DNA from: Candidatus Altimarinota bacterium
Lineage (GTDB): Bacteria > Patescibacteriota > Gracilibacteria > UBA1369 > GCA-2718715
Length of the DNA: 64,000 nucleotides
Assembly: GCA_041242255.1 (NCBI GenBank)
Contig: JBESAV010000001.1
Location: forward strand, 192,001 to 256,000
Direction: 5' to 3'
Part shown: positions 1 to 64,000 of the stretch, piece by piece
How the letters are laid out: each line of letters begins with the position of its first letter
Position numbering within the stretch: position 1 is the stretch's first letter
Notes under the pieces: generated by a model
What the model was told of the DNA's origin: nothing
The model's input: only the letters and a program-made list of their open reading frames with translations
Database searches by the model: none
Translations under genes and position numbers: made by a program

Positions 1-2
1 GC

Positions 3-59
3 TCTGAAGGAGAAAACGAATTAGATATCCCAGCCTTCATAAGAAAAAAACTAAAATAA
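3..59 (+). CDS. ftsZ: Cell division protein FtsZ, C-terminal end (partial)
   Basis: Frame from nt 3 reads SEGENELDIPAFIRKKLK*; DIPAF(I/L)RK is the conserved FtsZ C-terminal peptide. Confidence 0.85.
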   Translation, partial: SEGENELDIPAFIRKKLK

Positions 60-65
60 ACCAAT

Positions 66-98
66 AAAAAGCTTAATACTTTCAATTAAGCTTTTTTT
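66..98 (+). terminator. Intrinsic terminator after ftsZ
   Basis: aaaaagcttaat...attaagcttttttt inverted repeat with T-tract. Confidence 0.7.
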
Positions 99-119
99 GT
101 GTAAATATTTAAAAAAAGT

Positions 120-986
120 ATGGAAATATTCAACCCATTTAGAGATAAAGACTTCGCCGAATACCAACTAAAATCAGGCAAAGCAAAGCAAATAATAAAT
201 TTAGGTGAACAAATAGTCTACGTTTATCCCCTTTTTAAAGAATACACTATTTTATACACAACCAAAAAACACCATGCTCTAGCAGAATTAGCCAAAGAAC
301 ATAAAGCTATCTACACACTAATCGAATCAAATCATCAACAAACTTCACCAACCAAAACCCAAAAAAAAATTAAAGAAATCATACCTCGCCACACTACAGC
401 AATAGACCTAACTCAAAACGAAGAAAGTATACTCAAAAACATGCATCAAAAAGGGCGATATAATATCCGACTAGCCAAAAAGTATAGCCTTATCATACAA
501 GAATCTAAAGATATAAAAAGCTTCTACAACATCCTTAAAAAAACAGCAAAAAGAGACAACTTCCATATAAATCCTCTACATTTTTATGAGTCCATGCTCA
601 ACATTCTAGGACCAAAAAAGAAAGCCAAATTATTTTTAGCCTTTCACCCAGGTCACCCTGACACACCAATCGCAGGAATCCTAAATACGTATATAAAAAA
701 GACCGCTACATATTACTATGGAGCTTCAGATTATGATTTCAGAAAATTCATGGCCCCTTACCTACTCCAATGGCACGCGATTCAAGATGCAAAATCAAAC
801 GGATTCCACACCTATGACTTCTTAGGAATTGCCGATCCAACAAACCCAAAAGACCCACTCAATGGAGTCACAAGATTCAAAAATAAATTTGGAGGAGACC
901 ACATCCAATACACTAACGGAAAGATCATCCCACACAAAAAACTCCTCTACACACTCCTCAAACTCAAAAAACTAATTAGAGGATAA
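120..986 (+). CDS. FemABX-family peptidoglycan interpeptide-bridge aminoacyltransferase
   Basis: Motifs 'MHQKGRYNIRLAKK', 'YYYGAS', 'PYLLQWHAI', 'YDFLG', 'GVTRFKNKFGG'. Confidence 0.85.
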   Translation: MEIFNPFRDKDFAEYQLKSGKAKQIINLGEQIVYVYPLFKEYTILYTTKKHHALAELAKEHKAIYTLIESNHQQTSPTKTQKKIKEIIPRHTTAIDLTQNEESILKNMHQKGRYNIRLAKKYSLIIQESKDIKSFYNILKKTAKRDNFHINPLHFYESMLNILGPKKKAKLFLAFHPGHPDTPIAGILNTYIKKTATYYYGASDYDFRKFMAPYLLQWHAIQDAKSNGFHTYDFLGIADPTNPKDPLNGVTRFKNKFGGDHIQYTNGKIIPHKKLLYTLLKLKKLIRG

Positions 987-1469
987 TCACATCACCAAAC
1001 CATCAACAACCTTATCCACAAACAAAACACCATTCAAATGGTCTAGTTCATGCAAGAAAACCCTCGCATCTAAATCTCTCAAAGTCTGCTTAACCACTTC
1101 CCCATCCAAATCCTGGTACTCAACCTCTATCTCCCTAGAACGCAAAACATTCCCGTACTTACCTGGTAAACTCAAACAACCTTCTTCAGCAATTCCAACT
1201 TCTTCAGATTCTCTCAAGACCTTAGGGTTAACCACAACCACATCTCTCTCTGCTTTCGAACCGGCACCATAAGTAAAAATAAATATCCTAGCATCCACCC
1301 CAACCTGAGGCGCAGCTATTCCAATTCCTGGAGCCTTAGGATCATGCATTGTCTCTATCATTTCTTTAGCCAGCTTCTCTAACTCATTATCAAACTCAAC
1401 CACTGGAGCACAAACAGTCCTTAATATCTTTTCATTCTGACCTTTAACAACTCTAAGCATAAATAACAA
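987..1469 (-). CDS. def: Peptide deformylase
   Basis: GIGIAAPQVG, EGCLS and HELDH motifs. Confidence 0.95.
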   Translation of the reverse strand: MLFMLRVVKGQNEKILRTVCAPVVEFDNELEKLAKEMIETMHDPKAPGIGIAAPQVGVDARIFIFTYGAGSKAERDVVVVNPKVLRESEEVGIAEEGCLSLPGKYGNVLRSREIEVEYQDLDGEVVKQTLRDLDARVFLHELDHLNGVLFVDKVVDGLVM

Positions 1470-4028
1470 TTATTTAACTTTTGCTACCTTAGCCTTAAGA
1501 CGTTTCTGGGCATCATAACTAAGATCTGCAAAATACTCTCTTAAAATATCATGAAATTTCTTATCATGAAAAACAATATGAAAGTGGTTATCGTGATTTA
1601 TAATCGAAACCTTACCTTCAGAAGCATATTCAGCTATAATCATTTCCACAATTTTTTTCTCAGATTCTTCAAAATTTGCCTCTCTAAGATCAAACGCCTG
1701 CCCATACAAATGAAAACTTCTTTCAACTGAATCCTGAGCTTTTTGCGCTTCTACATCTCTAAAAGTAGAGGTTATCTGTAAATGCTTACCAGTACTTTCA
1801 TAAACTCGTCTAGATATCTCGGCATACAAAGGGAGATACTTTTTCCATATATACATTCTATTCCGATCATCAATCTCGTAATACTTATCACTATTTATGC
1901 CTTTATTTAGATGTCTACCATTCTTATAGAATCTAATTTGATCATCTAAACCAACACTCTTAGTCGTTCCTTTAACAGCTAAACGAATATATCTATAATC
2001 CTCTCCTACTAGTGCTTTAATCTCTTCCTTATCATCCAAAAAATGCAAGACTTTATCCTTATAGTAAGTCTCATAACTTCTTTGTGAGAACAATGGACCA
2101 TTACCATATAGTTTTGTACCCTTAAGATTATTCTCCAATGATTTTCTTTTATAATAATAATAATTATACGGAGCTCCAAAACTGTCATCCAATTCAAACT
2201 CACCAAACTTATTTCGTGTCGCCTCAATTTTCAGATAATACCAAAGTCCATCCAAACCAAAACTTGCATTTGCAAACTTCTTAGAATATTTCTTATCTCT
2301 TTCATTAAACGCTTTTCTCTGCTCTTTAGTCGCTCTTGACAATAAATAAACTTTTCCAATCAAATGATTCGCAAACTCAGGCTTAATATTTGCCACTTTT
2401 CTTTTCCCTCCTTCATAATACTTTTCATCAAATTTCTCTTCATTATGATTCAGTAAAAAATAATCAACTAAGTTACTTCCCGAAACATTACCCTGATTGT
2501 ATGAAGTTAACAATATAGGAACAAATACATTTCTAAATGCATTTTCCGACCCATAAAAAATCTTTTGATTTTTCTCACTCGCAATCCGAGGAATCACCAA
2601 ATCATAGAAAGTCATCATTTCAATAATATCCCTAGAACCTACTGTACCTTTATAATCATTGTAATGCTTAGTTCTTAATGAACTAGATTTAATTTTTTTT
2701 GCAATATCAGTACTCGCAGGCTCTGTTATCTGAGCTATACCTCTAGCACCTGCACTACTAACCCTACCATCCTTGAAACTACTTTCCTGAGCTATCTGAG
2801 CTATCACCAAATCATAAAACTCATCTTCTAACCCATATTTTTTAATAGCTTTAACTAAATCACTACCTGACATCACCTCAAGATATGAATCATATCCCAA
2901 ACGCATATCTCTAGCATACAACTCTTCATATCTTCGAAATACGTCTTCTGGAGTATCTACCATGTACTCTTTATTCCAACTAACCTGAGATCTAAACATT
3001 GAGTTAGCCAAAGTAATAGACGACTCATTGTACTCTAATGTAAATCCATCTTTACCAGCTCTAAACTTATCATGAATAGCCTGAGTCTTCACAGCATTTG
3101 ATTTACCTTTATAAACAGTTTCACCAATCATTTTAAGATCATCATTTATATCAAAATACTTGAACTTAACCTGCCCTTTCTCATGACTATCCCAAAGATC
3201 AATCAACTCTTTACTTAAATCAGTCATTTCAACATCAGACTCTACTTTATCTTCAACTTTTTGTTGTATCTCTTTACTAGAACCTTCATCAATCTCAACT
3301 GACTGATCCATTTCTTTACTCATATCAGATACCTCTTCATTTTCTTCTATTCTGATCGCTTTAAAATTCTTTCTTTCACCTCCACTCTCTACACTTTCCA
3401 CAAACTCAAAACCATCCAAAAGCGACCCATCTTCATTACGTAAACCAGAGAAAACCAAATCACTCTCACTCCATTTATCTTTTGTATCTAAATAAGCAGA
3501 ATCAATTGGCTTAACAGCTCCACTCTTACTGTAGTACCCTTTGTACATAACCAGCCTTCCATCGCGCAAAAAACAACATTCAGCCGTCACAGTCTCTTCT
3601 GTACTCCAATTATCTTTTCCTAGCAACTCATCTCTCAAAGCAGGCACAACCTTATAATTTTTTCGCTCTTCTCCATCAGTCACTTCATCTAAAAAACGAA
3701 AACCTTTTTTAGGATCCCCATCTATAAGCAAACCTACTCTCTCAGCTTCTTCTTTCGTCCAAGTATCCTCATTCTCTAAATATTCAAGATAGGTAGCATA
3801 TTCTTCATTCCGCATAATTGCTTCAGGAGATTTATCTGACTTAGACATAACATCAACTACCTTTCTTAAAACCTCATTTTCACCCCCTATCTCTACTCCT
3901 GAATCTTTACAACCAACTTGAGATAAATAAGTTAAAAAAACACCAGAAACCAACAACAATCTAAACAAATCAAAATTCACAAAATTAACTCTACTATCAA
4001 CGCCTTCTATTTTTCTATAATTAAACAA
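1470..4028 (-). CDS. Large exported protein with lytic transglycosylase (SLT) domain and C-terminal M15-like metallopeptidase domain
   Basis: 'QIAQESSF...SSAGARGIAQIT' and 'SYNQG' (SLT); 'ITSTFRD...SFHLYGQAFD...HFHI' (M15 H-x6-D...HxH); N-terminal hydrophobic stretch ending VGC; start codon uncertain. Confidence 0.7.
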   Translation of the reverse strand: MFNYRKIEGVDSRVNFVNFDLFRLLLVSGVFLTYLSQVGCKDSGVEIGGENEVLRKVVDVMSKSDKSPEAIMRNEEYATYLEYLENEDTWTKEEAERVGLLIDGDPKKGFRFLDEVTDGEERKNYKVVPALRDELLGKDNWSTEETVTAECCFLRDGRLVMYKGYYSKSGAVKPIDSAYLDTKDKWSESDLVFSGLRNEDGSLLDGFEFVESVESGGERKNFKAIRIEENEEVSDMSKEMDQSVEIDEGSSKEIQQKVEDKVESDVEMTDLSKELIDLWDSHEKGQVKFKYFDINDDLKMIGETVYKGKSNAVKTQAIHDKFRAGKDGFTLEYNESSITLANSMFRSQVSWNKEYMVDTPEDVFRRYEELYARDMRLGYDSYLEVMSGSDLVKAIKKYGLEDEFYDLVIAQIAQESSFKDGRVSSAGARGIAQITEPASTDIAKKIKSSSLRTKHYNDYKGTVGSRDIIEMMTFYDLVIPRIASEKNQKIFYGSENAFRNVFVPILLTSYNQGNVSGSNLVDYFLLNHNEEKFDEKYYEGGKRKVANIKPEFANHLIGKVYLLSRATKEQRKAFNERDKKYSKKFANASFGLDGLWYYLKIEATRNKFGEFELDDSFGAPYNYYYYKRKSLENNLKGTKLYGNGPLFSQRSYETYYKDKVLHFLDDKEEIKALVGEDYRYIRLAVKGTTKSVGLDDQIRFYKNGRHLNKGINSDKYYEIDDRNRMYIWKKYLPLYAEISRRVYESTGKHLQITSTFRDVEAQKAQDSVERSFHLYGQAFDLREANFEESEKKIVEMIIAEYASEGKVSIINHDNHFHIVFHDKKFHDILREYFADLSYDAQKRLKAKVAKVK

Positions 4029-4087
4029 AACTCCCTAATTAAATGTAGGGAGTATCATAAAATCTAACCCTACTTTTGTCAAACTAA

Positions 4088-5608
4088 TTACTCATCACCT
4101 TCTTCAACTTCAAACCCTCCAACCAATTGGTTACCACCAAGGTCTTCTTCAGGCATTTTTGACATTCCTCCCTCAGCATCACCACCCATATCATCTTGTG
4201 GCATTTCTGACATTCCTCCTTCAGAAGGACTTCCCATATCTTTCTCTTCAGGAGCAGAGGTACTAAAAGCGTTCTTCACATAATTTTTAGCAGTTTCAAA
4301 CACGGATCCGTTAGTAGCAGCTTCGACACCTTCTTGTACTCCACTTTTTGCAGCTTCAACTGCAGCCTTTGGATCAACTTTTATAGCATCCATAATTGCT
4401 TCTACCTGAAAGTCTTGTTCACCCTCCTTTAGAAGAGATTTAATTTTATCTTCATTTCCTTCTAAAACTTCTGCAAAAGCTTCTGCATCACCATTGTAAT
4501 GCACAAACCTTTCTAAAATAACACCTCTCAACTCTTGTTTCTGCTCAGAGGTTAAATTATCAAGATTATTCAAACCTTCATTCATTTCAGCACTCAAGTC
4601 TGCTTCTTTCTCATACCAAGCATCATCATTTTCAACTGCCTTCTTAGGAGTTGATTTTGGTCTATCGATATAGTTTCTAATGTTCTTGAATTGTTTATAT
4701 TTTGAAACAGCTTCAGTACCTGTTACACGATCTATAATAGTCCCTTCTTTATAATCTTTTTTCAATCTCTCAAAGGTATTAGGGCCAAATTTACCATCAA
4801 CTTTAAGCTCTTTTATCTGTTGGTAAGCTGCGATAATGTAAGCTACATCTCTAGTTGTGAACTTATTAATTGTATCCAATAATGGTTTTGGTGACTTTAA
4901 GCCATAAGAAGTAGATTCAACTAATTCTTTTAAAGCAATCTGTAAAAGAATTTGATCACCTTCAAAGGTAGCCAATGGATCTTCTAAATTAGAAGAACAA
5001 TAAACAAACCTCATTGATTCAGCTCTATTCAAATGATCTGTACCAACATTTATTTCATAATCTTGTTCAAGCTTAGCCTCTAACTGCTGCATATAATTAC
5101 GACGTGCAACATCTGGATCCTCTAAAACAACCTCAACTTGCTCAACAGGCTCCTCTTTCTTCTCAGGAGCTTTTTCTACTGGCTTCTCAGTTCGATCAGC
5201 CTTCTCTAGCGCAACTGTAGAAGTAAACATCAATGCTGCCTGATCCAATCCTTTAGCAGCATCTAAGATAGCTAGCCTATCTTTTTTACCAATCGCTTCT
5301 CGTAACTGACCAAGATATATACCATAAAGATCAGCTTTTTCTCTATTAGTTCCCAGTGATCTCATTTTTTTCAAAGCACCCCTAGCCAATGAGTACATCC
5401 CGTTAGCATTTTCAGGAATACCAAAATCAATCGCCTCTACGTTATTAGTATAAGACTCATGCATAACATCCATATCTGTCATGATTGCTTCCACAACTTT
5501 TCTCTCTTCCTCAGGCATCTTTGGCAAGTTAGTCGCCAAACTGTCCTTCAATTGATCATTAGCGGCCTTTACTTCGTTAGAGCCACCAAATCTTTCTCTT
5601 CCAGCCAT
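4088..5608 (-). CDS. Acidic hypothetical protein with a peptidoglycan-binding-like motif
   Basis: 'IAAYQQIKELKVDGKFGPNTFERL' resembles PG_binding_1; short C-terminal EGGMS repeats. Confidence 0.55.
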   Translation of the reverse strand: MAGRERFGGSNEVKAANDQLKDSLATNLPKMPEEERKVVEAIMTDMDVMHESYTNNVEAIDFGIPENANGMYSLARGALKKMRSLGTNREKADLYGIYLGQLREAIGKKDRLAILDAAKGLDQAALMFTSTVALEKADRTEKPVEKAPEKKEEPVEQVEVVLEDPDVARRNYMQQLEAKLEQDYEINVGTDHLNRAESMRFVYCSSNLEDPLATFEGDQILLQIALKELVESTSYGLKSPKPLLDTINKFTTRDVAYIIAAYQQIKELKVDGKFGPNTFERLKKDYKEGTIIDRVTGTEAVSKYKQFKNIRNYIDRPKSTPKKAVENDDAWYEKEADLSAEMNEGLNNLDNLTSEQKQELRGVILERFVHYNGDAEAFAEVLEGNEDKIKSLLKEGEQDFQVEAIMDAIKVDPKAAVEAAKSGVQEGVEAATNGSVFETAKNYVKNAFSTSAPEEKDMGSPSEGGMSEMPQDDMGGDAEGGMSKMPEEDLGGNQLVGGFEVEEGDE

Positions 5609-5663
5609 AATAATTTTTTAAATATTCCACTTATAATAGCATATCTTCATAATCATTACAACT

Positions 5664-6764
5664 CTACACACCTCCCTCAACTTCTGCCTCAATAAAACCA
5701 TGAATATTTCCTTCAAAAACTGAGTCAGGATTTGATTCACTATAATCAGTTCTATGATCCTTAACCATCTTATATGGATGTAACACATATGACCTAATCT
5801 GATGCCCAAAACTCATATCATTCTTATCCCCACGCAACCCATCAACTGTCTCCATATTTCTATCATGCATCAGCTTCACAAGCTTAGACTGAAGCATACT
5901 CATCGCATTCTCCTTATTTTGATGCTGACTTCTTTCTGTTTGCGATGAAGCCACTATACCAGTTAGCACATGCGTAATCCTCACTGCCGAATCAGTTGTG
6001 TTCACATGTTGACCACCAGCTCCAGACGCCCTGAAAGTATCAACCCTCAAGTCACTCTCATCTATCTCCACATGATCCGACAACACAAGCTCAGGTAAAA
6101 CATCAACCATTGCAAATGAAGTTTCTCTAGTGTTCCCAGAGTTGAAAGGAGAAAGTCTTACCAACCTATGCAGGCCATGCTCATATTTCAAAAATCCATA
6201 TGCAAACGGACCTTTTATCTTCATAGAAACATTCTTCATACCACTATCAGTTGGATTCTCCTCGATCAACTCAACTTTGAAGCCTTGTTTCTCAGCATAT
6301 TTCATATACATACGTGCAAGCATACCGGTAAAATCCTGTGCATCATCCCCTCCCATTCCACAGATAACAGATAAAATCACATTTTTCTTATCAAATTTAC
6401 CAGACAAGAAATTCTCAATATTTAACTTTTTAAAATCTTTAAAAACTTTGTTATAAAACTCTTCAAACTCTACATGTTCATCAGAAGAAGGCTTTTCAAA
6501 GTCCAACTCCTCAACCAACTCCAACAAATACTTACAATCCTCCAGCACTTTCTCCCACCCATCAACATTCTTTTCTATATGTGAAACTTCAGTAGAAACC
6601 TCAGCAGCATGATCTGGATTATCCCAAAAACCAGGCTTTAACATCTCTTTCTCAAGCTCAGATTTTTTATCTCTTAGTTTATCTAGATCAACACTTTCAA
6701 TACCCCTTTCAATCTGCTCCAACAAGCTTTCTAGCTCTTTTTTATACTCAATCATCATTAACAA
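5664..6764 (-). CDS. prfB: Peptide chain release factor 2
   Basis: SPF tripeptide (RLSPFN), GAGGQHVN, QIRSYVLHPY; continuous ORF; true start probably one of the ATGs a few codons downstream. Confidence 0.95.
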   Translation of the reverse strand: MLMMIEYKKELESLLEQIERGIESVDLDKLRDKKSELEKEMLKPGFWDNPDHAAEVSTEVSHIEKNVDGWEKVLEDCKYLLELVEELDFEKPSSDEHVEFEEFYNKVFKDFKKLNIENFLSGKFDKKNVILSVICGMGGDDAQDFTGMLARMYMKYAEKQGFKVELIEENPTDSGMKNVSMKIKGPFAYGFLKYEHGLHRLVRLSPFNSGNTRETSFAMVDVLPELVLSDHVEIDESDLRVDTFRASGAGGQHVNTTDSAVRITHVLTGIVASSQTERSQHQNKENAMSMLQSKLVKLMHDRNMETVDGLRGDKNDMSFGHQIRSYVLHPYKMVKDHRTDYSESNPDSVFEGNIHGFIEAEVEGGV

Positions 6765-6871
6765 TAAATATTACAATTATTCTAACAGAAATAATTTCAA
6801 CAAACCAAATCTCAATTTCATCTCCCCAAATCAAGCCACATACTATACTATGCAAACACTTAAAAAAGCCT

Positions 6872-8482
6872 ATGAGCCTAACCAAAAAAATCCTAAGCAA
6901 TACTCTCTGGCAAGTCATCGGTAGATTAGTAACAGCATTCCTAGGAGTTCTCTCCATTAAACTAATCACCAACTACCTCCCAACTGACCTATACGGTCAA
7001 TACACCACTCTTTTTGAATACATAGGGTTCTTTGCTATCGCAGCTGACTTTGGCTTATACACAATAGGTGTTCGAGAAATGTCCAAAAAAGACCAGCCCA
7101 CCGATTACATTCTTGGAAATTTAATATCTCTAAGACTTCTGCTCATCTTCCTATGTCTTGGAACAGCCTTGATAGTAACTCCATTTATTCCAAACTACAG
7201 CGGAACACTAGTTCAAAAAGGGCTATGGATAGTTGCCCTGGGAACCGGACTAAATCTGCTCAGCGGAATCCTCACCTCAGTCCTCCAGTTCAAAATGCAA
7301 ATGCTTTACGCAAACATTAGTCTAATCATAGGAAAACTATCAGGCTTTGGTTTTATTGCTTACGTAATTCTCAAACTCAACCCAACAGACCTAGAAACAG
7401 GCTTTAACCTTCTTTTATTAGGATCAATCATAACCAATCTAGTTCTTCTTATCCTAACCATCTTCTTCACTCAAAAACTAATCAAAATACGCCCTCAAGT
7501 CGACCGTAAATATATAGTAAAAATTGTAAAAAACTCGCTACCATACGGACTTTCCATCATATTAAGTACAATGTATTTCAAAATAGATATCATTCTACTA
7601 AGTCAACTAACCAACTACCACCAAACAGGTATTTACGGTGTTCCCCTAAAAGTAATGGAAATCATATCTGTCATCCCTGTTTTCTTCATGAACGCCTCAC
7701 TTCCAGCTCTAACCGAAAACTTCCACCAAAACAAACTCAAATACAAACAAATCGCCCAAAAATGTATCACTTTCCTTCTACTGCTCGGATTGCCAATTGT
7801 CGCAGGAGGATACATATTAGCCCAACCAATAACCTATGCTATCTCCAGTCCTCAATTCCTCTCTGGATTCCACTGTAACAACAACATTCAATACACCTAC
7901 GAAACTCCTACCGAAGCCTACAGTAAATGTAACCTCATACAATTTTCTGAGAAATTCAATTGGGAAGGGCTCAAAACAACCGAAACCTACACTTACTTCC
8001 CGGGATCAGACCTTGCCTTACAGATTATTATCTTTGCAATCCTTTTCAACTTTATAAACACATTCATAAACTTCTCCTTTATTACAATCGAAAAACAACA
8101 TCTACTCCTTTACATCAACAGCTCAGGTATAATCTTCAACATAATCACCAACCTCATCTTCATACCAAAATACGGCTTCATTGCCGCAGCTGCTACAACT
8201 ATCCTATCCGAAATCCTTATCCTAATTATTGGTTATTCAATACTCAGAAAACACAACGAAGTTAACTTTGCTCCACTAGACATCATAACCAAAATATTTC
8301 TCTCAACTTCCATAATGACATTAATCATCCTTCTGTTTAAACCTTTCACACAACAACTATTCGGATATAATAATATCCTCTTACTAATACCAATAGGTAT
8401 GATAACTTACGCTATCTCAATCATCGCTTTCAAAATAATACCAATTCAAGAGGTTCAAAAGTACATAACTCGCAAATCATGA
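6872..8482 (+). CDS. MOP-superfamily (Wzx-like) flippase
   Basis: Many TM segments; 'KKILSNTLWQ', 'YGQY', 'ADFGL', 'IPKYGFIAAA'. Confidence 0.85.
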   Translation: MSLTKKILSNTLWQVIGRLVTAFLGVLSIKLITNYLPTDLYGQYTTLFEYIGFFAIAADFGLYTIGVREMSKKDQPTDYILGNLISLRLLLIFLCLGTALIVTPFIPNYSGTLVQKGLWIVALGTGLNLLSGILTSVLQFKMQMLYANISLIIGKLSGFGFIAYVILKLNPTDLETGFNLLLLGSIITNLVLLILTIFFTQKLIKIRPQVDRKYIVKIVKNSLPYGLSIILSTMYFKIDIILLSQLTNYHQTGIYGVPLKVMEIISVIPVFFMNASLPALTENFHQNKLKYKQIAQKCITFLLLLGLPIVAGGYILAQPITYAISSPQFLSGFHCNNNIQYTYETPTEAYSKCNLIQFSEKFNWEGLKTTETYTYFPGSDLALQIIIFAILFNFINTFINFSFITIEKQHLLLYINSSGIIFNIITNLIFIPKYGFIAAAATTILSEILILIIGYSILRKHNEVNFAPLDIITKIFLSTSIMTLIILLFKPFTQQLFGYNNILLLIPIGMITYAISIIAFKIIPIQEVQKYITRKS

Positions 8483-9927
8483 AAAACAACCCAGAAAAAA
8501 TCATTCAAAAACTAAAAAACTCAAAAGTACACGTCATCGGAGTAGCTGGAATCGAAGGATCTGAAATCGCATTATTTCTAAACCAAATAGAGGCCGACCC
8601 CTCAAATATTACCCTTCATCAACTAACACCAGAAAAATCATTCAAAGAAAACTTCTTCAAATACAACCAAGCCTTCTCTCAAGATGAACTAGAACAAAGG
8701 TACAAAACACTCTTAAACTCAAACTTCACTTTCAGATTTGATAAAGATTACCTAAAGGATATAGAAGAAGCAGATATTATTTTTGCACCTCAATCATTGT
8801 TTATGCACGATAGCAACAAACCACTTCTAGAGCTCCAAGACAAACTCAACACAATCACCAACCTTTACTTCCAACTCATCCCCTGCCCTATCATCGCAGT
8901 AACTGGATCCAACGGGAAATCAACAACCACACAACTTATTTACAAAATTATAAATAACTCTTCCAAACACAAGGCTTGGATAACAGGAAACGATAGATCC
9001 ACCAAATCACTCCTTTTAAAGCTAGACCAAATAAAACCAGAGGATTACGTTGTAACCGAAGTCTCAAACCGCCAACTGAACTTCCTAAAAGATCACAAAC
9101 CATTCATCTCAGTCATTACCAACATTACAGAAAACCACCTTACTGAGTACGATTCTTTCCAAGAGTACATAGACACCAAACTCAAACTTTTCAAAAACCA
9201 ATCCCAAGACGATCACTTAATCATCAACATAGACAACCCAATCCTCAATGGCTTAGACCTCCAATCCATCAAACCTCAAACTCACACAGTTTCACTACAT
9301 TCCGAAGAGGCAGAAGCCAACATTCAAGAAGACTCTTTTGCTTATCAAAACAACAAAATACTCCCAGTAGAACAACTCAATATCCCAGGACCACACAACC
9401 AACTAAACACTCTCCAAGCAATAATGGTAGCCAAAATCCTAGATATACCTGAACCTGAAATAATTAAAACTCTTCAAGAGTTCCATGGCCTTAAAGATCG
9501 CTGTGAAATAGTCCATAAATACCAAAACATTACTTTTATAAACGATAGACAAGGAACCTCAGTGGACTCTACCATCCAAGCTCTCAAAGGCTTACCAAAA
9601 CCACTAATTCTTATATTTGGAGGAAAAAACAAAAGCATGCCCATCCAAAAACTTGCTCAACTAATGCTAAGCTCCAATCAAATCAACATAGGTATAAAAA
9701 GCCCTTTTGTAGATGAACTTAAACCACTACTAAACCAAAACTTACAAAAAGTAGACACAATGACTGATGCAATCAAAACAAGCGTTAAACTTGCACAAGA
9801 AAACTATACAGGCCAAGAAGTAACAGTTCTATTTTCTCCAGCTTGTGAGTATGGACCATACTTTTCACCTCTTCCAGGCTACGATGACTCAGAAAAATTC
9901 AACCAAATAGTTAAAACTTACCAATGA
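8479..9927 (+). CDS. MurD-like Mur ligase (divergent)
   Basis: 'AVTGSNGKSTT' P-loop, 'EVSNRQL', 'NITENHL', 'GPHNQLN', 'VLFSPAC'; ATGA overlap with flippase. Confidence 0.8.
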   Translation: MKNNPEKIIQKLKNSKVHVIGVAGIEGSEIALFLNQIEADPSNITLHQLTPEKSFKENFFKYNQAFSQDELEQRYKTLLNSNFTFRFDKDYLKDIEEADIIFAPQSLFMHDSNKPLLELQDKLNTITNLYFQLIPCPIIAVTGSNGKSTTTQLIYKIINNSSKHKAWITGNDRSTKSLLLKLDQIKPEDYVVTEVSNRQLNFLKDHKPFISVITNITENHLTEYDSFQEYIDTKLKLFKNQSQDDHLIINIDNPILNGLDLQSIKPQTHTVSLHSEEAEANIQEDSFAYQNNKILPVEQLNIPGPHNQLNTLQAIMVAKILDIPEPEIIKTLQEFHGLKDRCEIVHKYQNITFINDRQGTSVDSTIQALKGLPKPLILIFGGKNKSMPIQKLAQLMLSSNQINIGIKSPFVDELKPLLNQNLQKVDTMTDAIKTSVKLAQENYTGQEVTVLFSPACEYGPYFSPLPGYDDSEKFNQIVKTYQ

Positions 9928-10658
9928 AACCATTTATAATCATCCAACTTCGTCCAGAAGATGAAACTTCAGACAGCGAATACAACTGCTTTCTTACAAA
10001 AGGAAACCTCAAACCTGAAGAAACCTTCAGAATAAGAGCTGAACAAAATGGCTTACCAGACATAGACCTTAATAACTATTCAGGAATATTAGTAGGAGGA
10101 AGCCCTTTCGACATTACTACTCCAGAAGATGAAAAGTCAGCTATCCAAAAACAAATTGAATCAGATTTCCAAAAACTCTTAAATAAAGTTATCGAAAAAG
10201 ACTTCCCATTCTTAGGATGTTGTTCGGGAAATGGACTTCTTGGTAACCACTGTGGTGGAAAAATATCCAGAAAATACCCTGAGCCAGTTCAAGCTGTAAC
10301 ACTAACCCTAACACCTGAGGCTAAAAAAGACGATCTCCTAAAAGATCTCCCAGAAAACTTTAGAGGACTAGTTGGACACAAAGAGTGCTGCGAAATACTG
10401 CCTCCAAATGCAGTACACCTTGCATCCTCAGAGACCTGCCCTATCCAAATGTTCAAAATAAAAAACAACATATACGCCACCCAATTCCACCCAGAAGCTG
10501 ACCCTCAAGAGTTCGAACTCAGGATAAATATATACAAAAACCACGGCTACTTCCCTGCAGACCAAGCAGAAGAACTAATTAACGCAGTTAAAGGCGAACA
10601 AATTATCTACACACAAAAAATACTCGAAAACTTTATAAATAAGTACAAAGCACAATAA
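9924..10658 (+). CDS. Class I glutamine amidotransferase-like protein
   Basis: 'PFLGCCSG' nucleophile elbow and 'QFHPE'; ATGA overlap with the Mur ligase. Confidence 0.85.
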   Translation: MKPFIIIQLRPEDETSDSEYNCFLTKGNLKPEETFRIRAEQNGLPDIDLNNYSGILVGGSPFDITTPEDEKSAIQKQIESDFQKLLNKVIEKDFPFLGCCSGNGLLGNHCGGKISRKYPEPVQAVTLTLTPEAKKDDLLKDLPENFRGLVGHKECCEILPPNAVHLASSETCPIQMFKIKNNIYATQFHPEADPQEFELRINIYKNHGYFPADQAEELINAVKGEQIIYTQKILENFINKYKAQ

Positions 10659-10920
10659 TCTTGTACAACTTGCTTTGAGCTCATTAAACTGATAATATTC
10701 TAAAAGAGAACTACTAGTAACGACTAAATATAGCTTCAAACGGCGTGAGCAATGCAAATCATGAAAAGCGCTGACCATAAAACAAAGGTAGGCCTAGAGA
10801 GAACCTCCCTAAACTAAATCTCTCACACAGAAAAGATGATTAAAAAATAGTAAATTTTTTAAAAAGTGCTCAAAGCACAATTTTTTCTAAATGAAATCTT
10901 AAATTAACACAATTCAGAAA

Positions 10921-12717
10921 ATGAATGACAAAAAGACAAGCAATCTTGATAAGTGGTTACAAAAAAATGTAACTCACTCTAAAGATGTTTCCTCTAATAA
11001 AAAAAGTAAATTTTCATATAGAGGAAGAAAATCAAAAGGAGACAAATTAAAAATCATTCCACTAGGTGGTTTGAACGAAGTTGGTAAAAACATGATGCTC
11101 CTTGAATACGGTGACGACATGATCGTTATCGACATGGGATTATTATTCCCTGAAGAAGACATGCTCGGAGTTGATTATATCGTTCCAGACATAACTTACC
11201 TTCAAAAAAACCAACATAAGTTAAGAGGTATACTTATTACCCATGGTCATCTAGATCATATCGGAGCAATATCTTACCTTGCACCAAAACTAAAAGATCC
11301 AAAATTTTATGGACTACCCCTTACTATGGGAATGGTTCAAAAGAAGATCTCTGAGTACAAAAGAGCTAGAAAGAGTGTAAATACTTTCCCAGTTAAACCT
11401 AGAAAAACTTTTAGACTTGGATGTTTCAAAGTAACTTTCTTCAGAGTAAACCATTCAATACCTGATTCAGCCGGAATCATTATTGAAACCCCTGAAGGAT
11501 TTGTAGTCCATACAGGTGATTTCAAATTTGATGAAACTCCAGCTGACGGACTTATGGCTGATACAGACATCATGAAGCTTATGGGGACCAAGAATGTAGT
11601 AGCACTACTCTCAGACAGTACAAATGCTACAAAACCTGGTTCAACAGTTTCAGAGAAAGTTGTAGGAGAAGCATTAGACGACATCATTACTAATACAGAT
11701 GGAAGAATAATCATAGCTTCTTTCGCCTCACTTATAGGTAGAATGCAACAGATTATTGATTCAGCTCAAAAAAATGGTCGTAAAATATTTGTGACTGGTC
11801 GATCAATGAAAGAAAATATCAAACTAGCTACCAAAATGGGATACATCAAATATCCTAAAGGACTAGTAACTGAGCTTAGAAGAGATAAAAATAAAGAATC
11901 ACATTCTAAAAATGCTTTAATTTTAACTACGGGTAGTCAAGGTGAGTCGTTGGCCGCACTTACAAGAATGGCCATGAATGAACATCCAAAAGTTAAAATC
12001 ATGCCAAGTGACACAGTTGTATACTCATCCTCCCCTATTATTGGTAATGAGAGAGCTATTACAGCCGTGGTAAATGAAATTACAAGAAAAGGTGCCAAAG
12101 TTATTACTAACAAACACATGGACATCCATACAACAGGTCATGGACACCAAGAAGACTTAAAAAGAATGATTAATTACATCAAACCTAAATACTTTATTCC
12201 AGTACATGGTGAATACTACATGAGGTGCGCACATAGAGATTTAGCCGTTGAAGAAGGAATTCCCCGTGAAAACACTTTTGTGATAGACAATGGAAATATC
12301 ATCGAAATACAAGACAAAAAAATGTCAGTTTCTAAACGTTCTCTACCAGACAAATACATCCTTGTAGATAACCAATCTAATGTCCTAGCTGGGATTGCAA
12401 CACACATCATTTCAGAAAGACAAGCTATGTCACTCAATGGAGTTGTTATAGTAACAGCCAACATTGACGCCAAAACCGGTAAGCTTAAATCTGCTAAAAC
12501 TGAATCACACGGATTTATATTTATGAGAAGTACAGAGAAAGTTATTGAAGAAATAACCAGAGACAGTATTGAAGCCTACAATAACCTTCATGACAAAAAA
12601 GATAAGCGAGTTACACCAAAAGAAGCTGCTGCAGAGCTTAAAACAGTTATCGACCGTAACTTCTTACGTAGAATCCAACGTCGCCCATTAGTTGTTCCTA
12701 TCATCAACGAGGTCTAA
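10921..12717 (+). CDS. rnj: Ribonuclease J
   Basis: 'PLGGLNEVGKNM', 'THGHLDHIG', 'HTTGHG', 'PVHGE'. Confidence 0.95.
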   Translation: MNDKKTSNLDKWLQKNVTHSKDVSSNKKSKFSYRGRKSKGDKLKIIPLGGLNEVGKNMMLLEYGDDMIVIDMGLLFPEEDMLGVDYIVPDITYLQKNQHKLRGILITHGHLDHIGAISYLAPKLKDPKFYGLPLTMGMVQKKISEYKRARKSVNTFPVKPRKTFRLGCFKVTFFRVNHSIPDSAGIIIETPEGFVVHTGDFKFDETPADGLMADTDIMKLMGTKNVVALLSDSTNATKPGSTVSEKVVGEALDDIITNTDGRIIIASFASLIGRMQQIIDSAQKNGRKIFVTGRSMKENIKLATKMGYIKYPKGLVTELRRDKNKESHSKNALILTTGSQGESLAALTRMAMNEHPKVKIMPSDTVVYSSSPIIGNERAITAVVNEITRKGAKVITNKHMDIHTTGHGHQEDLKRMINYIKPKYFIPVHGEYYMRCAHRDLAVEEGIPRENTFVIDNGNIIEIQDKKMSVSKRSLPDKYILVDNQSNVLAGIATHIISERQAMSLNGVVIVTANIDAKTGKLKSAKTESHGFIFMRSTEKVIEEITRDSIEAYNNLHDKKDKRVTPKEAAAELKTVIDRNFLRRIQRRPLVVPIINEV

Positions 12718-12722
12718 TAAAT

Positions 12723-12998
12723 TTGACAAAACAAATAAAAAACTTACTATTTCAAAAAGTAAGTTTTTTTATGGAATCAAATGAAATTCTTCTACAAGAA
12801 GTCATCCAAGAGATAGGAGAAATCAACCAAGACCAGGCCTACCTACTCCACCTGCTTTTCTTAGGTAATTATGAGTACAGTACTTTAAAAGAAGATCTTG
12901 AAAAAAACTTTACCAAAGAACAGATAAACCAAATTAAAAGTCACACTAACAATAGAGTCAAAACCCTTACCGAGATAACAGATTTCTCTTTTGAATAG
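12723..12998 (+). CDS. Small hypothetical protein
   Basis: ORF directly after rnj; ATG at 12771 is a more likely start; no recognisable motif. Confidence 0.5.
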   Translation: MTKQIKNLLFQKVSFFMESNEILLQEVIQEIGEINQDQAYLLHLLFLGNYEYSTLKEDLEKNFTKEQINQIKSHTNNRVKTLTEITDFSFE

Positions 12999-13024
12999 TG
13001 ATTTCCACCCAAAACCCAACATTC

Positions 13025-13620
13025 TAAATGTGCAAAACTAACAAAGAAACCTTATCAAATAGAGCAATAACCCACCCTGCAAAACTCCTGTAAAACCTAA
13101 TAGTATTAAACTATTTAACAATTGTTCCACAGCTTTTTTGACATACTAAAAATACAACGAATAATTCTTCACACAACTTTCACACACCCCTTCAGCCCAG
13201 CAAACTTTCGTCAAAGCCCAGCAAATAAATCAATCCTACAATCCACAATTACACATTTCCTCCCAACATTTTTCCCACAATCAGCCCCTTTCTCCACAAC
13301 TTATACACAATCTATACACATTTTTGTGCAAAACTATCAAGTTTCCCACAATCCATTTTTCAGCATTATTTAAACAAATCTCAAAAACAAACAATCACAA
13401 AAGCGCTTTAAATAAACATCCAACAAAAAATGTGCAAAAACTTTTTCCACAAAAATCAACCTTTTCCTCTAGTCTATAACCATAAAGCAGACTTTCACAC
13501 AAATTAACAACCTTTACACAATTCCCTTACTTATAAGCAATACTCCTCCTCTAAAACTTATACACAACAACACTACTACTACTATCTACTACTAATAATT
13601 TATTTAAATATATAAACACA
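13025..13620. other. Putative replication origin oriC
   Basis: Six TTWTNCACA matches (13029-13037 rev, 13301-13309, 13325-13333 rev, 13431-13439 rev, 13443-13451, 13558-13566) plus degenerate boxes; TAC trinucleotide run (~13572-13595) then AT-rich tract; directly upstream of dnaN. Confidence 0.85.
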
Positions 13621-13708
13621 TGTTCACAATCCCATAAACAGATAAATACAATTTTTCTTGTTTACCTCCCCCATTTCTGATTAAATTAGAACCACTAAAC
13701 AAAAACAC

Positions 13709-14818
13709 ATGAAAGCCACAATCAACCAACAGAAAATATCAAAAGCTTTAAACATTGTTACAAAAGCCATAAACAACAACAACACACTTCCAATCCTAAA
13801 TAACATCCTGATCGAAACCACAGAAAAAGGATTAAAATTCTCTGCAACAAACCTAGAAATAGCAATCAGCTACACAACAACAGGCTCCATCACAGAGCAA
13901 GGTTCGATCACAATTCCTGCCAAACTGATCACATCCTACGTTTCCCTACTCCACAACACAGACCTAGAACTTTCCACAGACGAAAAGCTTCACCTCCACA
14001 TCAACTCCGACACATCCAAAACAGAAATCAAAGGCCTTCAATCGGAAGATTATCCAACAATCCCAACAATCGAAGAAGAAGATCAATTCAAAATAAAAAT
14101 CAAAGATCTACTTCAAGCAATCAACCAAACCGTATTCGCCTCTTCAATCAACAACACTCGCCCAATCCTATCCGGTGTTTACATCCACATTCACAACAAT
14201 CAAATTACTTTCGCAGCCACTGACAGTTACCGTCTAGCAGAAAAAAAAGTTGCCATCAAAGAGTCTTCTTCAGAAGAACTTTCCTGCATCATTCCTGGAA
14301 AAACTCTGCAAGAATTGTCTAAAATTCTTCCCCTCTTCAATGAGGAACAAGAGGTTTCAATCTCTCTAAACAAAAACCAAATCGCCTTCCAACTTGAAGA
14401 ACTACTAGTTGTTTCACGGCTTATAGAAGGGAATTTCCCAAATTACCAAGCCATTATTCCAGAAGAATCCAATACCACTATTATTACAGATGCTTCAGAA
14501 TTGAACTTAGCGCTTAAAAGAATCAATCTTTTTGCACGAGAAATAAACAATTCCATCCATATGGAAGCCAACAAAGAGACCAAAAAACTCAACATCTCTA
14601 CAGATGAAACCAAGATAGGTGCCGAAGTAACTGAACTTGATATTGATATTCAGGGAGAAAACAATAGAATATCGCTGAATTCCCAATACCTCTTAGATGT
14701 ATTGAACATTCATTCTAACGGGGCTCTTATCCTCAAAGTTGTCGAAAAAAACAAACCAATCAAGGTTGTAACCGAAAAAGATGACAACTTCGTTTACATA
14801 ATCATGCCTCTCAAATAA
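13709..14818 (+). CDS. dnaN: DNA polymerase III beta sliding clamp
   Basis: 'LPILNNILI', 'ATNLE', 'ATDSYRLA', 'SRLIEGNFPNY', C-terminal 'IIMPL'. Confidence 0.97.
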   Translation: MKATINQQKISKALNIVTKAINNNNTLPILNNILIETTEKGLKFSATNLEIAISYTTTGSITEQGSITIPAKLITSYVSLLHNTDLELSTDEKLHLHINSDTSKTEIKGLQSEDYPTIPTIEEEDQFKIKIKDLLQAINQTVFASSINNTRPILSGVYIHIHNNQITFAATDSYRLAEKKVAIKESSSEELSCIIPGKTLQELSKILPLFNEEQEVSISLNKNQIAFQLEELLVVSRLIEGNFPNYQAIIPEESNTTIITDASELNLALKRINLFAREINNSIHMEANKETKKLNISTDETKIGAEVTELDIDIQGENNRISLNSQYLLDVLNIHSNGALILKVVEKNKPIKVVTEKDDNFVYIIMPLK

Positions 14819-14838
14819 ACCGATAAAGAAGACGATTC

Positions 14839-17800
14839 ATGCTTATAAGACTGCTTTTACAAGTCTTTCCTAAATCAATTATTTCAAAAGTCACTGACCT
14901 TTTCAACGACCACAACTCAGTGATTCTTTCTGGTACTGGAAACAAAACATCAAAATCAATCCTAACCCTAAAAACCTGGCAGGAAGTAGCACCAAACTCT
15001 ACCCTACTCTGGTGTGTTAACTCTATCCAAGAACTCGACGAACTAAAAAAAGAACTATCTATCTGGACTAAAGAAGAAATCGAAAAGTACCGGATCCTCG
15101 ACAACACTATCGACGACAAAAAAACACACCGCTTAAACATTGGAAATACCCTAAACCTAATCGCAAATCTCCAGGAAAATAAAAAGCAAATCATTCTTAC
15201 AACCTATGAAGATCTACTCTTTAATACTCCAACTAAATCCGATCTTGAAGACCAAACCTGGCATATAAAAGTAGAGCAAGAACACAGCTTAGTTAGTATG
15301 TTTGAAAGACTAATAGATATGAACTTCCAAACAGCCACTGATAAATTTTTAAACCCAGGAGAGTATTTTTGTAGAGGAAACCTTCTAAATATATACCCTC
15401 ACAACCTAGACTACCCAATCCGTATCACTGTAGATTTCGATGAAATAACTCAAATTGACATACTGGATCACGATCAAAAGACCGTTCTAGCCTCTGTAGA
15501 CTCAATAGATCTCTATCCAATTATTGAAAACAAAGCTAATTATCACCTAAATCAATTTTTCACTCCCGACAATTTTATAGTATTTGATGAGCTTGAAATC
15601 ATAGACGATGACTTTAAATCTTGGGACAACTTCACTAAAGACATCCCATCTAAATTGCTTAAAATTCACTCTTTCAACGAAGATGAACCAAACCACACTC
15701 ACCTACCATACACTTCAATCCTAAAATTCCAGTCAGTTCCAGATTTCATAAAAACAATCCAAGACAAAAAGCAATTATCTTGGAAGATAATTCTAGCAAC
15801 CAAAAACGAAAAAGAGCTTAAAAACATGCTCAAAGAGCACAACATTATCTTCAATACAGATTTAGAAGCTTTCACCAAAAATGAAACAGGAGTTCTCCTT
15901 TTTACAATTGATGAAGACCTTCCTCTTCCAACATCTTTCCAAAACATTGAAGACAAAATTATCCTAATCACCGACAAAGACATTGCTCGCATAGGTAAAA
16001 AAGAAAAAAAATCTTCAAATAGTTCGCAAGTCTATCTAGATCTTATCACTTCCCTAAAGTCTAGGGATCTAGTTGTCCACACAGATCACGGTATAGGAAG
16101 ATACCAAGGACTTATCCAAAAAACAGTTTCTGGAATCACCAAAGAATATATCGAACTCTCCTATGCCCAAAACGACAAACTATTTGTCCCAATCGACCAA
16201 GCCGACAGAGTTTCCAAATACATTGGATCTGAAGAAAACGCCCCAAAACTAACTCGCTTAGGTTCATCCGAATGGGCTACAGTAAACAAAAAAGTTAAAA
16301 AAGAAGCTCAAAAAATAGCTAAAGAACTACTCAAAATATTTGCAGCAAGAGAGGCTTCTCCTGGAGTAAAGTTTGAAAAAGATAATGACCTTCAAGACAA
16401 GTTTGAAGAAACCTTTCCTTACGAAGAAACACCAGGTCAGATTAAAGCTATCATTGACGTTAAGAAAGACATGGAAGCCCCTCAACCAATGGATCGTCTG
16501 ATATGTGGAGATGTTGGTTTTGGGAAAACCGAAGTTGCTATGCGAGCTGCTTTCAAAGCAGTCCAGTCTGGGAAGCAAGTGGCATTCATTTCTCCAATAA
16601 CTATTTTAGCCGACCAACACTACAAGTCTTTCAAGAAAAGAATGGATGAGTTCCATGTACGTATAGAAATGCTAAGTCGATTCAAAACAAAATCAGAAGC
16701 AAAGAAAATTATTGAAAAAGCCAAAAAAGGCGAAGTCGACATCATAATAGGAACACATAGGCTTCTTCAAAAAGATATAGAATTCAAAAACCTTGGACTA
16801 GTCATAATCGACGAAGAGCAAAGATTTGGAGTTAAACAAAAAGAAACCCTCAAAGAAATGCGTGCAGAGGTAGATATTCTTACCCTTACTGCAACTCCAA
16901 TCCCAAGAACTCTCAACATGTCCCTCAATAAACTCCGAGATATTACAACCATTACTACTCCCCCACCAGGAAGACTCCCAGTAATTACTGAAGTAAGAAA
17001 ATATTCCGAAAAACTAATTGAAGAAGCCATTCGCAAAGAATTAGACCGAGGTGGGCAAATCTACCTACTACATAATCGTGTTCAAACCATCGACACCTTA
17101 GCTGCCAAGCTTCACGAACGTATGCCAGACGTTAGATTTGTAGTAGCTCATGGACAACTCTCTCCTCAAGAACTAGAAAAAAGAATCCTGGCCTTCAAAG
17201 AAGGAAAATACGATGTTCTAATAAGCTCAACAATTATCGAAAACGGTATCGATCTTCCAAATGCCAACACTCTCATAGTAAACAAAGCCGAAAAGTTTGG
17301 TTTATCACAACTTTACCAATTAAGAGGTCGTGTAGGTCGTGGAAAAGCCCAAGCTTACGCATATTTCCTTTATCACGGTCGTAGACTCAAGTTAGACGCT
17401 CGTAAACGTCTAAAAGCTATTGTTGAGGCCTCCGAGCTTGGTTCTGGGTTCCAGATTGCTATGAAGGATTTAGAAATCCGTGGAGCCGGAGAAATCCTAG
17501 GTGCCAGTCAGAGTGGAACCATGCAAGTTGTAGGTGTTAGTCACTTTATTCGAATGCTTAACAAAGCCGTCGACGACCTCAAATCAGGTCGAGTTGATGA
17601 CGATAATGAGGAAGCTCAAGAAGTTTCTATAGAATTACCAGTCAACGCCTTCATCCCAGACAGCTACATCCCAACTTCAAAAGATAAAATCAGCTACTAT
17701 CAAAAACTATCAGCTGCTTCAGACACCTCTTACCTCTCAGAAATAAAAGAAGATCTCGAAGATGAGTTCGGTCGACTACCCAACGAAGTCCACAACCTTT

Positions 17801-18075
17801 TACAAGTTATAGAGCTAAAAATACACGCCAAAAACGCCAATCTCCAAAACATCAAGTCTCAAGATTTCAGAGGATCATCTAAAGGAAAACAAATCATCCT
17901 TACGTTATCCAAACAAGTAAAACCTACCAATATTATCTCCCTTCTCAACCACAACGATAAATGGGAAATAACCGGTACAAAACTTAAAATAAACCTAGAA
18001 TACCTAGGCGCTCACTGGTTCCAAGAACTAATCAATTCCGTTGAAGCTTTAGGTCAAAAAGTAGAGCCAAAATAA
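14839..18075 (+). CDS. mfd: Transcription-repair coupling factor
   Basis: RID domain 'VVHTDHGIGRY', 'CGDVGFGKTEVA', 'DEEQRFG', 'TATPIPRTL', 'QLRGRVGR', TRG motif. Confidence 0.97.
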   Translation: MLIRLLLQVFPKSIISKVTDLFNDHNSVILSGTGNKTSKSILTLKTWQEVAPNSTLLWCVNSIQELDELKKELSIWTKEEIEKYRILDNTIDDKKTHRLNIGNTLNLIANLQENKKQIILTTYEDLLFNTPTKSDLEDQTWHIKVEQEHSLVSMFERLIDMNFQTATDKFLNPGEYFCRGNLLNIYPHNLDYPIRITVDFDEITQIDILDHDQKTVLASVDSIDLYPIIENKANYHLNQFFTPDNFIVFDELEIIDDDFKSWDNFTKDIPSKLLKIHSFNEDEPNHTHLPYTSILKFQSVPDFIKTIQDKKQLSWKIILATKNEKELKNMLKEHNIIFNTDLEAFTKNETGVLLFTIDEDLPLPTSFQNIEDKIILITDKDIARIGKKEKKSSNSSQVYLDLITSLKSRDLVVHTDHGIGRYQGLIQKTVSGITKEYIELSYAQNDKLFVPIDQADRVSKYIGSEENAPKLTRLGSSEWATVNKKVKKEAQKIAKELLKIFAAREASPGVKFEKDNDLQDKFEETFPYEETPGQIKAIIDVKKDMEAPQPMDRLICGDVGFGKTEVAMRAAFKAVQSGKQVAFISPITILADQHYKSFKKRMDEFHVRIEMLSRFKTKSEAKKIIEKAKKGEVDIIIGTHRLLQKDIEFKNLGLVIIDEEQRFGVKQKETLKEMRAEVDILTLTATPIPRTLNMSLNKLRDITTITTPPPGRLPVITEVRKYSEKLIEEAIRKELDRGGQIYLLHNRVQTIDTLAAKLHERMPDVRFVVAHGQLSPQELEKRILAFKEGKYDVLISSTIIENGIDLPNANTLIVNKAEKFGLSQLYQLRGRVGRGKAQAYAYFLYHGRRLKLDARKRLKAIVEASELGSGFQIAMKDLEIRGAGEILGASQSGTMQVVGVSHFIRMLNKAVDDLKSGRVDDDNEEAQEVSIELPVNAFIPDSYIPTSKDKISYYQKLSAASDTSYLSEIKEDLEDEFGRLPNEVHNLLQVIELKIHAKNANLQNIKSQDFRGSSKGKQIILTLSKQVKPTNIISLLNHNDKWEITGTKLKINLEYLGAHWFQELINSVEALGQKVEPK

Positions 18076-18146
18076 ATCGCTTACTTGACAAGATACGTTT
18101 TTCATTATAACCTAAAAAGCACAGAAATGACTGCTAATTTACATAT

Positions 18147-18569
18147 GGGGATGAACATGGATTTCGATTTGTGTGACACGAAGTCAATGATCGCTGTGTC
18201 GGGATTGCTCTGTCTCCCGGTAGATCCGTCCAGAGCAAACATAAATGCAAACGATAACGAAGAATCTACTGTAGCTGCTCTTAAAGCTTTATTTGCTCAA
18301 CCAGTTGCTGCTTAATAGATTTTAATCTAAGCAATAGACACCCCAAAGCGGTGTCGAGCACTCATTCTCTAGTCTCGAGAGTTTAAGTGTTATATTAGAG
18401 ACTAAGCTTACTTTGTAAGGAGTGACAAGTAAGTCGAAAACCCTAAACCCTAGGTAGTAGTTTTTTGTTAGGTTTCCCACCTACTACTGAATTACCAAAT
18501 CTAACTATCATAGTAGACGTCATTGGTTTCCACATAAAGACTCGGGTTCAACTCCCGACATCTCCACCA
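18147..18569 (+). ncRNA. ssrA: tmRNA; tag ORF 18247-18315 encodes ANDNEESTVAALKALFAQPVAA
   Basis: 5' GGGGATG pairs with 3' CATCTCC-ACCA; T-arm 'gggttcaactccc'; resume codon GCA after 'ataaat'; tag starts AND and ends AA. Confidence 0.95.
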
Positions 18570-18695
18570 AAAGTGAATTAGCTTTTTTCCTATATTCAAA
18601 AAACTATCTTGCCAACACGCAATCAAATTTCAGTACTATTATTTGCCCCACTCCCCTCTCAAACATAGAATACATTCATAATTTTAATAAAAAAT

Positions 18696-21404
18696 ATGAA
18701 AATTAAACCTTTTTTATTGCGAAAGGCCTATTTGTCATTCGCTGCATGTTTATTTACAGTGATTCTCAGCCCTGCTGCATTAGCTGCACCAGCTGATCAT
18801 TACGTTATAACAATAGATACAACTCAACCAGGAACTTCAGATACCCAATCATTTACTATTCCTACATATCCTGGAGAAACTTATAACTACAGCGTAGATA
18901 CCAACAACGACACTGACTTTGTAGACTTAGAGGATTTCCAGCTACAAACTGGTGACTTAACTATTGATTTCGGAACTCCAGGAACCTACACAATCCGTAT
19001 CGAAGGAACTTTCCCTGGTATCTATTTCAATAATGGAGGCGATGCCCAAAAGCTAGTCTCAGTAGATCAATGGGGTACAATTGCCTGGGAGAGGTTTGAT
19101 GGAGCATACTACGGAGCTACAAATATGAATATTGCTGCTTCAGACAATCCAATCCTAACTTCAGTAAATAGCTTCCAAAACACTTTCAGAGGTGCAGAAA
19201 ACCTCAATGCAGACCTAAGTGGTTGGACTACAACTAGCATAACCAATCTAAACGCCACTTTCCTTGGGGCATTAATCTTTGATGGAAACATAACAACTTG
19301 GGATGTTTCCAATGTTGAGAATTTTGGATCAACATTCAACAGTGCTGAAGCCTTTGACCAAAACATAGGAGGGTGGGTAACCGACTCAGCCACTTTCATG
19401 GAAGGAACTTTTAATGGAGCAGAATCTTTCAACCAAGACATCGGAAGTTGGAATCTATCTTCAGTAACCGATACAAGTTTCATGTTTAGAGATGCTGTAC
19501 TTTTCAATCAAGACCTCGACATGTGGGATGTCTCTTCAGTTACAAATATGGAACAAATGTTCTACGAAGCTAATGTTTTCGATGGAAACATAACAACCTG
19601 GGACACCTCTTCTGTAATAGATATGAACTATATGTTCTTCAGAGCTTACGATTTTGACCAGCCAATCAACTACGACCCAATAAATGGATATTGGGATACC
19701 TCAAGTCTTCAGATCATGAATAACATGTTCTCAAACGCAACATCTTTTAATCAATTCATCGGAGATTGGGATACTTCTTCCGTTACTAACATGTCTACCG
19801 TATTTAACTCAGCAACTCTTTTCAATCAAGGATTAAGTGATTGGGATACATCCTCCGTTACAAACATGGAGTTTATGTTTGCTAACGCTCCAAATTTTGA
19901 TCAACCAATTGGAGCTTGGGATACAGGCCAAGTTCAAAGCATGAGAGCTATGTTCTCAAATGCAGATGACTTTGATCAAAATCTTAACAATTGGGATACA
20001 TCCTCTGTTACAAACATGTCAGAAATGTTCTCAGGTGCAGATTCTTTTAATGGATCTATTTCAGATTGGGACACTTCACTAGTTACAGACATGAGTTCAA
20101 TGTTTTTTCAAGCTGATGCTTTCAACCAAGAAATAGGAGACTGGAATGTATCTAGTGTAGTAGACATGGATTCAATGTTCGAAGGAGCACAAATCTTCAA
20201 CCAGCCATTAAATCAATGGGATGTATCTTCATTAACCGGTGCAGGTGGTATGTTTTCAGATGCTGTAGCATTTGATCAGCCACTGGGTAATTGGAATACA
20301 ATTTCCCTCGAAAACACCACTAATATGTTCAATGGAGCTACCTCTTTTGATCAAGATTTAGGTAATTGGAATGTAGATAATCTATCTACTGCCTTTAATA
20401 TGTTTTTAGGTGTAGAGCTATCTAGATTAAACTACGATTCACTCCTAGAGGGATGGTCAGAACACGCAGCAACAGGAGTAACTTTCGATGGTGGTAATAG
20501 CACTTACTGTGATGAAGATTCAAGAAACATACTTACTTCAAATAAATCATGGACTATAACTGATGGTGGTCTTGCCGCAAACTGTCCAGTAAGCACCAAT
20601 GGATCTTCAAGCGGTTCAGCTAACAATATTAGTCCATTCTCTTCTACCAATTCAAGTGGATCTTCATCCACTGATACAACTTCTAGTTCAACAGAACCTG
20701 AAGAAACTCTAGATCCAACAGTACTTGCGGTAAATGAAAAGCTTAATAATTTACCACTAGAAAGTTGTTTAGTGGAAGACAATACAAGAGATCCTCAATT
20801 CACTGATGGAGATGAATTACCATCAAATTTAGATATCCTTACAAAATTAAAGGCCTCAGCCGATAATGACACTTACCTACTCCAAGGAAATGGGGATGGA
20901 TCTCTAGCTCTATCTAGAGTCTTAAACAGAGCAGAAGCAGTAAAATTAATTCTAGTTTCACACTGTCTTCCAATTCTAAACGAAGAAAAACTTCCAGATA
21001 CAACTTTTACAGGTCAACCACTTCCAAACTTCTCTGATCTACCAAGAAGCTTTGGTACACCAACCGATAGATGGTTGAGAGATACATTTTATTCTGCTGC
21101 TTATTACGAAATCATTAGAGGAACAGATGATGGTACCGCTGAAGCAGCCAGAGAAGTAAATGCTGCTGAATATTATACTATGCTATCCAGAATGGCAGAC
21201 CTTACTAACTTAGTAGGAATAACTCAATCAGAGGTGCCTAGTGGGCAAGGAACATGGTATGAGGATCACGTTGGAAGACTTATCACCGAGACATTATTGG
21301 ATACCAACGAGTTAATCTCATTCAATTACGATCAAAAAATAGATCGTTTAACAGCACTCCAGCTGATAGCTCGAGCAATCCAAACCAGAAGCATGTTACA
21401 GTAA
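18696..21404 (+). CDS. BspA/DUF285-repeat surface protein with C-terminal SLH-like region
   Basis: Signal peptide; many 25-aa 'FNQxIGxWDTSSVTNMxxMF' repeats; Ser-rich linker; 'LNRAEAVK' SLH-like motif. Confidence 0.85.
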   Translation: MKIKPFLLRKAYLSFAACLFTVILSPAALAAPADHYVITIDTTQPGTSDTQSFTIPTYPGETYNYSVDTNNDTDFVDLEDFQLQTGDLTIDFGTPGTYTIRIEGTFPGIYFNNGGDAQKLVSVDQWGTIAWERFDGAYYGATNMNIAASDNPILTSVNSFQNTFRGAENLNADLSGWTTTSITNLNATFLGALIFDGNITTWDVSNVENFGSTFNSAEAFDQNIGGWVTDSATFMEGTFNGAESFNQDIGSWNLSSVTDTSFMFRDAVLFNQDLDMWDVSSVTNMEQMFYEANVFDGNITTWDTSSVIDMNYMFFRAYDFDQPINYDPINGYWDTSSLQIMNNMFSNATSFNQFIGDWDTSSVTNMSTVFNSATLFNQGLSDWDTSSVTNMEFMFANAPNFDQPIGAWDTGQVQSMRAMFSNADDFDQNLNNWDTSSVTNMSEMFSGADSFNGSISDWDTSLVTDMSSMFFQADAFNQEIGDWNVSSVVDMDSMFEGAQIFNQPLNQWDVSSLTGAGGMFSDAVAFDQPLGNWNTISLENTTNMFNGATSFDQDLGNWNVDNLSTAFNMFLGVELSRLNYDSLLEGWSEHAATGVTFDGGNSTYCDEDSRNILTSNKSWTITDGGLAANCPVSTNGSSSGSANNISPFSSTNSSGSSSTDTTSSSTEPEETLDPTVLAVNEKLNNLPLESCLVEDNTRDPQFTDGDELPSNLDILTKLKASADNDTYLLQGNGDGSLALSRVLNRAEAVKLILVSHCLPILNEEKLPDTTFTGQPLPNFSDLPRSFGTPTDRWLRDTFYSAAYYEIIRGTDDGTAEAAREVNAAEYYTMLSRMADLTNLVGITQSEVPSGQGTWYEDHVGRLITETLLDTNELISFNYDQKIDRLTALQLIARAIQTRSMLQ

Positions 21405-21410
21405 AACTAA

Positions 21411-21441
21411 AGCCCTCTCATAACGAGTAGGGCTTTTTTTT
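21411..21441 (+). terminator. Intrinsic terminator
   Basis: agccct-ctc...gag-tagggct hairpin followed by a long T run. Confidence 0.75.
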
Positions 21442-21520
21442 GCAAAACATAATTTTACAAATCATAAAAATATCTTTTATGTTATAGATTCCTATGTAGA
21501 ATAAAGAAAAACCCATCATC

Positions 21521-22408
21521 ATGAGATTAGCAATCATAATACCTACAATCGGTCGCCCTATCTTACATGATGTTTTAAATTCCCTACTCCCCCAGGTTCA
21601 AAAACACCCATCATCTAAGATTTACATCAGCTATGATGGTAAAAAATCTTCCAAAAAATTCAAATCACTAAAACAAAAAATACCCAAGTCTAGTCAGATC
21701 AGGCTTCTTTCAACCGGAAAAAACAGGTCAGGAGCCTCAAACGCAAGAAACGTAGCCTTAAAAAAAGCAATTCCAAGCTCTGACCTTATAGCCTTCTTAG
21801 GTGACGATACAATCTCTCAAAAGGATTGGCTCTCTAAAACTCTAGACTGGCATACTAAGAATCCGGCTGAAAACAAAGCTATACTGGGTAGAGTTCACTG
21901 GGTAGAGTCTCTTCAAAAAGATCGATTACATAAGTGGCTCGACAGTCATATTCAGTTTGATTTCCATAGATTAGATCAAGGTTACAAACCGGATTGGAGG
22001 CATTTTACAACTTCTAACTTATCCCTCAAAACGCGCATGTTAAGACGCAACATCTTCAACAAATGCTTTAAAGGCTGGGGCTTTGAAGATGGTGAATTAG
22101 GTTACAGGCTTTATAAGTATCATAACCTAGATATATCATACGTACCCTCTATAAAAGTCTTCCATGATCACCCTCAAGAATTTCAGAAAGTACTCAAAAA
22201 CCTTAAAAATGCTAGGAAAAATGCCAAAATTTTTGAAAACATACACCCTGAAAAAAAATTACTACCTCATGGGGTGAAGAAACTTCTTTTAACCATCCTT
22301 GCTTTTGGGTTATTCATTGTCCCAAAAACCTTATCTAGTAAGGCATACTGGTGGTCTAGGACTAAGTTGGTTTGGTTAGGTTACACTTTTCCTATCCAAG
22401 TTGACTAA
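21521..22408 (+). CDS. GT2-family glycosyltransferase
   Basis: 'IIIPT', 'GASNARN', 'FLGDD', 'GWGFEDGELGYRL'. Confidence 0.9.
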   Translation: MRLAIIIPTIGRPILHDVLNSLLPQVQKHPSSKIYISYDGKKSSKKFKSLKQKIPKSSQIRLLSTGKNRSGASNARNVALKKAIPSSDLIAFLGDDTISQKDWLSKTLDWHTKNPAENKAILGRVHWVESLQKDRLHKWLDSHIQFDFHRLDQGYKPDWRHFTTSNLSLKTRMLRRNIFNKCFKGWGFEDGELGYRLYKYHNLDISYVPSIKVFHDHPQEFQKVLKNLKNARKNAKIFENIHPEKKLLPHGVKKLLLTILAFGLFIVPKTLSSKAYWWSRTKLVWLGYTFPIQVD

Positions 22409-22483
22409 ATAATTATCACAAAGCATATTGAACAATCCACAAAAGCACTTTTGCATGGGTTTTGCACATTTTTTGTGTAAAAT

Positions 22484-22684
22484 ATGTTTAAAAGTATCTT
22501 GAAGATCACAAAATTTATCCACCAATCCTCTATGCGTACTTTGGAACTAGTTATACTGCTTCTGCTTATTCTAACGATAATAGCCATTATTGCCTTATCT
22601 CTTTACCTGTACGAAATAAACAAAGTTAAAAAACTAGTTTCTAAACAATTAGTAGCCTCCAACACAATTAAAGAAATCATATAG
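22484..22684 (+). CDS. Small single-TM hypothetical protein
   Basis: Strong hydrophobic segment; ATG at 22532 is an alternative start. Confidence 0.45.
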   Translation: MFKSILKITKFIHQSSMRTLELVILLLLILTIIAIIALSLYLYEINKVKKLVSKQLVASNTIKEII

Positions 22685-22771
22685 CTAAATCAAACTTTTG
22701 ATTTATTCCTATGTATGAAACCTTTAATAAATAAGCAAAACCTGTAAAATATCATCAAATAATTCATATAT

Positions 22772-25303
22772 ATGAAAAAAGTTAGTTTATTTGTTTTAGT
22801 GTCGCTTTTAACAACTCTATTCCCTACTTCGCTTTTGGCTCAGTCAGCTTCATTTGAAGATGTATTTCAAGAGTCTCTAGATTATGATGCAATTCAATAT
22901 CTACAGTCTGAACAAATTGTAGAAGGTTATGCTGATGGTACATTTAAACCAGATAATCGTATCAATCGTGCTGAGTTCACCAAGATCATTATCGGAAGCC
23001 TATACGAAGAATCAGAAATAAATTCATGTTTATCAAGTTTCAGTTTGGAATTCCCAGATGTAGATATCGAAAGTTGGTACGCACCATACGTATGCCAAGC
23101 AACTAAAGAAGAAATAGTTTCAGGTTATCCAGATGGAACCTTTGGACCAGATAAGAAAATCAACTTCGCTGAATCTAGCAAAATTCTAGCAAACTCATTC
23201 CAGGTAGAAGATCCAGAGTTATCATTGCTACCAGATAATCTGTGGTATGCCGAGTTTGTTGATAAGCTATCTGCAAGTTCAGTTATACCTTCTACAGTCG
23301 ATTCCGCAGACGTAGACCTAACAAGAGGTCAAATGTCTGAGATGGTATATCGGCTTAAAGAAGATATAACTACTAAACCAACCCAGACATTATCAAATCT
23401 GACTAATCAAGTTGGTTCAATCACCTCATGTGATGCTTTGCTTGAAAGATTCCAAGACCGCAATTACTACCCTTATATGCCTGTAGAACCTTTCCCTATG
23501 ATGGAGTTCGAAATGGAAGAGTCCATGTCCGATGATTCTGCAACAGCTAGTATGGATCTAGGAGGTGGAGGAGGAGAGCTTGAATTCTCAAATACAAATA
23601 TTCAAGAGGAAGGTGTAGATGAACCAGATGTTGTAAAAACAAATGGAACTCATATTTATACAATCAATTCCAACTACGAACTACCTTCAGTACAAATCAC
23701 CCAAGCATCAGGACCAGAGTTAGACCTACAGTCTTCAATCTTATTTAATGAAACTAGACCAACAGGTCTGTTCCTAAAAGACGAAAAGCTAGTTGTTCTT
23801 ACTAGCTCAGACTATTGGGGATATTATCCACTTGCAGCCGAATCTGACGAATCAGTAACAGTGCTAGACTCGGAAGCTTCATTGCCTGTAACTCAACCAG
23901 AGGATCAAGCAGACACTGTAGACTTTGATATTATCGATGGTGCTCCTACTTTACTACCTTACAGAGCTAGCTCTCAGACAGGAGTATATATTTTTGATAT
24001 TTCTAATCCACAATCTCCAGATCTAATAAGAGAATTATCAGTAGATGGTAATTATCAAAACGCTCGTATGCTTGAAGATAGGCTAGTCCTCATTTCAAGC
24101 TACACTCCTTACGCATTTCAATTTGATGACATAACTGGTGAAGACCTACTACCTCAAATTTCTTACGATGATCAAGCCTCAGAAGCTATTGCAGAATGTA
24201 CAGATATTAGATATCTATCAAATCATTCTGATATGACTTTCATGATAGTTTCATCTTTAGATACTTCGTCAGATCAAAGCGAAGCAAACTCAGAAGTTCT
24301 GATAGCTTCAAGCAGTGACCTATACGCTTCAAAAAATAATTTGTACCTTACTCAACCAAAGTATAATTACTCTAGATTTACAGATCTATCTGACTCTGAA
24401 AGAGTAACTACAAACATTTTTAAGTTTGGACTCGACTCCCCTTCTCTTTCATTGAAGGGAGTAATGGCAGTTCCAGGTACGCCATTAAATCAATTCTCAA
24501 TGAGCGAGTATCAAGATAACTTTAGAATTGCTACAACAATTAACTCATGGGATGGAAGAAATAGTACTTCTACCAACAACCTTTACGTCTTTGATGAAAG
24601 CCTAAACAGAGTAGGTGTTCTAGAAGGATTAGCGGAAGGAGAAAGAGTTTACTCTACTAGGTTCATTGGTAACCGAGCCTACATGGTTACTTTCAGACAA
24701 GTTGACCCCCTATTCGTAATAGACATTTCTAACCCAAACAATCCTACAGTTTTAGGTGAGTTAAAAATTCCAGGATTCTCAGACTACCTACATCCGTACG
24801 ATCAAGATCATATTCTAGGTTTTGGAAAAGAAGCCACTCTAGATGGGCAAGCTCAAGGACTAAAAGTATCTCTATTCAACGTTAAAGACCCAACTAACCC
24901 AGAAGAGCTACATACTTTCAAGATAGGAGACAGAGGGACTTATTCAGAGTTATTATACAATCACAAAGCCCTACTATTCTCAAAAGAGAAAAACACTATG
25001 GCTTTCCCAATAACTATCTACAAAAACAACACACCAAGTCTTGATTCATGGGGTGATCTAAGTTTCGTTGGTGCCGTAAATTTAGGCCTCAATTTAGAAG
25101 ACGGATTCTCATTAAAAGGGCAGTTCACACATCTAGATGAAGAAATCAATCCAGAGTCGCCATGGAACTACGATTCAAATCAGACAATTCAAAGATTGAT
25201 CTACATTGGTGACAATCTTTACACTATTTCAAACGACAAGATCCAATCTCATCCATTAGACTCAGATGAAACTTTAAATAGCATTCAACTCATAAATCAA
25301 TAA
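22772..25303 (+). CDS. Secreted protein with SLH domains and C-terminal beta-propeller domain
   Basis: 'GYADGTFKPDNRINRAEF' SLH repeats; 'SNTNIQEEGVDEPDVVK', 'YMVTFRQVDPLFVID', 'GELKIPGFSDYLHP'. Confidence 0.9.
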   Translation: MKKVSLFVLVSLLTTLFPTSLLAQSASFEDVFQESLDYDAIQYLQSEQIVEGYADGTFKPDNRINRAEFTKIIIGSLYEESEINSCLSSFSLEFPDVDIESWYAPYVCQATKEEIVSGYPDGTFGPDKKINFAESSKILANSFQVEDPELSLLPDNLWYAEFVDKLSASSVIPSTVDSADVDLTRGQMSEMVYRLKEDITTKPTQTLSNLTNQVGSITSCDALLERFQDRNYYPYMPVEPFPMMEFEMEESMSDDSATASMDLGGGGGELEFSNTNIQEEGVDEPDVVKTNGTHIYTINSNYELPSVQITQASGPELDLQSSILFNETRPTGLFLKDEKLVVLTSSDYWGYYPLAAESDESVTVLDSEASLPVTQPEDQADTVDFDIIDGAPTLLPYRASSQTGVYIFDISNPQSPDLIRELSVDGNYQNARMLEDRLVLISSYTPYAFQFDDITGEDLLPQISYDDQASEAIAECTDIRYLSNHSDMTFMIVSSLDTSSDQSEANSEVLIASSSDLYASKNNLYLTQPKYNYSRFTDLSDSERVTTNIFKFGLDSPSLSLKGVMAVPGTPLNQFSMSEYQDNFRIATTINSWDGRNSTSTNNLYVFDESLNRVGVLEGLAEGERVYSTRFIGNRAYMVTFRQVDPLFVIDISNPNNPTVLGELKIPGFSDYLHPYDQDHILGFGKEATLDGQAQGLKVSLFNVKDPTNPEELHTFKIGDRGTYSELLYNHKALLFSKEKNTMAFPITIYKNNTPSLDSWGDLSFVGAVNLGLNLEDGFSLKGQFTHLDEEINPESPWNYDSNQTIQRLIYIGDNLYTISNDKIQSHPLDSDETLNSIQLINQ

Positions 25304-26073
25304 TGAAATTAATTCTCTCCCCTTCCAAGACTCAAGACTTTGAATCTTTCCTGCTCCCAGATGGTCTTGAGCCTACACAACCAAATTTCAAAAAAGAGAT
25401 CAAAACATTAGTAAGCAAACTCAAACAACTCACTCCTGGTCAACTCTCCAAACTAATGTCCCTCAGTGATAATCTAACAGAATTAAACTTCTCAAGGTTC
25501 CAAGAATTCCAACCAACTAAGTTTAATCAATCCAATGCAAAACCAGCTTTATTAGCATTTCAGGGGGACGTATATAGAGACATTGATTCAGAAAATTATA
25601 CAAAGTCAGACTGGGAATTTGCTGAGCAAACCGTAAGAATTCTATCAGGTCTTTATGGCTTACTACATCCTCTAGACCTCATTCAGCCATACAGATTGGA
25701 GATGAAGACCAAGCTAAAGACTGATCAAGCCAAAGATCTATATGATTTCTGGCAAGACACATTAGCAAATGATCTACTATCTGATATGGATAAAGATGAG
25801 TTCTTGATTAACTTAGCCTCCAACGAATATTCTAAGGCTCTTCTCCCCTTCTTAGACAAAGACAAAGTCATTAATATTGTTTTCAAAGACAAAAAAAATG
25901 ATCAATATAAAGTCATTGCCATTTATGCAAAGCTAGCTAGAGGAACTATGACCAATCTAATTGTAAAAAACAAAATAAAAGACCCAGAAAAGATCAAAGA
26001 CCTCAATGTAGATGGTTACAAGTTCAGCTCTGAAGATTCAACTCAAAACGAGTATGTCTTCCTAAGAGGATAG
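25303..26073 (+). CDS. yaaA: Peroxide-stress DNA-binding protein YaaA
   Basis: 'LSPSK', 'AFQGDVY', 'LSGLYGLLHP...PYRLEM', 'NLASNEY', 'AKLARG'. Confidence 0.9.
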   Translation: MKLILSPSKTQDFESFLLPDGLEPTQPNFKKEIKTLVSKLKQLTPGQLSKLMSLSDNLTELNFSRFQEFQPTKFNQSNAKPALLAFQGDVYRDIDSENYTKSDWEFAEQTVRILSGLYGLLHPLDLIQPYRLEMKTKLKTDQAKDLYDFWQDTLANDLLSDMDKDEFLINLASNEYSKALLPFLDKDKVINIVFKDKKNDQYKVIAIYAKLARGTMTNLIVKNKIKDPEKIKDLNVDGYKFSSEDSTQNEYVFLRG

Positions 26074-26865
26074 TATTTCTTTTAATTCATCTATCCTCTC
26101 TTCCATCATCTGATACCCTAATTTTATTAGGTTATTCTTTTTGTCTTCCTTAAAGATAAAGTCCAAACTAATCATTCCATCATCATCTATTTCTGGATTT
26201 AGAACTATATCTGATTCATTCAGCGAATAGTCAGCTAGATAGTGTCTCATAATATTTAGCATTCTGTATACAACCTTATCTATCCTTTTAAGGTCATTTT
26301 CGGCAAGGATATTATTTACTCTATAGTCCAAGTTTACAGCCAATACAACTTCAGCACCCATTTCCCTAGCAACCTCATCAGGTACAGGATTACATATACC
26401 ACCATCAGATAAAATCATCCCTTTCATCTTAACTGGAGTAAACGTTCCAGGAATAGACATACTTGCTCTTACACAATCAGACACATCCCCTTCTTTTAGT
26501 GTAACGCTATCACCAGTCCTTAAGTCACAAGCTACAGCTGCAAACTTAGTTTTCATATCTTCAAATTTTTCTACACCAATTACCTCATCAAGCACTTTCT
26601 TCATTGATTCACCTTTTATAAGTCCTCCAAGCAAAAAAGCCGGATCCAAAAGAGCCTTAGCTGCCAAAATCTTATCATTTTCAAGTCTCTTTAAGATTTC
26701 ATTTATATCTTCTGTTGCAGCCCACAGAGCTCCCACAAAAGAACCAATACTAGCCCCAACTACTATATCTGGCTTTATGCCATGATCGTTTAGGCATTGT
26801 AGTACCCCAATATGATACATTCCCCTACCTCCTCCACTTCCTAGAGCTATGCCAAATTTCTTCAT
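26062..26865 (-). CDS. Patatin-like phospholipase
   Basis: 'LGSGGGRG', GASIG nucleophile, 'ASMSIPG', 'DGG'. Confidence 0.92.
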   Translation of the reverse strand: MKKFGIALGSGGGRGMYHIGVLQCLNDHGIKPDIVVGASIGSFVGALWAATEDINEILKRLENDKILAAKALLDPAFLLGGLIKGESMKKVLDEVIGVEKFEDMKTKFAAVACDLRTGDSVTLKEGDVSDCVRASMSIPGTFTPVKMKGMILSDGGICNPVPDEVAREMGAEVVLAVNLDYRVNNILAENDLKRIDKVVYRMLNIMRHYLADYSLNESDIVLNPEIDDDGMISLDFIFKEDKKNNLIKLGYQMMEERIDELKEILSS

Positions 26866-26919
26866 TTATCAGCCTATTATTAATGTTATAATTTTAACAC
26901 AAATTGTTAATTTCATCTA

Positions 26920-28407
26920 TTGCCTACTTTAATTCTCTTTCCTCATCAACTCTTTCAGTTAACAACAATCGGATATTCACACGACTATACAGATATAGTT
27001 TTGGTTGAACATCCTTTATTCTTTAAGGATGAAAAGTATCCTCTTAATTTTCACAAGAAAAAACTACTCCTACACAGAGCTTCTATGCAAGCTTACCAAG
27101 ATTACTTAAAAACCTACGACAAAAAAGTAACCTACCTTCCCTATTCCAAAGTTAAATCAATCGGAAGCACTTTCCAAGAACTCTCAAAAATATCCAAAGA
27201 ATTTATTTATTTTGATCCAGTAGATTTCATATTATCCAAAAGAATCAAAAAATATTCCCAAAAGTACGATCTAAATTTAAAGCAACTCGACACCCCATAC
27301 TTCCTAAATACCTCTAAAGAGAATCAAGATTACTTCGCCAAAAATAAGTTTTATCAGCACAAGTTTTATATTCATCAAAGGAAGAAGTTTGAAATCCTCC
27401 TCGAGCCAGATGGGTCGCCTACAGGCGGAAAATGGTCTTTTGATGCAGATAACAGAAAAAAACTTCCTAAAAAAATAGACCTCCCACCAATTCCTAATTT
27501 TTCCAAAGACAATAAAGAGTATATTCAAGAAGCAAAAGACTATATTCAGGAAAATTTCCCAGATAATCCTGGATCAGTAGACAATTTCTTCTATCCAATT
27601 ACACATACTCAAGCCAAAAAGTCTTTATCCGATTTCTTAGAGAATCGTATTGAAAAATTCGGAGATTACGAAGATGCCATCAGCCCAGACCAAAATTTTA
27701 TATTTCATTCAATTCTAAGTGCCCCTATCAACATCGGGCTGCTAACTCCTCAAGAGGTTTTAGATGAAACACTCGAGTTCCACTCAAAGCACAAAATCCC
27801 TCTCAACTGTCTAGAGGGATTCGTTAGGCAAATCGTAAGCTGGCGCGAATTTATGAGAGCTACTTACGAACTTAAAGGAGTTGAGATTCGTAATTCTAAC
27901 TTCTGGAAACATAAAAGAAAAATACCTAAATCATTCTATTCAGCCTCCACTGGCATAGAACCAATAGACAATACTATTCAAAAAGTTCTCCAAAACGCCT
28001 ACTCCCATCACATCGAAAGGTTGATGGTTCTAGGAAACTTCATGTGTCTCTGTGAATTTGATCCAGAAGAAGTTTATAAATGGTTCATGGAGTTATTCAT
28101 TGATGCTTATGATTGGGTGATGGTTACCAACGTATACTCTATGAGTCAGTTCGCTGATGGCGGCCTTATAACGACTAAACCTTATATCAGTTCTTCCAAC
28201 TACATCAAAAAAATGAGTAGCTACAAAAAGGGTGAGTGGGAAGAAACATGGACCGGTCTATATTGGCATTTTATAAATAAACATAAAAAGTTTTTCCAAA
28301 ATAATTATCGTCTCAAGATGATGGCTTCCTTACTGGATCGAATGGATAAAGATAAACTAGAAAAACATCTCAAAACAGCAAAGTCATTCCTAAAAAATAT
28401 TGACTAG
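26920..28407 (+). CDS. Prokaryotic (6-4) photolyase / cryptochrome-like protein (DPRP / FeS-BCP clade)
   Basis: 'FPHQLF', 'HKKKLLLHRASM', 'GGKWSFDADNR', 'EGFVRQIVSWREF', 'HHIERLM', 'TKPYISSSNYI'. Confidence 0.9.
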   Translation: MPTLILFPHQLFQLTTIGYSHDYTDIVLVEHPLFFKDEKYPLNFHKKKLLLHRASMQAYQDYLKTYDKKVTYLPYSKVKSIGSTFQELSKISKEFIYFDPVDFILSKRIKKYSQKYDLNLKQLDTPYFLNTSKENQDYFAKNKFYQHKFYIHQRKKFEILLEPDGSPTGGKWSFDADNRKKLPKKIDLPPIPNFSKDNKEYIQEAKDYIQENFPDNPGSVDNFFYPITHTQAKKSLSDFLENRIEKFGDYEDAISPDQNFIFHSILSAPINIGLLTPQEVLDETLEFHSKHKIPLNCLEGFVRQIVSWREFMRATYELKGVEIRNSNFWKHKRKIPKSFYSASTGIEPIDNTIQKVLQNAYSHHIERLMVLGNFMCLCEFDPEEVYKWFMELFIDAYDWVMVTNVYSMSQFADGGLITTKPYISSSNYIKKMSSYKKGEWEETWTGLYWHFINKHKKFFQNNYRLKMMASLLDRMDKDKLEKHLKTAKSFLKNID

Positions 28408-28444
28408 ATCTCTCAACTAAACTATGGTGAGTATACACTCACTA
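28400..28444 (+). promoter_or_regulatory. Sigma70-type promoter with overlapping palindromic operator upstream of umuDC
   Basis: TTGACT (28400)-17 bp-TATGGT (28423); GTGAGT-atac-ACTCAC at 28427-28442. Confidence 0.6.
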
Positions 28445-28456
28445 ACAACCAACAAC

Positions 28457-28918
28457 ATGTATAACACGCAAACAATAACTCTAAACCCTTTCCAGTTAAA
28501 GGAAAAAGAGTCCAAATACAAAATCCCTTTATATTCTGACTCAGTTAAAGCTGGCTTCCCATCCCCTGCTGAAGATACAGTCTCTCAACGTCTTGATATA
28601 AATGACTTATTGATCCAAAACCCAAACTCAACTTTTTTCTTAAAGGTGGCCGGAGACTCCATGCAAAATGCAGGTATATTTGAAGGTAATATCTTAGTCG
28701 TAGATAAGTCTGTAACCCCATCCTCAGGAGATATAGTTATTGCTTCTGTAAACGGTGATTTCACTGTTAAAAGACTACTTGTAAACAGACAGGGTGGATT
28801 AAATGCACCAAGGTATTACTTAATTCCAGAAAATAAGAAGTACAAACCAATTCCAATCACAAGATACACTGATTTTGAAGTTTGGGGTGTTGTAAAAGCC
28901 AACATCAGTCAACTCTAA
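28457..28918 (+). CDS. umuD: DNA polymerase V autoproteolytic subunit (S24)
   Basis: 'VKAGFPSPA' cleavage site, 'GDSM', 'FTVKRL', 'VWGVV'; no N-terminal HTH; start refined to ATG 28457. Confidence 0.9.
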   Translation: MYNTQTITLNPFQLKEKESKYKIPLYSDSVKAGFPSPAEDTVSQRLDINDLLIQNPNSTFFLKVAGDSMQNAGIFEGNILVVDKSVTPSSGDIVIASVNGDFTVKRLLVNRQGGLNAPRYYLIPENKKYKPIPITRYTDFEVWGVVKANISQL

Positions 28919-30216
28919 TGATTATAAAGCCATTCACGGAAGTATTAGCTTTAGTGGATTGTAATAACTTTTTCGTTTCTTGCGAACGAATCTTCCGACC
29001 AGACCTTAAGCAAAAGCCAGTCGCAGTCCTATCCAACAATGATGGCTGCTTCATAGCTCGCTCTCAAGAGGTAAAAGATTTGGGTATACCCATGGGTGCT
29101 CCCTACTTCAAATACAAAGATATAGTAGAGAAAAACAACGTAACTTTCTTTTCAGCCAATTTCTCCTTATATGGAGAAATATCCCGACGCATCATGTCTT
29201 CTCTACACTCATACTCTCCTTCGGTAGAAGTGTATTCAATTGATGAGGCTTTTCTTGATCTATCTTTTGTTCCAAAAGAGGATTTAGATATTTATTCCAA
29301 AGAAATAACAGAATCCATTTATCAGTCTATCGGGGTTCCTATTTCAATAGGAGTAGCACCGACAAAGACATTAGCTAAGCTTATGTCAGAGCAGGCAAAA
29401 AAGTTAAAGACTCCATGTAAGTCCTATTACTCTTATTCTGAAGAGGAACTAAATAATATTTTCTCAAAAACTCCAGTCCAAGAAGTTTGGGGAGTTGGTG
29501 GTAAAAAGTCATCTAAATTAAAAGAATATAATATTTACACAGTCCAAGACTTGCTAGAGGCAAACCAGCATTTCATCCGTAAGAAATTTACAGTTGTAAC
29601 CGAGAGAACCTATTTAGAATTAAAAGGTGTTTCCTGTATGCAAGTAGATGATGTAATTACCAAAAAAAAGAACATACTTAGCTCAAGGTCGTTTGGACAA
29701 CCTGTTACAAGCCTCCAAGCACTTCAAGAATCAGTTTCAAGTTATATAGAAACCGCAGCAAGAAAGTTAAGGGATCAAAATCAAAAAGCCAGTTATCTAT
29801 CTGTATTCTTAAAGACAAGCAAGTTCCAGCCTCACAAACCAGATCTAGCCTATAGAAGCTTCTCTAAGGGTGCTATGCTCCCCTATCCAACAAGCAGTAC
29901 AAGCACATTAGTTCACCATTCAAAATCTCTTTTAAGATCCATTTACCAATCAGATATAAGGTATAAAAAAAGCGGGGTTTTCCTTAGCCAGCTTCAAGAG
30001 AACCTAGCTACTCAAACAAGTTTCATTTACAATACCGATAGAGAGGAAAATTCTGATAAGTTATTCAAAAAAATTGATCAAATCAATAAACAGTATGGTA
30101 AAAATACTATTCAGCTCGCTTCCTCTGGCTTAAAATCAAGTAGTTGGAAAATGCGCCGCAATAAGGTATCACCAGACTACTTATCTGATTGGAAACAAAT
30201 CCCAAAAGTAAAATGA
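28918..30216 (+). CDS. umuC: DNA polymerase V catalytic subunit (Y-family)
   Basis: 'LVDCNNFFVSCE', 'VLSNNDGC', 'YSIDEAF', 'SRSFG', 'WKMRR..SP.Y'; TAATG coupling to umuD. Confidence 0.93.
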   Translation: MIIKPFTEVLALVDCNNFFVSCERIFRPDLKQKPVAVLSNNDGCFIARSQEVKDLGIPMGAPYFKYKDIVEKNNVTFFSANFSLYGEISRRIMSSLHSYSPSVEVYSIDEAFLDLSFVPKEDLDIYSKEITESIYQSIGVPISIGVAPTKTLAKLMSEQAKKLKTPCKSYYSYSEEELNNIFSKTPVQEVWGVGGKKSSKLKEYNIYTVQDLLEANQHFIRKKFTVVTERTYLELKGVSCMQVDDVITKKKNILSSRSFGQPVTSLQALQESVSSYIETAARKLRDQNQKASYLSVFLKTSKFQPHKPDLAYRSFSKGAMLPYPTSSTSTLVHHSKSLLRSIYQSDIRYKKSGVFLSQLQENLATQTSFIYNTDREENSDKLFKKIDQINKQYGKNTIQLASSGLKSSSWKMRRNKVSPDYLSDWKQIPKVK

Positions 30217-30359
30217 CCGAAACTAAAATCTGCCCAGTCTGTAACCGCCCCTTCTCAAACAGAAAAAAATGGCGCCAAAGAAACCAGTTTGACCAGGTTA
30301 AATATTGCTCAAAAAGATGTAGAAATAAATCAAAACATGAAAAAGGAACGAATTCGTAA
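30213..30359 (+). CDS. DUF2256-type small Cys-rich protein (48 aa, absent from ORF track)
   Basis: MTETKICPVCNRPFSNRKKWRQRNQFDQVKYCSKRCRNKSKHEKGTNS*; ATGA overlap with umuC stop. Confidence 0.85.
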   Translation: MTETKICPVCNRPFSNRKKWRQRNQFDQVKYCSKRCRNKSKHEKGTNS

Positions 30360-31710
30360 ACTTAACAATAAAACAGCCCAAAAAGGACCTGTTTTGTATT
30401 GGATGGATAGAGATCGCCGAGCCCACGATAATTGGGCCTTAGTAGCTGCCATAAACACAGCTAAAGAGTATCAAGAAAGTCTCCATGTGCTTTATGTTAT
30501 TCCAGATGAATTCCTAAACGCTAATACCAGAACATACACCTTCATGTTAGATGGCTTAAAAGAGACCGCCGAAACCCTAATAGATAGAAATATACACTTT
30601 CATCTTATCCTTGGAGAACCAACAGAAAAAATACCTGAGTTCATTAAAGATCACCAAATTAAGAACCTATTTACAGATTTTACACCACTAAGGTTGCCAA
30701 GATCTTGGCGAGATAAACTTTCCAAAGACTTAGACATAGCCTTTTTTGAAGTTGATACCAGAAACATTATCCCATGTTGGGTAACCTCAGAAAAAGAAGA
30801 GTATGCTGCTAGAACAATTCGTCCCAAAATACATAAACTCATCGATGACTATTTAGATCCGCTACCAAATCTAATGACATATGATTATAACTCCAACGTA
30901 TCTACAGAAATATTCAAAACTCAAGAAATATTAGAAAAACTCCCGCTTCAAGAGATACCAGTTGTAGAGAGTATAACTCCAGGGGAAAAAGCAGCAAAAA
31001 GACGCCTTCGATACTTTTTAGACAATCAAGTTAAAGATTATGATGACCTCCGAAATGATCCAAATGAAGACGTACTATCAGATCTATCCCCCTATCTTCA
31101 TTACGGTCAAATCTCAAGCCAATACATAACTCAAAAAGCCAGAGAGCATAAAGCAATTCATCCACACCTAGAAAACACAATAGACGCCTTTATAGAGGAG
31201 CTAGTAGTTCGTCGTGAGCTTACAGACAATTATTGCTTCTACAATCCAAATTACGACAATTTTAAAGGTTTCAAAGAGTGGGCACAAAAAACTCTCAACG
31301 ATCATCGAGATGATAAAAGAGATTATATTTATACATACGAACAATTTGAAAAAGCAGAGACTCACGATGAGTTATGGAACGCTGCACAGATTCAAATGCT
31401 AAGAGAGGGTAAAATGCATGGGTATATGAGGATGTATTGGTGTAAAAAGATCCTAGAGTGGACAGAGAGCCCAGAAAAAGCTCAGGAAATAGCTATTAAA
31501 CTAAACGATACCTATGAACTAGATGGGCGTGATCCAAATGGTTATGTTGGAGTTGCTTGGTCAATCGGAGGTGTTCACGATCGAGCTTGGACAGAAAGAG
31601 AAGTGTACGGAAAAATACGCTACATGAATTACAACGGAGCAAAAAGAAAGTTTGATGTAAAAGCCTACTCGGAAAAGTATGGCAAATACGAAAAGCAAAA
31701 ACTAATATAA
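30337..31710 (+). CDS. phr: Class II CPD DNA photolyase
   Basis: 'VLYWM.RD.R..DNWAL', 'SDLSPYLHYGQIS', 'GKMHGYMRMYWCKKILEW', 'DGRDPNGY', 'GVHDRAW'; start refined to ATG 30337. Confidence 0.93.
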   Translation: MKKERIRKLNNKTAQKGPVLYWMDRDRRAHDNWALVAAINTAKEYQESLHVLYVIPDEFLNANTRTYTFMLDGLKETAETLIDRNIHFHLILGEPTEKIPEFIKDHQIKNLFTDFTPLRLPRSWRDKLSKDLDIAFFEVDTRNIIPCWVTSEKEEYAARTIRPKIHKLIDDYLDPLPNLMTYDYNSNVSTEIFKTQEILEKLPLQEIPVVESITPGEKAAKRRLRYFLDNQVKDYDDLRNDPNEDVLSDLSPYLHYGQISSQYITQKAREHKAIHPHLENTIDAFIEELVVRRELTDNYCFYNPNYDNFKGFKEWAQKTLNDHRDDKRDYIYTYEQFEKAETHDELWNAAQIQMLREGKMHGYMRMYWCKKILEWTESPEKAQEIAIKLNDTYELDGRDPNGYVGVAWSIGGVHDRAWTEREVYGKIRYMNYNGAKRKFDVKAYSEKYGKYEKQKLI

Positions 31711-31742
31711 AAAGCCAGTAGTAAAACTACCGGCTTTTTTTT
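31709..31742. terminator. Bidirectional terminator
   Basis: aaaagcc-agtag...ctac-cggctttttt between convergent genes. Confidence 0.7.
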
Positions 31743-31756
31743 ATCTTTCAGCTTAA

Positions 31757-32074
31757 TTAGCTGTTAGCTTCCACAGACATTTCAGCTTCAGCATCCATCA
31801 TAGAGTCATCATCCATAGATTCGTCTTCCATTTCACCTTCCATAGAATCATCATCCATAGATTCTTCTTCGTCCATCATAGAGTCTTCGTCCATAGATTC
31901 GTCTTCCATTTCACCTTCCATAGAATCATCATCCATAGATTCTTCTCCGTCCATCATAGACTCATCGTCCATAACTTCTTCTCCGTCTACAACTGGAGCT
32001 TCTTCAGCAGGTGTACATCCAGTTAGTGCAACTAGACCTACAAGCATAAGAGCAGCAAGTAATCTTTTACTCAT
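31757..32074 (-). CDS. Acidic, Met-rich repeat lipoprotein
   Basis: Lipobox LTGC after hydrophobic signal; body almost only D/E/S/M; start refined to 32074. Confidence 0.75.
   Translation of the reverse strand: MSKRLLAALMLVGLVALTGCTPAEEAPVVDGEEVMDDESMMDGEESMDDDSMEGEMEDESMDEDSMMDEEESMDDDSMEGEMEDESMDDDSMMDAEAEMSVEANS
31790..31972 (-). repeat. Coding tandem repeat, ~78-bp (26-aa) unit, about 2.3 copies
   Basis: EESMDDDSMEGEMEDESMD(E/D)DSMMD occurs twice; near-identical DNA 'ccatagattcgtcttccatttcaccttccatagaatcatcatccatagattc'. Confidence 0.85.
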
Positions 32075-32171
32075 TTTTAATTTGGTTAAATTTATTTTTT
32101 TAATAACTAGATTAGTCATCTCTAGCAAGCTCTATTATTGTATAAACAGCTGATAAATCAACTTTTATTGG

Positions 32172-32729
32172 TTATACTCTCTCGACATACTCGCCAGATT
32201 CTGTGTTAACTCTAATTGAATCTCCCTTCTTTATAAACAATGGTACCTGTAAAACATACCCAGTATTCATAGTTGCTGGTTTACTTCCTCCAGCTGCAGT
32301 ATCCCCTTTTACTCCCGGTTCTGTGTATTCTACAGTCAGCTCAACCTTTGGAGGAAGCATTACTCCAATTGGCTTATCTTCGAATGTTAAGACATCAACC
32401 TCAGTATCATCTACTAAAAAGTTAACCTGATCTTCTAAGTCCTCGGCTGTAAAACTAAATTGTACAAAAGTTTCATTATCCATAAAGTGGTAAGATTCAC
32501 CATCATTATAAAGGTACTGAGCTTTTTTATAACCAGTATCTGCCGGGGCAATCTTATCATTTCCTTGAAAAGTCTTAGGAATAATAACTCCAGTTATCAA
32601 ATTTTTAAGTTTAGTTCTACAAACACCCCCAGCTCTTGCTTTTTTTGAGTGTTGTGCGTAGGTTATCAAATACGGTTCATCATCCAGTATTATCGCTTTA
32701 CCTACTCTTAATTCACCTATTGAGTACAT
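32172..32729 (-). CDS. efp: Elongation factor P
   Basis: 'YLYNDG', 'TEPGVKGDT', 'KPA', 'VPLFI...GD', 'GEYVER'. Confidence 0.95.
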   Translation of the reverse strand: MYSIGELRVGKAIILDDEPYLITYAQHSKKARAGGVCRTKLKNLITGVIIPKTFQGNDKIAPADTGYKKAQYLYNDGESYHFMDNETFVQFSFTAEDLEDQVNFLVDDTEVDVLTFEDKPIGVMLPPKVELTVEYTEPGVKGDTAAGGSKPATMNTGYVLQVPLFIKKGDSIRVNTESGEYVERV

Positions 32730-32793
32730 AAATAAAGTTTAAATTTCTTTAATACACAGGCATCATAATAATAACCCCAATTTAAAGCAAACA

Positions 32794-34641
32794 ATGTCCT
32801 CAAAAATCCTTCAACTAAAACAAATACTCAAAACTCCCAATAACCAACTACTCATATTGTTATTTTTACTAAATCTAACAGTAGTTTTTGGTATAGGGTT
32901 TAAAAATAGCGTAATTTCTTCAGTACTAATTCTAGTTTTTCTTCTTTCTCATAATCAAAAGTTTGAGTATAAAAAAGCCTTACCGTCATACTTACTGGTT
33001 GGTTTTCTAACAACCTTTATAATCAGCTTATTTTTCAGACAAACTCCATATGGATTCTTAGAGTTTTCCACTCTCGGATTAGGAGCACTCTTGTCTCTAT
33101 CTTTATCAAACTTTCAATTAATCACCAAAAAACTAACTAGCTTTTTATCGAATCTAACAGCACTTATCTCTATATATGCTACGACTACACTAGTTTTGCA
33201 AAGTCACGATAGAACTTTTGGGTTATTCCATGGAGCAGAGCAATTCACTTATTACCCAAATGCATTTGCAGATTTATTAATAGTGAGCATAACTCTCTCT
33301 GTCATTCATCTATTTCAGTCAAAAGCCAACTTAAAATACAATAAGCTACCTATTCTAGTGCTGTTTATAAACCTTATTGCCTTTTGGCTAACTTTTTCTA
33401 GATCAGCTTATTTAAGTTTAGCAGTTGCACTATTTTTTGGCTTCTTTGTATTGTTATTCCAAAAGAAAGAAACATTAATAAGTCTTTTGAAGAAAGGTGC
33501 TATGCTTTTATTGGTTTCACTTTTTGCTCTTTCAGCTTCTATGGTAGTAAGCCTAAATTCTGAATACTCATCAGATTTTATAGATAGAGTTCAAACCTCT
33601 GATCCAAGCTCTATCCAGTCGGCAACAGAAAGACCAAATATCTGGTCTGGAGCTATCTCAATCTTCCAAGGTTACCCAATCTTCGGTTCTGGTGCAGGAA
33701 GCTTTGAATACATGTATCCTCAATACCAAAAAGAGCTTTTAGCTAAAGCTCCACATGCACACAATCTATTCCTAAAGATATTATCAGAAAATGGATTAAT
33801 CACCTTTATCCCTTTCTTGTTACTTCTACTGGCAGCCTTTCACCCCAAAAATCTCAAGACTAGTTTACCAGTTTACATAGCATTTCTATCTTTAAATATA
33901 CATTTTCTGTTCGATTACAATCTAGACTTTCCCCTACTTGCCTCACTTTACTTCATATTGCTAGGACAACTTCTATATGATCAATCAAACATAAAATTTC
34001 AAAAAGACAAACTCTTAAAAATCACTGGTTTCTTACTGACAATAATCTTTATAGTGGTAACCATCTTACAAGCCTACGGCTACTACTATATTAAAAAAAT
34101 CGAAACAAGTTCCAGCCCAACTCCAACTTACTTAACTTTGGCTCAAATAGCACCTTTTAAGCATCAACTATACTCGTTAGATCATTACCCAGTAAAAACC
34201 ACAAAGTACCCAAATTTCCACCCTCAAAAATTCCTTCAAATATCTACCAGTTCATTATCAGATGTAACAATTGAGGATTACGAAAGTCTTCTAAACCTTG
34301 ACCCAAAAAACAACCTTAAATACTACCTATCATTCCTAAAATACTTACAATCTAACGATTCAACTGTTCTCATACAAAAAGAACCAGAGATATATGATCT
34401 TATTCAAAACTATATCACGCTACTTAACGTAAACGCCCATAACACCGTTGCAACTCAACAGCCCCAATTTGCCTACCAAATCACTGAGCTATACATAAAC
34501 CAAAATACACAAAACAATTGGCAAGATTTACAAAATCAATTAGTTTCTATTTATCAAGCTGAAAAAAATAAATTTCAAACCAGATTCAACTATCCCCTAC
34601 CAGAAATAAATGACCCAATTCAAAACACTACAGCAAGTTAG
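32794..34641 (+). CDS. O-antigen ligase (Wzy_C) family membrane protein
   Basis: Multi-TM; 'YPNAFA', 'LTFSRSA', 'ERPNIW', 'PIFGSGAGSF', 'HAHNLFL'. Confidence 0.85.
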   Translation: MSSKILQLKQILKTPNNQLLILLFLLNLTVVFGIGFKNSVISSVLILVFLLSHNQKFEYKKALPSYLLVGFLTTFIISLFFRQTPYGFLEFSTLGLGALLSLSLSNFQLITKKLTSFLSNLTALISIYATTTLVLQSHDRTFGLFHGAEQFTYYPNAFADLLIVSITLSVIHLFQSKANLKYNKLPILVLFINLIAFWLTFSRSAYLSLAVALFFGFFVLLFQKKETLISLLKKGAMLLLVSLFALSASMVVSLNSEYSSDFIDRVQTSDPSSIQSATERPNIWSGAISIFQGYPIFGSGAGSFEYMYPQYQKELLAKAPHAHNLFLKILSENGLITFIPFLLLLLAAFHPKNLKTSLPVYIAFLSLNIHFLFDYNLDFPLLASLYFILLGQLLYDQSNIKFQKDKLLKITGFLLTIIFIVVTILQAYGYYYIKKIETSSSPTPTYLTLAQIAPFKHQLYSLDHYPVKTTKYPNFHPQKFLQISTSSLSDVTIEDYESLLNLDPKNNLKYYLSFLKYLQSNDSTVLIQKEPEIYDLIQNYITLLNVNAHNTVATQQPQFAYQITELYINQNTQNNWQDLQNQLVSIYQAEKNKFQTRFNYPLPEINDPIQNTTAS

Positions 34642-35182
34642 ACAAGAAATGCTCCGGTTACCTCAGGAAAATTTTTGGCCAGTCGGACCAGAATCAGGGC
34701 AATTTCTAAAAGAAAAAGTAAAAATAGTTAAACCAAGAAAAGTCCTAGAGCTAGGTACATCATCAGGGTACTCGACTACATGGTTAATCGAAGCTATCCA
34801 AGAACTTAAGCCTCAACAACCCACCAATTTAATCACTATAGAGTCAAACCAAGCTCGGTATGACCTAGCTCAAAAGTATTTTTCACAAATAGACCTATCA
34901 CATATAAAGTTAAATCAGATCAGGCATCATGCTCCAGAGGTATTTGAAGAGATTGATTTATCTAACCTTGATTTCATATTTTGTGATGCCATCAAAAAAC
35001 AAACCTTAGACTTGTATCAAACCTTAAGGCCAAATATGACCCCAGGGTCTTTGTTTATAGCTGATAACGTTATCTCACATAGAGATAGTATGTTAGATCT
35101 ATTCACATATCTTGAAGAAAACCAAATAGAACACAAGGTTCATGACATTGGTGCTGGGTTAATAGTCATCCCCTATCAGTAA
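34610..35182 (+). CDS. SAM-dependent O-methyltransferase
   Basis: 'VLELGTSSGYST', 'DFIFCDA', 'IADNV'. Confidence 0.85.
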   Translation: MTQFKTLQQVRQEMLRLPQENFWPVGPESGQFLKEKVKIVKPRKVLELGTSSGYSTTWLIEAIQELKPQQPTNLITIESNQARYDLAQKYFSQIDLSHIKLNQIRHHAPEVFEEIDLSNLDFIFCDAIKKQTLDLYQTLRPNMTPGSLFIADNVISHRDSMLDLFTYLEENQIEHKVHDIGAGLIVIPYQ

Positions 35183-36315
35183 GTCCATTCATAGAAGTAC
35201 TCTCCATCTACACTCCCTCCTATCGACCTAGTTGCATATTGTTCTAGCCATGGCCTGTATTCTTCTTCACCTAAGAAGTAAGGCTGGCTTGAGTTTGATC
35301 TTAGAGGCAGCAAGCGCACTCCAAGCCTATCTAACTCATACTTTCCACCTAAAAGGGCATATGGGTCAGCTGAGAACTTAAATTCACTATCAAAATCTTT
35401 AAACTCTAAAACAAGCTCAACCGCCAAGCCCTCTTGTGTATCTTGTGAAAAATACTGATCAAACACAAAATTACCTAAAGAATAAAAAATTGGCTTTCCT
35501 TTATAAACCTCCATCTCTTGTACCACATGAGGGTGATGTCCTATTACCAAGTCAGCACCTGCGTCAATTGCAGCCCTAGCAATTTCTTTCTGAATAGCAC
35601 TACTTGTAAGTATATATTCAGGGCCAAAGTGAAAGTTAGCAATATTCACTGCATTTGGCATAGCCTCAACCACTGAACTAACACTATCCTTCATAGCTTC
35701 TATATCAAAATTAGGGTTAGTCGCCTGATGATAACCCAAAAGGTTAATATCTACGCCGTCAGCATTAATAGTGTGAATATACTTATTATCATACTCTTGA
35801 GGGTGACCAAACCATTCAATCCCATTCTCAGATAAGATATTGGTCATCCCCATAAATCGATCACTTCCCTTATCGTATGTATGATTATTTGATAAGTTTA
35901 CAATTCCAATATTATGGCGATCAAAAGTACTCAAGACTTTCTCATCAAAAGAAAAGTTAGTCGTGTTATCAGGTGTTTGAACGTGTTCAGCACTCCTTAA
36001 GACTGGACCTTCCAAATTAATAATAACCTCATCCGCAAGATTTAATCTTCCAGATACACTTTCAAATGGATAATCAAGCCCATTTCGATTCATTAGTGTC
36101 TCCACATATCTTCCCAGCATAACATCACCTGTAAAAATGATATTAATATCTTTCCTATTTCGCTTCCAAACAGGAACATCCACTTCTACACTTGAGGCTG
36201 TAAGGTCATCTATTCTTGTACTATTTATATCTTCACTTATAACATCAGAAGAACCATAGCAGCCAGTCAGTAAAACGATACCAAGCATAGCCACTACAAT
36301 TCTTCCAATTTTCAT
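35176..36315 (-). CDS. CapA-family metallophosphoesterase lipoprotein
   Basis: LTGC lipobox; 'GDVMLGR', 'NLEGP', 'NNH.YD', 'GHHPHV', 'YSLGNF'. Confidence 0.88.
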   Translation of the reverse strand: MKIGRIVVAMLGIVLLTGCYGSSDVISEDINSTRIDDLTASSVEVDVPVWKRNRKDINIIFTGDVMLGRYVETLMNRNGLDYPFESVSGRLNLADEVIINLEGPVLRSAEHVQTPDNTTNFSFDEKVLSTFDRHNIGIVNLSNNHTYDKGSDRFMGMTNILSENGIEWFGHPQEYDNKYIHTINADGVDINLLGYHQATNPNFDIEAMKDSVSSVVEAMPNAVNIANFHFGPEYILTSSAIQKEIARAAIDAGADLVIGHHPHVVQEMEVYKGKPIFYSLGNFVFDQYFSQDTQEGLAVELVLEFKDFDSEFKFSADPYALLGGKYELDRLGVRLLPLRSNSSQPYFLGEEEYRPWLEQYATRSIGGSVDGEYFYEWTY

Positions 36316-36323
36316 ATAAAATA

Positions 36324-39281
36324 TTATTCAATAACTATCGAACCAGGACTTTGATCAAAATCAATAATTGGATCTACCCCACTAGTGATATCATCACTAA
36401 CCTGTTGGTCTTCATCGTTTGAATCTTCAGAGTTATTACCCCCACCAGTAGTGTCCAAGAAGTCAGACAATGAAGGTTTATTTTTACCTTCACCAACATA
36501 AACCTGGATACTATCTTCTTCTACATAACCATATTTATCGTAAAGCACTACTCGAATAGTCAACTCTCTTCCTTCAGGGAAAGCCGGAGATATTCTTACA
36601 TTACCATTGTAGCTTCCTCCTACAGATTCCTGGTAAGTATACTGAACACTGTCATTTAGGTAGTATTCAATTTTCTCAATTCCAGATGCAGCGCTTGCTG
36701 AAACCTCAACTGGCTGGGCTCCAGTTGGAACACCATCACCGTCGCTTAAGTTTGTAATTTCAATAGATCTAGATCTTTCATATAAACTTCTCTTACAATT
36801 ATCACTTAACTCATCAATAGGGAATCCTATCACTACATTCTCCCCTAGGTTCAATTCATTTCTACCAGCTTCATCAAGACCATTAAACCAAGCCAGAATT
36901 TCATTATGCCTTTGGCTTTGAATTCCTTCAGGTGAATACTTTTCAGATTCGGTATGCTTCCAGAAAGTAACTTCTTTTACATATAGTGTCGGACAGTATT
37001 GATTAGTAGATTTATTATTTCTGACATCAACTGTTGCCTTAAAATAAGAACTATCCACTGTAGTCGGTTCCGCGTTAGGCATAAAGAAGTCTTCAGCTGT
37101 CATGTTAGCTGGAGTGCTTGATGATGGAAGGTCTCCTGATAATTTACTAAACCTGTAACTCTGTATAGTTGCCGGCTTCTCAAATCCTACTACAGAATCA
37201 TCTTTAGTAGCTTCAACCATGAATGAATTCCAAATAGGCATTGCAGCTCCATAACCAGTCCCGTTAGCTGCGATTTCATCACCATTAGTGTTACCTACCC
37301 ATACAGCTGTCAGCTTTTGCTTTGTGTATCCAACAGTCCATAGGTCTGACGGGTTTCCGTTAGACTTAGTACTTGTACCAGTTTTTGTTGCAACAGGTCT
37401 GTTTCCAGGTAAAGCTTGTAAGTCTCCAAAGTTAACACTTTGGTCAGATAAAATATTATTTATCATAAACGCCTCTTCAGGGGTAATAACTTCCTCCGCG
37501 TTAGCAAGTAAGTTATTACGTTCAGTATTATCTTCTAGAACTTCTCCACTACTAGTTTCAACTTTCAGTATAGGGTTAATTTCCACAAGTTTACCTTCAT
37601 TTGGGAAAACTGAGTACGCTTGTACCAATTCGATCATAGGTATAGACGCTGAACCAAGAGCTAAAGAATCACCATAGTCATAATCTGGATCTAGTGAAGT
37701 TATACCCATCTTTTCAACATACTCAATAATCTGTTCTTGCCCTCCAGCTACTGTATACATTTTTAGCGCAGGAATGTTTCTAGATTGAGCTAATGCAGTT
37801 CTTATCGAGATTGGCCCCATAAACTTTCCATCAAAGTTATTTCTAAACTTACCTCCTACTGCTTTCATTGGGACATCAAATATAGTACTTCCAGGAGAAG
37901 GTAGTCCATTCGCAAATCCAGCAGAATAAACCAGTGGCTTCATTGTAGAACCAACTTGCTTTGGGCTAGTCGTAATATTGTTATAATCAGTCAGAACCCC
38001 ATCTTTTTGTGAGTTACCTACCATCGCTAGGACTTCACCAGTAGTTGGGTCAACAGTAAGTAGAGATGCATTATTAGCTGAGAATCTTGATTCGTAAGTA
38101 GCACTCCTTTCATTTACAATATTCTGAGCAGTGCTCTGTAGCCCACTATTAAGAGTTGTTGTTACTTTCAACCCTCCATTCTCAACTAAATCTTTACCAT
38201 ACTTTTCTTCTAGTAATCCTTTCACATACATTACAAAGTGATACGAGTCTTTCAAAGGTGGCGTATATTCATGAAATTCATAATTCATAGCTTGGGCAAC
38301 TGCCTCATCTTTTTCTTCTTCGGTTATAAAATTCAAGTTTTCCATTCTAACCAAAACACTATCAACTCTCCCGGGAATGTATAAAGTGCTTCCATCAGCT
38401 AGTGTGAACTCTTTTCCAAGCAACCCAATTGTGTATTCAGAATCTTCTAAGTCCCCTGCATCATCTATCTTTTCAGCCTCCTCAGGTGTAAACTCTACAT
38501 TTAAAGATGAATGTTTATTATCTCCATATGGAGAGTAAAAAGTCGGTGCATTTGGAAGACTCGCCAGAATTGCAGCTTCAACAGTACCTAATTCAGTAGT
38601 TTCTTTATTAAAGAAAATATTCGAAGCTTTTTGAATTCCATAGGCAGTACCACCATAAGGAACTCTATTCAAATACATTGTTATAATCTGGTCTTTATTA
38701 TAATGCTTTTCAAGTTGTACAGCTAATACCAGCTCTTGAAGTTTACGAGTATAAGTTCTTTGTGAGCTAAGAACCGCGTTTTTTATAAACTGTTGTGTGA
38801 TAGTAGATCCACCTCTTCTTTTACCTATACCAACCTCTGAAAGCACAGCTTTTACAAGAGCTGGCACATCAAAACCATTATGGCTATAAAACTTATCATC
38901 CTCGATAGCCACTGTTGCTAGTTTTACAACGTCAGGAATATTCTCACTCTTAACCACCTCTCTATCCTCTTCGGCATACACTGTATGTAGAACTTTACCA
39001 TCTCTATCGTATATAACAGTCGATTCCGTTCCAGTAATATTCTCTGCATCGCTAACATCTGGCAAAGTTAATGAGAAAATTACAGCAAAAAACACAATTA
39101 CTGCCACACCTATAGTCCCAATAGCAAAAGCGCTCAGGATAATTCTCTCTCTCAATGTTCTTGTGTGTAATTCTAATATCTCAATAAAGCTTTTCTTTCT
39201 TCGGCTTGATCTTGAAGGTTTCTTGTAGCTTCCTCCAAAATTACTTCTAATTTTATTGTTTCTTTTTTTTCTTCTGCCCAT
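36324..39281 (-). CDS. Class A penicillin-binding protein (transglycosylase/transpeptidase)
   Basis: 'AIEDDKF', 'GGSTITQQ', 'RKLQE'; STMK, SRN, KTG motifs; start refined to 39281. Confidence 0.93.
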   Translation of the reverse strand: MGRRKKRNNKIRSNFGGSYKKPSRSSRRKKSFIEILELHTRTLRERIILSAFAIGTIGVAVIVFFAVIFSLTLPDVSDAENITGTESTVIYDRDGKVLHTVYAEEDREVVKSENIPDVVKLATVAIEDDKFYSHNGFDVPALVKAVLSEVGIGKRRGGSTITQQFIKNAVLSSQRTYTRKLQELVLAVQLEKHYNKDQIITMYLNRVPYGGTAYGIQKASNIFFNKETTELGTVEAAILASLPNAPTFYSPYGDNKHSSLNVEFTPEEAEKIDDAGDLEDSEYTIGLLGKEFTLADGSTLYIPGRVDSVLVRMENLNFITEEEKDEAVAQAMNYEFHEYTPPLKDSYHFVMYVKGLLEEKYGKDLVENGGLKVTTTLNSGLQSTAQNIVNERSATYESRFSANNASLLTVDPTTGEVLAMVGNSQKDGVLTDYNNITTSPKQVGSTMKPLVYSAGFANGLPSPGSTIFDVPMKAVGGKFRNNFDGKFMGPISIRTALAQSRNIPALKMYTVAGGQEQIIEYVEKMGITSLDPDYDYGDSLALGSASIPMIELVQAYSVFPNEGKLVEINPILKVETSSGEVLEDNTERNNLLANAEEVITPEEAFMINNILSDQSVNFGDLQALPGNRPVATKTGTSTKSNGNPSDLWTVGYTKQKLTAVWVGNTNGDEIAANGTGYGAAMPIWNSFMVEATKDDSVVGFEKPATIQSYRFSKLSGDLPSSSTPANMTAEDFFMPNAEPTTVDSSYFKATVDVRNNKSTNQYCPTLYVKEVTFWKHTESEKYSPEGIQSQRHNEILAWFNGLDEAGRNELNLGENVVIGFPIDELSDNCKRSLYERSRSIEITNLSDGDGVPTGAQPVEVSASAASGIEKIEYYLNDSVQYTYQESVGGSYNGNVRISPAFPEGRELTIRVVLYDKYGYVEEDSIQVYVGEGKNKPSLSDFLDTTGGGNNSEDSNDEDQQVSDDITSGVDPIIDFDQSPGSIVIE

Positions 39282-39414
39282 ATAAAAATTTAAATCATTG
39301 GACGCGAAAATTTTACATAAATAAGCGAAAAATGCAAATTTCGCACCCTCTTCAGATATTGTCAATTGCCTCTATTTTGATATCATTACGCTACAAACTT
39401 TCAATGAAACCGTA

Positions 39415-40086
39415 ATGCAATCAATTTTATTCATTATATCAATACTTTGTTTTTTACTTTCTCTGTATGCTCAGCAGCGAGTAGGTAAGGTTATTCAAAA
39501 GAACCACAGTGCTGTCTCATCCTCTAGCCTAAGCGGAGCAGAGGTAGCCAGACAAATCCTAAATGCCAATAACATTGCAGGTGTACCAGTTAAACAAACC
39601 CCTGGAAATCTAACTGACAACTACAATCCTCTTTCCAAAGAGGTGTCTTTGTCTACTCATATATACTCCCGAAATAGTATTTCTGCGATTGCAGTGGCTG
39701 CTCATGAAGTAGGACACGCTATTCAACACAATCAAAGCTATCCTTTCTTAGTCATGAGAACAGCTCTATATCCACTTATGAGTTTCACCTCCAAAGCTTT
39801 CCCAGTTCTACTTATATTATCTTTGATTTTTCAGTTAACATCCTTATTTCAAGTAGCAATAGGCTTTTACGCAGTTTCGGTTTTCTTTGCGATAGTCACT
39901 CTGCCAGTTGAGTTTGATGCATCTAAAAGAGCCTTAGTTCAATTGCAACAATTAGATATAGTAACTGCATCAGAATTACCTCAAGTGAAAAAAGTCTTAA
40001 ACGCCGCTGCAATGACCTACGTTGCTGCTGCCTTAATATCTATAGTGGAATTATTAAGGTTTATAATGTATTTTAGATCCGAATAA
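39415..40086 (+). CDS. Membrane neutral zinc metallopeptidase (YugP-like)
   Basis: 'AVAAHEVGHAIQ', 'TLPVEFDAS.RA', 'AAAMTYVA'. Confidence 0.9.
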   Translation: MQSILFIISILCFLLSLYAQQRVGKVIQKNHSAVSSSSLSGAEVARQILNANNIAGVPVKQTPGNLTDNYNPLSKEVSLSTHIYSRNSISAIAVAAHEVGHAIQHNQSYPFLVMRTALYPLMSFTSKAFPVLLILSLIFQLTSLFQVAIGFYAVSVFFAIVTLPVEFDASKRALVQLQQLDIVTASELPQVKKVLNAAAMTYVAAALISIVELLRFIMYFRSE

Positions 40087-40093
40087 ACTACCT

Positions 40094-41614
40094 ATGACTA
40101 CATATATATCAATAATTATTTTCGGAATTTTGTTTGGAGGCCTTGGGTCTTACTTTGTAGTAAAGTCAGCCAAGAATAAGTTAAACAAACAAAAAGAAAG
40201 CATACTTCAAAAAGCTAAGACACAGGTATCAGAAATAAAAAATGAAGCCCAATCAGACATAAAATATCAAGAGTCAGTTATAGCTGATCTAGATAAGGAG
40301 TTTCAGTCTTTTATCCCAGTCCTAGAGGACAAGATTGATAAAAAACAAAACTTCCTTAAAAAAAGAGAGTCTAAGCTTTCCCAGATAAATCACAAAATTT
40401 CAGAATCTAAAGACTCAATATCCAAAACAGAGGAAAGTCTAAAAGACATAACCTCAGATACTTTAAGTAAATTAAGTCAAAAAGCAGAGAAGTCCGTAGA
40501 TGAAACAAAGGAATCTATAAAGTCAGATTTAAAAAATGAATTTCAAAAGTTTTATGCCAAAGAAATTCAATCCTATGCAAATCACATTTCTGATATATCT
40601 GTAAAAAAAGCTCAGGAGGACTTAAAGGTAATTATGCAAAAGTACACTGAACCATCTTCCACAGATCGTTTAGATAAGCATTTCGAGTTACTAAGCCCAA
40701 AAGAAGCCTTGAGATTAGCTGGACCTGACTCAACTAACTTTAAATACATTAAAGACAAGTTAGATGTAGATATTGAGATAGATGAGGTGGAGCCTAATGT
40801 TGTCAGAGTATCTGGTTTCATTCTATGGAAACAAGAGATCGCTAAGTTGACACTCGATAAGCTTACTAAGCTATCTCACATAGATCAGCCAATCATAGAT
40901 AAAGTCATCCAACAGTCTACCGACGAAATGAACCAGCACCTCGAGTCCATTGGTAAAGATGTTGCTAAAGAGATACAGTTAGAGAGTCCATCAAAAGAGT
41001 TATTGAATATTCTAGGGAGATTGCAATACAGAACCAGTTACGGTCAAAATATACTTTTCCATTCTTTCGAAGTAGCTTACTTCTCTCAAATCATTGCCAA
41101 CATGCTAGGTGAAGATCCAAGAGTAGCTTTCCTTGCAGGTTTCTTTCATGACGTAGGAAAAGCAATAGATCAAGAACAAGAAGGAACACATGACTTACTA
41201 GGTAAAGAATTCTTAGAGTCTCAAGGGTTTGACTATGAGATATACCACCCTGCTCACTCACATCACTACTTAGTACCAGTAGAAACAACTATTGGAGAAA
41301 TAGTAATTATAGCCGATAAAATCTCTGCAGGAAGACCAGGAGCTCGTGCCGAATCAGCTGAAATGTATTATGAAAGAGTTAAAGGTCTAGAGAGAATTGC
41401 TGCAGAGTACGAAGGAGTCAAAAAAGCTTATGCTATTTCAGCAGGACGTGAGATCAGAACTTTCTTAGATGAAAACAAAGTTTCTGACAAGGATATGGAT
41501 AAATTAGCTCAAACTATAGCTCATCAAGTTGAATCCGAGTTAACCTACCCAGGTCAAATCAAGGTAAACCTCATCCGCACAGTCCAATCATCAGATTACG
41601 CCAATAAAAAATAA
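40094..41614 (+). CDS. rny: Ribonuclease Y
   Basis: N-terminal TM and coiled coil, 'RTSYGQN', HD motif 'HDVGKA', 'SAGRPGAR', 'YPGQIKV'. Confidence 0.9.
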   Translation: MTTYISIIIFGILFGGLGSYFVVKSAKNKLNKQKESILQKAKTQVSEIKNEAQSDIKYQESVIADLDKEFQSFIPVLEDKIDKKQNFLKKRESKLSQINHKISESKDSISKTEESLKDITSDTLSKLSQKAEKSVDETKESIKSDLKNEFQKFYAKEIQSYANHISDISVKKAQEDLKVIMQKYTEPSSTDRLDKHFELLSPKEALRLAGPDSTNFKYIKDKLDVDIEIDEVEPNVVRVSGFILWKQEIAKLTLDKLTKLSHIDQPIIDKVIQQSTDEMNQHLESIGKDVAKEIQLESPSKELLNILGRLQYRTSYGQNILFHSFEVAYFSQIIANMLGEDPRVAFLAGFFHDVGKAIDQEQEGTHDLLGKEFLESQGFDYEIYHPAHSHHYLVPVETTIGEIVIIADKISAGRPGARAESAEMYYERVKGLERIAAEYEGVKKAYAISAGREIRTFLDENKVSDKDMDKLAQTIAHQVESELTYPGQIKVNLIRTVQSSDYANKK

Positions 41615-41615
41615 T

Positions 41616-41774
41616 ATGTTCAAACGAAAAAAGAAAAAACGTATCATAGAAAAAATCCTTATGGGGGCAGTTCTAGGTGCAGCTGTTGGATCAGTTGTAG
41701 GAGCAACTTCTAAAAGAAAAGAGAAAGAAAAACAAAAAAAGAAGTCTTTTTTCTCTAGAATATTTAAACGATAG
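41616..41774 (+). CDS. Small basic membrane peptide (52 aa, YtxH-like N-terminus; absent from ORF track)
   Basis: MFKRKKKKRIIEKILMGAVLGAAVGSVVGATSKRKEKEKQKKKSFFSRIFKR*; starts 1 nt after rny stop. Confidence 0.7.
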   Translation: MFKRKKKKRIIEKILMGAVLGAAVGSVVGATSKRKEKEKQKKKSFFSRIFKR

Positions 41775-41827
41775 TTGACGATTTTCTATCTTTGTTTTAT
41801 AAATAGCTAAAATAAATAGTAAGCAAA

Positions 41828-43606
41828 ATGACTAAGAAAAACCAAATCTTGCTAATCTTAGCAATAACATTGTCTGTACCACTTTTAATCGTAGCAACTC
41901 TCTTTGCTGCTACTTTCCATTTCAACGGTAAAACAATCCCCTCTCAAAAATATTTAGATAAAAATATTTCGGGACTATCATATCAAGAGCTAAATTCTAA
42001 ACTTTCATTATTAGATAATAAGCTTAACCAAACTCAAGCAACTTTAGTTCATGAAGATGAAAGTACTAAAGTATTTCTAGAGGAACTTATTCAAGACCCT
42101 TCACACGAAGAAGTTTTAAAATCAACATTATTCTATAAAGGTAGACCAACTATAGCTCAGCTCCTTAAAGACTCATTCAATTCCCAAAAATATTATCCAA
42201 ATATTGAGCTCGACCAGTCACAGGCCACAGAGGCTATCTCTAGCAAGCTACAAAACCTAACACCGACACTTAACGCATCTATTGATAAAAATGGGCAGAT
42301 AATTGATTCTCAGGATGGTTTATCCATCGATATGGAAAATTTACAAAACCAACTAGAAAATTATCTTACAAAAAAAGATATTATCAACGTTGATACAATT
42401 AGTACCCAAGCAGAAGTTACATCAAAAGACTTGTCTCCTTTTCAAGCAAACATAGATTATCTTAAAGAAAATTCTCTCACACTTCTCATATCAGACAAAG
42501 AATATGAGCTATCTCTATTCGACAATCTAGATCAAATAGAATTTTCCAGAGACGAAAATGAGTCGATCCAAGTAAATCTATCTACAGATTTCATTACTAA
42601 CTACTTAAATAGAGTTGTAAGACCTGACATAAAAATAGAACCAGGAAAATTAACTCTTACTTATAACGAAGAGACTGAGAAAGTAGACTTTGAATCCGAT
42701 TCAACCAAGGGTGTAGATTTAAATGTCGAAGGAAGCATTGATGCAGTTAATCTAGCAATCCAAAGCCAAATCTTCTCCGCCCAGCAAAATCCAATATACC
42801 TATCGACAATTGATCTTGAGCCAACTCTTGAAATTGACCCAGTCTTAAAAGAGCAAGGAGTAACAGAGCTAATCGAAACTGGTTATACGACTTTTAGAGG
42901 ATCAACTTACAATAGGATTACCAACATAAATGTAGGGATGGCTACCTTCAACGGGCTAATTATTCAGCCAGACGAAGAGTTCTCTTTCAATGAAAACCTT
43001 GGTCCTGTAGATGCATCGACTGGATACGTTCCTGAACTAGTAATCAAATCAATTGGAACAATCCCTGAGTACGGGGGAGGTTTATGCCAAGTATCAAGCA
43101 CAATGTATAGAGCTGCCTTAATGTCAGGTCTTGAGATAACTGAACGCGACAACCATTCTTATGCAGTAAGTTATTATGCTCAAGTTCTAGGTCATGGGTT
43201 AGACGCTACAATCTATCCAGGAGTTAAAGATCTTAAATTTATAAACAACACTGGCTACCCAATTGTTGTTCAAGCTTATGCAGAAGGGACATCCGCTTAC
43301 TTTAAATTCTATGGAACTAAACACATTGATAGAGTAGAGCTAGTTGGTCCAGTTAATTCTAATTATAGAAGTCCAGGTCCTCAAAGTGTTACAGTAAATC
43401 CAAATCTGCCTGCAGGAACAGTAAAAGTTATGGATAACCCAGTAACAGGATTCGACTCATACTGGCAAAGAATCATCTACGATAAAGACAACAATAAAAC
43501 AACTGAAGATATATTCTCTGACTACAGAGCAGTAAATAGCAAGTTAGTAGTCAGCCCTGACTATTACGATACTAAAGAAGAACCAAGTACACCAGAATCT
43601 ATCTAG
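41828..43606 (+). CDS. VanW-family exported protein
   Basis: N-terminal TM; 'RITNI', 'FSFN', 'GGGLCQVSST', 'ERDNHS', 'GLDATI', 'DLKFIN'. Confidence 0.9.
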   Translation: MTKKNQILLILAITLSVPLLIVATLFAATFHFNGKTIPSQKYLDKNISGLSYQELNSKLSLLDNKLNQTQATLVHEDESTKVFLEELIQDPSHEEVLKSTLFYKGRPTIAQLLKDSFNSQKYYPNIELDQSQATEAISSKLQNLTPTLNASIDKNGQIIDSQDGLSIDMENLQNQLENYLTKKDIINVDTISTQAEVTSKDLSPFQANIDYLKENSLTLLISDKEYELSLFDNLDQIEFSRDENESIQVNLSTDFITNYLNRVVRPDIKIEPGKLTLTYNEETEKVDFESDSTKGVDLNVEGSIDAVNLAIQSQIFSAQQNPIYLSTIDLEPTLEIDPVLKEQGVTELIETGYTTFRGSTYNRITNINVGMATFNGLIIQPDEEFSFNENLGPVDASTGYVPELVIKSIGTIPEYGGGLCQVSSTMYRAALMSGLEITERDNHSYAVSYYAQVLGHGLDATIYPGVKDLKFINNTGYPIVVQAYAEGTSAYFKFYGTKHIDRVELVGPVNSNYRSPGPQSVTVNPNLPAGTVKVMDNPVTGFDSYWQRIIYDKDNNKTTEDIFSDYRAVNSKLVVSPDYYDTKEEPSTPESI

Positions 43607-44378
43607 ATTGGTAAAGGGGGTCCTCCCCTTTTTTTCTTTTTATATCAACAATTTTCTGTTTAGCCTCCTCATTATATGGGTTACTGTCTAGGTAAGCTTG
43701 CATGAAAGCAATTCCTTCATCCCAAGCTTTAACTTCCATAAGTAAGTTAGTTATATAAAAATACATATCATCATTCTCAGGGTTTATTTCTAGCGCCCTC
43801 GAGAAGTTATTTATAGCTTCTCTATAATCTTTCGTATCAACACAAATCTGACCAAGGCTAACATATCTACTCTCTTTAGGATCAATATTCAAAGCTTTAC
43901 GGTAATAAACTTTAGCTTCCTCCAAGAAGTTTTGATTATACAAACTCAAAGCCAAGTTACTAAAGTAAACTGCGTTTCTAGGTTTAAGTTTAGTTAAAAG
44001 CCTATAAATAGCCTCTGCTTTAGAAGGCATATCTTTCTTCAAATAGATAAGTCCAAGTTTATTATTAGCTACCTCGTGATCCGGATCAATCGCCAAAGCT
44101 TGAACATAAATTTTACTCGCTTCGTCCAATAAATCTTTACTATACAGTATTTCCGCCTGACTAATAAGCTTGTTTAGTTTTGCATAGTCAATCGCACTCT
44201 TCCTTATGTTAGAAGGAGTGTAGTCATCTTCATTATTCATAACATCCTCTTTGAAAGTTGATGCAGTTTTCCGCTCTGCTCTAACCTTTATCTTGTTTTT
44301 TTGTTGTTGTTCTTTAAATCTAATCACAAAAATCCCTACTATCCCAATCACTGATCCGATTATTAGTACCCAAAGCAT
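43599..44378 (-). CDS. Membrane-anchored TPR protein
   Basis: N-terminal TM; repeated TPR units such as 'A..YRKALNIDP'. Confidence 0.8.
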   Translation of the reverse strand: MLWVLIIGSVIGIVGIFVIRFKEQQQKNKIKVRAERKTASTFKEDVMNNEDDYTPSNIRKSAIDYAKLNKLISQAEILYSKDLLDEASKIYVQALAIDPDHEVANNKLGLIYLKKDMPSKAEAIYRLLTKLKPRNAVYFSNLALSLYNQNFLEEAKVYYRKALNIDPKESRYVSLGQICVDTKDYREAINNFSRALEINPENDDMYFYITNLLMEVKAWDEGIAFMQAYLDSNPYNEEAKQKIVDIKRKKGEDPLYQSR

Positions 44379-44387
44379 GTGTATATA

Positions 44388-45107
44388 TTAATTAGAGACC
44401 ATATTACTGACTAGTCGAATCACACGCAAGAGTAAAACCTCTATAGCCAGCTTAAAATTAACATTTGCCTTCACATCATCCAAGCACCTCTGCGCCAATA
44501 TAACTACATCAGCATATTCACTCTCACCTTTTATCAATTTTTCCCTACTAAATATTATAAGTTCGTCCAAAATCTCCACTGCTTCTTCCCTATTCTCAAT
44601 CCTACCTGCAAAGTCTATAACCTCAGCTTCATTCGCAATCGAGCCTAAGATTTCCTCAATCCTATCTGTGTTCTTCAATGTCTCTGACTTAATCTCAAAA
44701 CCTCTACATCTAGATATAATAGTATCCAATACATTATTCTTATTCCTACATCCCAAAAAAAATACAACTCCTCTGGGAGGCTCCTCTAATATTTTAAGCA
44801 TTGAGTTAACAGCTGGTATGCTAAGTCTCTCTATATTTTCGATATAACAGGTTTTATAAATAGACTGGCTACTCAGCATCATCTGATTTTGGATTAGTCG
44901 AAGTTCTTTTACTCCAAACTTATCACCTTCATCTAGGCATTCAATATTATCAGTTACATCAATTTTTCCATTCTGCAAAACCTTCACTGCTTTTCTAACA
45001 GTCTCCCTTACTTCATCTTTTTGCCCTGATATCAAATAAGCATGACTACTCTGATCAGACTTTACTTCAAGTGTAAATCTCTTTAAGACTGTATCAGTTG
45101 TGGACAT
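44388..45107 (-). CDS. holB: DNA polymerase III delta-prime subunit
   Basis: 'SHAYLISG', 'NSMLKILEEPP', 'TIISRC'; start refined to 45107. Confidence 0.8.
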   Translation of the reverse strand: MSTTDTVLKRFTLEVKSDQSSHAYLISGQKDEVRETVRKAVKVLQNGKIDVTDNIECLDEGDKFGVKELRLIQNQMMLSSQSIYKTCYIENIERLSIPAVNSMLKILEEPPRGVVFFLGCRNKNNVLDTIISRCRGFEIKSETLKNTDRIEEILGSIANEAEVIDFAGRIENREEAVEILDELIIFSREKLIKGESEYADVVILAQRCLDDVKANVNFKLAIEVLLLRVIRLVSNMVSN

Positions 45108-45155
45108 TTCAGATTTGATTATAATACGTATATATATGATATAACCTTTCAGAAA

Positions 45156-45833
45156 ATGAACAATCAAAAGGTGTTTACATTGTTTCTGATAGCTTCTCTA
45201 CTAACCCTTACAGGTTGCCAGATGGAAAAGACTATACAGAATTATGACAGTGATCAACCCGCTAGCCAACCAGTAGAAACTAACCTAACCACAATGGAAA
45301 GAGCAGAACAAATGATGCAACTTGAGCCAACTGCATACGCAACAATCAAAACCAATAAAGGTGATATGAAGTTCAAACTATTCGGCGAACAAACTCCAGA
45401 ACTAACCAAAAACTTCATAGAACTAGCTAAGGAAGGTAAATATGAAAATGTCCCTTTTCATAGAGTTATGAAGGATTTCATGGTTCAAACAGGTGATTTC
45501 GAAAGAAAAGACGGTACCGGTGGACACTCATATAAAGGAGAAGGAACAACACTCGGTGATGAGTATCACGAAAGCCTAGTTCATGTTTACGGAGCATTAG
45601 CTAATGCTAAAAGCTTCCTACCAAACTCAATTGGAAGCCAATTTTATATCGTTAACAATGAAGATGGAGCCCACATGTTAGATGATAGATACAGCGTTTT
45701 CGGACTTCTAATGGAAGGAGAAGACGTTCTTGAAGAGATATCAAACGTAGAAGTTACCTCAAACAGTGGAGGAGAAATGTCACGTCCAACTGAAGAGATT
45801 ATTATGGAGTCAGTAGAAATAGAAGAACTATAA
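45156..45833 (+). CDS. Cyclophilin-type peptidyl-prolyl isomerase, lipoprotein
   Basis: LTGC lipobox; 'FHRVMKDFMVQTGD', 'GSQFYI', 'YSVFG'. Confidence 0.92.
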   Translation: MNNQKVFTLFLIASLLTLTGCQMEKTIQNYDSDQPASQPVETNLTTMERAEQMMQLEPTAYATIKTNKGDMKFKLFGEQTPELTKNFIELAKEGKYENVPFHRVMKDFMVQTGDFERKDGTGGHSYKGEGTTLGDEYHESLVHVYGALANAKSFLPNSIGSQFYIVNNEDGAHMLDDRYSVFGLLMEGEDVLEEISNVEVTSNSGGEMSRPTEEIIMESVEIEEL

Positions 45834-45841
45834 TAAAAATT

Positions 45842-45875
45842 AAAGCACTGAACAAATGAAGTTTAGTGCTTTTTT
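45842..45875. terminator. Intrinsic terminator
   Basis: aaagcactgaac...gtttagtgctttttt hairpin. Confidence 0.6.
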
Positions 45876-45955
45876 GATATAAATAAAAAACGTCCAGTAT
45901 AACCCGGACGTTCTAACCCAACAAACATGTGCCTATAAAAGGCTACACGAGTATA

Positions 45956-46309
45956 CTATTTTAAAGTATCTTTTGCTAGTTTTTCGAAAGCAGCATTATG
46001 ATTCAATGCAAGATCAGCTAAAACTTTTCTGTTCAAAGTAATACCTTCTTTCTTTAGGCCATTCATAAACCTACTGTAGCTAAACTTAGCATCGATTTGC
46101 TTCAAACCAGCAGAGATTCTAGAAATCCAAAGTTGTCTGAAATCTCTCTTTTTTAGTTTTCTACCTTTGTAAGCATTTTGACCAGCTTTCATCCATGCTT
46201 GTACAGCTTGATTATAAACCTTCGATCTAAGACCTCTATATCCTTTGGTCTGCTTTAGTATTTTTTTATGTCTTCTTCTGGTTGTAAAACCACCTTTTAC
46301 TCTAGTCAT
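45956..46309 (-). CDS. rplT: 50S ribosomal protein L20
   Basis: 'MTRVKGG', '[13 protein letters not shown]', '[10 protein letters not shown]'. Confidence 0.97.
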
Positions 46310-46328
46310 TTTTCTTTGTATTTAATTA

Positions 46329-46523
46329 TTATCCGTGAGGTAGTGATCTTTTTAAGCTTTTCAGTCTTCCTTTGAAAGCTTCCATGTAACCTCTATTTTT
46401 TGATCTTTTAGACTTGTTTTTTAATAGATGATGATTGTTTGCATTATCAAACATCTTTTTTCCTTTACCGCCTTTAGTAGTCTTAACTCTTTTAGCAACG
46501 GCTTTTCTTGTTTTTTGCTTCAT
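46329..46523 (-). CDS. rpmI: 50S ribosomal protein L35
   Basis: 'KQKTRKAVAKRVK'; lies between infC and rplT. Confidence 0.9.
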   Translation of the reverse strand: MKQKTRKAVAKRVKTTKGGKGKKMFDNANNHHLLKNKSKRSKNRGYMEAFKGRLKSLKRSLPHG

Positions 46524-46544
46524 TTTATCAAATTTAACTTAGTT

Positions 46545-47051
46545 TTATTTAGGTGCCATTATCATCATCAACTTGCTCCCTTGTTTCTTTGGAGCGGTGT
46601 CAATTGTAGCAACATCCTTTAATTCGTCAACAAATTTATCAAACTTCTCGTATCCAAGCTCAGTGTGAGCATGCTCTCTTCCTTTGAAGATTAATGAGAA
46701 TTTCACTAGGTTTCCATCCTCCAAAAATTTCTTAGCTTGCTTAATCTTCGTTTGCATATCATGCTCCCCTATTCTTAAAGAAATTCTAATCCCTTTTACT
46801 TCTGTCTGCTTTTGAGCTTTCTTTTGTTTTTTCTCAGCTTTCTTCTGCTCGTACAAATGCTTACCATAGTCCATAATTCTACAAACTGGTGGTTTCGCTT
46901 TTGGAGATACTTCTACTAGATCTAAACCAGCTTCTTCAGCCAATTCTCTAGCTTTATCTATCCCAACAATTCCTAACTGTTCTCCTTCTACATCTATAAG
47001 TCTAACAGCAGGCGCTTTAGTAATTTCTTCATTGATCCTGAATTCTTTAAT
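46545..47051 (-). CDS. infC: Translation initiation factor IF-3 (ATT start)
   Basis: Frame extends upstream of the track start as ATT-KEFRINEEITKAPAVRLIDVEGEQLG; 'LDLVEVSP', 'PPVCRIMDYGK'. Confidence 0.93.
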   Translation of the reverse strand: MKEFRINEEITKAPAVRLIDVEGEQLGIVGIDKARELAEEAGLDLVEVSPKAKPPVCRIMDYGKHLYEQKKAEKKQKKAQKQTEVKGIRISLRIGEHDMQTKIKQAKKFLEDGNLVKFSLIFKGREHAHTELGYEKFDKFVDELKDVATIDTAPKKQGSKLMMIMAPK

Positions 47052-47161
47052 ACTTAAAGGGTTATATTATAATTTAAAAACGGGTTGCTTAAGGCATCCG
47101 AATAATACGTTTAAGAGCTAAAAGTGTCAACTTTCTTTTGACTTCATAAATCTACTGTTAA

Positions 47162-47779
47162 TTAGTACCCAACTCTACCAACTAAAGCTCTTTTCAGAGT
47201 TAATTCATCCGTGTAGTCAAGATTTCCACCAACAGGAAGACCACTTGCAATTCTAGATATTTTTACATGATCATCATTCTTGAACATTTCTGATATATAT
47301 ACAGCGGTTGCCTCCCCTTCACTACTGGTACTTGTTGCAAGTATTATTTCACTATCTTCAATTCTTTCACTCAAGCGTTTTTTAAGCTCTTTTAGTTTAA
47401 TCTCATTTGGACCAACTCCATCTAAAGGTGAAAGCGCTCCATGTAAGACATGATAAACACCATTGAATTCATTAGTATTCTCAATCGCGATTAAGTCTAA
47501 TACTTCCTCTACAACACATACTAAATTTTCATTACGATTCGGATTTGCACATACTTTACACAAACTTTCCTCACAAAGGTTAAAGCAGCTTTTGCAAAAT
47601 TTAATGTTTTCAACAATTCCAGATATTGATTTTGATAGTCTGTTTACGTCATCAGGATCTTGTCTAAGTAGATGAAAAGCTAGTCTTTGTGCTGACTTTC
47701 TCCCTATTGTCGGCAGCTTATTCAAATCGTCAATTAAGCTTACAATCGCCTCTGGCAAAAACCTATCATTTAAGCTCAT
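47162..47779 (-). CDS. recR: Recombination mediator RecR
   Basis: 'IGRKSAQRLA', C4 zinc finger, 'YHVLHG', 'EGEATA', 'GLPVGG'. Confidence 0.96.
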   Translation of the reverse strand: MSLNDRFLPEAIVSLIDDLNKLPTIGRKSAQRLAFHLLRQDPDDVNRLSKSISGIVENIKFCKSCFNLCEESLCKVCANPNRNENLVCVVEEVLDLIAIENTNEFNGVYHVLHGALSPLDGVGPNEIKLKELKKRLSERIEDSEIILATSTSSEGEATAVYISEMFKNDDHVKISRIASGLPVGGNLDYTDELTLKRALVGRVGY

Positions 47780-47886
47780 AAAGTAATTTTAAGTAATCAA
47801 ATTCTACATCTCTAAATTTTAAACTCAAAACTTTTTAATTTCTATTAAACCAAATTATATAAATTATTATTATCTAACCAAGTATC

Positions 47887-49320
47887 ATGCTCCGATCTTT
47901 AGCTATGCAAGATAATAAATATAAAGTCATACATATAGATTTTAATACTCTAAAAGGTTTTCCAGATTTTAATATAGCTGGACTAAAGACATCGCTTGCA
48001 AATGAGATTAAATATAAGTTTAAATCCCAAATAATATCTGCTGGTTTCAAGTACCCACCCATACGAAAAATAGCAAGTTTCCATCCCTCTAGTTTATCCG
48101 CTCAAGCTCAACTACTAGAGGTATCAGCGCTTTTAGGGTTCTTGATTAAAACAAATCAAATTAAATATAAGCCACAGCAGGACACTCTATTTGTAGGAAG
48201 TCTAGATTTACATGGCCGTTCCTTAAAAGCACATTTAGATGAAAAGCTTCTCAGCTCTGCAAAAGAACATGGGTTTAAAAATCTGTTCATGCCCAAAGCA
48301 AATCTTTCTGATTGGATTACATATAAAGGGTTAAATATTATAGCTTATAGCTCACTGAAGGATCTGATCGTTAAATTAGAAAAATACAATTATCAAATAC
48401 CAATCGAAAAATTATCCAGCAAGGAACAAAATAGTTTTGATCAAATAGTTAATAACTACTTCGCCAAAAAATTAATTGTTCTAGGAGTCGGTTCATTCTC
48501 AAATACTTTAGTAGTAGGCGAACCTGGTGTTGGAAAGACTTTATTACTAGATTCTATTCGAGAAATACTTCCTATTCCTACAAGTTTTTACAAGAGACAG
48601 ATCATGACAGACAAGAGTCAACATCCCTTCTATCAGTTCGATAGTGCCATGACAAAGACTGACATACTTGCGTCAAAAGAAGGGCTGTCTTTGTACGAAA
48701 AAGCTAATGTCGGAGTAGTAGGGGTGAATGAATTTAATCAACTTTCCAAGAAAGTTTTAGAGCTTTTTAAGTCTTCCCTCGACGATAAAAGTATTAACTA
48801 TAAAGGTAACAAGTTATCTAGCTTGCATGCCTTTGTAGCTACAATGAATCCTTGCAAATGTGGCTATTCAAACTCTAAAAATTATAAATGTATCTGTAAT
48901 GATTATTCCAAAAAACAGTTTATTCAAAAGTTAGGGTTGCCATTACTAGACAGATTCGACTTGTTCATCGATTTCAATTCAACCTCTAACCCCTATGCTC
49001 TTTCAAAAACCAAACAAGAGTCATCCTCAGCCACAAACCAGATAGCTAAACTCTTCGATTGGCAGTCCAAAAATGGATTCATTACTAAAAAAACATACCA
49101 AGACCTTTCAGGTCTACTTACTGAGAAATCACGCACACTTCTTGAGTTTAGTGCAGGTAAACTTTCGATGAGCATGCGTCGCAAAGTTAAAACTATGAGG
49201 TTGTCTCTAGCCATATCAATTCTTCAAGACAAAGAGGTAATTTTACCTGAACATATTTATGAAGCTTTAACCTATCAAAAATTCTACTATGACCTACTTG
49301 AGAAAAAAGATGCTAGGTAG
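47887..49320 (+). CDS. comM: YifB/ComM Mg-chelatase-like AAA+ ATPase (divergent)
   Basis: Walker A 'GEPGVGKT', 'MNPCKCG', 'PLLDRFD', 'EALTY'; adjacent to yraN. Confidence 0.8.
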   Translation: MLRSLAMQDNKYKVIHIDFNTLKGFPDFNIAGLKTSLANEIKYKFKSQIISAGFKYPPIRKIASFHPSSLSAQAQLLEVSALLGFLIKTNQIKYKPQQDTLFVGSLDLHGRSLKAHLDEKLLSSAKEHGFKNLFMPKANLSDWITYKGLNIIAYSSLKDLIVKLEKYNYQIPIEKLSSKEQNSFDQIVNNYFAKKLIVLGVGSFSNTLVVGEPGVGKTLLLDSIREILPIPTSFYKRQIMTDKSQHPFYQFDSAMTKTDILASKEGLSLYEKANVGVVGVNEFNQLSKKVLELFKSSLDDKSINYKGNKLSSLHAFVATMNPCKCGYSNSKNYKCICNDYSKKQFIQKLGLPLLDRFDLFIDFNSTSNPYALSKTKQESSSATNQIAKLFDWQSKNGFITKKTYQDLSGLLTEKSRTLLEFSAGKLSMSMRRKVKTMRLSLAISILQDKEVILPEHIYEALTYQKFYYDLLEKKDAR

Positions 49321-49678
49321 TTTAGGAGAATTCATCTTAAAAAAGTATTTTATTTCAAAGGGGTTCAGCCTCATATACCAAGGTTATCAAACTAAGTTCG
49401 GTGAAATAGATTTAATATTCTCATCATCTCAAACACTATACTTCGTAGAATCCAAGTTAACTACTAGTTCACTAAGCTCGAGTTATTCAGCCTGGCATAA
49501 AAAACAATCACAAAATTTGTATAAGGCAGCTCAATTATTTCTTAAAAAAGAACAAATCTACAGAAATAACAGCATTCAAGTTTTATTCTCAGAGCTAAAT
49601 TTCTCTCAAAAAGATTACATAACTTGGAACATCTATCCTGTAGATATAAATAAAAAATTTTTAAAAAGAGCGATTTGA
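49289..49678 (+). CDS. yraN: YraN-family (UPF0102) nuclease
   Basis: 'LG..GE', 'GEIDLI', 'LYFVESK'. Confidence 0.75.
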   Translation: MTYLRKKMLGSLGEFILKKYFISKGFSLIYQGYQTKFGEIDLIFSSSQTLYFVESKLTTSSLSSSYSAWHKKQSQNLYKAAQLFLKKEQIYRNNSIQVLFSELNFSQKDYITWNIYPVDINKKFLKRAI

Positions 49679-49762
49679 ACACACTTTCCTTTCGATTCAA
49701 CAATATATAAATCCATACTTTTTCAATCAGACTAAATTTATGTTATCTTACAGAAAAAATAA

Positions 49763-51229
49763 ATGTCTCAACTTAAGATACCACCACATTCAGTCGAGGC
49801 TGAAAAGTCTACCTTAGGATCAATATTAGTTGATCAAGATTCTTTAATTAAAGTAGTAGACCTAGTTGCAGCTGACGATTTTTATGATAAATCAAATGCC
49901 GCCATTTACGAGGCCATAGTAGATCTTTTCAACAAAAGAACTACTATCGATATTATTACGATAAGTACTCTCCTATCCGATCAAGGGAAGCTAGATCAAA
50001 TTGGAGGGACAGCTTATATTGCCAGCTTGGCAGATGAAGTTCCGACTTCCTCACACATTTTTCAGTACGCAACAATTGTTAAGAGAAAAGCTACTCTCCG
50101 AAAGCTACTTAAGGCCGGGCACAGCATCACAAGCCTAGGTTATGATGAGGCTTCAGACGTTGAAGACCTATTAGAAGAAGCTGAGAAGTCACTTTTTTCA
50201 GTATCACAGACTTTTGTAAAAGATAAGTTCGTTCACATTAAAGATGTCCTAACTTCTACATACGAAAAGATTGCTGACCTCCATGATCCAGAAAACAAGG
50301 ATAATTATGCGGGTATACCAACCGGTTTTGCCGGATTAGACAAAATAACAACAGGATTACATCCATCAGATTTAATTATTCTAGCGGCTAGACCTGCCAT
50401 GGGTAAAACATCCTTTGCTCTAAACATTGCGCAAAACATAGCCAAGCAAAACAAGTCAGTTGGTATTATTTCCCTAGAGATGTCAAAAGAGCAATTAGTT
50501 GAAAGGTTGTTCTGTTCACTTCTAGAAGTAGATTCATGGAAGATAAAAACAGGTAAACTCGCAGAGAATGATTTTGCTAGAATTGGTCCAGTAATGGATC
50601 AGCTTAATAATTTAAAGATTTTCATTGATGACTCCCTTGGGAATTCAATTGTAGAGCTGCGTGCAAAGACAAGAAGACTTCAAATGGAGCATGGATTAGA
50701 TGTTTTAGTTATTGACTACCTGCAGCTTATGCAAGGTTCTAAAGCCAATTTCGGTAACAGGGTTCAAGAAATATCTGAGATTTCTAGATCTTTAAAGTCA
50801 TTAGCTCGTGAAATGCATATCCCAATAATTGCACTTTCACAGCTTTCTCGTGCTGTTGAGTCCCGTCCAGAAAAAATCCCACAACTTTCTGATCTTCGTG
50901 AATCTGGTGCGATCGAGCAGGATGCAGATATTGTAATGATGCTTTACCGTGAAGATTACTACGACGAAAGCACTGACCGGAAAGGTATCACTGATTTGTT
51001 TATCCGAAAGCACAGGCATGGTCCGGTTGGTCAGGTCGAGTTAAGGTTTGATATGGCTAAGATGAGGTTTTACGATCTAATAACCAACAGACAAGCTCCA
51101 CCTGGTATTCCAAACAACCCAATCCAAAGGCCATCTCAGCCTATTTCTGCACCTAGTCCGGCTAGTCACAATCAACCACAGCCAGCCCAGTCTAAAGGAC
51201 CATCCAAAACCTTTATGCCAGACTTCTAA
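49763..51229 (+). CDS. dnaB: Replicative DNA helicase
   Basis: 'PPHSVEAE', 'AARPAMGKT', 'IDYLQL', 'LSQLSR', 'DLRESGAIEQDAD'; P/Q-rich tail. Confidence 0.97.
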   Translation: MSQLKIPPHSVEAEKSTLGSILVDQDSLIKVVDLVAADDFYDKSNAAIYEAIVDLFNKRTTIDIITISTLLSDQGKLDQIGGTAYIASLADEVPTSSHIFQYATIVKRKATLRKLLKAGHSITSLGYDEASDVEDLLEEAEKSLFSVSQTFVKDKFVHIKDVLTSTYEKIADLHDPENKDNYAGIPTGFAGLDKITTGLHPSDLIILAARPAMGKTSFALNIAQNIAKQNKSVGIISLEMSKEQLVERLFCSLLEVDSWKIKTGKLAENDFARIGPVMDQLNNLKIFIDDSLGNSIVELRAKTRRLQMEHGLDVLVIDYLQLMQGSKANFGNRVQEISEISRSLKSLAREMHIPIIALSQLSRAVESRPEKIPQLSDLRESGAIEQDADIVMMLYREDYYDESTDRKGITDLFIRKHRHGPVGQVELRFDMAKMRFYDLITNRQAPPGIPNNPIQRPSQPISAPSPASHNQPQPAQSKGPSKTFMPDF

Positions 51230-51296
51230 AAAAGCAAAAATCATTTTGACTTTTACCAAAGTTTTTCATATATTTATGCCACTTTGACATACAGAA

Positions 51297-51372
51297 GCCA
51301 CCTTAGCTCAGCTGGTAGAGCAACGGTTTTGTAAACCGTGGGTCATCGGTTCGACTCCGATAGGTGGCTCCA
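51297..51372 (+). tRNA. tRNA-Thr(TGT)
   Basis: Cloverleaf, anticodon arm acggt-tt TGT aa-accgt, 3' CCA. Confidence 0.95.
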
Positions 51373-51379
51373 TTTATAT

Positions 51380-51464
51380 GGGTAGGTAGCGAAGTGGTCA
51401 AACGCATCGGACTGTAAATCCGCCGGCTACGCCTTCGGGGGTTCGAATCCCTCCCTGCCCACCA
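51380..51464 (+). tRNA. tRNA-Tyr(GTA)
   Basis: Cloverleaf with long variable arm, ct GTA aa loop, 3' CCA. Confidence 0.95.
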
Positions 51465-51560
51465 TTTTCTACTCTTAAAGTAGGTTTTTTGTCGTGCCCT
51501 TCCCAAAAATATTGATTATTTCTTACTTTAGCATTAAAATTTCTGCAAATAATTCAATAT

Positions 51561-51899
51561 ATGTCATATCTAATCCGCTTAGTTCTATTTGGATCACTAC
51601 TAGCAGCAATCTTTCTAATTGTTTCATCTTTTGAAGATCAAAATTCAATCTTCGTTGAGAATACAAGTGAGTCTGGAGTGCTATTTATGAATGGACTATA
51701 TCAACCAGGTGATAGCTACTGTTTCACTCCTGAAAATGGACAAAGCTACAACATAGCTTTAAGCCGCGATAACACCAGGCAAAACATTCAAGTATCCAAA
51801 AATACCGAAATCACAATAAGCTCTTCAGAAGGAGAAGATCTTGGTCTTAGAGTAAGAACCATTTCAGACAAAGACTTAGAAAGTAATCTTTGTAACTAG
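51561..51899 (+). CDS. Small exported or membrane-anchored hypothetical protein
   Basis: N-terminal hydrophobic segment; two Cys. Confidence 0.6.
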   Translation: MSYLIRLVLFGSLLAAIFLIVSSFEDQNSIFVENTSESGVLFMNGLYQPGDSYCFTPENGQSYNIALSRDNTRQNIQVSKNTEITISSSEGEDLGLRVRTISDKDLESNLCN

Positions 51900-51900
51900 T

Positions 51901-54495
51901 CTAGTTCAACAATCTATCCAAATAAGCTTGAGCTGCTAAGACCTTAGTTCTCAGGCTATTTGTTTTAGTAATATATATAGTATCAAATCCAGCTTCTTCA
52001 AAGAAATCTACGCTAGATGCATTGATTGCAAATCTACCTTTTACTGAAACTTTAGATTTAGAAACTTCTTTATAGTTTCTGATAGCATTGATAATTCCAT
52101 CCCCCATCGTTTCAAAGTCCAATCTATCAAATGGGTTATACTCATAAGTTCTAGAGAACTCTCCGATATTATCTTCTTCAGAGAGACCATATAGGCTTGA
52201 AGTTATTCGATCTAGGTTAAAGCATAGTTCATCAAAGTACTCAGCCATACTAGCTGTCTTTAGGGTAAAGCTGAAATTGTCTACTTCAGCTTTGAAACCA
52301 ATCTTAACATCAAGCTTATCTGAATATTCATTAAGTATTGAATCAAATTTAGTTCTTAGCTTTTTCGCTTCCTCAGACCTAGTAAATCCATTTATCAAAA
52401 CCCCAACCATGCCGCCATTAGCAAAGCTAGCTTTCCTAGAGTCAATCACGGCTTCAATAATAGCTCTCACTTGGATCTCATAAAGAATAGCATATTTTAA
52501 GTAGAGCCTTGCTCCTTTAATTCCAAACTCAGGGTTTTCGTCTTTAAACTGTCTCAGGTACCCAAGAAGATCATTTTCATCAACGTTAAGCTGATTTGCA
52601 ATGTCTATTACTTCATTATACTCAGGTATAAGGCTACCAATTCCCTCATGGAATAATGCAAAGTTAATATAATTATCTCCTGTGGCAGACAGTACATTTA
52701 ACACATAATTTTTAAGGTTTTTTGTAAGCTCTGCAGTTACATCTCCATATTTACTTATTCCAATCTTTAAAACAGCATCTAAAACAAGGTCTCTATTTTC
52801 AGGCTCAAAAAAGAAACTATCAAGCCTAAACTCACCTACATTGGATAAGTTAACTAATTTACCAGCTTGAACTGTATCAATATTTTCAGCGATCAAGGCT
52901 GTCTCCATTCTAGAAGTTTGATCAGCATTAGAGATCATATACTTCAGATTGGTTCCAATGTCGGGGTTTAGCAAGAAAACTTCTCCAACTAAAACCTCGC
53001 AACTGTCAGCGTCAATTGTAACAACACTTCTTTCCTTGAGTTTCAAGCCATTAGAGGTGCTGATCTCACGACCATTCCAATTCACAATTACATCAGGACA
53101 GTTGATTAGACATGGTTTACCATTTATTCTCGCATACTTCGCTAGTCTTCCATTTATTGATCCACGTAAACAAATAAATCCATCAAAATTATCTAGTACA
53201 GCTTCAGGGTGAATCTCTTCAGAAGACCTTATGATCAACAGTCTATTATTTTTATCTTTTTCTGTGATTCTTGTTGGATCAAAAAATAGTTCACCTTGAA
53301 CTACACCAACTGAACCATGCTTTGATTTAAAAGCTATTTCTCTTCTGCTTCTTTCATCAATTTCAGGATAAAAGACCTCATCCATTCTCTCACCCTCTAG
53401 TCCACAGATAGCTTCTTCAAGACTAATTATCTCATTTCTAAGCATGTCAGCTGCTACACTAACAGATGACTTAGCTGATAAGGCTGGTCTATCAATCTGA
53501 GTAATCCACAGTTGTCCATCTTCAATTACAAAATCTAATTCAACTGGATTCTTATTTACTATTTCAAGCCCAGTACAAATCTCAGACAGTCTTTTATAAG
53601 CATCTGCAAATCTTTCTTCTAATATATTTATCTCTAAAATCTCTCCCATTGACTGATCAAGTTGAGGGCCTTGAGCTTCATGCATAAATTCTCCAAATAT
53701 CCCTTTCTCACCTGTTTTCGAGCTTCTTGATTCAATATTTCCTACTCCAGATCCAACTCCAAGGTTACCAAATACCATTCTTTGAATAATCACAGATGTC
53801 CCTTTATCTTGAATGTTCTTATACTTTCTATAAGTCCTAGCTATCTTTGACTCCCAAGAGTCATACATAGCATCAATTGCATACTTGAGTTGATCAATCG
53901 GATCCTCTGGGAACCTCTGTCCAGTTTCTTTGAAAACCACTGATTTGTAGAGTACTACCAGTTCTTTCAGATGTTTCTCATTTAGAAATTTATAATCAGC
54001 TAGTTTCTCAGAGTTTAAAATAGCTTCCTTTTGTGCATCCAAAGACCTTTTTTGTACACCAAGTACTCTAATTGAATAGTCATATACAAATTCACAATAA
54101 GTCCAATATGCAAACCGCTGCCTTCCATATAGTTCAATGAGGCCTTCAACAACTATATCATTCAGACCAATATTCAAAATTGCATTTTTAACTCCATCAG
54201 ATTTATTATTTTCACTTATTCTTAATGCTAAAAGTAATGGAGCTTTGTCATCGTTCAAATATGTTTTACTTCTTTTTTCAATTCCATTAATAGCCTTAGA
54301 TATCTCTTTGTCTAATCCCTTCGGGTATTCTCCGGCAGTTTCGTAGTAATACTCTGATACTTCAGAATCAATAACATAAGCTTCCGGTATTAACTGGTCA
54401 TCTCTATTACGAAGAACAGCCAGTTGCAAAGCTTTCGTTCCAACTCTTTCTGAAGGCATTCCTTCAACCTCACTAAGATTATAAATGTATTTCAT
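51901..54495 (-). CDS. Pyruvate phosphate dikinase homologue, catalytically degenerate
   Basis: PPDK-like length and landmarks ('FPEDP.DQL', 'QRMVFGN', 'AQG', 'ENPEFG.KG.R'), but no phospho-His or catalytic Cys motif. Confidence 0.75.
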   Translation of the reverse strand: MKYIYNLSEVEGMPSERVGTKALQLAVLRNRDDQLIPEAYVIDSEVSEYYYETAGEYPKGLDKEISKAINGIEKRSKTYLNDDKAPLLLALRISENNKSDGVKNAILNIGLNDIVVEGLIELYGRQRFAYWTYCEFVYDYSIRVLGVQKRSLDAQKEAILNSEKLADYKFLNEKHLKELVVLYKSVVFKETGQRFPEDPIDQLKYAIDAMYDSWESKIARTYRKYKNIQDKGTSVIIQRMVFGNLGVGSGVGNIESRSSKTGEKGIFGEFMHEAQGPQLDQSMGEILEINILEERFADAYKRLSEICTGLEIVNKNPVELDFVIEDGQLWITQIDRPALSAKSSVSVAADMLRNEIISLEEAICGLEGERMDEVFYPEIDERSRREIAFKSKHGSVGVVQGELFFDPTRITEKDKNNRLLIIRSSEEIHPEAVLDNFDGFICLRGSINGRLAKYARINGKPCLINCPDVIVNWNGREISTSNGLKLKERSVVTIDADSCEVLVGEVFLLNPDIGTNLKYMISNADQTSRMETALIAENIDTVQAGKLVNLSNVGEFRLDSFFFEPENRDLVLDAVLKIGISKYGDVTAELTKNLKNYVLNVLSATGDNYINFALFHEGIGSLIPEYNEVIDIANQLNVDENDLLGYLRQFKDENPEFGIKGARLYLKYAILYEIQVRAIIEAVIDSRKASFANGGMVGVLINGFTRSEEAKKLRTKFDSILNEYSDKLDVKIGFKAEVDNFSFTLKTASMAEYFDELCFNLDRITSSLYGLSEEDNIGEFSRTYEYNPFDRLDFETMGDGIINAIRNYKEVSKSKVSVKGRFAINASSVDFFEEAGFDTIYITKTNSLRTKVLAAQAYLDRLLN

Positions 54496-54573
54496 AGTCC
54501 AAATTTAGTACAACAAAAATACCTCAATCTCACCAAATTTCAATATCAGTCTAAATTTCAACTTTCCGTCAAG

Positions 54574-55800
54574 CTACATCGATGATCTAATCTCAAATTT
54601 TTCTTCAAGTCTTTTCATAGCAACAATAAAAGCTGCCTCACGATATGAGCATTTATAATCATCATGCGTAGACCTAACATCTGCATAAGCATCACTCATT
54701 ATTTTTTGAAGCTTTTCTTTAGTCTCTTCAGCGCTCCAATAGTTATTTTGCTTATTTTGAACCATTTCAAAGTAACTAACCGTCACTCCACCAGCATTAA
54801 CCAAAATATCAGGGATAACTTCAATCTTACGTTCTTCAAGTATGTCATCAGCATCACTACTTACAGGGCCATTTGCTAGCTCAAAGATTATGTCAGCTTT
54901 TATATTTTTAGCATTTTTCTCAGTGATAACATTCTCCAGTGCTGCCAAGCATAAAACATCAACCTCTAGTTCTAATAAAGCTTCGTTAGTAATAGTCTCA
55001 TAATCTTTCATATCTACTAGTCTCCCACCATTTTCTTTAAATTCATCTACAAGTCCAATATCCAAGCCATCTTTGCTATAAACCCCACCTGACGAGTCTG
55101 ATACGGCATGTATCTTAACACCAGCATCATCCAATAATTTAGCTAAGACACTCCCTGCATTTCCGAACCCTTGTATAGCCACACTTTTATCAACTAGTGA
55201 GTCTCCAATTTTATCTTTCATCACAAAATAAGCTCCGTCAGCAGTAGCGGTAGAACGACCCATAGCACCACCAAATTCAACAGGTTTCCCAGTAAATGTA
55301 CCAAGACCTTTCCCATCATTTAATTTCATATATTCATCAGTCGCCCAAGCCATTATCTGAGGATTAGTATACATGTCAGGAGCTGGCACATCAGTGCTTG
55401 GACCTATGAATTTATATATACTTCCCACGAATCCTCTTGTCAGTCTTTCTAATTCAGAGTCAGATAGCTTTTTTGTATCAACTTTAACTCCACCTTTACC
55501 TCCACCAAGTGGTATACCTACTACGGAGCATTTTATACTCATCCAGGCTGCCAGAGCCATAACCTCATCTTCATCTACATTTTCGCTGTACCTTAGGCCT
55601 CCTTTATAAGGACCTGCTAAGCTATTGTGCTGCACTCGATAACCTTCAAATCTTTTCAACTCACCACTATCCATCCTTACATTGAAATTAACCTTATGAA
55701 TAGCCTCAGGTGACCTCATAGTCATGAGTAGGTCTTGGTTTATATTCGCAATCTCTCCCGCTTTCTTAATCTGCTGTAGTGTGTTCTCAAATAAGCTCAT
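54574..55800 (-). CDS. gdhA: Glu/Leu/Phe/Val dehydrogenase (glutamate dehydrogenase)
   Basis: 'GPYKGGLR', 'GGGKGG', 'DVPAPD', 'QGFGNAG', 'ELANGP', 'NAGGVTVSYFE'. Confidence 0.93.
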   Translation of the reverse strand: MSLFENTLQQIKKAGEIANINQDLLMTMRSPEAIHKVNFNVRMDSGELKRFEGYRVQHNSLAGPYKGGLRYSENVDEDEVMALAAWMSIKCSVVGIPLGGGKGGVKVDTKKLSDSELERLTRGFVGSIYKFIGPSTDVPAPDMYTNPQIMAWATDEYMKLNDGKGLGTFTGKPVEFGGAMGRSTATADGAYFVMKDKIGDSLVDKSVAIQGFGNAGSVLAKLLDDAGVKIHAVSDSSGGVYSKDGLDIGLVDEFKENGGRLVDMKDYETITNEALLELEVDVLCLAALENVITEKNAKNIKADIIFELANGPVSSDADDILEERKIEVIPDILVNAGGVTVSYFEMVQNKQNNYWSAEETKEKLQKIMSDAYADVRSTHDDYKCSYREAAFIVAMKRLEEKFEIRSSM

Positions 55801-55815
55801 AGTTTTAGGTTAATT

Positions 55816-55836
55816 AAAAAAAGCTCCCGAAGGAGC
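55816..55836 (-). terminator. Intrinsic terminator after the HTH gene
   Basis: Minus strand gctcc-ttcg-ggagc followed by T7. Confidence 0.75.
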
Positions 55837-55842
55837 AAGTCT

Positions 55843-56283
55843 TTACCAGAATTTCCACCATCTTCTGTTTATATTCTCTTCTACCAGTTTCAGTTTGTTT
55901 TCAAGTGATATAACTTTATTTTGAAAAGTTTCGATTAATTTAAATAGATTTTCTTTCTCTTTAGCATGCTGTTCTACCAAAGTTTTCATCGTATCTGAGA
56001 ATTCAGTAAGCTGCTCTTGGAAACCTTCCATTTGTTTATTAGCAAGTTCAACTAATCCTTTGTTTTGACCAGGAACAATTCTTTGCGTAGTAGCTGCTCT
56101 AGCAACATTATACTCTTCACAAAAACTTTCTTTATCAATCAGGTAGTTAAAACCTTGTGGAGTTTTTTGTTTTTTGTAATCAATCTTGTTTGATTTTATC
56201 GCTCTGCGAATAGTCTGAATAGATTTATTGCTCAGTCTTGCAGCCTCTTTTATAGATATGTATTGATCTTGAACAGTGTTCAT
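55843..56283 (-). CDS. HTH (MerR/excisionase-like) plus coiled-coil protein with C-terminal amphipathic motif
   Basis: 'ISIKEAARLSNKSIQTIRRAIKSNKI'; heptad-rich C-half; ends RRWWKFW. Confidence 0.8.
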   Translation of the reverse strand: MNTVQDQYISIKEAARLSNKSIQTIRRAIKSNKIDYKKQKTPQGFNYLIDKESFCEEYNVARAATTQRIVPGQNKGLVELANKQMEGFQEQLTEFSDTMKTLVEQHAKEKENLFKLIETFQNKVISLENKLKLVEENINRRWWKFW

Positions 56284-56294
56284 AGTGCTAAAAA

Positions 56295-56323
56295 GTTATA
56301 TTGACTAGTCACAGGGTAGTCAA
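56295..56323 (-). promoter_or_regulatory. Promoter with inverted-repeat operator
   Basis: Minus strand TTGACT-17 bp-TATAAC; TTGACTA...TAGTCAA inverted repeat containing the GACTAGTC palindrome. Confidence 0.65.
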
Positions 56324-56453
56324 TGTTTAGGCGCTTATCAAGCTCCTGATAGCTACTCTATGTTGCACCAAAAAACATTAATTGTTTACATGTTTTAAAT
56401 TTTTGAGTTCATCCTAAACATCCTTTAAAATCACCCTATGTAAAAAACTAATT

Positions 56454-57029
56454 ATGGAGTTAGCACTAAGTTGGAATTTATTCGTACTAGCAATTTTTGT
56501 TGCTGTGACAGCCTACAGTCTTATCATTGGACTGAACAAAACTATTAAAACAGTTATCACATCATATTTAGCTCTTTTAGCAGCAGATGGATTAGGTAAT
56601 CTCACTCAAGAATATCTATTAGATTCTTCTCAAATCATCAAAGTCTTAGGGATATTTGGTTTAGAGTCAGATAGTACGACTGTTTTAGTAATCAAGTTAA
56701 CAATTTTCCTACTATGTATCGTTCTACTAACAATCAAAGGTGCTTTTGAGGTTCATATGGCTAGCGAGCGCTTTCCCTCACTTAATCCATTTATGACTTT
56801 AATATTCGGAATACTCAACTCTGCTCTTATAGTTAGCACGGGGTTGATCTTTGCAGCAGGATCATCTTTCATACGAGCAAACTTCGTAGAGACTAACATT
56901 GCAGAAGTTTATTCAAGCTCAACCTACATTCAATTACTTGTTGATTATCATAGTATCTGGTTCTCTTTACCGGTCGTTATTTTCATTGCCTGGTGTTTGC
57001 TTGATCACGAAATTGATGAAAACTTATAA
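56454..57029 (+). CDS. Multi-pass membrane protein (possibly CvpA-like)
   Basis: About five hydrophobic segments; family assignment tentative. Confidence 0.6.
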   Translation: MELALSWNLFVLAIFVAVTAYSLIIGLNKTIKTVITSYLALLAADGLGNLTQEYLLDSSQIIKVLGIFGLESDSTTVLVIKLTIFLLCIVLLTIKGAFEVHMASERFPSLNPFMTLIFGILNSALIVSTGLIFAAGSSFIRANFVETNIAEVYSSSTYIQLLVDYHSIWFSLPVVIFIAWCLLDHEIDENL

Positions 57030-57074
57030 AATCAGTTGATTTTCAAACAAAAATATATAATATGCCACCATATC

Positions 57075-57150
57075 GGGTTAATAGCTCAGTCGGTAGAGCA
57101 ACGGCCTTTTAAGCCGCGGGTCCTGGGTTCGAATCCCAGTTAACCCACCA
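57075..57150 (+). tRNA. tRNA-Lys(TTT)
   Basis: Cloverleaf, cggc-ct TTT aa-gccg, 3' CCA. Confidence 0.95.
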
Positions 57151-57208
57151 TTTATTCAAAAAACACCCATTACAAGAATAGGTGCTTTTTTGTTTTGTAT
57201 CCCTAGTT

Positions 57209-57625
57209 TTACTGTGTAATAACTGAAGAGGAGCTAGAGTTGTTTGCTGTACCATCAGTAATGTTAAAAGCAAAGTTAACAATCGCAAATGATGCAATGA
57301 TTATTATAATACCAATAATTGCATTTTTAATGATGTTTTTAGCTTTCTCAAGGTTATCACCACCTCCACCATCAGTAACGTATAGAATACCTGCGTAAAT
57401 CACAAATATTACAGCAACGAAACCAAGTAGTCCAAGCACAGTATTAATTATGCTTTGGATAACTGTTTTAATATCTCCAGATGTCCCAGACAGGGCACTT
57501 GGCAGATCACTTTGGTCTACTCCAAGTGATGCAATAGCAGCACCAGGCACCATGTTGAATACCATTAGTGCAACCGTCATCATAAGGAAGGCAAATATAG
57601 CCTTTTTCATACTAGTTTTTCTCAT
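57209..57625 (-). CDS. TrbC/VirB2-like pilin (CPR type)
   Basis: Signal region then two TM helices, 'IINTVLGLLGFVAVIFVIYAGILYVT...AKNIIKNAIIGIIII..SFAIVNF'. Confidence 0.75.
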   Translation of the reverse strand: MRKTSMKKAIFAFLMMTVALMVFNMVPGAAIASLGVDQSDLPSALSGTSGDIKTVIQSIINTVLGLLGFVAVIFVIYAGILYVTDGGGGDNLEKAKNIIKNAIIGIIIIIASFAIVNFAFNITDGTANNSSSSSVITQ

Positions 57626-57655
57626 AATTTTAATTAAATTTATCTAAATATTATA

Positions 57656-60640
57656 CTATTTTTCTTCTGTTATTTCAATTTCCGCCTTGTCAGATTCCAT
57701 TACATCTTTGATTCCTTTCTTTTTGTTATAAAGATACCAAGCAGTAAACAGTAGTATTAGAGCTAGTATTACAAGAGCAGGAGTAAATCCAGTAGGAAGT
57801 ACAATATATTCAACTACAACTGGCACACTGTTCGCGTTAGCTTTCTCTGCAAGTATCGTTACTTTATGACGGCTAAATGGCTCAATCTCAGCCACAGTCT
57901 CGTCAGGTGCGTATAGAACAGTCTCATCAGAGTTTGAACCAGTTATCGCTGAAGATCCAAACATAATACTCTGCCATAATGCTTTATGGTTAGTATTCAA
58001 CTCACTCTTAACACGTGCGCTTAAGCCACCGTTGTTGATCGTATTCATACTTACAAATGTCCAATAGTTAACACCATCTTCATTTGATTCGTATAGTCTG
58101 TTCACATCTTTCTCAGCAAAGCTAATCAAATTAGCTTCAATTAGTCGAACGCTATTTGATATCGCTAGTCCGTAATCTGGTGATTGTGTAGGAGTAGCAA
58201 CATCCCTACCATATACCAAGATATCATCACTTAAAGGTAAGCTTGTTCTGTTTCTTAAAAGGAATTTACCTGCCTCATCTACAGCTGCTATACCAAGTGA
58301 GTATTCACTATCAGCAATTACTGCAATAACCTCAACATTTTCAATAGATGAATCAGATACTTTACCGGCAATAACTATATCATCACTTCCATATCTAGAT
58401 TGTCTGTCTCTAGGTAGGTTAAGTTGGATAGTCGGTGCATCTTCATCTTCTTCAATAAACTCTTCACTTGGGTCACAGTCATATGACTTAGACTCTTCGT
58501 ACTCAATTTCAGAGTTATAATCTCCACATTCTTCAACTTCTTGAGATTGGTTCACTCTACCACCAGATCCATTTCCAGTAGTTAGGCTACCATTAAAGCT
58601 GATCTCTGCCTCTTCCTCTTCAGGTTGCTCTTCAGCAGTTTCTTCTTCAACAGGCTCCTCAGTAACTTGTTGTTCTTGAGGTTGTTCTTCCTCAACAGGT
58701 TGTGGTTCAGGCTCAGGAGTAACTATAGGCTGTTCTTCAGCAGTTTCTTCTTCAACGGGCTCTACTGTAACTTGTTCTTCTTGAGTTTGCTCTTCCTCAA
58801 CAGGTTCCTCAGTAACTTCTTGTTCTTCAGCAGTTTCTTCTTCAACAGGCTCTACTTCAGGGGTAGTATTTGATGCGCCAAAAGGATTTGATCCACCGCT
58901 TCCACTTGAAGATGATCCACTTCCACCAGAGCTAGGTGCAGGTTCCTCTACAACACCTACCAGATCATTTGGTAAGTTAAAAGATAAGTGTGTGAAGTCA
59001 TCCATTGAGTTATTTGCAAGATCCTGGAATACATCCGCATTTGGTGTAAATGAATCTGCTACTATATCCACACCATCCTCATCTATAAGACCAGCTGTAA
59101 CAACGTACGTAAATCCAAGTTCGTTATCTAGCAAAGTAGTATTAAGAGGGAAGTCATAGTCGGCTGTTACTATCACGCCACCAATGTCTAGGTCGATAGT
59201 TGATGTTCCATCTAGGGTCGCTTTGTTAACATCTTCATTCAGCTCTAGAATAGCCTCAATAGTATCACCTTCTTGGTGATTAGTTTCAACGTCCGCACCT
59301 CTACCATTATTTATGAATGGCCTTATACCATCAATTACAATATCTTTTGCAAATGAAAGTGATCCTACAATACCAGGTTCAGGTAAGTCTGTTGGAATAA
59401 CGGGTTGTCCTGGTCCAGTTTCAAAATAATAATCACCAACAAAGTTATCAGGTGCAAAGTCTTGATCTTTAAATTCAGCAGTACCAAGGTCAATAGCATC
59501 AGTTCCCGTATAGGATAGGTCAGATGATGAATCTCCTTCTGTTACTGTATATAAAAATCTCAGGAATGTTACAGGGCTACCTGGTCCAGTTCCTGCGAAA
59601 TTTTCATCAGTTCCTGTTGCCAGGTTGATTCCTCCTCCAGTAAAGGTGTCATCAGGTAGATTTTCAAGTGTTGCTTGTGATGTACCTGAATCAAGTTGTA
59701 ATTCTAAAGTAGGGTCCACTGTAGGCAATGGATCAAAAAACTCATCTCTAGGTTGATTGTAGTAAAAAAGCGTATCCGAATCAGATAAATTAACATCAAT
59801 GTTAATTTGATCACCAATACCATAAGTTTGGTCGGCATCTAGAGATGTTACATCTTCAGTCTCTCCAATATTAGTATTAGTAATTCTATATGTCTCAGTG
59901 CTTGATAGACCTCCGTCATCAGTGGCTTGAAGCGTTATATCATAAAAATCCACTCCGCCTCTATCTTCATAGTCGTAATCAGGTTGGAAGATTGTTAACC
60001 TAAAGTAAGTTCCCCCAAAACCATCGTCATATTCTTCAATAGATGGAGTAAATAAACCTGAACAGTCATCTGTGTTATTGTCTACACAGCTTACTTCTGC
60101 CACAGTTAGTGTGTCTGTAGTATCATCAGCATCAGGATCAAATAACATAGTCGTATTTTCAGAATAGAAGACTTGCCCATTATCACCTTGTTCTTCAAAT
60201 CTTAGTAATACAAAGTTTGCAGGGTTTTCAAAAGTAGGTGGCTCTGGTACGTCAGTAATATTAATTGTTATATCCTGAAAGATTGTAACTCCACCTGCTT
60301 CTTGTGCCTCAACACCTAGGGTGTATGATGCTCCAGCGTTAATGAGGTCATCTCTAACCAGCAAGATATCTCCGTTTGTATCAACATCAAATCTGAAGTT
60401 ACCAGGGCTAGATCCATCTGCTCCAGTCTCAAAAAATGTTATGTCTCCTGGGTCAGCATCAGTTTCTAGTGTTCCAACCACGCCATTAGTGGCGTTTTCA
60501 GGAACATCTAATATCGTGTCTCCAGGTGTCCCATCAACATATATTTGTGTTGGCGAGTCAGCACTAGCAACCATAGAGAAAGACATTGTCATCACTACAG
60601 TCAATAAAAAGCTAGTGCATTTCCTCAATAATTTTTTCAT
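57656..60640 (-). CDS. Large acidic surface protein with cadherin/Ig-like domains, Pro/Glu-rich stalk and C-terminal TM anchor
   Basis: Signal peptide; 'VPEN', 'ITDVPEPP', 'ATDDGGLS'; EPVEEE repeats; TM plus basic tail. Confidence 0.75.
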   Translation of the reverse strand: MKKLLRKCTSFLLTVVMTMSFSMVASADSPTQIYVDGTPGDTILDVPENATNGVVGTLETDADPGDITFFETGADGSSPGNFRFDVDTNGDILLVRDDLINAGASYTLGVEAQEAGGVTIFQDITINITDVPEPPTFENPANFVLLRFEEQGDNGQVFYSENTTMLFDPDADDTTDTLTVAEVSCVDNNTDDCSGLFTPSIEEYDDGFGGTYFRLTIFQPDYDYEDRGGVDFYDITLQATDDGGLSSTETYRITNTNIGETEDVTSLDADQTYGIGDQINIDVNLSDSDTLFYYNQPRDEFFDPLPTVDPTLELQLDSGTSQATLENLPDDTFTGGGINLATGTDENFAGTGPGSPVTFLRFLYTVTEGDSSSDLSYTGTDAIDLGTAEFKDQDFAPDNFVGDYYFETGPGQPVIPTDLPEPGIVGSLSFAKDIVIDGIRPFINNGRGADVETNHQEGDTIEAILELNEDVNKATLDGTSTIDLDIGGVIVTADYDFPLNTTLLDNELGFTYVVTAGLIDEDGVDIVADSFTPNADVFQDLANNSMDDFTHLSFNLPNDLVGVVEEPAPSSGGSGSSSSGSGGSNPFGASNTTPEVEPVEEETAEEQEVTEEPVEEEQTQEEQVTVEPVEEETAEEQPIVTPEPEPQPVEEEQPQEQQVTEEPVEEETAEEQPEEEEAEISFNGSLTTGNGSGGRVNQSQEVEECGDYNSEIEYEESKSYDCDPSEEFIEEDEDAPTIQLNLPRDRQSRYGSDDIVIAGKVSDSSIENVEVIAVIADSEYSLGIAAVDEAGKFLLRNRTSLPLSDDILVYGRDVATPTQSPDYGLAISNSVRLIEANLISFAEKDVNRLYESNEDGVNYWTFVSMNTINNGGLSARVKSELNTNHKALWQSIMFGSSAITGSNSDETVLYAPDETVAEIEPFSRHKVTILAEKANANSVPVVVEYIVLPTGFTPALVILALILLFTAWYLYNKKKGIKDVMESDKAEIEITEEK
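58610..58860 (-). repeat. Coding repeats EPVEEETAEEQ / EQQVTEEPVEE
   Basis: Three copies of 'tcttcagcagtttcttcttcaac' with interspersed variants. Confidence 0.8.
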
Positions 60641-60706
60641 AAATTAAAATTAACTAATCTATGAATTATAACAAAAAAAACACTTTTTTAAAAGTGTCAA
60701 ATTTGA

Positions 60707-60783
60707 TGGTCGGGGTAGCAGGACTCGAACCTGCGACCTCACGCTCCCAAAGCGCGCGCGCTAGCCAACTGCGCCATACCCCG
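60707..60783 (-). tRNA. tRNA-Pro(TGG)
   Basis: Reverse complement cggggta...cgcgc-tt TGG ga-gcgtg...taccccgacca. Confidence 0.95.
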
Positions 60784-60805
60784 ATGTCAAAATAACATGA
60801 GGATC

Positions 60806-61288
60806 TTATATTATGTCTTCGTAATAATCAATATCTAATTTCTTCAATATGTAATCAGTTTCCTTATTCATAAGCTCTTCTTCTGTATCATTTTCATGTG
60901 TATATCCACAAATATGTAAAAAACCATGTGTGATTAGGAATAAGACTTCTTGTCTTAAATCTTTAGATTTTTTATTAGCCTTCGCTACAACGTAATCATC
61001 TGATAGATAAATCTCACCAAAAATCTTATTGTCCTGAATGTCAGTTTCGTACATTTCCCATGATAGTACGTCTGTTACCATGTCTTTTCCACGCCTTGCA
61101 GAGTTTATCCCTTTTATCTGTAAGTCTGTTATGAAGTAAATCTCCAGAATAGCGTTAGTTGTCACTCTTGATAGATGAGGCTTGTATTCTGATAGGTACT
61201 TGTTAAGTGTTGTTTCAAATTCTATTAGAGTAAACTGATCCAACAGAGTTTCTAACGACTGAGACTCAAAATGTAAGTTTAGTTTCAT
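60806..61288 (-). CDS. ybeY: rRNA maturation endoribonuclease YbeY
   Basis: 'TDVLSW', 'GEIYLS', 'HGFLHICGYTH'. Confidence 0.93.
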   Translation of the reverse strand: MKLNLHFESQSLETLLDQFTLIEFETTLNKYLSEYKPHLSRVTTNAILEIYFITDLQIKGINSARRGKDMVTDVLSWEMYETDIQDNKIFGEIYLSDDYVVAKANKKSKDLRQEVLFLITHGFLHICGYTHENDTEEELMNKETDYILKKLDIDYYEDII

Positions 61289-61342
61289 GTCTTATTTGAT
61301 GTGTTTAGTTAAATATTACCCTATATATGTAAAAAGTGAAGT

Positions 61343-61800
61343 TGTCAGACGTGTCTGCGCCATGTCTTTTGTTTTAAGTCTTGTTTTTAAGGCATTTTTA
61401 TTTTGTCTGTCAGACAAAGTCGCGTCTGGCATTGACATGGCGCAGTCAATATAAGACAATAGCCTTAGTTTAAAGACATATGTCATGACAAGTCTCTACA
61501 GTATAGACAGGCAGAACGCTGCACGGATCCTTGGTGTGTCAGTCAGGACAGTCGACAGGTATATATCATCTGGTAAGATCAGAAAGGTCAAAAATCAAGG
61601 TAGGACATGGTTGTCTAATGAAGACATTAAGTCTATGGTTTCTGACAACGTTCAGACAGGTGCTGACAATGTCGCGTCAGAGTTCTTTTCGCAGACAGAT
61701 AAAGCACAAAGACAGTCAGATCATGTCTCAAATAACAATAACTCAGATAGCTTTTCTCAAGAGTCAGCATACAGAAGGCAAGAACCTCCAAGAGACAGTC
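61343..61800. repeat. Dense GAC/GTC (mostly GACA/TGTC) motif array
   Basis: About 40 GAC/GTC trinucleotides by hand count in ~460 bp; perfect 12-bp inverted repeat 61355-61366 / 61434-61445. Confidence 0.7.
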
Positions 61801-62159
61801 AGATGAATTACAAATCATTGTATGAAGAAGCAAAAGACGAGTTAGAAGAAAAAAATAAAAAACTGCAACAAGCCACTTACAGAATCGGACAACTAGAGTC
61901 ACAAGTGAAATCAATGATTCCTCAAATTGAATATGAAAAAACGCAAAAGTTGTTAAGTCAGAAGGTACAAAATGCAGAAATTATGCTTAGTCAAGAAGTT
62001 CAAAAAAGAGAAACTGCAACAAAAAAACTACTTGGAGAGCTTAAAATAAAAGAAAGTGAACTTGAAAGTGAAAAGTTCAACAAAGCTATTTTTGCTATTC
62101 TTCTGTTTTTAATAACCTTCACTTTAATTTTTGTTATCTTTCTTAATTACTTAAGTTAA
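61485..62159 (+). CDS. HTH (MerR/excisionase-like) plus coiled-coil protein with C-terminal transmembrane helix
   Basis: 'IDRQNAARILGVSVRTVDRYISSGKI'; 'YRIGQLESQV' coiled coil; ends 'AIFAILLFLITFTLIFVIFLNYLS'. Confidence 0.82.
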   Translation: MTSLYSIDRQNAARILGVSVRTVDRYISSGKIRKVKNQGRTWLSNEDIKSMVSDNVQTGADNVASEFFSQTDKAQRQSDHVSNNNNSDSFSQESAYRRQEPPRDSQMNYKSLYEEAKDELEEKNKKLQQATYRIGQLESQVKSMIPQIEYEKTQKLLSQKVQNAEIMLSQEVQKRETATKKLLGELKIKESELESEKFNKAIFAILLFLITFTLIFVIFLNYLS

Positions 62160-62338
62160 AAAGCTTCTCTGTTTTTTGTAAAGATCTCGAGTGTTGAATA
62201 AAAATAGTGTACAGATTTCAAGCTAACCTCAACAATAGGGGCTTTTTGTCATTCGCTTAATTAGTTTTCACATAGTCTATGCAATTCAAATAGATTTACA
62301 TTCATGGTAAAATCATATGATTTAATTAAATAAATTGT

Positions 62339-64000
62339 ATGTTTGCCCGCATATCAAAACCCAAAAACAAGCTGCAGAAGGTCCAGCTCAAAGCTTTAAT
62401 AGCACTGATATTTAGTTTTTGCCTACTTTCAGTAATTGACCTTCAAAGTAATAACTACGATGATTTATTAATATTCAAGTCAGAAGTAGCTTTTGCCGAT
62501 GTAAACGTAACTTCCTGTGAGCAGTTTCAAGGTACTGCTGCAGCAGGGACAAATCTTATCGATAACCCAGGTGAGACTTTTTTACTACAAAACGATATAG
62601 ATTGTGCTGGTGCTTCAATATCACCAATATTCCCAAGCAACAACAAGTTCACTGGTATTTTCGAAGGTAATGGTTTCACATTATCAAACTTCATTGTTCC
62701 ATCTTCATCAAGAGCCTCTTTATTTGGATATACAAGTAGTTCTACAATTCAAAATCTAACAATTAGAGACGCAGGTGTTACCTGTGATACAGGTGGTTAT
62801 TGTGCGGTCTTAATCGGGGATGATACTGAGTCAACAATTGATAACATAACCTTAATCAATACAACTTTAACCCAAAATGGAGGTAACGACCGTATGGGTT
62901 CTGTAATCGGTTCAGGTTTAGGTTCTCAGGTATCAAACGTAACTGTTGATGATTTTCAACTGACTTGTGATCAACTTTTTAGTGGATCCTGTCAGTATCT
63001 AGGAGGGGCTCTAGGGTTCATCAGTGACAATGCCACAGTTCAAGCATTTATTCAAAACGTAAGCGTAAACAACGCTACTATTTATGGACACGATAACATT
63101 GGTGGGGTTATAGGTTACATAAGTGAATCAAATGCTGATAATCTTACTGCTACAAACATCACCCTAGGGGGGCTAACAAATGTAGGTGGTGTAGTAGGTC
63201 AGCTTTTAGGTACAAATGGGTTAGAAGCTTATTTAGACAACTCTAGCGCTACAAACGTTACTCATGATCCTCAGGCTTACCTAACAGCAACTGGAAATAG
63301 TTCTACTAGTGTAACAGCTGTAGGAGGGTTGATAGGTACTGCCTCAAACTATACAAGTGTAAACTGTGGAGGAGAAACCACTAATTTCTACAACTCATCT
63401 TTGGCTAGTACAGTTAAGGTCGGAGGATTGATAGGTGATGCTAACTTTTTAGCTGCTACAGCCTCTGATGCTGTTAACTACACAGTAGAAAATTGTACAA
63501 CTTCTGGTTCTATCGAAGGGCGTACCTATCTTGGTGGAGTTATCGGTGAAGCTGCTGAAGGTAGATACAACAACCTTAACTCTACAGTAAACATTAAATT
63601 CACAGGTTCATCTCCTAATATTGGTGGTGGTATAATGGGGTGGTTTGATTTTTTAAACCCAGTAGAACCTGTTGGTTTAAGTAATTGTAGTTATACAGGT
63701 CAGATTAGTCTGGGTGACTATACAGGTACTACACCAAGTTACCTTGGAGGTATAGCTGGAGACTTAGATCACGCTTCTATAGATAATTGTACAGTTGATG
63801 TTTCCATACTTTCGCCAGAATCCATTTACATAGGTGGAGCAGTTGGAGCAGCTGGTGGGTCAACTACTGACTTAAATAATGTTATTTCAAATATTACTGC
63901 TAATGTTGAATTACAAGGTGAGCAATATGTTGGTGGTATAGTCGGACAGGCTACTGGTTACCTTCTCGATAATAATTCTGCTTCAGGAACGATAGATGGT
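62339..64000 (+). CDS. GLUG-motif surface protein, partial (runs off window end; absent from ORF track)
   Basis: ATG 62339 MFARISKPK...; 'LQNDIDC', 'FTGIFEGNGFTLSN'; repeated 'VGGLIG/VGGIVG/LGGVIG' motifs. Confidence 0.8.
   Translation, partial: MFARISKPKNKLQKVQLKALIALIFSFCLLSVIDLQSNNYDDLLIFKSEVAFADVNVTSCEQFQGTAAAGTNLIDNPGETFLLQNDIDCAGASISPIFPSNNKFTGIFEGNGFTLSNFIVPSSSRASLFGYTSSSTIQNLTIRDAGVTCDTGGYCAVLIGDDTESTIDNITLINTTLTQNGGNDRMGSVIGSGLGSQVSNVTVDDFQLTCDQLFSGSCQYLGGALGFISDNATVQAFIQNVSVNNATIYGHDNIGGVIGYISESNADNLTATNITLGGLTNVGGVVGQLLGTNGLEAYLDNSSATNVTHDPQAYLTATGNSSTSVTAVGGLIGTASNYTSVNCGGETTNFYNSSLASTVKVGGLIGDANFLAATASDAVNYTVENCTTSGSIEGRTYLGGVIGEAAEGRYNNLNSTVNIKFTGSSPNIGGGIMGWFDFLNPVEPVGLSNCSYTGQISLGDYTGTTPSYLGGIAGDLDHASIDNCTVDVSILSPESIYIGGAVGAAGGSTTDLNNVISNITANVELQGEQYVGGIVGQATGYLLDNNSASGTIDG

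Follow-up and report, generated by a model that had tools for sequence, protein, structure and literature searches.

The window, that is the whole stretch of 64,000 nucleotides analysed here, belongs to the complete 1-Mb genome of an organism described as a marine Peregrinibacteria-like bacterium. It carries two genes, P1 and P2, which each encode a protein with an N-terminal winged HTH (wHTH) domain. Both open reading frames lie where a sequence-only reading of this DNA had placed them, and so do the inverted repeats and both copies of an 11-mer that it had noted. The features are as follows.

55843-56283, minus strand: P1 gene, 146 aa, with wHTH, linker, long helix and basic Trp-rich tail (ORF call)
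55846-55869, minus strand: C-terminal tail of P1, NRRWWKFW (W142 and homologue tails)
55870-56055, minus strand: long helix of P1, residues 77-138 (AF2, pLDDT 89-98)
56110-56262, minus strand: winged HTH of P1, residues 8-58 (AF2, E-H-H-E-E-H)
56296-56306, minus strand: 11-mer AGTCAATATAA, copy 1 (right half-site of the P1 operator plus TATAA)
56301-56323, no strand: candidate P1 operator TTGACTA-N9-TAGTCAA (sequence)
56302-56311: 10-bp palindrome TGACTAGTCA inside the candidate P1 operator
56454-57029, plus strand: gene of a 191-aa multi-pass membrane protein, divergent to P1 (ORF call)
61343-61797, no strand: GACA/TGTC array, 26 cores in about 460 bp (core scan)
61432-61449: inverted repeat TTGAC-N8-GTCAA of P2
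61432-61460: promoter-like site of P2, TTGACA-17-GACAAT
61444-61454, plus strand: 11-mer AGTCAATATAA, copy 2 (in the spacer of the P2 promoter-like site)
61485-62159, plus strand: P2 gene, 224 aa, with wHTH, disordered linker, two long helices and C-terminal TM helix (ORF call)
61497-61661, plus strand: winged HTH of P2, residues 5-59 (AF2, alignment, Foldseek)
61797-62072, plus strand: cytoplasmic helices of P2, residues 105-196 (AF2, alignment)
62088-62144, plus strand: TM helix of P2, about residues 202-220 (Kyte-Doolittle)

The AF2 model of P2 (pLDDT 84) consists of the wHTH (E-H-H-E-E-H) at residues 5-59, two helices (105-143 and 147-223) and, ahead of these, a disordered stretch at 65-102. 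Against Pfam HTH_17 the protein scored 32.4 bits (33.8 in the genome scan), above the cut-off of 27, and R9, R21, T22, D24 and R25 are invariant in its HTH. The cytoplasmic helices contain the conserved motif ANYRxGQLExQ and show a hydrophobic period of 3.5-3.6 residues; residues 105-196 presumably form a coiled coil. At the C-terminus, the Kyte-Doolittle 19-residue mean peaks at 3.16 at residue 202, and only 4 residues follow the TM helix. This hydrophobic end is kept among relatives, with near-invariant Q and W columns. Judged from its sequence, the 19-residue segment fits a tail anchor that leaves the HTH in the cytoplasm.

The AF2 model of P1 (pLDDT 83) shows a wHTH at residues 8-58 and a helix at 77-138, with residues 67-76 disordered between them. 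P1 reached 19.9 bits against HTH_17 (PF12728), under the gathering cut-off of 27; a PF12728 match is precomputed for many of its homologues. In the homologue alignment, K20, S21, Q23, T24, R26 and R27 as well as T41, Q43, G44 and Y47 of the HTH are invariant. The conserved hydrophobic columns of the long helix recur every 3.5-3.6 residues, and the helix is presumed to be a coiled-coil or dimerisation element. No TM segment was found in P1 (maximum of the Kyte-Doolittle 19-residue mean, 0.25). Its tail of 8 residues has a hydrophobic moment of 0.75 and follows the pattern K-K-W-[WYF]-x-[FL]-W among relatives, with W142 unvarying in 35/35 aligned homologues. As far as can be told from sequence, this tail may serve membrane targeting or partner binding. 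The divergent 191-aa membrane protein matches no Pfam family. As a neighbour of P1 it is conserved in the family of the window and in some other families, and the intergenic region with the P1 palindromes is common to both genes.

As a description, the common layout proposed earlier (HTH, linker and long helices) agrees with the models of both proteins, and the C-termini differ as claimed, with a full TM segment in P2 and NRRWWKFW without a TM segment in P1. The proposal that the two are paralogues holds for the HTH only (hhalign probability 96%, 59 columns; BLASTP E 1.1). P1 and P2 are two distinct DNA-binding proteins; all they have in common is an ancient winged HTH of the MerR/Xis type. 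They also differ in distribution. Homologues of P1 are present in 37 and of P2 in 39 of 41 related genomes. A search at E<=1e-30 gave 169 clusters for P2. In the class, 71 of the 101 genomes have P2, whereas P1 is restricted to the order (9/9 genomes inside it; 1/92 outside, where the match falls on the P2 homologue), which speaks against co-inheritance. Tight linkage was likewise not borne out: among 36 genomes having both genes, the two lie within 10 kb of each other in 10, and 7 of these belong to the window's own family. Because P2 is class-wide and P1 order-specific, they are not an obligate pair.

The 11-mer had been taken as a cis element common to both promoters. However, its sharing does not exceed the chance level. 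The 1.0-Mb genome contains 3 exact copies of the 11-mer compared to about 2 expected from base-count arithmetic, and with one mismatch there are 4 matches in the window compared to 3.1 expected. Among pairs of upstream regions, 1933 of 94,395 (2.05%) share an exact 11-mer; the P2 region has 15 such partners and the P1 region 14. The inverted repeat TTGAC-N5-12-GTCAA occurs 6 times genome-wide, with 3-12 occurrences in each of 10 shuffles. Upstream of P2 homologues the 11-mer was not seen. The idea of co-regulated paralogues in one system found no support, the two proteins being alike in the HTH only. A separate conserved cis element, specific on a genome-wide scale, accompanies each gene. For P1, this is the order-wide 12-bp palindrome TTGAYTARTCAA, of which the TGACTAGTCA-containing candidate operator is this genome's version. 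In 22 of 37 genomes the palindrome is found no more than 400 nt upstream of P1, mostly at -50 to -65, and 164 sites were counted in 41 genomes, compared to 14 for the reversed control. Beyond P1's own promoter, whose candidate spacer measures 17 nt as read from the sequence, P1-type sites are few in this genome and some lie inside genes.

The element at P2 is the GACA/TGTC array, which extends over the ybeY-P2 intergenic region, the candidate P2 promoter and the part of P2 that codes for the HTH and linker. With a peak of 24 cores per 400 bp, compared to a genome mean of 1.75 (sd 1.45), it is the densest in the whole 1.0-Mb genome; the second-densest cluster is a coding tandem repeat, and the remaining small clusters are ordinary coding sequence. 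Same-strand core spacings peak at 9-12, 20-22, 31-34 and 42-44 bp, which corresponds to helical phasing. In the coding part of P2, 16 cores were found compared to 9.5 ± 1.9 in synonymous shuffles (0/500 reach 16), and such an excess is present in 8 of 38 genomes, this one included. A relative was scored as having the array if no fewer than 10 cores fell within ±300 nt of its P2 start and exceeded the local background at least 3-fold; this applied to 29 of 38, and P1 loci as a control gave 2/36 and 0/36. A triple-TAGACA pattern has 38 matches genome-wide in 41 genomes, and 33 of them are at the start of P2. The array follows the gene start through rearrangements in at least 14 families, regardless of the neighbours. 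Outside the order, at least 10 cores in the 350 nt upstream of the P2 homologue were observed at just 4 of 20 sampled loci, and TGA-recoded lineages have 0-5 cores there. Because of the few upstream cores outside the order, the ancestral role of P2 may be simple autorepression.

The P2 HTH gave its best Foldseek matches with Pukovnik Xis, RacA, BldC and the DNA-binding domain of pSK1 Par, at target-normalised TM-scores of 0.58-0.79. GlnR and MerR proteins are also among its top matches, for which the probabilities are 0.98-1.00 and the E-values weak (4e-3 to 0.13). Related wHTH proteins such as Xis, BldC, RacA and pSK1 Par bind repeated sites cooperatively. pSK1 Par (PDB 8csh; TM-score of its DNA-binding domain 0.72 when normalised to the target, E 0.12) resembles P2 in its N-terminal MerR-type wHTH with a coiled coil, presumed in P2, and forms a cassette of one protein and one cis site, as P2 and its array would. 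Its centromere, direct repeats plus an inverted repeat upstream of par, adjoins its own gene as the P2 array does; the array, however, is larger, has a 4-6-bp core and extends into the coding region. Par is also a plasmid-borne, staphylococcal single-protein partition system, whereas P2 is chromosomal and has a predicted full TM helix. According to PMC11500499, Par carries DUF536 and a MinD-like amphipathic helix. No Pfam match to DUF536 at E<=1 was obtained for P1, P2 or anywhere in the genome, while a Lactococcus control matched.

RocS of Streptococcus pneumoniae, which links DNA to the membrane, has a wHTH, a coiled coil and a C-terminal membrane anchor, an arrangement that P1 and P2 presumably share, and P1 is near to it in size and layout. 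The same source describes for RocS a DUF536, a MinD-like membrane-targeting sequence and oligomerisation needed for membrane binding (PMC11500499). In contrast to the RocS tail, the short basic Trp cluster of P1 is a different sequence type, and P1, with its specific palindrome, has the look of a regulator; homology at the sequence level was not detected, RocS being set apart by description. Judged by description as well, both C-termini are unlike the MinD-type sequence in PMC13042908. RicO of Staphylococcus aureus, as its preprint reports, functions in a bacterium whose Par system is incomplete; it has an amphipathic helix and nine 18-bp ricS sites that are dispersed over about 700 kb, and its family is described there only for Firmicutes (bioRxiv 10.64898/2026.03.06.710092). 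P2 differs by one dense locus, a TM helix and its occurrence in a CPR class. RacA of Bacillus subtilis has, according to its abstract, a wHTH joined via a disordered region to a coiled coil, and a GC-rich centromere. This order of parts is that of P1 and P2 with their presumed coiled coils, but RacA reaches the membrane through DivIVA and is sporulation-specific, and DivIVA was not found in this genome. The RacA DNA-binding domain and the P2 HTH are 25-27% identical over about 56 columns (Foldseek). In searches of PDB sequences, the P2 profile found this domain at a non-significant E of 0.28 and the P1 profile gave no RacA match; NCBIfam showed no RacA-type match at E<=0.1. Taken as a class of build, RacA, RocS, RicO and pSK1 Par are nonetheless a suitable comparison, as had been proposed for RacA and RocS, going by the best Foldseek matches of the P2 HTH, PMC11500499 and the RacA abstract.

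BldC (rmsd 1.2 Å on the P2 HTH, target-normalised TM-score 0.76) has a MerR-like wHTH and forms cooperative head-to-tail multimers on direct repeats, as stated in PMC5859096. Such multimer binding could be a model for P2 coating a phased array, although BldC and Xis, unlike P2, are single-domain proteins without coiled coil or anchor. Two known groups were rejected as assignments. Classical MerR regulators combine a wHTH with an antiparallel coiled coil and, at the C-terminus, a domain that binds the effector, and their operator lies in a promoter spacer that is over-long at 19-20 bp; here, Pfam MerR scored 20.8 bits for P2 and 12.8 for P1 (both below 28.2), an effector domain is missing, a disordered linker separates HTH and helix, and the candidate spacers are 17 nt. 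An excisionase or directionality factor does not fit proteins of 146 and 224 aa with extra domains, no integrase nearby and near order-wide presence.

We infer from co-location and co-conservation that P2 would pair with the array and P1 with the palindrome. On this basis our preferred explanation, to which we give about an even chance, is that P2 coats its own array, which autoregulates it and at once ties a locus near the origin to the membrane, so that P2 acts as a chromosomal analogue of pSK1 Par, RocS and RicO, and that P1 is a palindrome-binding regulator. P2 would be held in the inner membrane by its tail anchor, with the HTH facing the cytoplasm, and would bind the phased (T)AGACA array on its promoter and 5′ coding region, probably cooperatively. 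Such binding would necessarily mean autoregulation, and it would fix to the membrane a locus about 48 kb from the DnaA-box-like cluster adjacent to dnaN (13290-13566). P2 and array would then form a self-contained cassette of gene plus centromere-like site with a possible role in segregation. A membrane-tether role for P2 is plausible, and more so because of the dense GACA array at its gene, which the sequence-only reading had not noticed. P1, for its part, would be an order-specific dimeric regulator with TTGAYTARTCAA as its target at its own promoter and few other genomic sites, and its conserved basic Trp-rich tail might give it a peripheral attachment to the membrane or a hold on a partner. 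Of the sequence-only interpretation, a single co-regulated anchoring system with a shared element, what survives is the architecture, the distance of both genes to the putative origin (42-48 kb from the cluster just upstream of dnaN) and a plausible P2 tether; for the shared element and the one system no support was found.

Alternatively, both proteins could be ordinary autoregulated transcription factors, P2 being a regulator that is kept inactive or active by its membrane tether and that an envelope signal perhaps releases or clusters, with the array serving tight cooperative autorepression and no chromosome positioning. We regard this as possible but rather doubtful. Both cis elements overlap their own promoter regions, HTH_17/MerR-type domains are mostly regulators (as are the Foldseek matches MerR, GlnR and MarR), the sites upstream of P2 are few outside the order, and each genome carries several P1 palindrome sites, as in a small regulon. 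On the other hand, the arrays comprise 15-35 phased sites, some in the coding region, and known autoregulatory operators need far fewer. P2 is without an obvious sensor, since so few residues lie beyond its TM helix, and the near-confinement of triple-TAGACA to its locus means that it would regulate essentially itself only. If autoregulation were all, a regulator with so many phased sites over its own gene would in itself be unusual.

It is improbable that the array belongs to some other process or protein, for instance as a site of replication, termination or recombination, with P2 merely adjacent. The array does lie where the one-signed strand skew of the genome is at its weakest (4-fold-site GC skew -0.2 to -0.4 at 48-73 kb in window coordinates, compared to -0.7 to the left of 13 kb), Xis-type folds lead the structural matches, and HTH_17 includes excisionase-like directionality factors. 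Against this, it moves with the P2 start through rearrangements, the DnaA-box-like sites cluster elsewhere, and no integrase or recombinase was found in the P1/P2 neighbourhood, which contains GDH, a membrane protein, a pilin-like gene, YbeY and tRNAs. That P1 and P2 are mobile-element remnants, i.e. prophage or ICE excisionase-like genes with attachment-site repeats, is very hard to believe despite PHROG excisionase-family matches (E 5e-6 to 3e-5) and the nearby tRNA genes, given their near-universal presence in the order, the class-wide occurrence of P2, the housekeeping surroundings and just 2 credible HTH_17 genes in the genome.

A broader form of the tethering explanation is tentative and, in our view, rather unlikely: P2 and the (T)AGACA array could be a minimal single-protein chromosome-anchoring or partition device across the CPR class, a chromosomal counterpart of plasmid pSK1 par whose transmembrane anchor is built in, that substitutes for missing ParABS, SMC and Min by keeping an origin-proximal locus at the membrane, with P1 a later order-specific regulatory offshoot of the HTH. 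The class in question covers Peregrinibacteria, Gracilibacteria and Absconditabacteria-like lineages, TGA-recoded ones included. In this genome, searches with Pfam ParB_N, AAA_31, CbiA and DivIVA found no ParA, ParB, MinD or DivIVA, and no SMC-size protein was found, the best SMC_N matches lying in frames of at most 973 aa. Across the class, ParB_N matches are present in 12 of 71 genomes with P2 and in 13 of 30 without it, a weak anticorrelation that is confounded by phylogeny; the matching proteins have 420-470 aa and are not typical ParB.

For chromosome organisation and segregation in ultra-small CPR bacteria, a conserved, putatively tail-anchored wHTH protein together with the genome's sole dense phased array offers a concrete protein-DNA pair. 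The RicO preprint leaves open how far the RacA/RocS/RicO design has spread outside Firmicutes (bioRxiv 10.64898/2026.03.06.710092). If P2 is a functional analogue, the design would extend to CPR with a different anchor and site layout. Several points speak against the tethering explanation. An array over its own promoter is precisely what plain autoregulation predicts. RacA sites are dispersed, and RicO likewise uses dispersed sites and not a single locus. In all 7 genomes that carry P2 and dnaN on one contig the two are 37-135 kb apart, which favours an ori-proximal site, but the distance varies and shared synteny could account for it.

Both open reading frames under study, P1 and P2, are present where the sequence-only reading had placed them. 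They lie among the following features (window coordinates).

Features of the window
13709-14818: dnaN
18147-18569, 51297-51464, 57075-57150, 60707-60783: tmRNA and tRNA-Thr, tRNA-Tyr, tRNA-Lys and tRNA-Pro genes
55843-56283, minus strand: P1 open reading frame, 146 aa
within 57209-60640, between P1 and P2: T4SS-pilin-like protein, 138 aa (PF18895)
within the 57209-60640 / 62339-64000 stretch: 994-aa protein that combines an acidic, E/P/Q-rich repeat region with a TM helix at its C-terminus
61343-61797: P2 array, 26 GACA/TGTC cores running from the ybeY-P2 intergenic region through the candidate promoter into the first 310 nt of P2
61485-62159, plus strand: P2 open reading frame, 224 aa
62339 to beyond 64000: giant open reading frame, 3351 aa

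The helix-turn-helix (HTH) of P2 scores 32.4 bits against the Pfam profile HTH_17 (cut-off 27) and that of P1 19.9 bits, below the cut-off. A scan of the 1.0-Mb genome with this profile left P1 and P2 as the sole credible genes, the next matches scoring 15.8 and 12.2 bits. Structures were modelled with AlphaFold2 from alignments of 35 (P1) and 37 (P2) homologues. The P2 model (pLDDT 84) consists of a winged HTH (residues 5-59), a disordered stretch (65-102) and two helices (105-143 and 147-223), and the P1 model (pLDDT 83) of a winged HTH (8-58), a short disordered stretch (67-76), one helix (77-138) and a short C-terminal turn. The long helices of both proteins show conserved hydrophobic columns with a period of 3.5-3.6 residues. 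The last 19-residue window of P2 has a mean Kyte-Doolittle value of 3.16 and is followed by only 4 residues, and therefore resembles a tail anchor. Judged by its sequence, P2 thus looks like a tail-anchored membrane protein, and its homologues keep the hydrophobic C-terminus together with near-invariant Q and W columns. No TM segment was found in P1 (Kyte-Doolittle maximum 0.25). Its C-terminus, NRRWWKFW, has a hydrophobic moment of 0.75, and W142 is invariant in 35/35 aligned sequences. Tails of P1 homologues mostly read K-K-W-[WYF]-x-[FL]-W; the exception is found in the two genomes of the group f6 (G014 and G032), where the P1 homologues carry a different aromatic tail.

The proposal that P1 and P2 are paralogues holds for the HTH and for no other part. 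Profile-profile alignment of the two families is confined to the N-terminal 59 columns (96% probability, E 3.5e-9), the remainder of the proteins shows no detectable similarity, and BLASTP of P1 against P2 finds none (E 1.1). At the level of sequence, an old HTH is the sole detectable kinship of the two. Homologues of both carry the source names Peregrinibacteria or Patescibacteria, and sequencing runs containing the window's DNA are labelled marine metagenome. In a sample of the order (41 genomes), P2 is present in 39 genomes and P1 in 37. Sampling the class evenly gave full-length P2 in 71/101 genomes, a count that includes lineages whose match is broken by TGA codons only. P1 occurs there in 9/9 in-order genomes and in 1/92 others, this one match being a P2 homologue, so the two do not form an obligate pair. 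Four genomes of the phylum sample gave full-length P2 matches, namely the window's own genome and three more of its order; an in-class genome (G057) matches P2 in two parts, and outside the class 14 matches were obtained, weak and mostly limited to the HTH region. Searched against 1.84 billion representatives, the P2 profile retrieved 409 clusters at E≤1e-10, 169 of them at E≤1e-30, and the best 150 of the 409 have lengths of 169-313 aa. Tight linkage of the two genes is likewise not general among relatives: of the 36 genomes with both genes, just 10 have them within 10 kb of each other (7 of the 10 belong to the window's family), 6 have them on one contig at a distance of 13-125 kb, and 20 have them on separate contigs. 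The intervening genes are housekeeping genes that vary among genomes; those in the window include tRNA-Lys and tRNA-Pro.

The start of P2 lies within the densest accumulation of GACA/TGTC cores in the genome. At window 61351-61750, 24 cores were counted per 400 bp, compared with a genome mean of 1.75 (sd 1.45). The runner-up cluster, at genome 333.1-333.5 kb, was set aside as a tandem repeat in the coding sequence of a 429-aa open reading frame, and the remaining small clusters as ordinary coding sequence. In relatives the array word is mostly TAGACA, and in the window's family GAGACA, CAGACA or CTGACA; frequent forms are TGTCTAGACA, TGTCTATAGACA and direct GTAGACA repeats. In 29/38 genomes the 300 nt to either side of the P2 start hold 10 or more cores, at a density at least 3x the local background (median 14 cores, range 3-35, over the 38). 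The same test applied as a control at P1 loci gave 2/36 and 0/36. A triple-TAGACA pattern yielded 38 matches in 18/41 genomes, of which 33 are located at the P2 start, 2 upstream of P1 and 3 elsewhere; its reversed control gave 21 matches, concentrated in a few genomes. The two upstream of P1, the sole P2-type sites at a P1 gene in this search, lie about 300 nt from it in two genomes of one genus (G025:C1:28285-28341 and G037:C2:76679-76735). Spacing of same-strand cores peaks at 9-12, 20-22, 31-34 and 42-44 bp, which therefore places the array sites on one face of the helix; a conserved polarity of the array was not found. Coding-region cores exceed synonymous-codon shuffles in 8/38 genomes. 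The window's genome has 16 such cores against 9.5 ± 1.9 in shuffles, and 0/500 shuffles reach 16. Dense arrays are less common outside the order, with at least 10 cores upstream of P2 at 4/20 loci, and TGA-recoded lineages have 0-5 cores there.

In our preferred reading, to which we give about an even chance, P2 would multimerise on its own phased array and, bound there, would both repress its own promoter and hold the locus at the membrane. The main rival is a membrane-tethered regulator engaged in plain, very cooperative autoregulation, which we regard as possible and clearly less probable than the preferred reading. That the array serves another process is less likely than such autoregulation, and we consider it improbable.

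A different element is found at P1. Upstream of the gene in relatives lies a 12-bp palindrome, TTGAYTARTCAA, often with another site, full or half, 20-30 bp further on. It occurs no more than 400 nt from the start in 22/37 genomes, mostly at -50 to -65, and genome-wide at 164 sites in 41 genomes compared with 14 for the reversed control. The window genome's version is TGACTAGTCA with additional flanking TTGACTA. Around the P1 gene of the two f6 genomes, 4-6 copies of the P1-type palindrome are grouped into a small array (G014:C5:31400-31988, locus L074; G032:C4:27365-27815, locus L073). The heptamers TAGTCAA (P1) and TAGACAA (P2) differ only at the centre, which fits two diverged copies of one HTH. 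We think that P1 acts as a regulator that binds the palindrome as a dimer and has a peripheral tail. Cross-regulation of the two genes was considered and found weak, as no more than 3/38 genomes have a full P1-type palindrome in the 400 nt upstream of P2. Single TRRTCAA heptamers upstream of P2 were discounted, being by our estimate too common by chance.

The sequence-only reading had instead proposed a shared 11-mer within inverted repeats as the common cis element. The positions of these words are correct, and their statistical weight is at chance level. The exact 11-mer, AGTCAATATAA, has 3 copies in the genome compared with about 2 expected from base composition, and 2.05% of all pairs of upstream regions in the genome share some exact 11-mer; 15 other regions share one with the upstream region of P2 and 14 with that of P1. 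Genome-wide, TTGAC-N5-12-GTCAA is not more frequent than in shuffles. Since the 11-mer was also not found upstream of P2 homologues, it was rejected as an unproven regulatory element. Its P2 copy falls in the spacer of a TTGACA-17-GACAAT promoter-like site, and its P1 copy forms the right half of the candidate P1 operator. The third copy is outside the window, at genome 434258-434268, and is directed towards an ftsE-like ABC ATPase gene 57 nt downstream; therefore 3/3 genome copies lie upstream of, and face, gene starts.

At E 4e-3 to 0.13 and with a target-normalised TM-score of at most 0.79, Foldseek placed the P2 HTH closest to mycobacteriophage Pukovnik Xis, the RacA DNA-binding domain, BldC, GlnR/MerR proteins and the pSK1 Par DNA-binding domain. 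P1 gave weaker matches to MarR and MerR regulators, 'P2 Cox', Xis and RacA. Sequence profiles searched against the PDB found no significant match (RacA E 0.28; Cox E 0.037). That P1 and P2 are mobile-element remnants is far less likely than autoregulation, and we judge it very improbable. RocS, RacA and Par are described as proteins with a winged HTH, a coiled coil and a C-terminal module, with DUF536 and a MinD-like helix in RocS and Par (excerpts of PMC11500499). In RacA a disordered region links the winged HTH to the coiled coil (excerpt of PMC4914108). RicO binds the membrane and nine origin-proximal sites, and its family has so far been charted in Firmicutes only, according to excerpts of the preprint (bioRxiv 10.64898/2026.03.06.710092). 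Unlike RocS and Par, P1 and P2 lack a detectable DUF536, which was not found anywhere in the window's genome; unlike for RacA, DivIVA was not found there in profile searches. The same searches gave no match to ParB_N, AAA_31 or CbiA (ParA/MinD type), and SMC_N matched only frames of up to 973 aa, the best being a 395-aa RecF-like frame. ParB_N is present in 25/101 genomes of the class sample, mostly in proteins of 420-470 aa; a complementarity of ParB and P2 across the class was dismissed as weak and confounded by phylogeny. Among the matches listed in the literature on Patescibacteria chromosome segregation, a description of these CPR proteins was not found, which is not proof of absence.

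A DUF881 gene pair directly adjoins P2 in 15/38 relatives from 11 families, in variable orientation (loci L007-L012, L032, L034, L035, L038, L042, L047, L048 and L050-L052). A profile search did not find DUF881 in the window's genome, and the literature matches listed for it concern other subjects, by title and start of abstract.

Four one-mismatch DnaA-box-like words are located at 13290-13566, in the 1-kb gap directly upstream of dnaN, within the stretch 12717-14818. With this cluster beside dnaN taken as the putative oriC, P1 and P2 therefore lie 42-48 kb from it, in agreement with the distance proposed earlier. The distance between P2 and dnaN is 37-135 kb in the 7 genomes with both on one contig. 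dnaA, at genome 828 kb, lies about 620 kb from dnaN, and the two are likewise distant in a complete relative, G010 (852 and 1361 kb).

The plus strand of the genome, of which the window is 192001-256000, holds 229,343 C and only 134,751 G. At third-codon and 4-fold sites it is C-rich for genes of both orientations, and the GC skew never changes sign. From genome 775 kb through 0 to 205 kb the skew stays at about -0.6 to -0.8, with a transition near window 8-20 kb. Around P1 and P2 (window 48-73 kb) it comes closest to zero, at about -0.2 to -0.4, before ramping back. A paper that describes Peregrinibacteria as typical reports a similar strand disparity for Microgenomates (excerpt of PMC7143001). 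G010 has a milder one-signed skew (about 0 vs -0.2), with its transition near dnaN.

Follow-up and report, generated by a model that had tools for sequence, protein, structure and literature searches.

The array of GAC and GTC trinucleotides described here is under selection at the level of the DNA and is not a coding artefact. Its unit is a half-site with the consensus TAGACA, used in both orientations, and the array lies across the promoter and the first half of a gene for a tail-anchored HTH protein. We tentatively propose that it is the protein's own operator and, at the same time, a centromere-like membrane tether, by analogy with RicO, RocS, RacA and pSK1 Par. Coordinates refer to the window, the whole 64-kb stretch of DNA that was analysed, except where a genome position is given in kb.

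The array and its half-site

The array occupies 458 bp and holds exactly 40 GAC/GTC trinucleotides (17 GAC and 23 GTC), the number that an earlier note on this DNA had estimated by hand for about 460 bp. The genome-wide mean for 458 bp is 7.12 (sd 2.99), and the array is the maximum of the 1.0-Mb genome; the next separate peaks reach 29 at 263 kb and 22 at 261.7 kb. When the window was scanned in 458-bp segments at 50-bp steps, 0 of 1271 segments reached 40 (mean 7.85, sd 3.87). A genome scan for GACA/TGTC, as the earlier note had suggested, found 26 at 61343-61800 against a mean of 2.0 (sd 1.57), with 14 at the next peak. The other GAC-rich peaks were rejected as sister arrays because they are features of another kind: an acidic coding stretch rich in D/E accounts for those at 261.7 and 263 kb, and a tandem repeat in coding sequence for that at 333 kb. 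The elements of the locus are as follows.

61343..61800, no strand: whole array, 40 GAC/GTC half-sites of the form W-GAC-W, family consensus TAGACA, both orientations
61289..61484, no strand: upstream non-coding array block in the divergent promoter region between ybeY and the HTH gene, 16 GAC/GTC, conserved in orthologues
61352..61448, no strand: 15-nt inverted repeat TGTCTGCGCCATGTC / GACATGGCGCAGTCA with a 67-nt spacer, arms at 61352-61366 and 61434-61448, 93% complementary
61432..61460, + strand: promoter-like site TTGACA-17-GACAAT, 10/12 consensus matches, both hexamers overlapping half-sites
60806..61288, - strand: ybeY, divergently transcribed (YbeY E 7.9e-28)
61485..62159, + strand: open reading frame for the 224-aa tail-anchored HTH protein (HTH_17 E 1.1e-7)

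An A or T precedes GAC in 34 of the 40 half-sites and follows it in 36. The recurring words of the earlier note lie where it had placed them (tgtcagac at 61343 and 61408, gtcgcgtc at 61419 and 61671, gacagtcaga at 61711 and 61794). Its 12-bp inverted repeat is real and somewhat longer than reported, and both arms contain half-sites. The promoter block and the intragenic block are about 250-300 bp apart and have composite elements in common, D3 (GACAA[A/T]GTCGCGTC, at 61413 and 61665) and I5. The promoter-like site is a consensus match only, one of 5 such sites in the region against 3.6±2.3 in shuffles. An Rfam scan gave no match within the array, its sole match being a tRNA-Pro at 60707-60783.

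Helical phasing had been proposed from runs with 10-11 bp spacing. The runs are present (61434/61445/61455 and 61644/61655/61665), but in the window's locus alone the best period is 10.0, with a z of 1.9 that is not significant. Phasing is strong only when orthologous loci are pooled. The upstream sites of 77 loci have a period of 11.0 bp (z 17.1), and same-orientation pairs from 20 loci peak at 11.0 bp (z 6.1), with opposite-orientation pairs in antiphase. In the coding block of the pooled loci the period is 12.0 bp (z 8.2), 12 being the nearest multiple of 3. A longer palindrome, GTCTATAGAC, has 4 of its 5 genome-wide copies at the gene's locus in the relative G040, 2 of 3 in the relative G010 and 2 of 2 in the relative G024, and no copy in G025 or in this genome, G000. 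The extended motif is thus almost confined to the gene's own locus.

The earlier note had argued that protein composition alone does not explain the array, which holds on both sides of the start codon. For the same protein with codons drawn from genome usage, codons 1-106 would hold 9.5±2.3 GAC/GTC; they hold 25, which 0 of 3000 draws reach. The enrichment also survives permutation of synonymous codons within the segment, where 18.2±2.0 are expected and 3 of 3000 permutations reach 25. The array crosses into non-coding DNA as described, and the 196 bp of intergenic sequence hold 16 sites against 3.05±1.82 for segments of that length; only the array locus (253 kb) and the acidic coding stretch at 263 kb contain 196-bp segments with at least 16. 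From codon 107 to the end the count is 5, close to the expected 4.6, so the array does become thinner at the start of the conserved helical part. Sites fall in frames 0/1/2 as 6/1/5 for GAC and 5/2/6 for GTC in the window's gene, and as 115/39/53 and 53/25/69 in 25 orthologues. The codon null is passed, all three frames and both orientations are used and the non-coding DNA is enriched as well, and it follows that the selection acts on the DNA itself.

The tail-anchored HTH protein and its orthologous loci

The protein has an N-terminal HTH domain, a variable linker, a conserved helical region and a hydrophobic tail.

61515..61613, + strand: HTH_17 / MerR-like domain, residues 11-43, with invariant S19, R21, T22, D24, R25 and Y26
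61632..61805, + strand: variable linker, about residues 50-107, S/D/R/T-rich; its coding DNA holds the intragenic array block
61806..62078, + strand: helical region (YRxGQLEaQ...vPlLEy) conserved among members
62088..62144, + strand: C-terminal transmembrane tail anchor, residues 202-220, Kyte-Doolittle 19-residue mean 3.16, followed by 4 residues

HTH_17 was found in 16/16 members, with an invariant SxRTxDRY. MerR matches 14/16 at E<=1 (best E 3.3e-4), the window's protein scoring 20.8 bits against a cut-off of 28.2. The helical region is presumably a coiled coil, judging from its sequence and from weak Pfam matches to coiled-coil families. The membrane anchor that the earlier note had seen recurs throughout, as a comparable C-terminal segment, a hydrophobic 19-mer ending at most 12 residues from the C-terminus, is present in 26/26 loci.

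The gene is conserved and single-copy, with a homologue in 39/41 genomes of the order. Full-length matches to its profile (A1) occur only in the same order (5/5, including this genome), with one partial match in the same class; elsewhere among 201 genomes of the phylum the profile matches the HTH domain only. Relatives form 136 clusters at E<=1e-30, all named only 'hypothetical' or 'HTH domain-containing'. The gene's neighbours in the window are ybeY, which is the upstream neighbour in 9/20 loci, and a gene for a GLUG-repeat protein. The tRNA-Pro, 0.6 kb away, is the sole mobile-element-like feature near the HTH gene.

Orthologous genes have kept the array even though their proteins share only 25-49% identity. 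A GAC/GTC excess of at least 2-fold (Poisson P<1e-3) was found at 57 of 77 usable loci (of 80) in Peregrinibacteria-type genomes and at 15/26 in a smaller set; the two sets overlap, and kin among the loci are not independent. The excess is below 2-fold at 20/77 loci and below 1.2-fold at 5/77, and the pooled count is 2136 against 905 expected. The sites lie in two blocks, at -200..0 (promoter) and at +150..+300 (linker-coding DNA), and from lineage to lineage the same sites are read as different peptides. True tandem repeats occur in some orthologues, such as GACAGACA in L016, and of the 207 GAC in the coding parts of orthologues 115 are in-frame Asp codons.

Not all lineages have the large array. 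Family f6 (loci L024 and L025) has only 3-5 promoter sites at -70..-15 and no intragenic block, and L027, a partial homologue in the same class, has no array sites. Some lineages can therefore do without the large array, in agreement with autoregulation as the core role; on the f6 pattern, the ancestral core may have been a plain autoregulatory operator. An unrelated-looking second family of tail-anchored HTH proteins, f42, carries a variant motif, CGGACAT, within its own gene, which fits self-recognition.

Genome position and possible roles of the array

The array lies near the candidate replication origin, as judged from dnaN, DnaA-box density and the minimum of the detrended cumulative GC skew (genome position 208,269); the raw skew of this genome is abnormal.

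12998..13708, no strand: candidate oriC, DnaA-box-rich intergenic region directly upstream of dnaN, 48 kb from the array
13709..14818, + strand: dnaN (sliding clamp), origin marker, identified by reading of the open reading frame

Within 700 bp the candidate oriC has 13 DnaA boxes (<=2 mismatches), more than anywhere else in the genome (mean 3.3, sd 1.9; next peaks 12, 12 and 11). The array itself was rejected as oriC, as dnaN is where both the strongest cluster of DnaA boxes and the minimum of the detrended skew are found. A position beside dnaA was likewise rejected: dnaA is at 828 kb, and in five complete genomes it is 0.38-0.46 genome lengths from the HTH gene. Each of the four other complete genomes has one full-length dnaN homologue (39-48% identical), and in 5/5 complete genomes the HTH gene is 48, 104, 122, 63 and 72 kb from dnaN (4.5-9.1% of the genome), on either side of it. 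Five further assemblies carry both genes on one contig, 38-135 kb apart. Conserved gene order may account for part of this nearness. Around the origin, the motif shows no enrichment beyond the array itself (density ratio 1.11-1.16, controls 0.92-1.21), and dispersed secondary sites near the origin were therefore rejected. Small motif clusters are seen at 204 and 240 kb.

In this genome, a single contig that is 98.5% complete, we found no ParB_N, no AAA_31 ParA-type ATPase and no SMC hinge, and no ParM, TubZ or ParA partner NTPase lies beside the HTH gene. Only 9/61 genomes of the order have ParB_N, in frames of 245-482 aa, and one genome of the order also has a weak, sub-cut-off match in a 155-aa frame. 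Together with the origin-proximal position of the gene in all five complete genomes, the failure to find ParB, a ParA-type ATPase and an SMC hinge lends added support to a centromere-like role.

We can outline how such a device might work. The roughly 40 TAGACA half-sites would be bound by the HTH protein encoded there, TGTCTATAGACA being a candidate dimer site. Dimers or higher oligomers, held together through the conserved helical region, would occupy one face of the DNA in two blocks, at the promoter and within the linker-coding DNA. As the promoter block overlaps the likely -35 and -10 hexamers, binding there would repress the HTH gene. Every bound protein carries a transmembrane tail, and the complex would thus fix this single origin-proximal locus to the cytoplasmic membrane. 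The intragenic block lies in DNA for an unconstrained linker, where sites can accumulate. In a lineage without ParABS or SMC, the outcome would be a centromere-like tether that needs one protein and no NTPase. The identity of the binder, its oligomerisation, its self-repression and its tethering or segregation of DNA are inferred.

A stronger version, possible though doubtful, is that Peregrinibacteria-type Patescibacteria without ParABS and SMC segregate or position their chromosome by this one tail-anchored HTH protein. Up to about 40 helically phased TAGACA half-sites in one origin-proximal array would form their centromere, with half of the array in the coding sequence of the protein's own disordered linker, and the whole would amount to a minimal NTPase-free chromosomal kinetochore. 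Selection on the DNA sites would then dictate the linker peptide, with the phase moving from 11 to 12 bp to suit the reading frame.

The array may instead serve autoregulation only. Cooperative binding to the gene's own promoter and coding region, by looping or by blocking transcription, would then steady the level of a protein whose real task at the membrane is a different one, perhaps as a scaffold for division or the envelope, with no part in chromosome positioning. The overlap of promoter-like hexamers with sites, the few promoter sites retained in f6, a motif essentially confined to the gene's own locus and the spacing of two blocks with common composite elements all agree with this, and plasmid centromere-binding proteins autoregulate too. 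We nevertheless regard it as rather unlikely. About 40 half-sites over 460 bp far exceed what known operators need, the array is the genome's densest motif cluster and its gene is origin-proximal in 5/5 complete genomes on either side of dnaN. With no ParB_N, ParA-type ATPase or SMC hinge found in the genome, some other positioning device is expected. It is less probable still, and on balance improbable, that the binder is another regulator, a nucleoid protein or region 4 of an RNA polymerase sigma factor, with the HTH gene a mere target or neighbour. Such a binder would suit a half-site that is short and, as TAGACA, similar to the -35 hexamer TTGACA; ybeY is a frequent upstream neighbour, and the encoded protein is a putative binder. 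However, the array tracks the HTH gene in at least 57/77 loci, even where the neighbours differ, and the f42 family with its own motif variant points to self-recognition. The near-exclusive occurrence of the longer palindrome at the locus means that a different binder would have to be a separate dedicated factor.

Two further explanations carry little weight. A replication element, such as secondary-origin iterons, a DnaA-titration-like site or a terminus element, would suit an array of iteron-like phased repeats within 5% of the genome from the candidate oriC, in a genome of abnormal skew. It is very improbable, as only one DnaA-box-like word (<=1 mismatch) occurs within 1 kb, the candidate oriC is 48 kb off beside dnaN, no replication gene is adjacent and the distance to dnaN varies from 38 to 135 kb. 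Barely credible is an array without function, arising in a low-complexity linker from amino-acid composition, codon choice or the expansion of repeats. The S/D/R/T-rich linker, the tandem repeats of some orthologues and the share of in-frame Asp codons would fit, but the codon null contradicts it and the excess is equally strong in non-coding DNA, where the pooled sites keep their 11-bp phase. Sites use both orientations and all frames, and the array is conserved across divergent proteins. The codon null, the intergenic excess and the frame use in orthologues led us to reject a composition or codon artefact.

A combined operator and tether, our tentative choice, would give a plausible role and a defined cis site to a conserved protein that has had no informative name. 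It would also offer a candidate partition device for ultrasmall Patescibacteria. The protein-binding sites appear to shape the coding sequence, an overlapping code in which an 11-bp phase upstream becomes a 12-bp phase in frame. In fragmented assemblies of the lineage, the array and its gene could mark the origin region.

Comparison with known systems

The domain itself resembles that of excisionase and BldC-type HTH_17 proteins, the best solved relative by sequence being the phage excisionase Gp37 (4j2n, E 0.009-0.016). BldC is reported to bind direct repeats as cooperative multimers (PMC5859096). These proteins are small and soluble, without a coiled coil or membrane anchor, whereas the window's protein is longer and tail-anchored. 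An excisionase identity was rejected on its 224 aa, its tail anchor and its presence in nearly all genomes of the order, and no integrase-like open reading frame flanks the gene in 59000-64000. A membrane-bound transcription factor of the ToxR/CadC type was rejected too, since the extracytoplasmic sensor domain is missing and only 4 residues follow the transmembrane segment.

ParB-parS shares with the array the idea of an origin-proximal centromere, which can lie inside a gene. In B. subtilis parS lies inside spo0J. The motif and the fold are different, and neither ParB_N nor a ParA-type ATPase was found here.

Plasmid centromeres resemble the array in layout. According to one source, the arrays bound by StbA (stbS, R388), ParR (parC) and TubR (tubC) have repeat cycles of roughly 11-12 bp, lie at their own promoters, are often in two sets and double as centromere and operator, and their binding proteins also autoregulate; StbA works without a plasmid NTPase, and pSK1 Par is also without a partner (10.1101/2022.04.29.490116). 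The array likewise lies in the promoter of its own gene, with 16 sites in 196 bp and a pooled upstream period of 11.0 bp. In contrast to these systems it is chromosomal, its half-sites are of mixed orientation and not regular direct repeats, its second set is in coding sequence with a phase of 12 bp, and the putative binder has its own membrane anchor. StbA is PadR-like and ParR is a ribbon-helix-helix protein, neither being HTH_17 as the window's protein is.

The nearest parallel in protein design is with RicO, RocS, RacA and pSK1 Par. These are built from a MerR-type HTH at the N-terminus, a coiled coil in the centre and a membrane or pole anchor at the C-terminus, and they position origin-proximal or plasmid DNA through specific sites without an NTPase of their own. 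The window's protein has a similar plan, with its HTH_17 / MerR-like domain, its presumed coiled coil and its C-terminal anchor. Homology to RacA or to DUF536, the module of RocS and Par, is not established: RacA (5i41) gives E 1.4, which is not significant, and is absent from the profile search, and DUF536 is matched by 0/16 members at E<=1. When a 75%-identical homologue was the query of a language-model look-alike search, a Bacillota 'putative DUF536' cluster came at rank 7 (0.91), which we take as a lead only. The ram palindrome, quoted in the RacA, RicO and RocS literature as TGACGCCGGCGTCA, also ends in TGAC/GTCA. Among the papers listed by our literature search, none links this type of HTH-anchor protein to Patescibacteria.

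The differences from this group lie in the anchor, the sites and the host. Here the protein is anchored by a true transmembrane tail and not through an amphipathic helix or contact with DivIVA. Nine ricS sites dispersed over about 700 kb are described for RicO and 25 ram regions for RacA, whereas here about 40 half-sites form one dense array at the protein's own gene, partly within its coding sequence, and the motif is not enriched around the origin outside it. The hosts of RicO, RocS, RacA and Par keep ParB and SMC; the window's host appears to do without both. If our tentative reading is correct, single-protein DNA-membrane tethers of this recently described kind extend beyond the Firmicutes, and the present one would be more extreme, its anchor being truly transmembrane and its sites concentrated in one array.

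Site density at the HTH gene

The dense cluster of GAC and GTC trinucleotides (the array) lies around and inside a gene for a tail-anchored helix-turn-helix (HTH) protein, with the following layout in the window.

61343-61800: the array
61432-61460: promoter-like TTGACA-17-GACAAT, overlapping array sites (consensus match only)
61485-62159, + strand: the HTH gene, an ORF of 224 aa
residues 11-43 of its product: HTH_17 domain (E 1.1e-7)
variable linker of the protein: S/D/R/T-rich
conserved helical region of the protein: YRxGQLEaQ..vPlLEy
residues 202-220: C-terminal hydrophobic segment, with just 4 residues after it

MerR-type models match the protein more weakly than HTH_17 and below their cut-offs. 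Upstream lies ybeY, on the opposite strand, with tRNA-Pro beyond it. The locus lies between genes for two very large predicted surface proteins: one of 994 aa (57656-60640, - strand), with an acidic E/P/Q-rich repeat region, a C-terminal hydrophobic segment and no Pfam match, and one of more than 553 aa (62339-64000, + strand) with GLUG motifs.

The earlier note had counted about 40 GAC/GTC by hand in some 460 bp, and the exact count is 40 (17 GAC and 23 GTC). This is the maximum of the source genome (G000, a single contig of 1,000,477 bp with 36.4% G+C; the window is G000:C1:192001-256000), where 458-bp windows hold 7.12±2.99. The sliding-window search for GACA/TGTC that the note had proposed also reaches its genome maximum at the array, with 26 against 2.0±1.57, and AGACA/TGTCT occurs 14 times there against 0.85±0.98. 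The recurring words, the inverted repeat and the runs at 10-11-bp spacing were all found. Alignment of the 40 sites gives W-GAC-W, with A/T preceding GAC in 34 and following it in 36, and A following in 26. Rfam families gave no match to the array.

The next GAC/GTC peaks were rejected as like features, that at 261.7-263 kb being an acidic coding stretch and that at 333 kb a coding tandem repeat. The latter (genome 333,150-333,500), also the second-highest GACA/TGTC peak, has ~42-bp units (ggcatgtcaggatccatgtccattccggcatccattcccat...) and lies in a - strand ORF of 429 aa.

It had been argued that protein composition alone does not explain the array, and the excess persists both under codon shuffling and in the intergenic part. 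Codons 1-106 of the HTH gene contain 25 GAC/GTC. Recoding this protein with codons drawn at genome usage gave 9.5±2.3, with none of 3000 draws reaching 25, and permuting the synonymous codons inside the segment gave 18.2±2.0, with 3 of 3000 reaching it. These sites fall in all three frames. From codon 107 to the end there are 5 against 4.6 expected, so the array thins past the 5' half of the gene as described. Intergenic positions 61289-61484 hold 16 sites against 3.05±1.82 in 196-bp windows, a density that the rest of the genome matches or exceeds only in the acidic coding DNA at 263 kb.

Conservation and phasing

Of 41 genomes of the same order, 39 have a homologue of the HTH protein. When 201 genomes sampled from the phylum were searched with the profile used to seek relatives (A1), full-length matches came only from that order, and a single partial one from the same class; L027, a same-class partial homologue, has no array sites. 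The profile, run against 1.84 billion representative proteins, matched 371 clusters at E<=1e-10, of which 136 reach E<=1e-30, and the only public names of relatives are 'hypothetical protein' and 'helix-turn-helix domain-containing protein'.

The array travels with the HTH gene across loci. A GAC/GTC excess of at least 2-fold over -300..+350 with Poisson P<1e-3 is found in 15 of 26 loci (26 genomes) and in 57 of the 77 usable loci among 80 further ones from Candidatus Peregrinibacteria, Peribacteria, Gracilibacteria or Patescibacteria assemblies, the two sets overlapping and kin among the loci not being independent. The 77 loci have a median ratio of 2.30 and a pooled 2136 observed against 905 expected; five are below 1.2-fold.

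The excess is concentrated in one block at -200..0 and another, of linker-coding DNA, at +150..+300. The 943 upstream sites give the half-site T(68%)-A(52%)-GAC-A(71%), or TAGACA, and the palindrome TGTCTATAGACA is seen in several lineages. Identical DNA words in the coding block give different peptides by lineage: GACAGACA repeats encode D-R-Q-runs at locus L016, and GACatGACaGACatGAC encodes DMTDMT at L002. All frames are used among 25 orthologues (GAC 115/39/53, GTC 53/25/69). Family f6 (L024, L025) has only 3-5 taGACa sites, at -70..-15, and lacks the intragenic block. A small operator at the promoter is probably the original core, and the large array probably an elaboration that most but not all lineages have.

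Another order has a second family, f42, of tail-anchored HTH proteins (401-515 aa; 5 of its 6 genomes). Within the coding sequence of its genes (L033, L042 and L044, in G132, G060 and G173) there are 18-26 GGACA/TGTCC, with the core CGGACAT, against just one in the 300 bp upstream. ATGTCC is mostly in frame 0, as 'MS', and also in another frame, as 'NVR'. This suggests a wider phenomenon in which motif variants follow the protein family.

Spacings between like-oriented sites peak at 9-12, 20-22, 32-34 and 42-45 bp, and those of GTC..GAC pairs at 5-7, 14-18, 27-29 and 37-40 bp.

Best period of site spacing, with z against random placement
20 loci, same orientation: 11.0 bp, z 6.1
19 loci, window's locus left out: 11.0 bp, z 6.4
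window's locus alone: 10.0 bp, z 1.9
77 loci, upstream block: 11.0 bp, z 17.1
77 loci, coding block (+150..+350): 12.0 bp, z 8.2

The helical phasing proposed from the window's locus is thus a property of the pooled loci, clearest upstream, and is weak at that locus taken alone. In the coding block of the 77 loci z at 11 bp is just 1.6. The coding sites keep a near-helical phase as a multiple of three, and across these orthologous loci (L095-L174) the helical phase appears to be rounded to whole codons, from 11.0 to 12.0 bp.

Origin and partition genes

12998-13708: candidate oriC, 700-bp intergenic, with many DnaA-box-like words, directly upstream of dnaN

The candidate has 13 boxes (<=2 mismatches) per 700 bp, the genome maximum against 3.3±1.9, ahead of the next peaks (12, 12 and 11) by a small margin. 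Cumulative GC skew with strand-class means removed is lowest at 208,269 and highest at 757,650. The coincidence of the box maximum beside dnaN with the detrended skew minimum therefore makes ~205 kb, next to dnaN, the likely position of oriC. The distance from there to the array is 48 kb, or 4.8% of the genome. Between the HTH gene and dnaN there are 104, 122, 63 and 72 kb in the order's four other complete genomes (~4.5-9.1% of the genome); relative to dnaN the gene is downstream in G000 and G257, upstream in G010, G262 and G256. Five further assemblies have both on one contig, 38-135 kb apart, a sample biased to short distances. The dnaA gene (genome 828321-828806) is ~623 kb from the likely oriC, and dnaN and dnaA are widely separated in the order's four other complete genomes too.

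The strand composition of G000 is itself unusual. The + strand has A 349,178, T 287,205, C 229,343 and G 134,751, breaking Chargaff's second rule everywhere, and C exceeds G in all fifty full 20-kb bins except one (+64 at 560 kb). The raw cumulative GC skew declines with hardly a reversal (-94,600), and takes a normal V shape (minimum 208 kb, maximum 758 kb) only once class means are removed. Gene orientation does not account for this (ORFs 433 kb against 485 kb by strand); the skew of + genes is -0.14, that of - genes -0.37 and that of non-coding DNA -0.22. The complete relative G262 is likewise one-sided, in 19 of its 20 10-kb samples (L070-L089).

Searches of G000 for ParB_N, an AAA_31 ParA/MinD-type ATPase and the SMC hinge found none, with control genomes positive for each; FtsK is present. 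ParB_N occurs in 9 of 61 genomes of the order, always in frames of 245-482 aa and in three copies in G256, and resembles a mobile or fused form more than canonical ParB. The array's gene encodes a tail-anchored HTH protein near the origin, in a genome where canonical partition genes were not found.

Function of the array and known systems

The motif is almost confined to the locus. The 10-bp palindrome GTCTATAGAC has five copies in G040, four of them at the HTH gene, three in G010 with two there, and two in G024, both there; G000 and G025 have zero copies, and the reversed control pattern occurs 0-1 times per strand. As the copies cluster at the HTH gene there is no sign of a regulon, and the encoded protein is therefore the simplest candidate binder. 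Motif density around the candidate origin shows no overall rise (ratio 1.11). Near it, at genome 204.2 and 240.5 kb (window ~12230 and ~48510), are small clusters of 7 GACA/TGTC in 200 bp, and 11 of the 24 densest 200-bp GACA/TGTC windows outside the array are within 60 kb of it.

The site array is selected at the DNA level, conserved, phased and locus-restricted. It is very probably a functional protein-binding array, and it seems probable that the encoded HTH protein binds it. An oligomer of the protein would occupy sites on one DNA face and repress its own promoter; the transmembrane tails would fix the locus to the membrane, and this could help to position or separate sister origins. That tethering or segregation is part of the function is a tentative proposal, its chances a little short of even. 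The sites might instead serve autoregulation only, and the promoter-like sequence does lie among them; we think this somewhat less likely. The centromere-like tether for its own membrane-anchored protein envisaged in the earlier note is partly supported: the comparative evidence strengthens it, with binding and tethering putative.

The system may work like RicO, RocS, RacA, StbA, ParR and TubR. RicO binds nine ricS sites within ~700 kb around oriC by an N-terminal HTH with an essential R18, and contacts the membrane through a C-terminal amphipathic helix. RocS has the same three modules plus DUF536, shared by pSK1 Par, and RacA binds the ram palindrome TGACGCCGGCGTCA near the origin. StbA, ParR and TubR autoregulate, and their centromeres are arrays with a ~11-12-bp repeat cycle, often in two sets, at their own promoters (10.1101/2022.04.29.490116). 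Descent from a shared ancestor with these proteins is not established: RacA matches the HTH protein at E 1.4, DUF536 gave no match in 16 members of the HTH-protein family, and the best solved relative is the phage excisionase 4j2n. A homologue 75% identical, used as the query of a language-model search, returned a Bacillota 'putative DUF536' cluster at 0.91, a lead only. Unlike these systems, the array described here is in a host without ParB and SMC, the anchor of the HTH protein is a true transmembrane one, and the sites form a single concentrated array at the candidate binder's own gene, half of it within the coding sequence.
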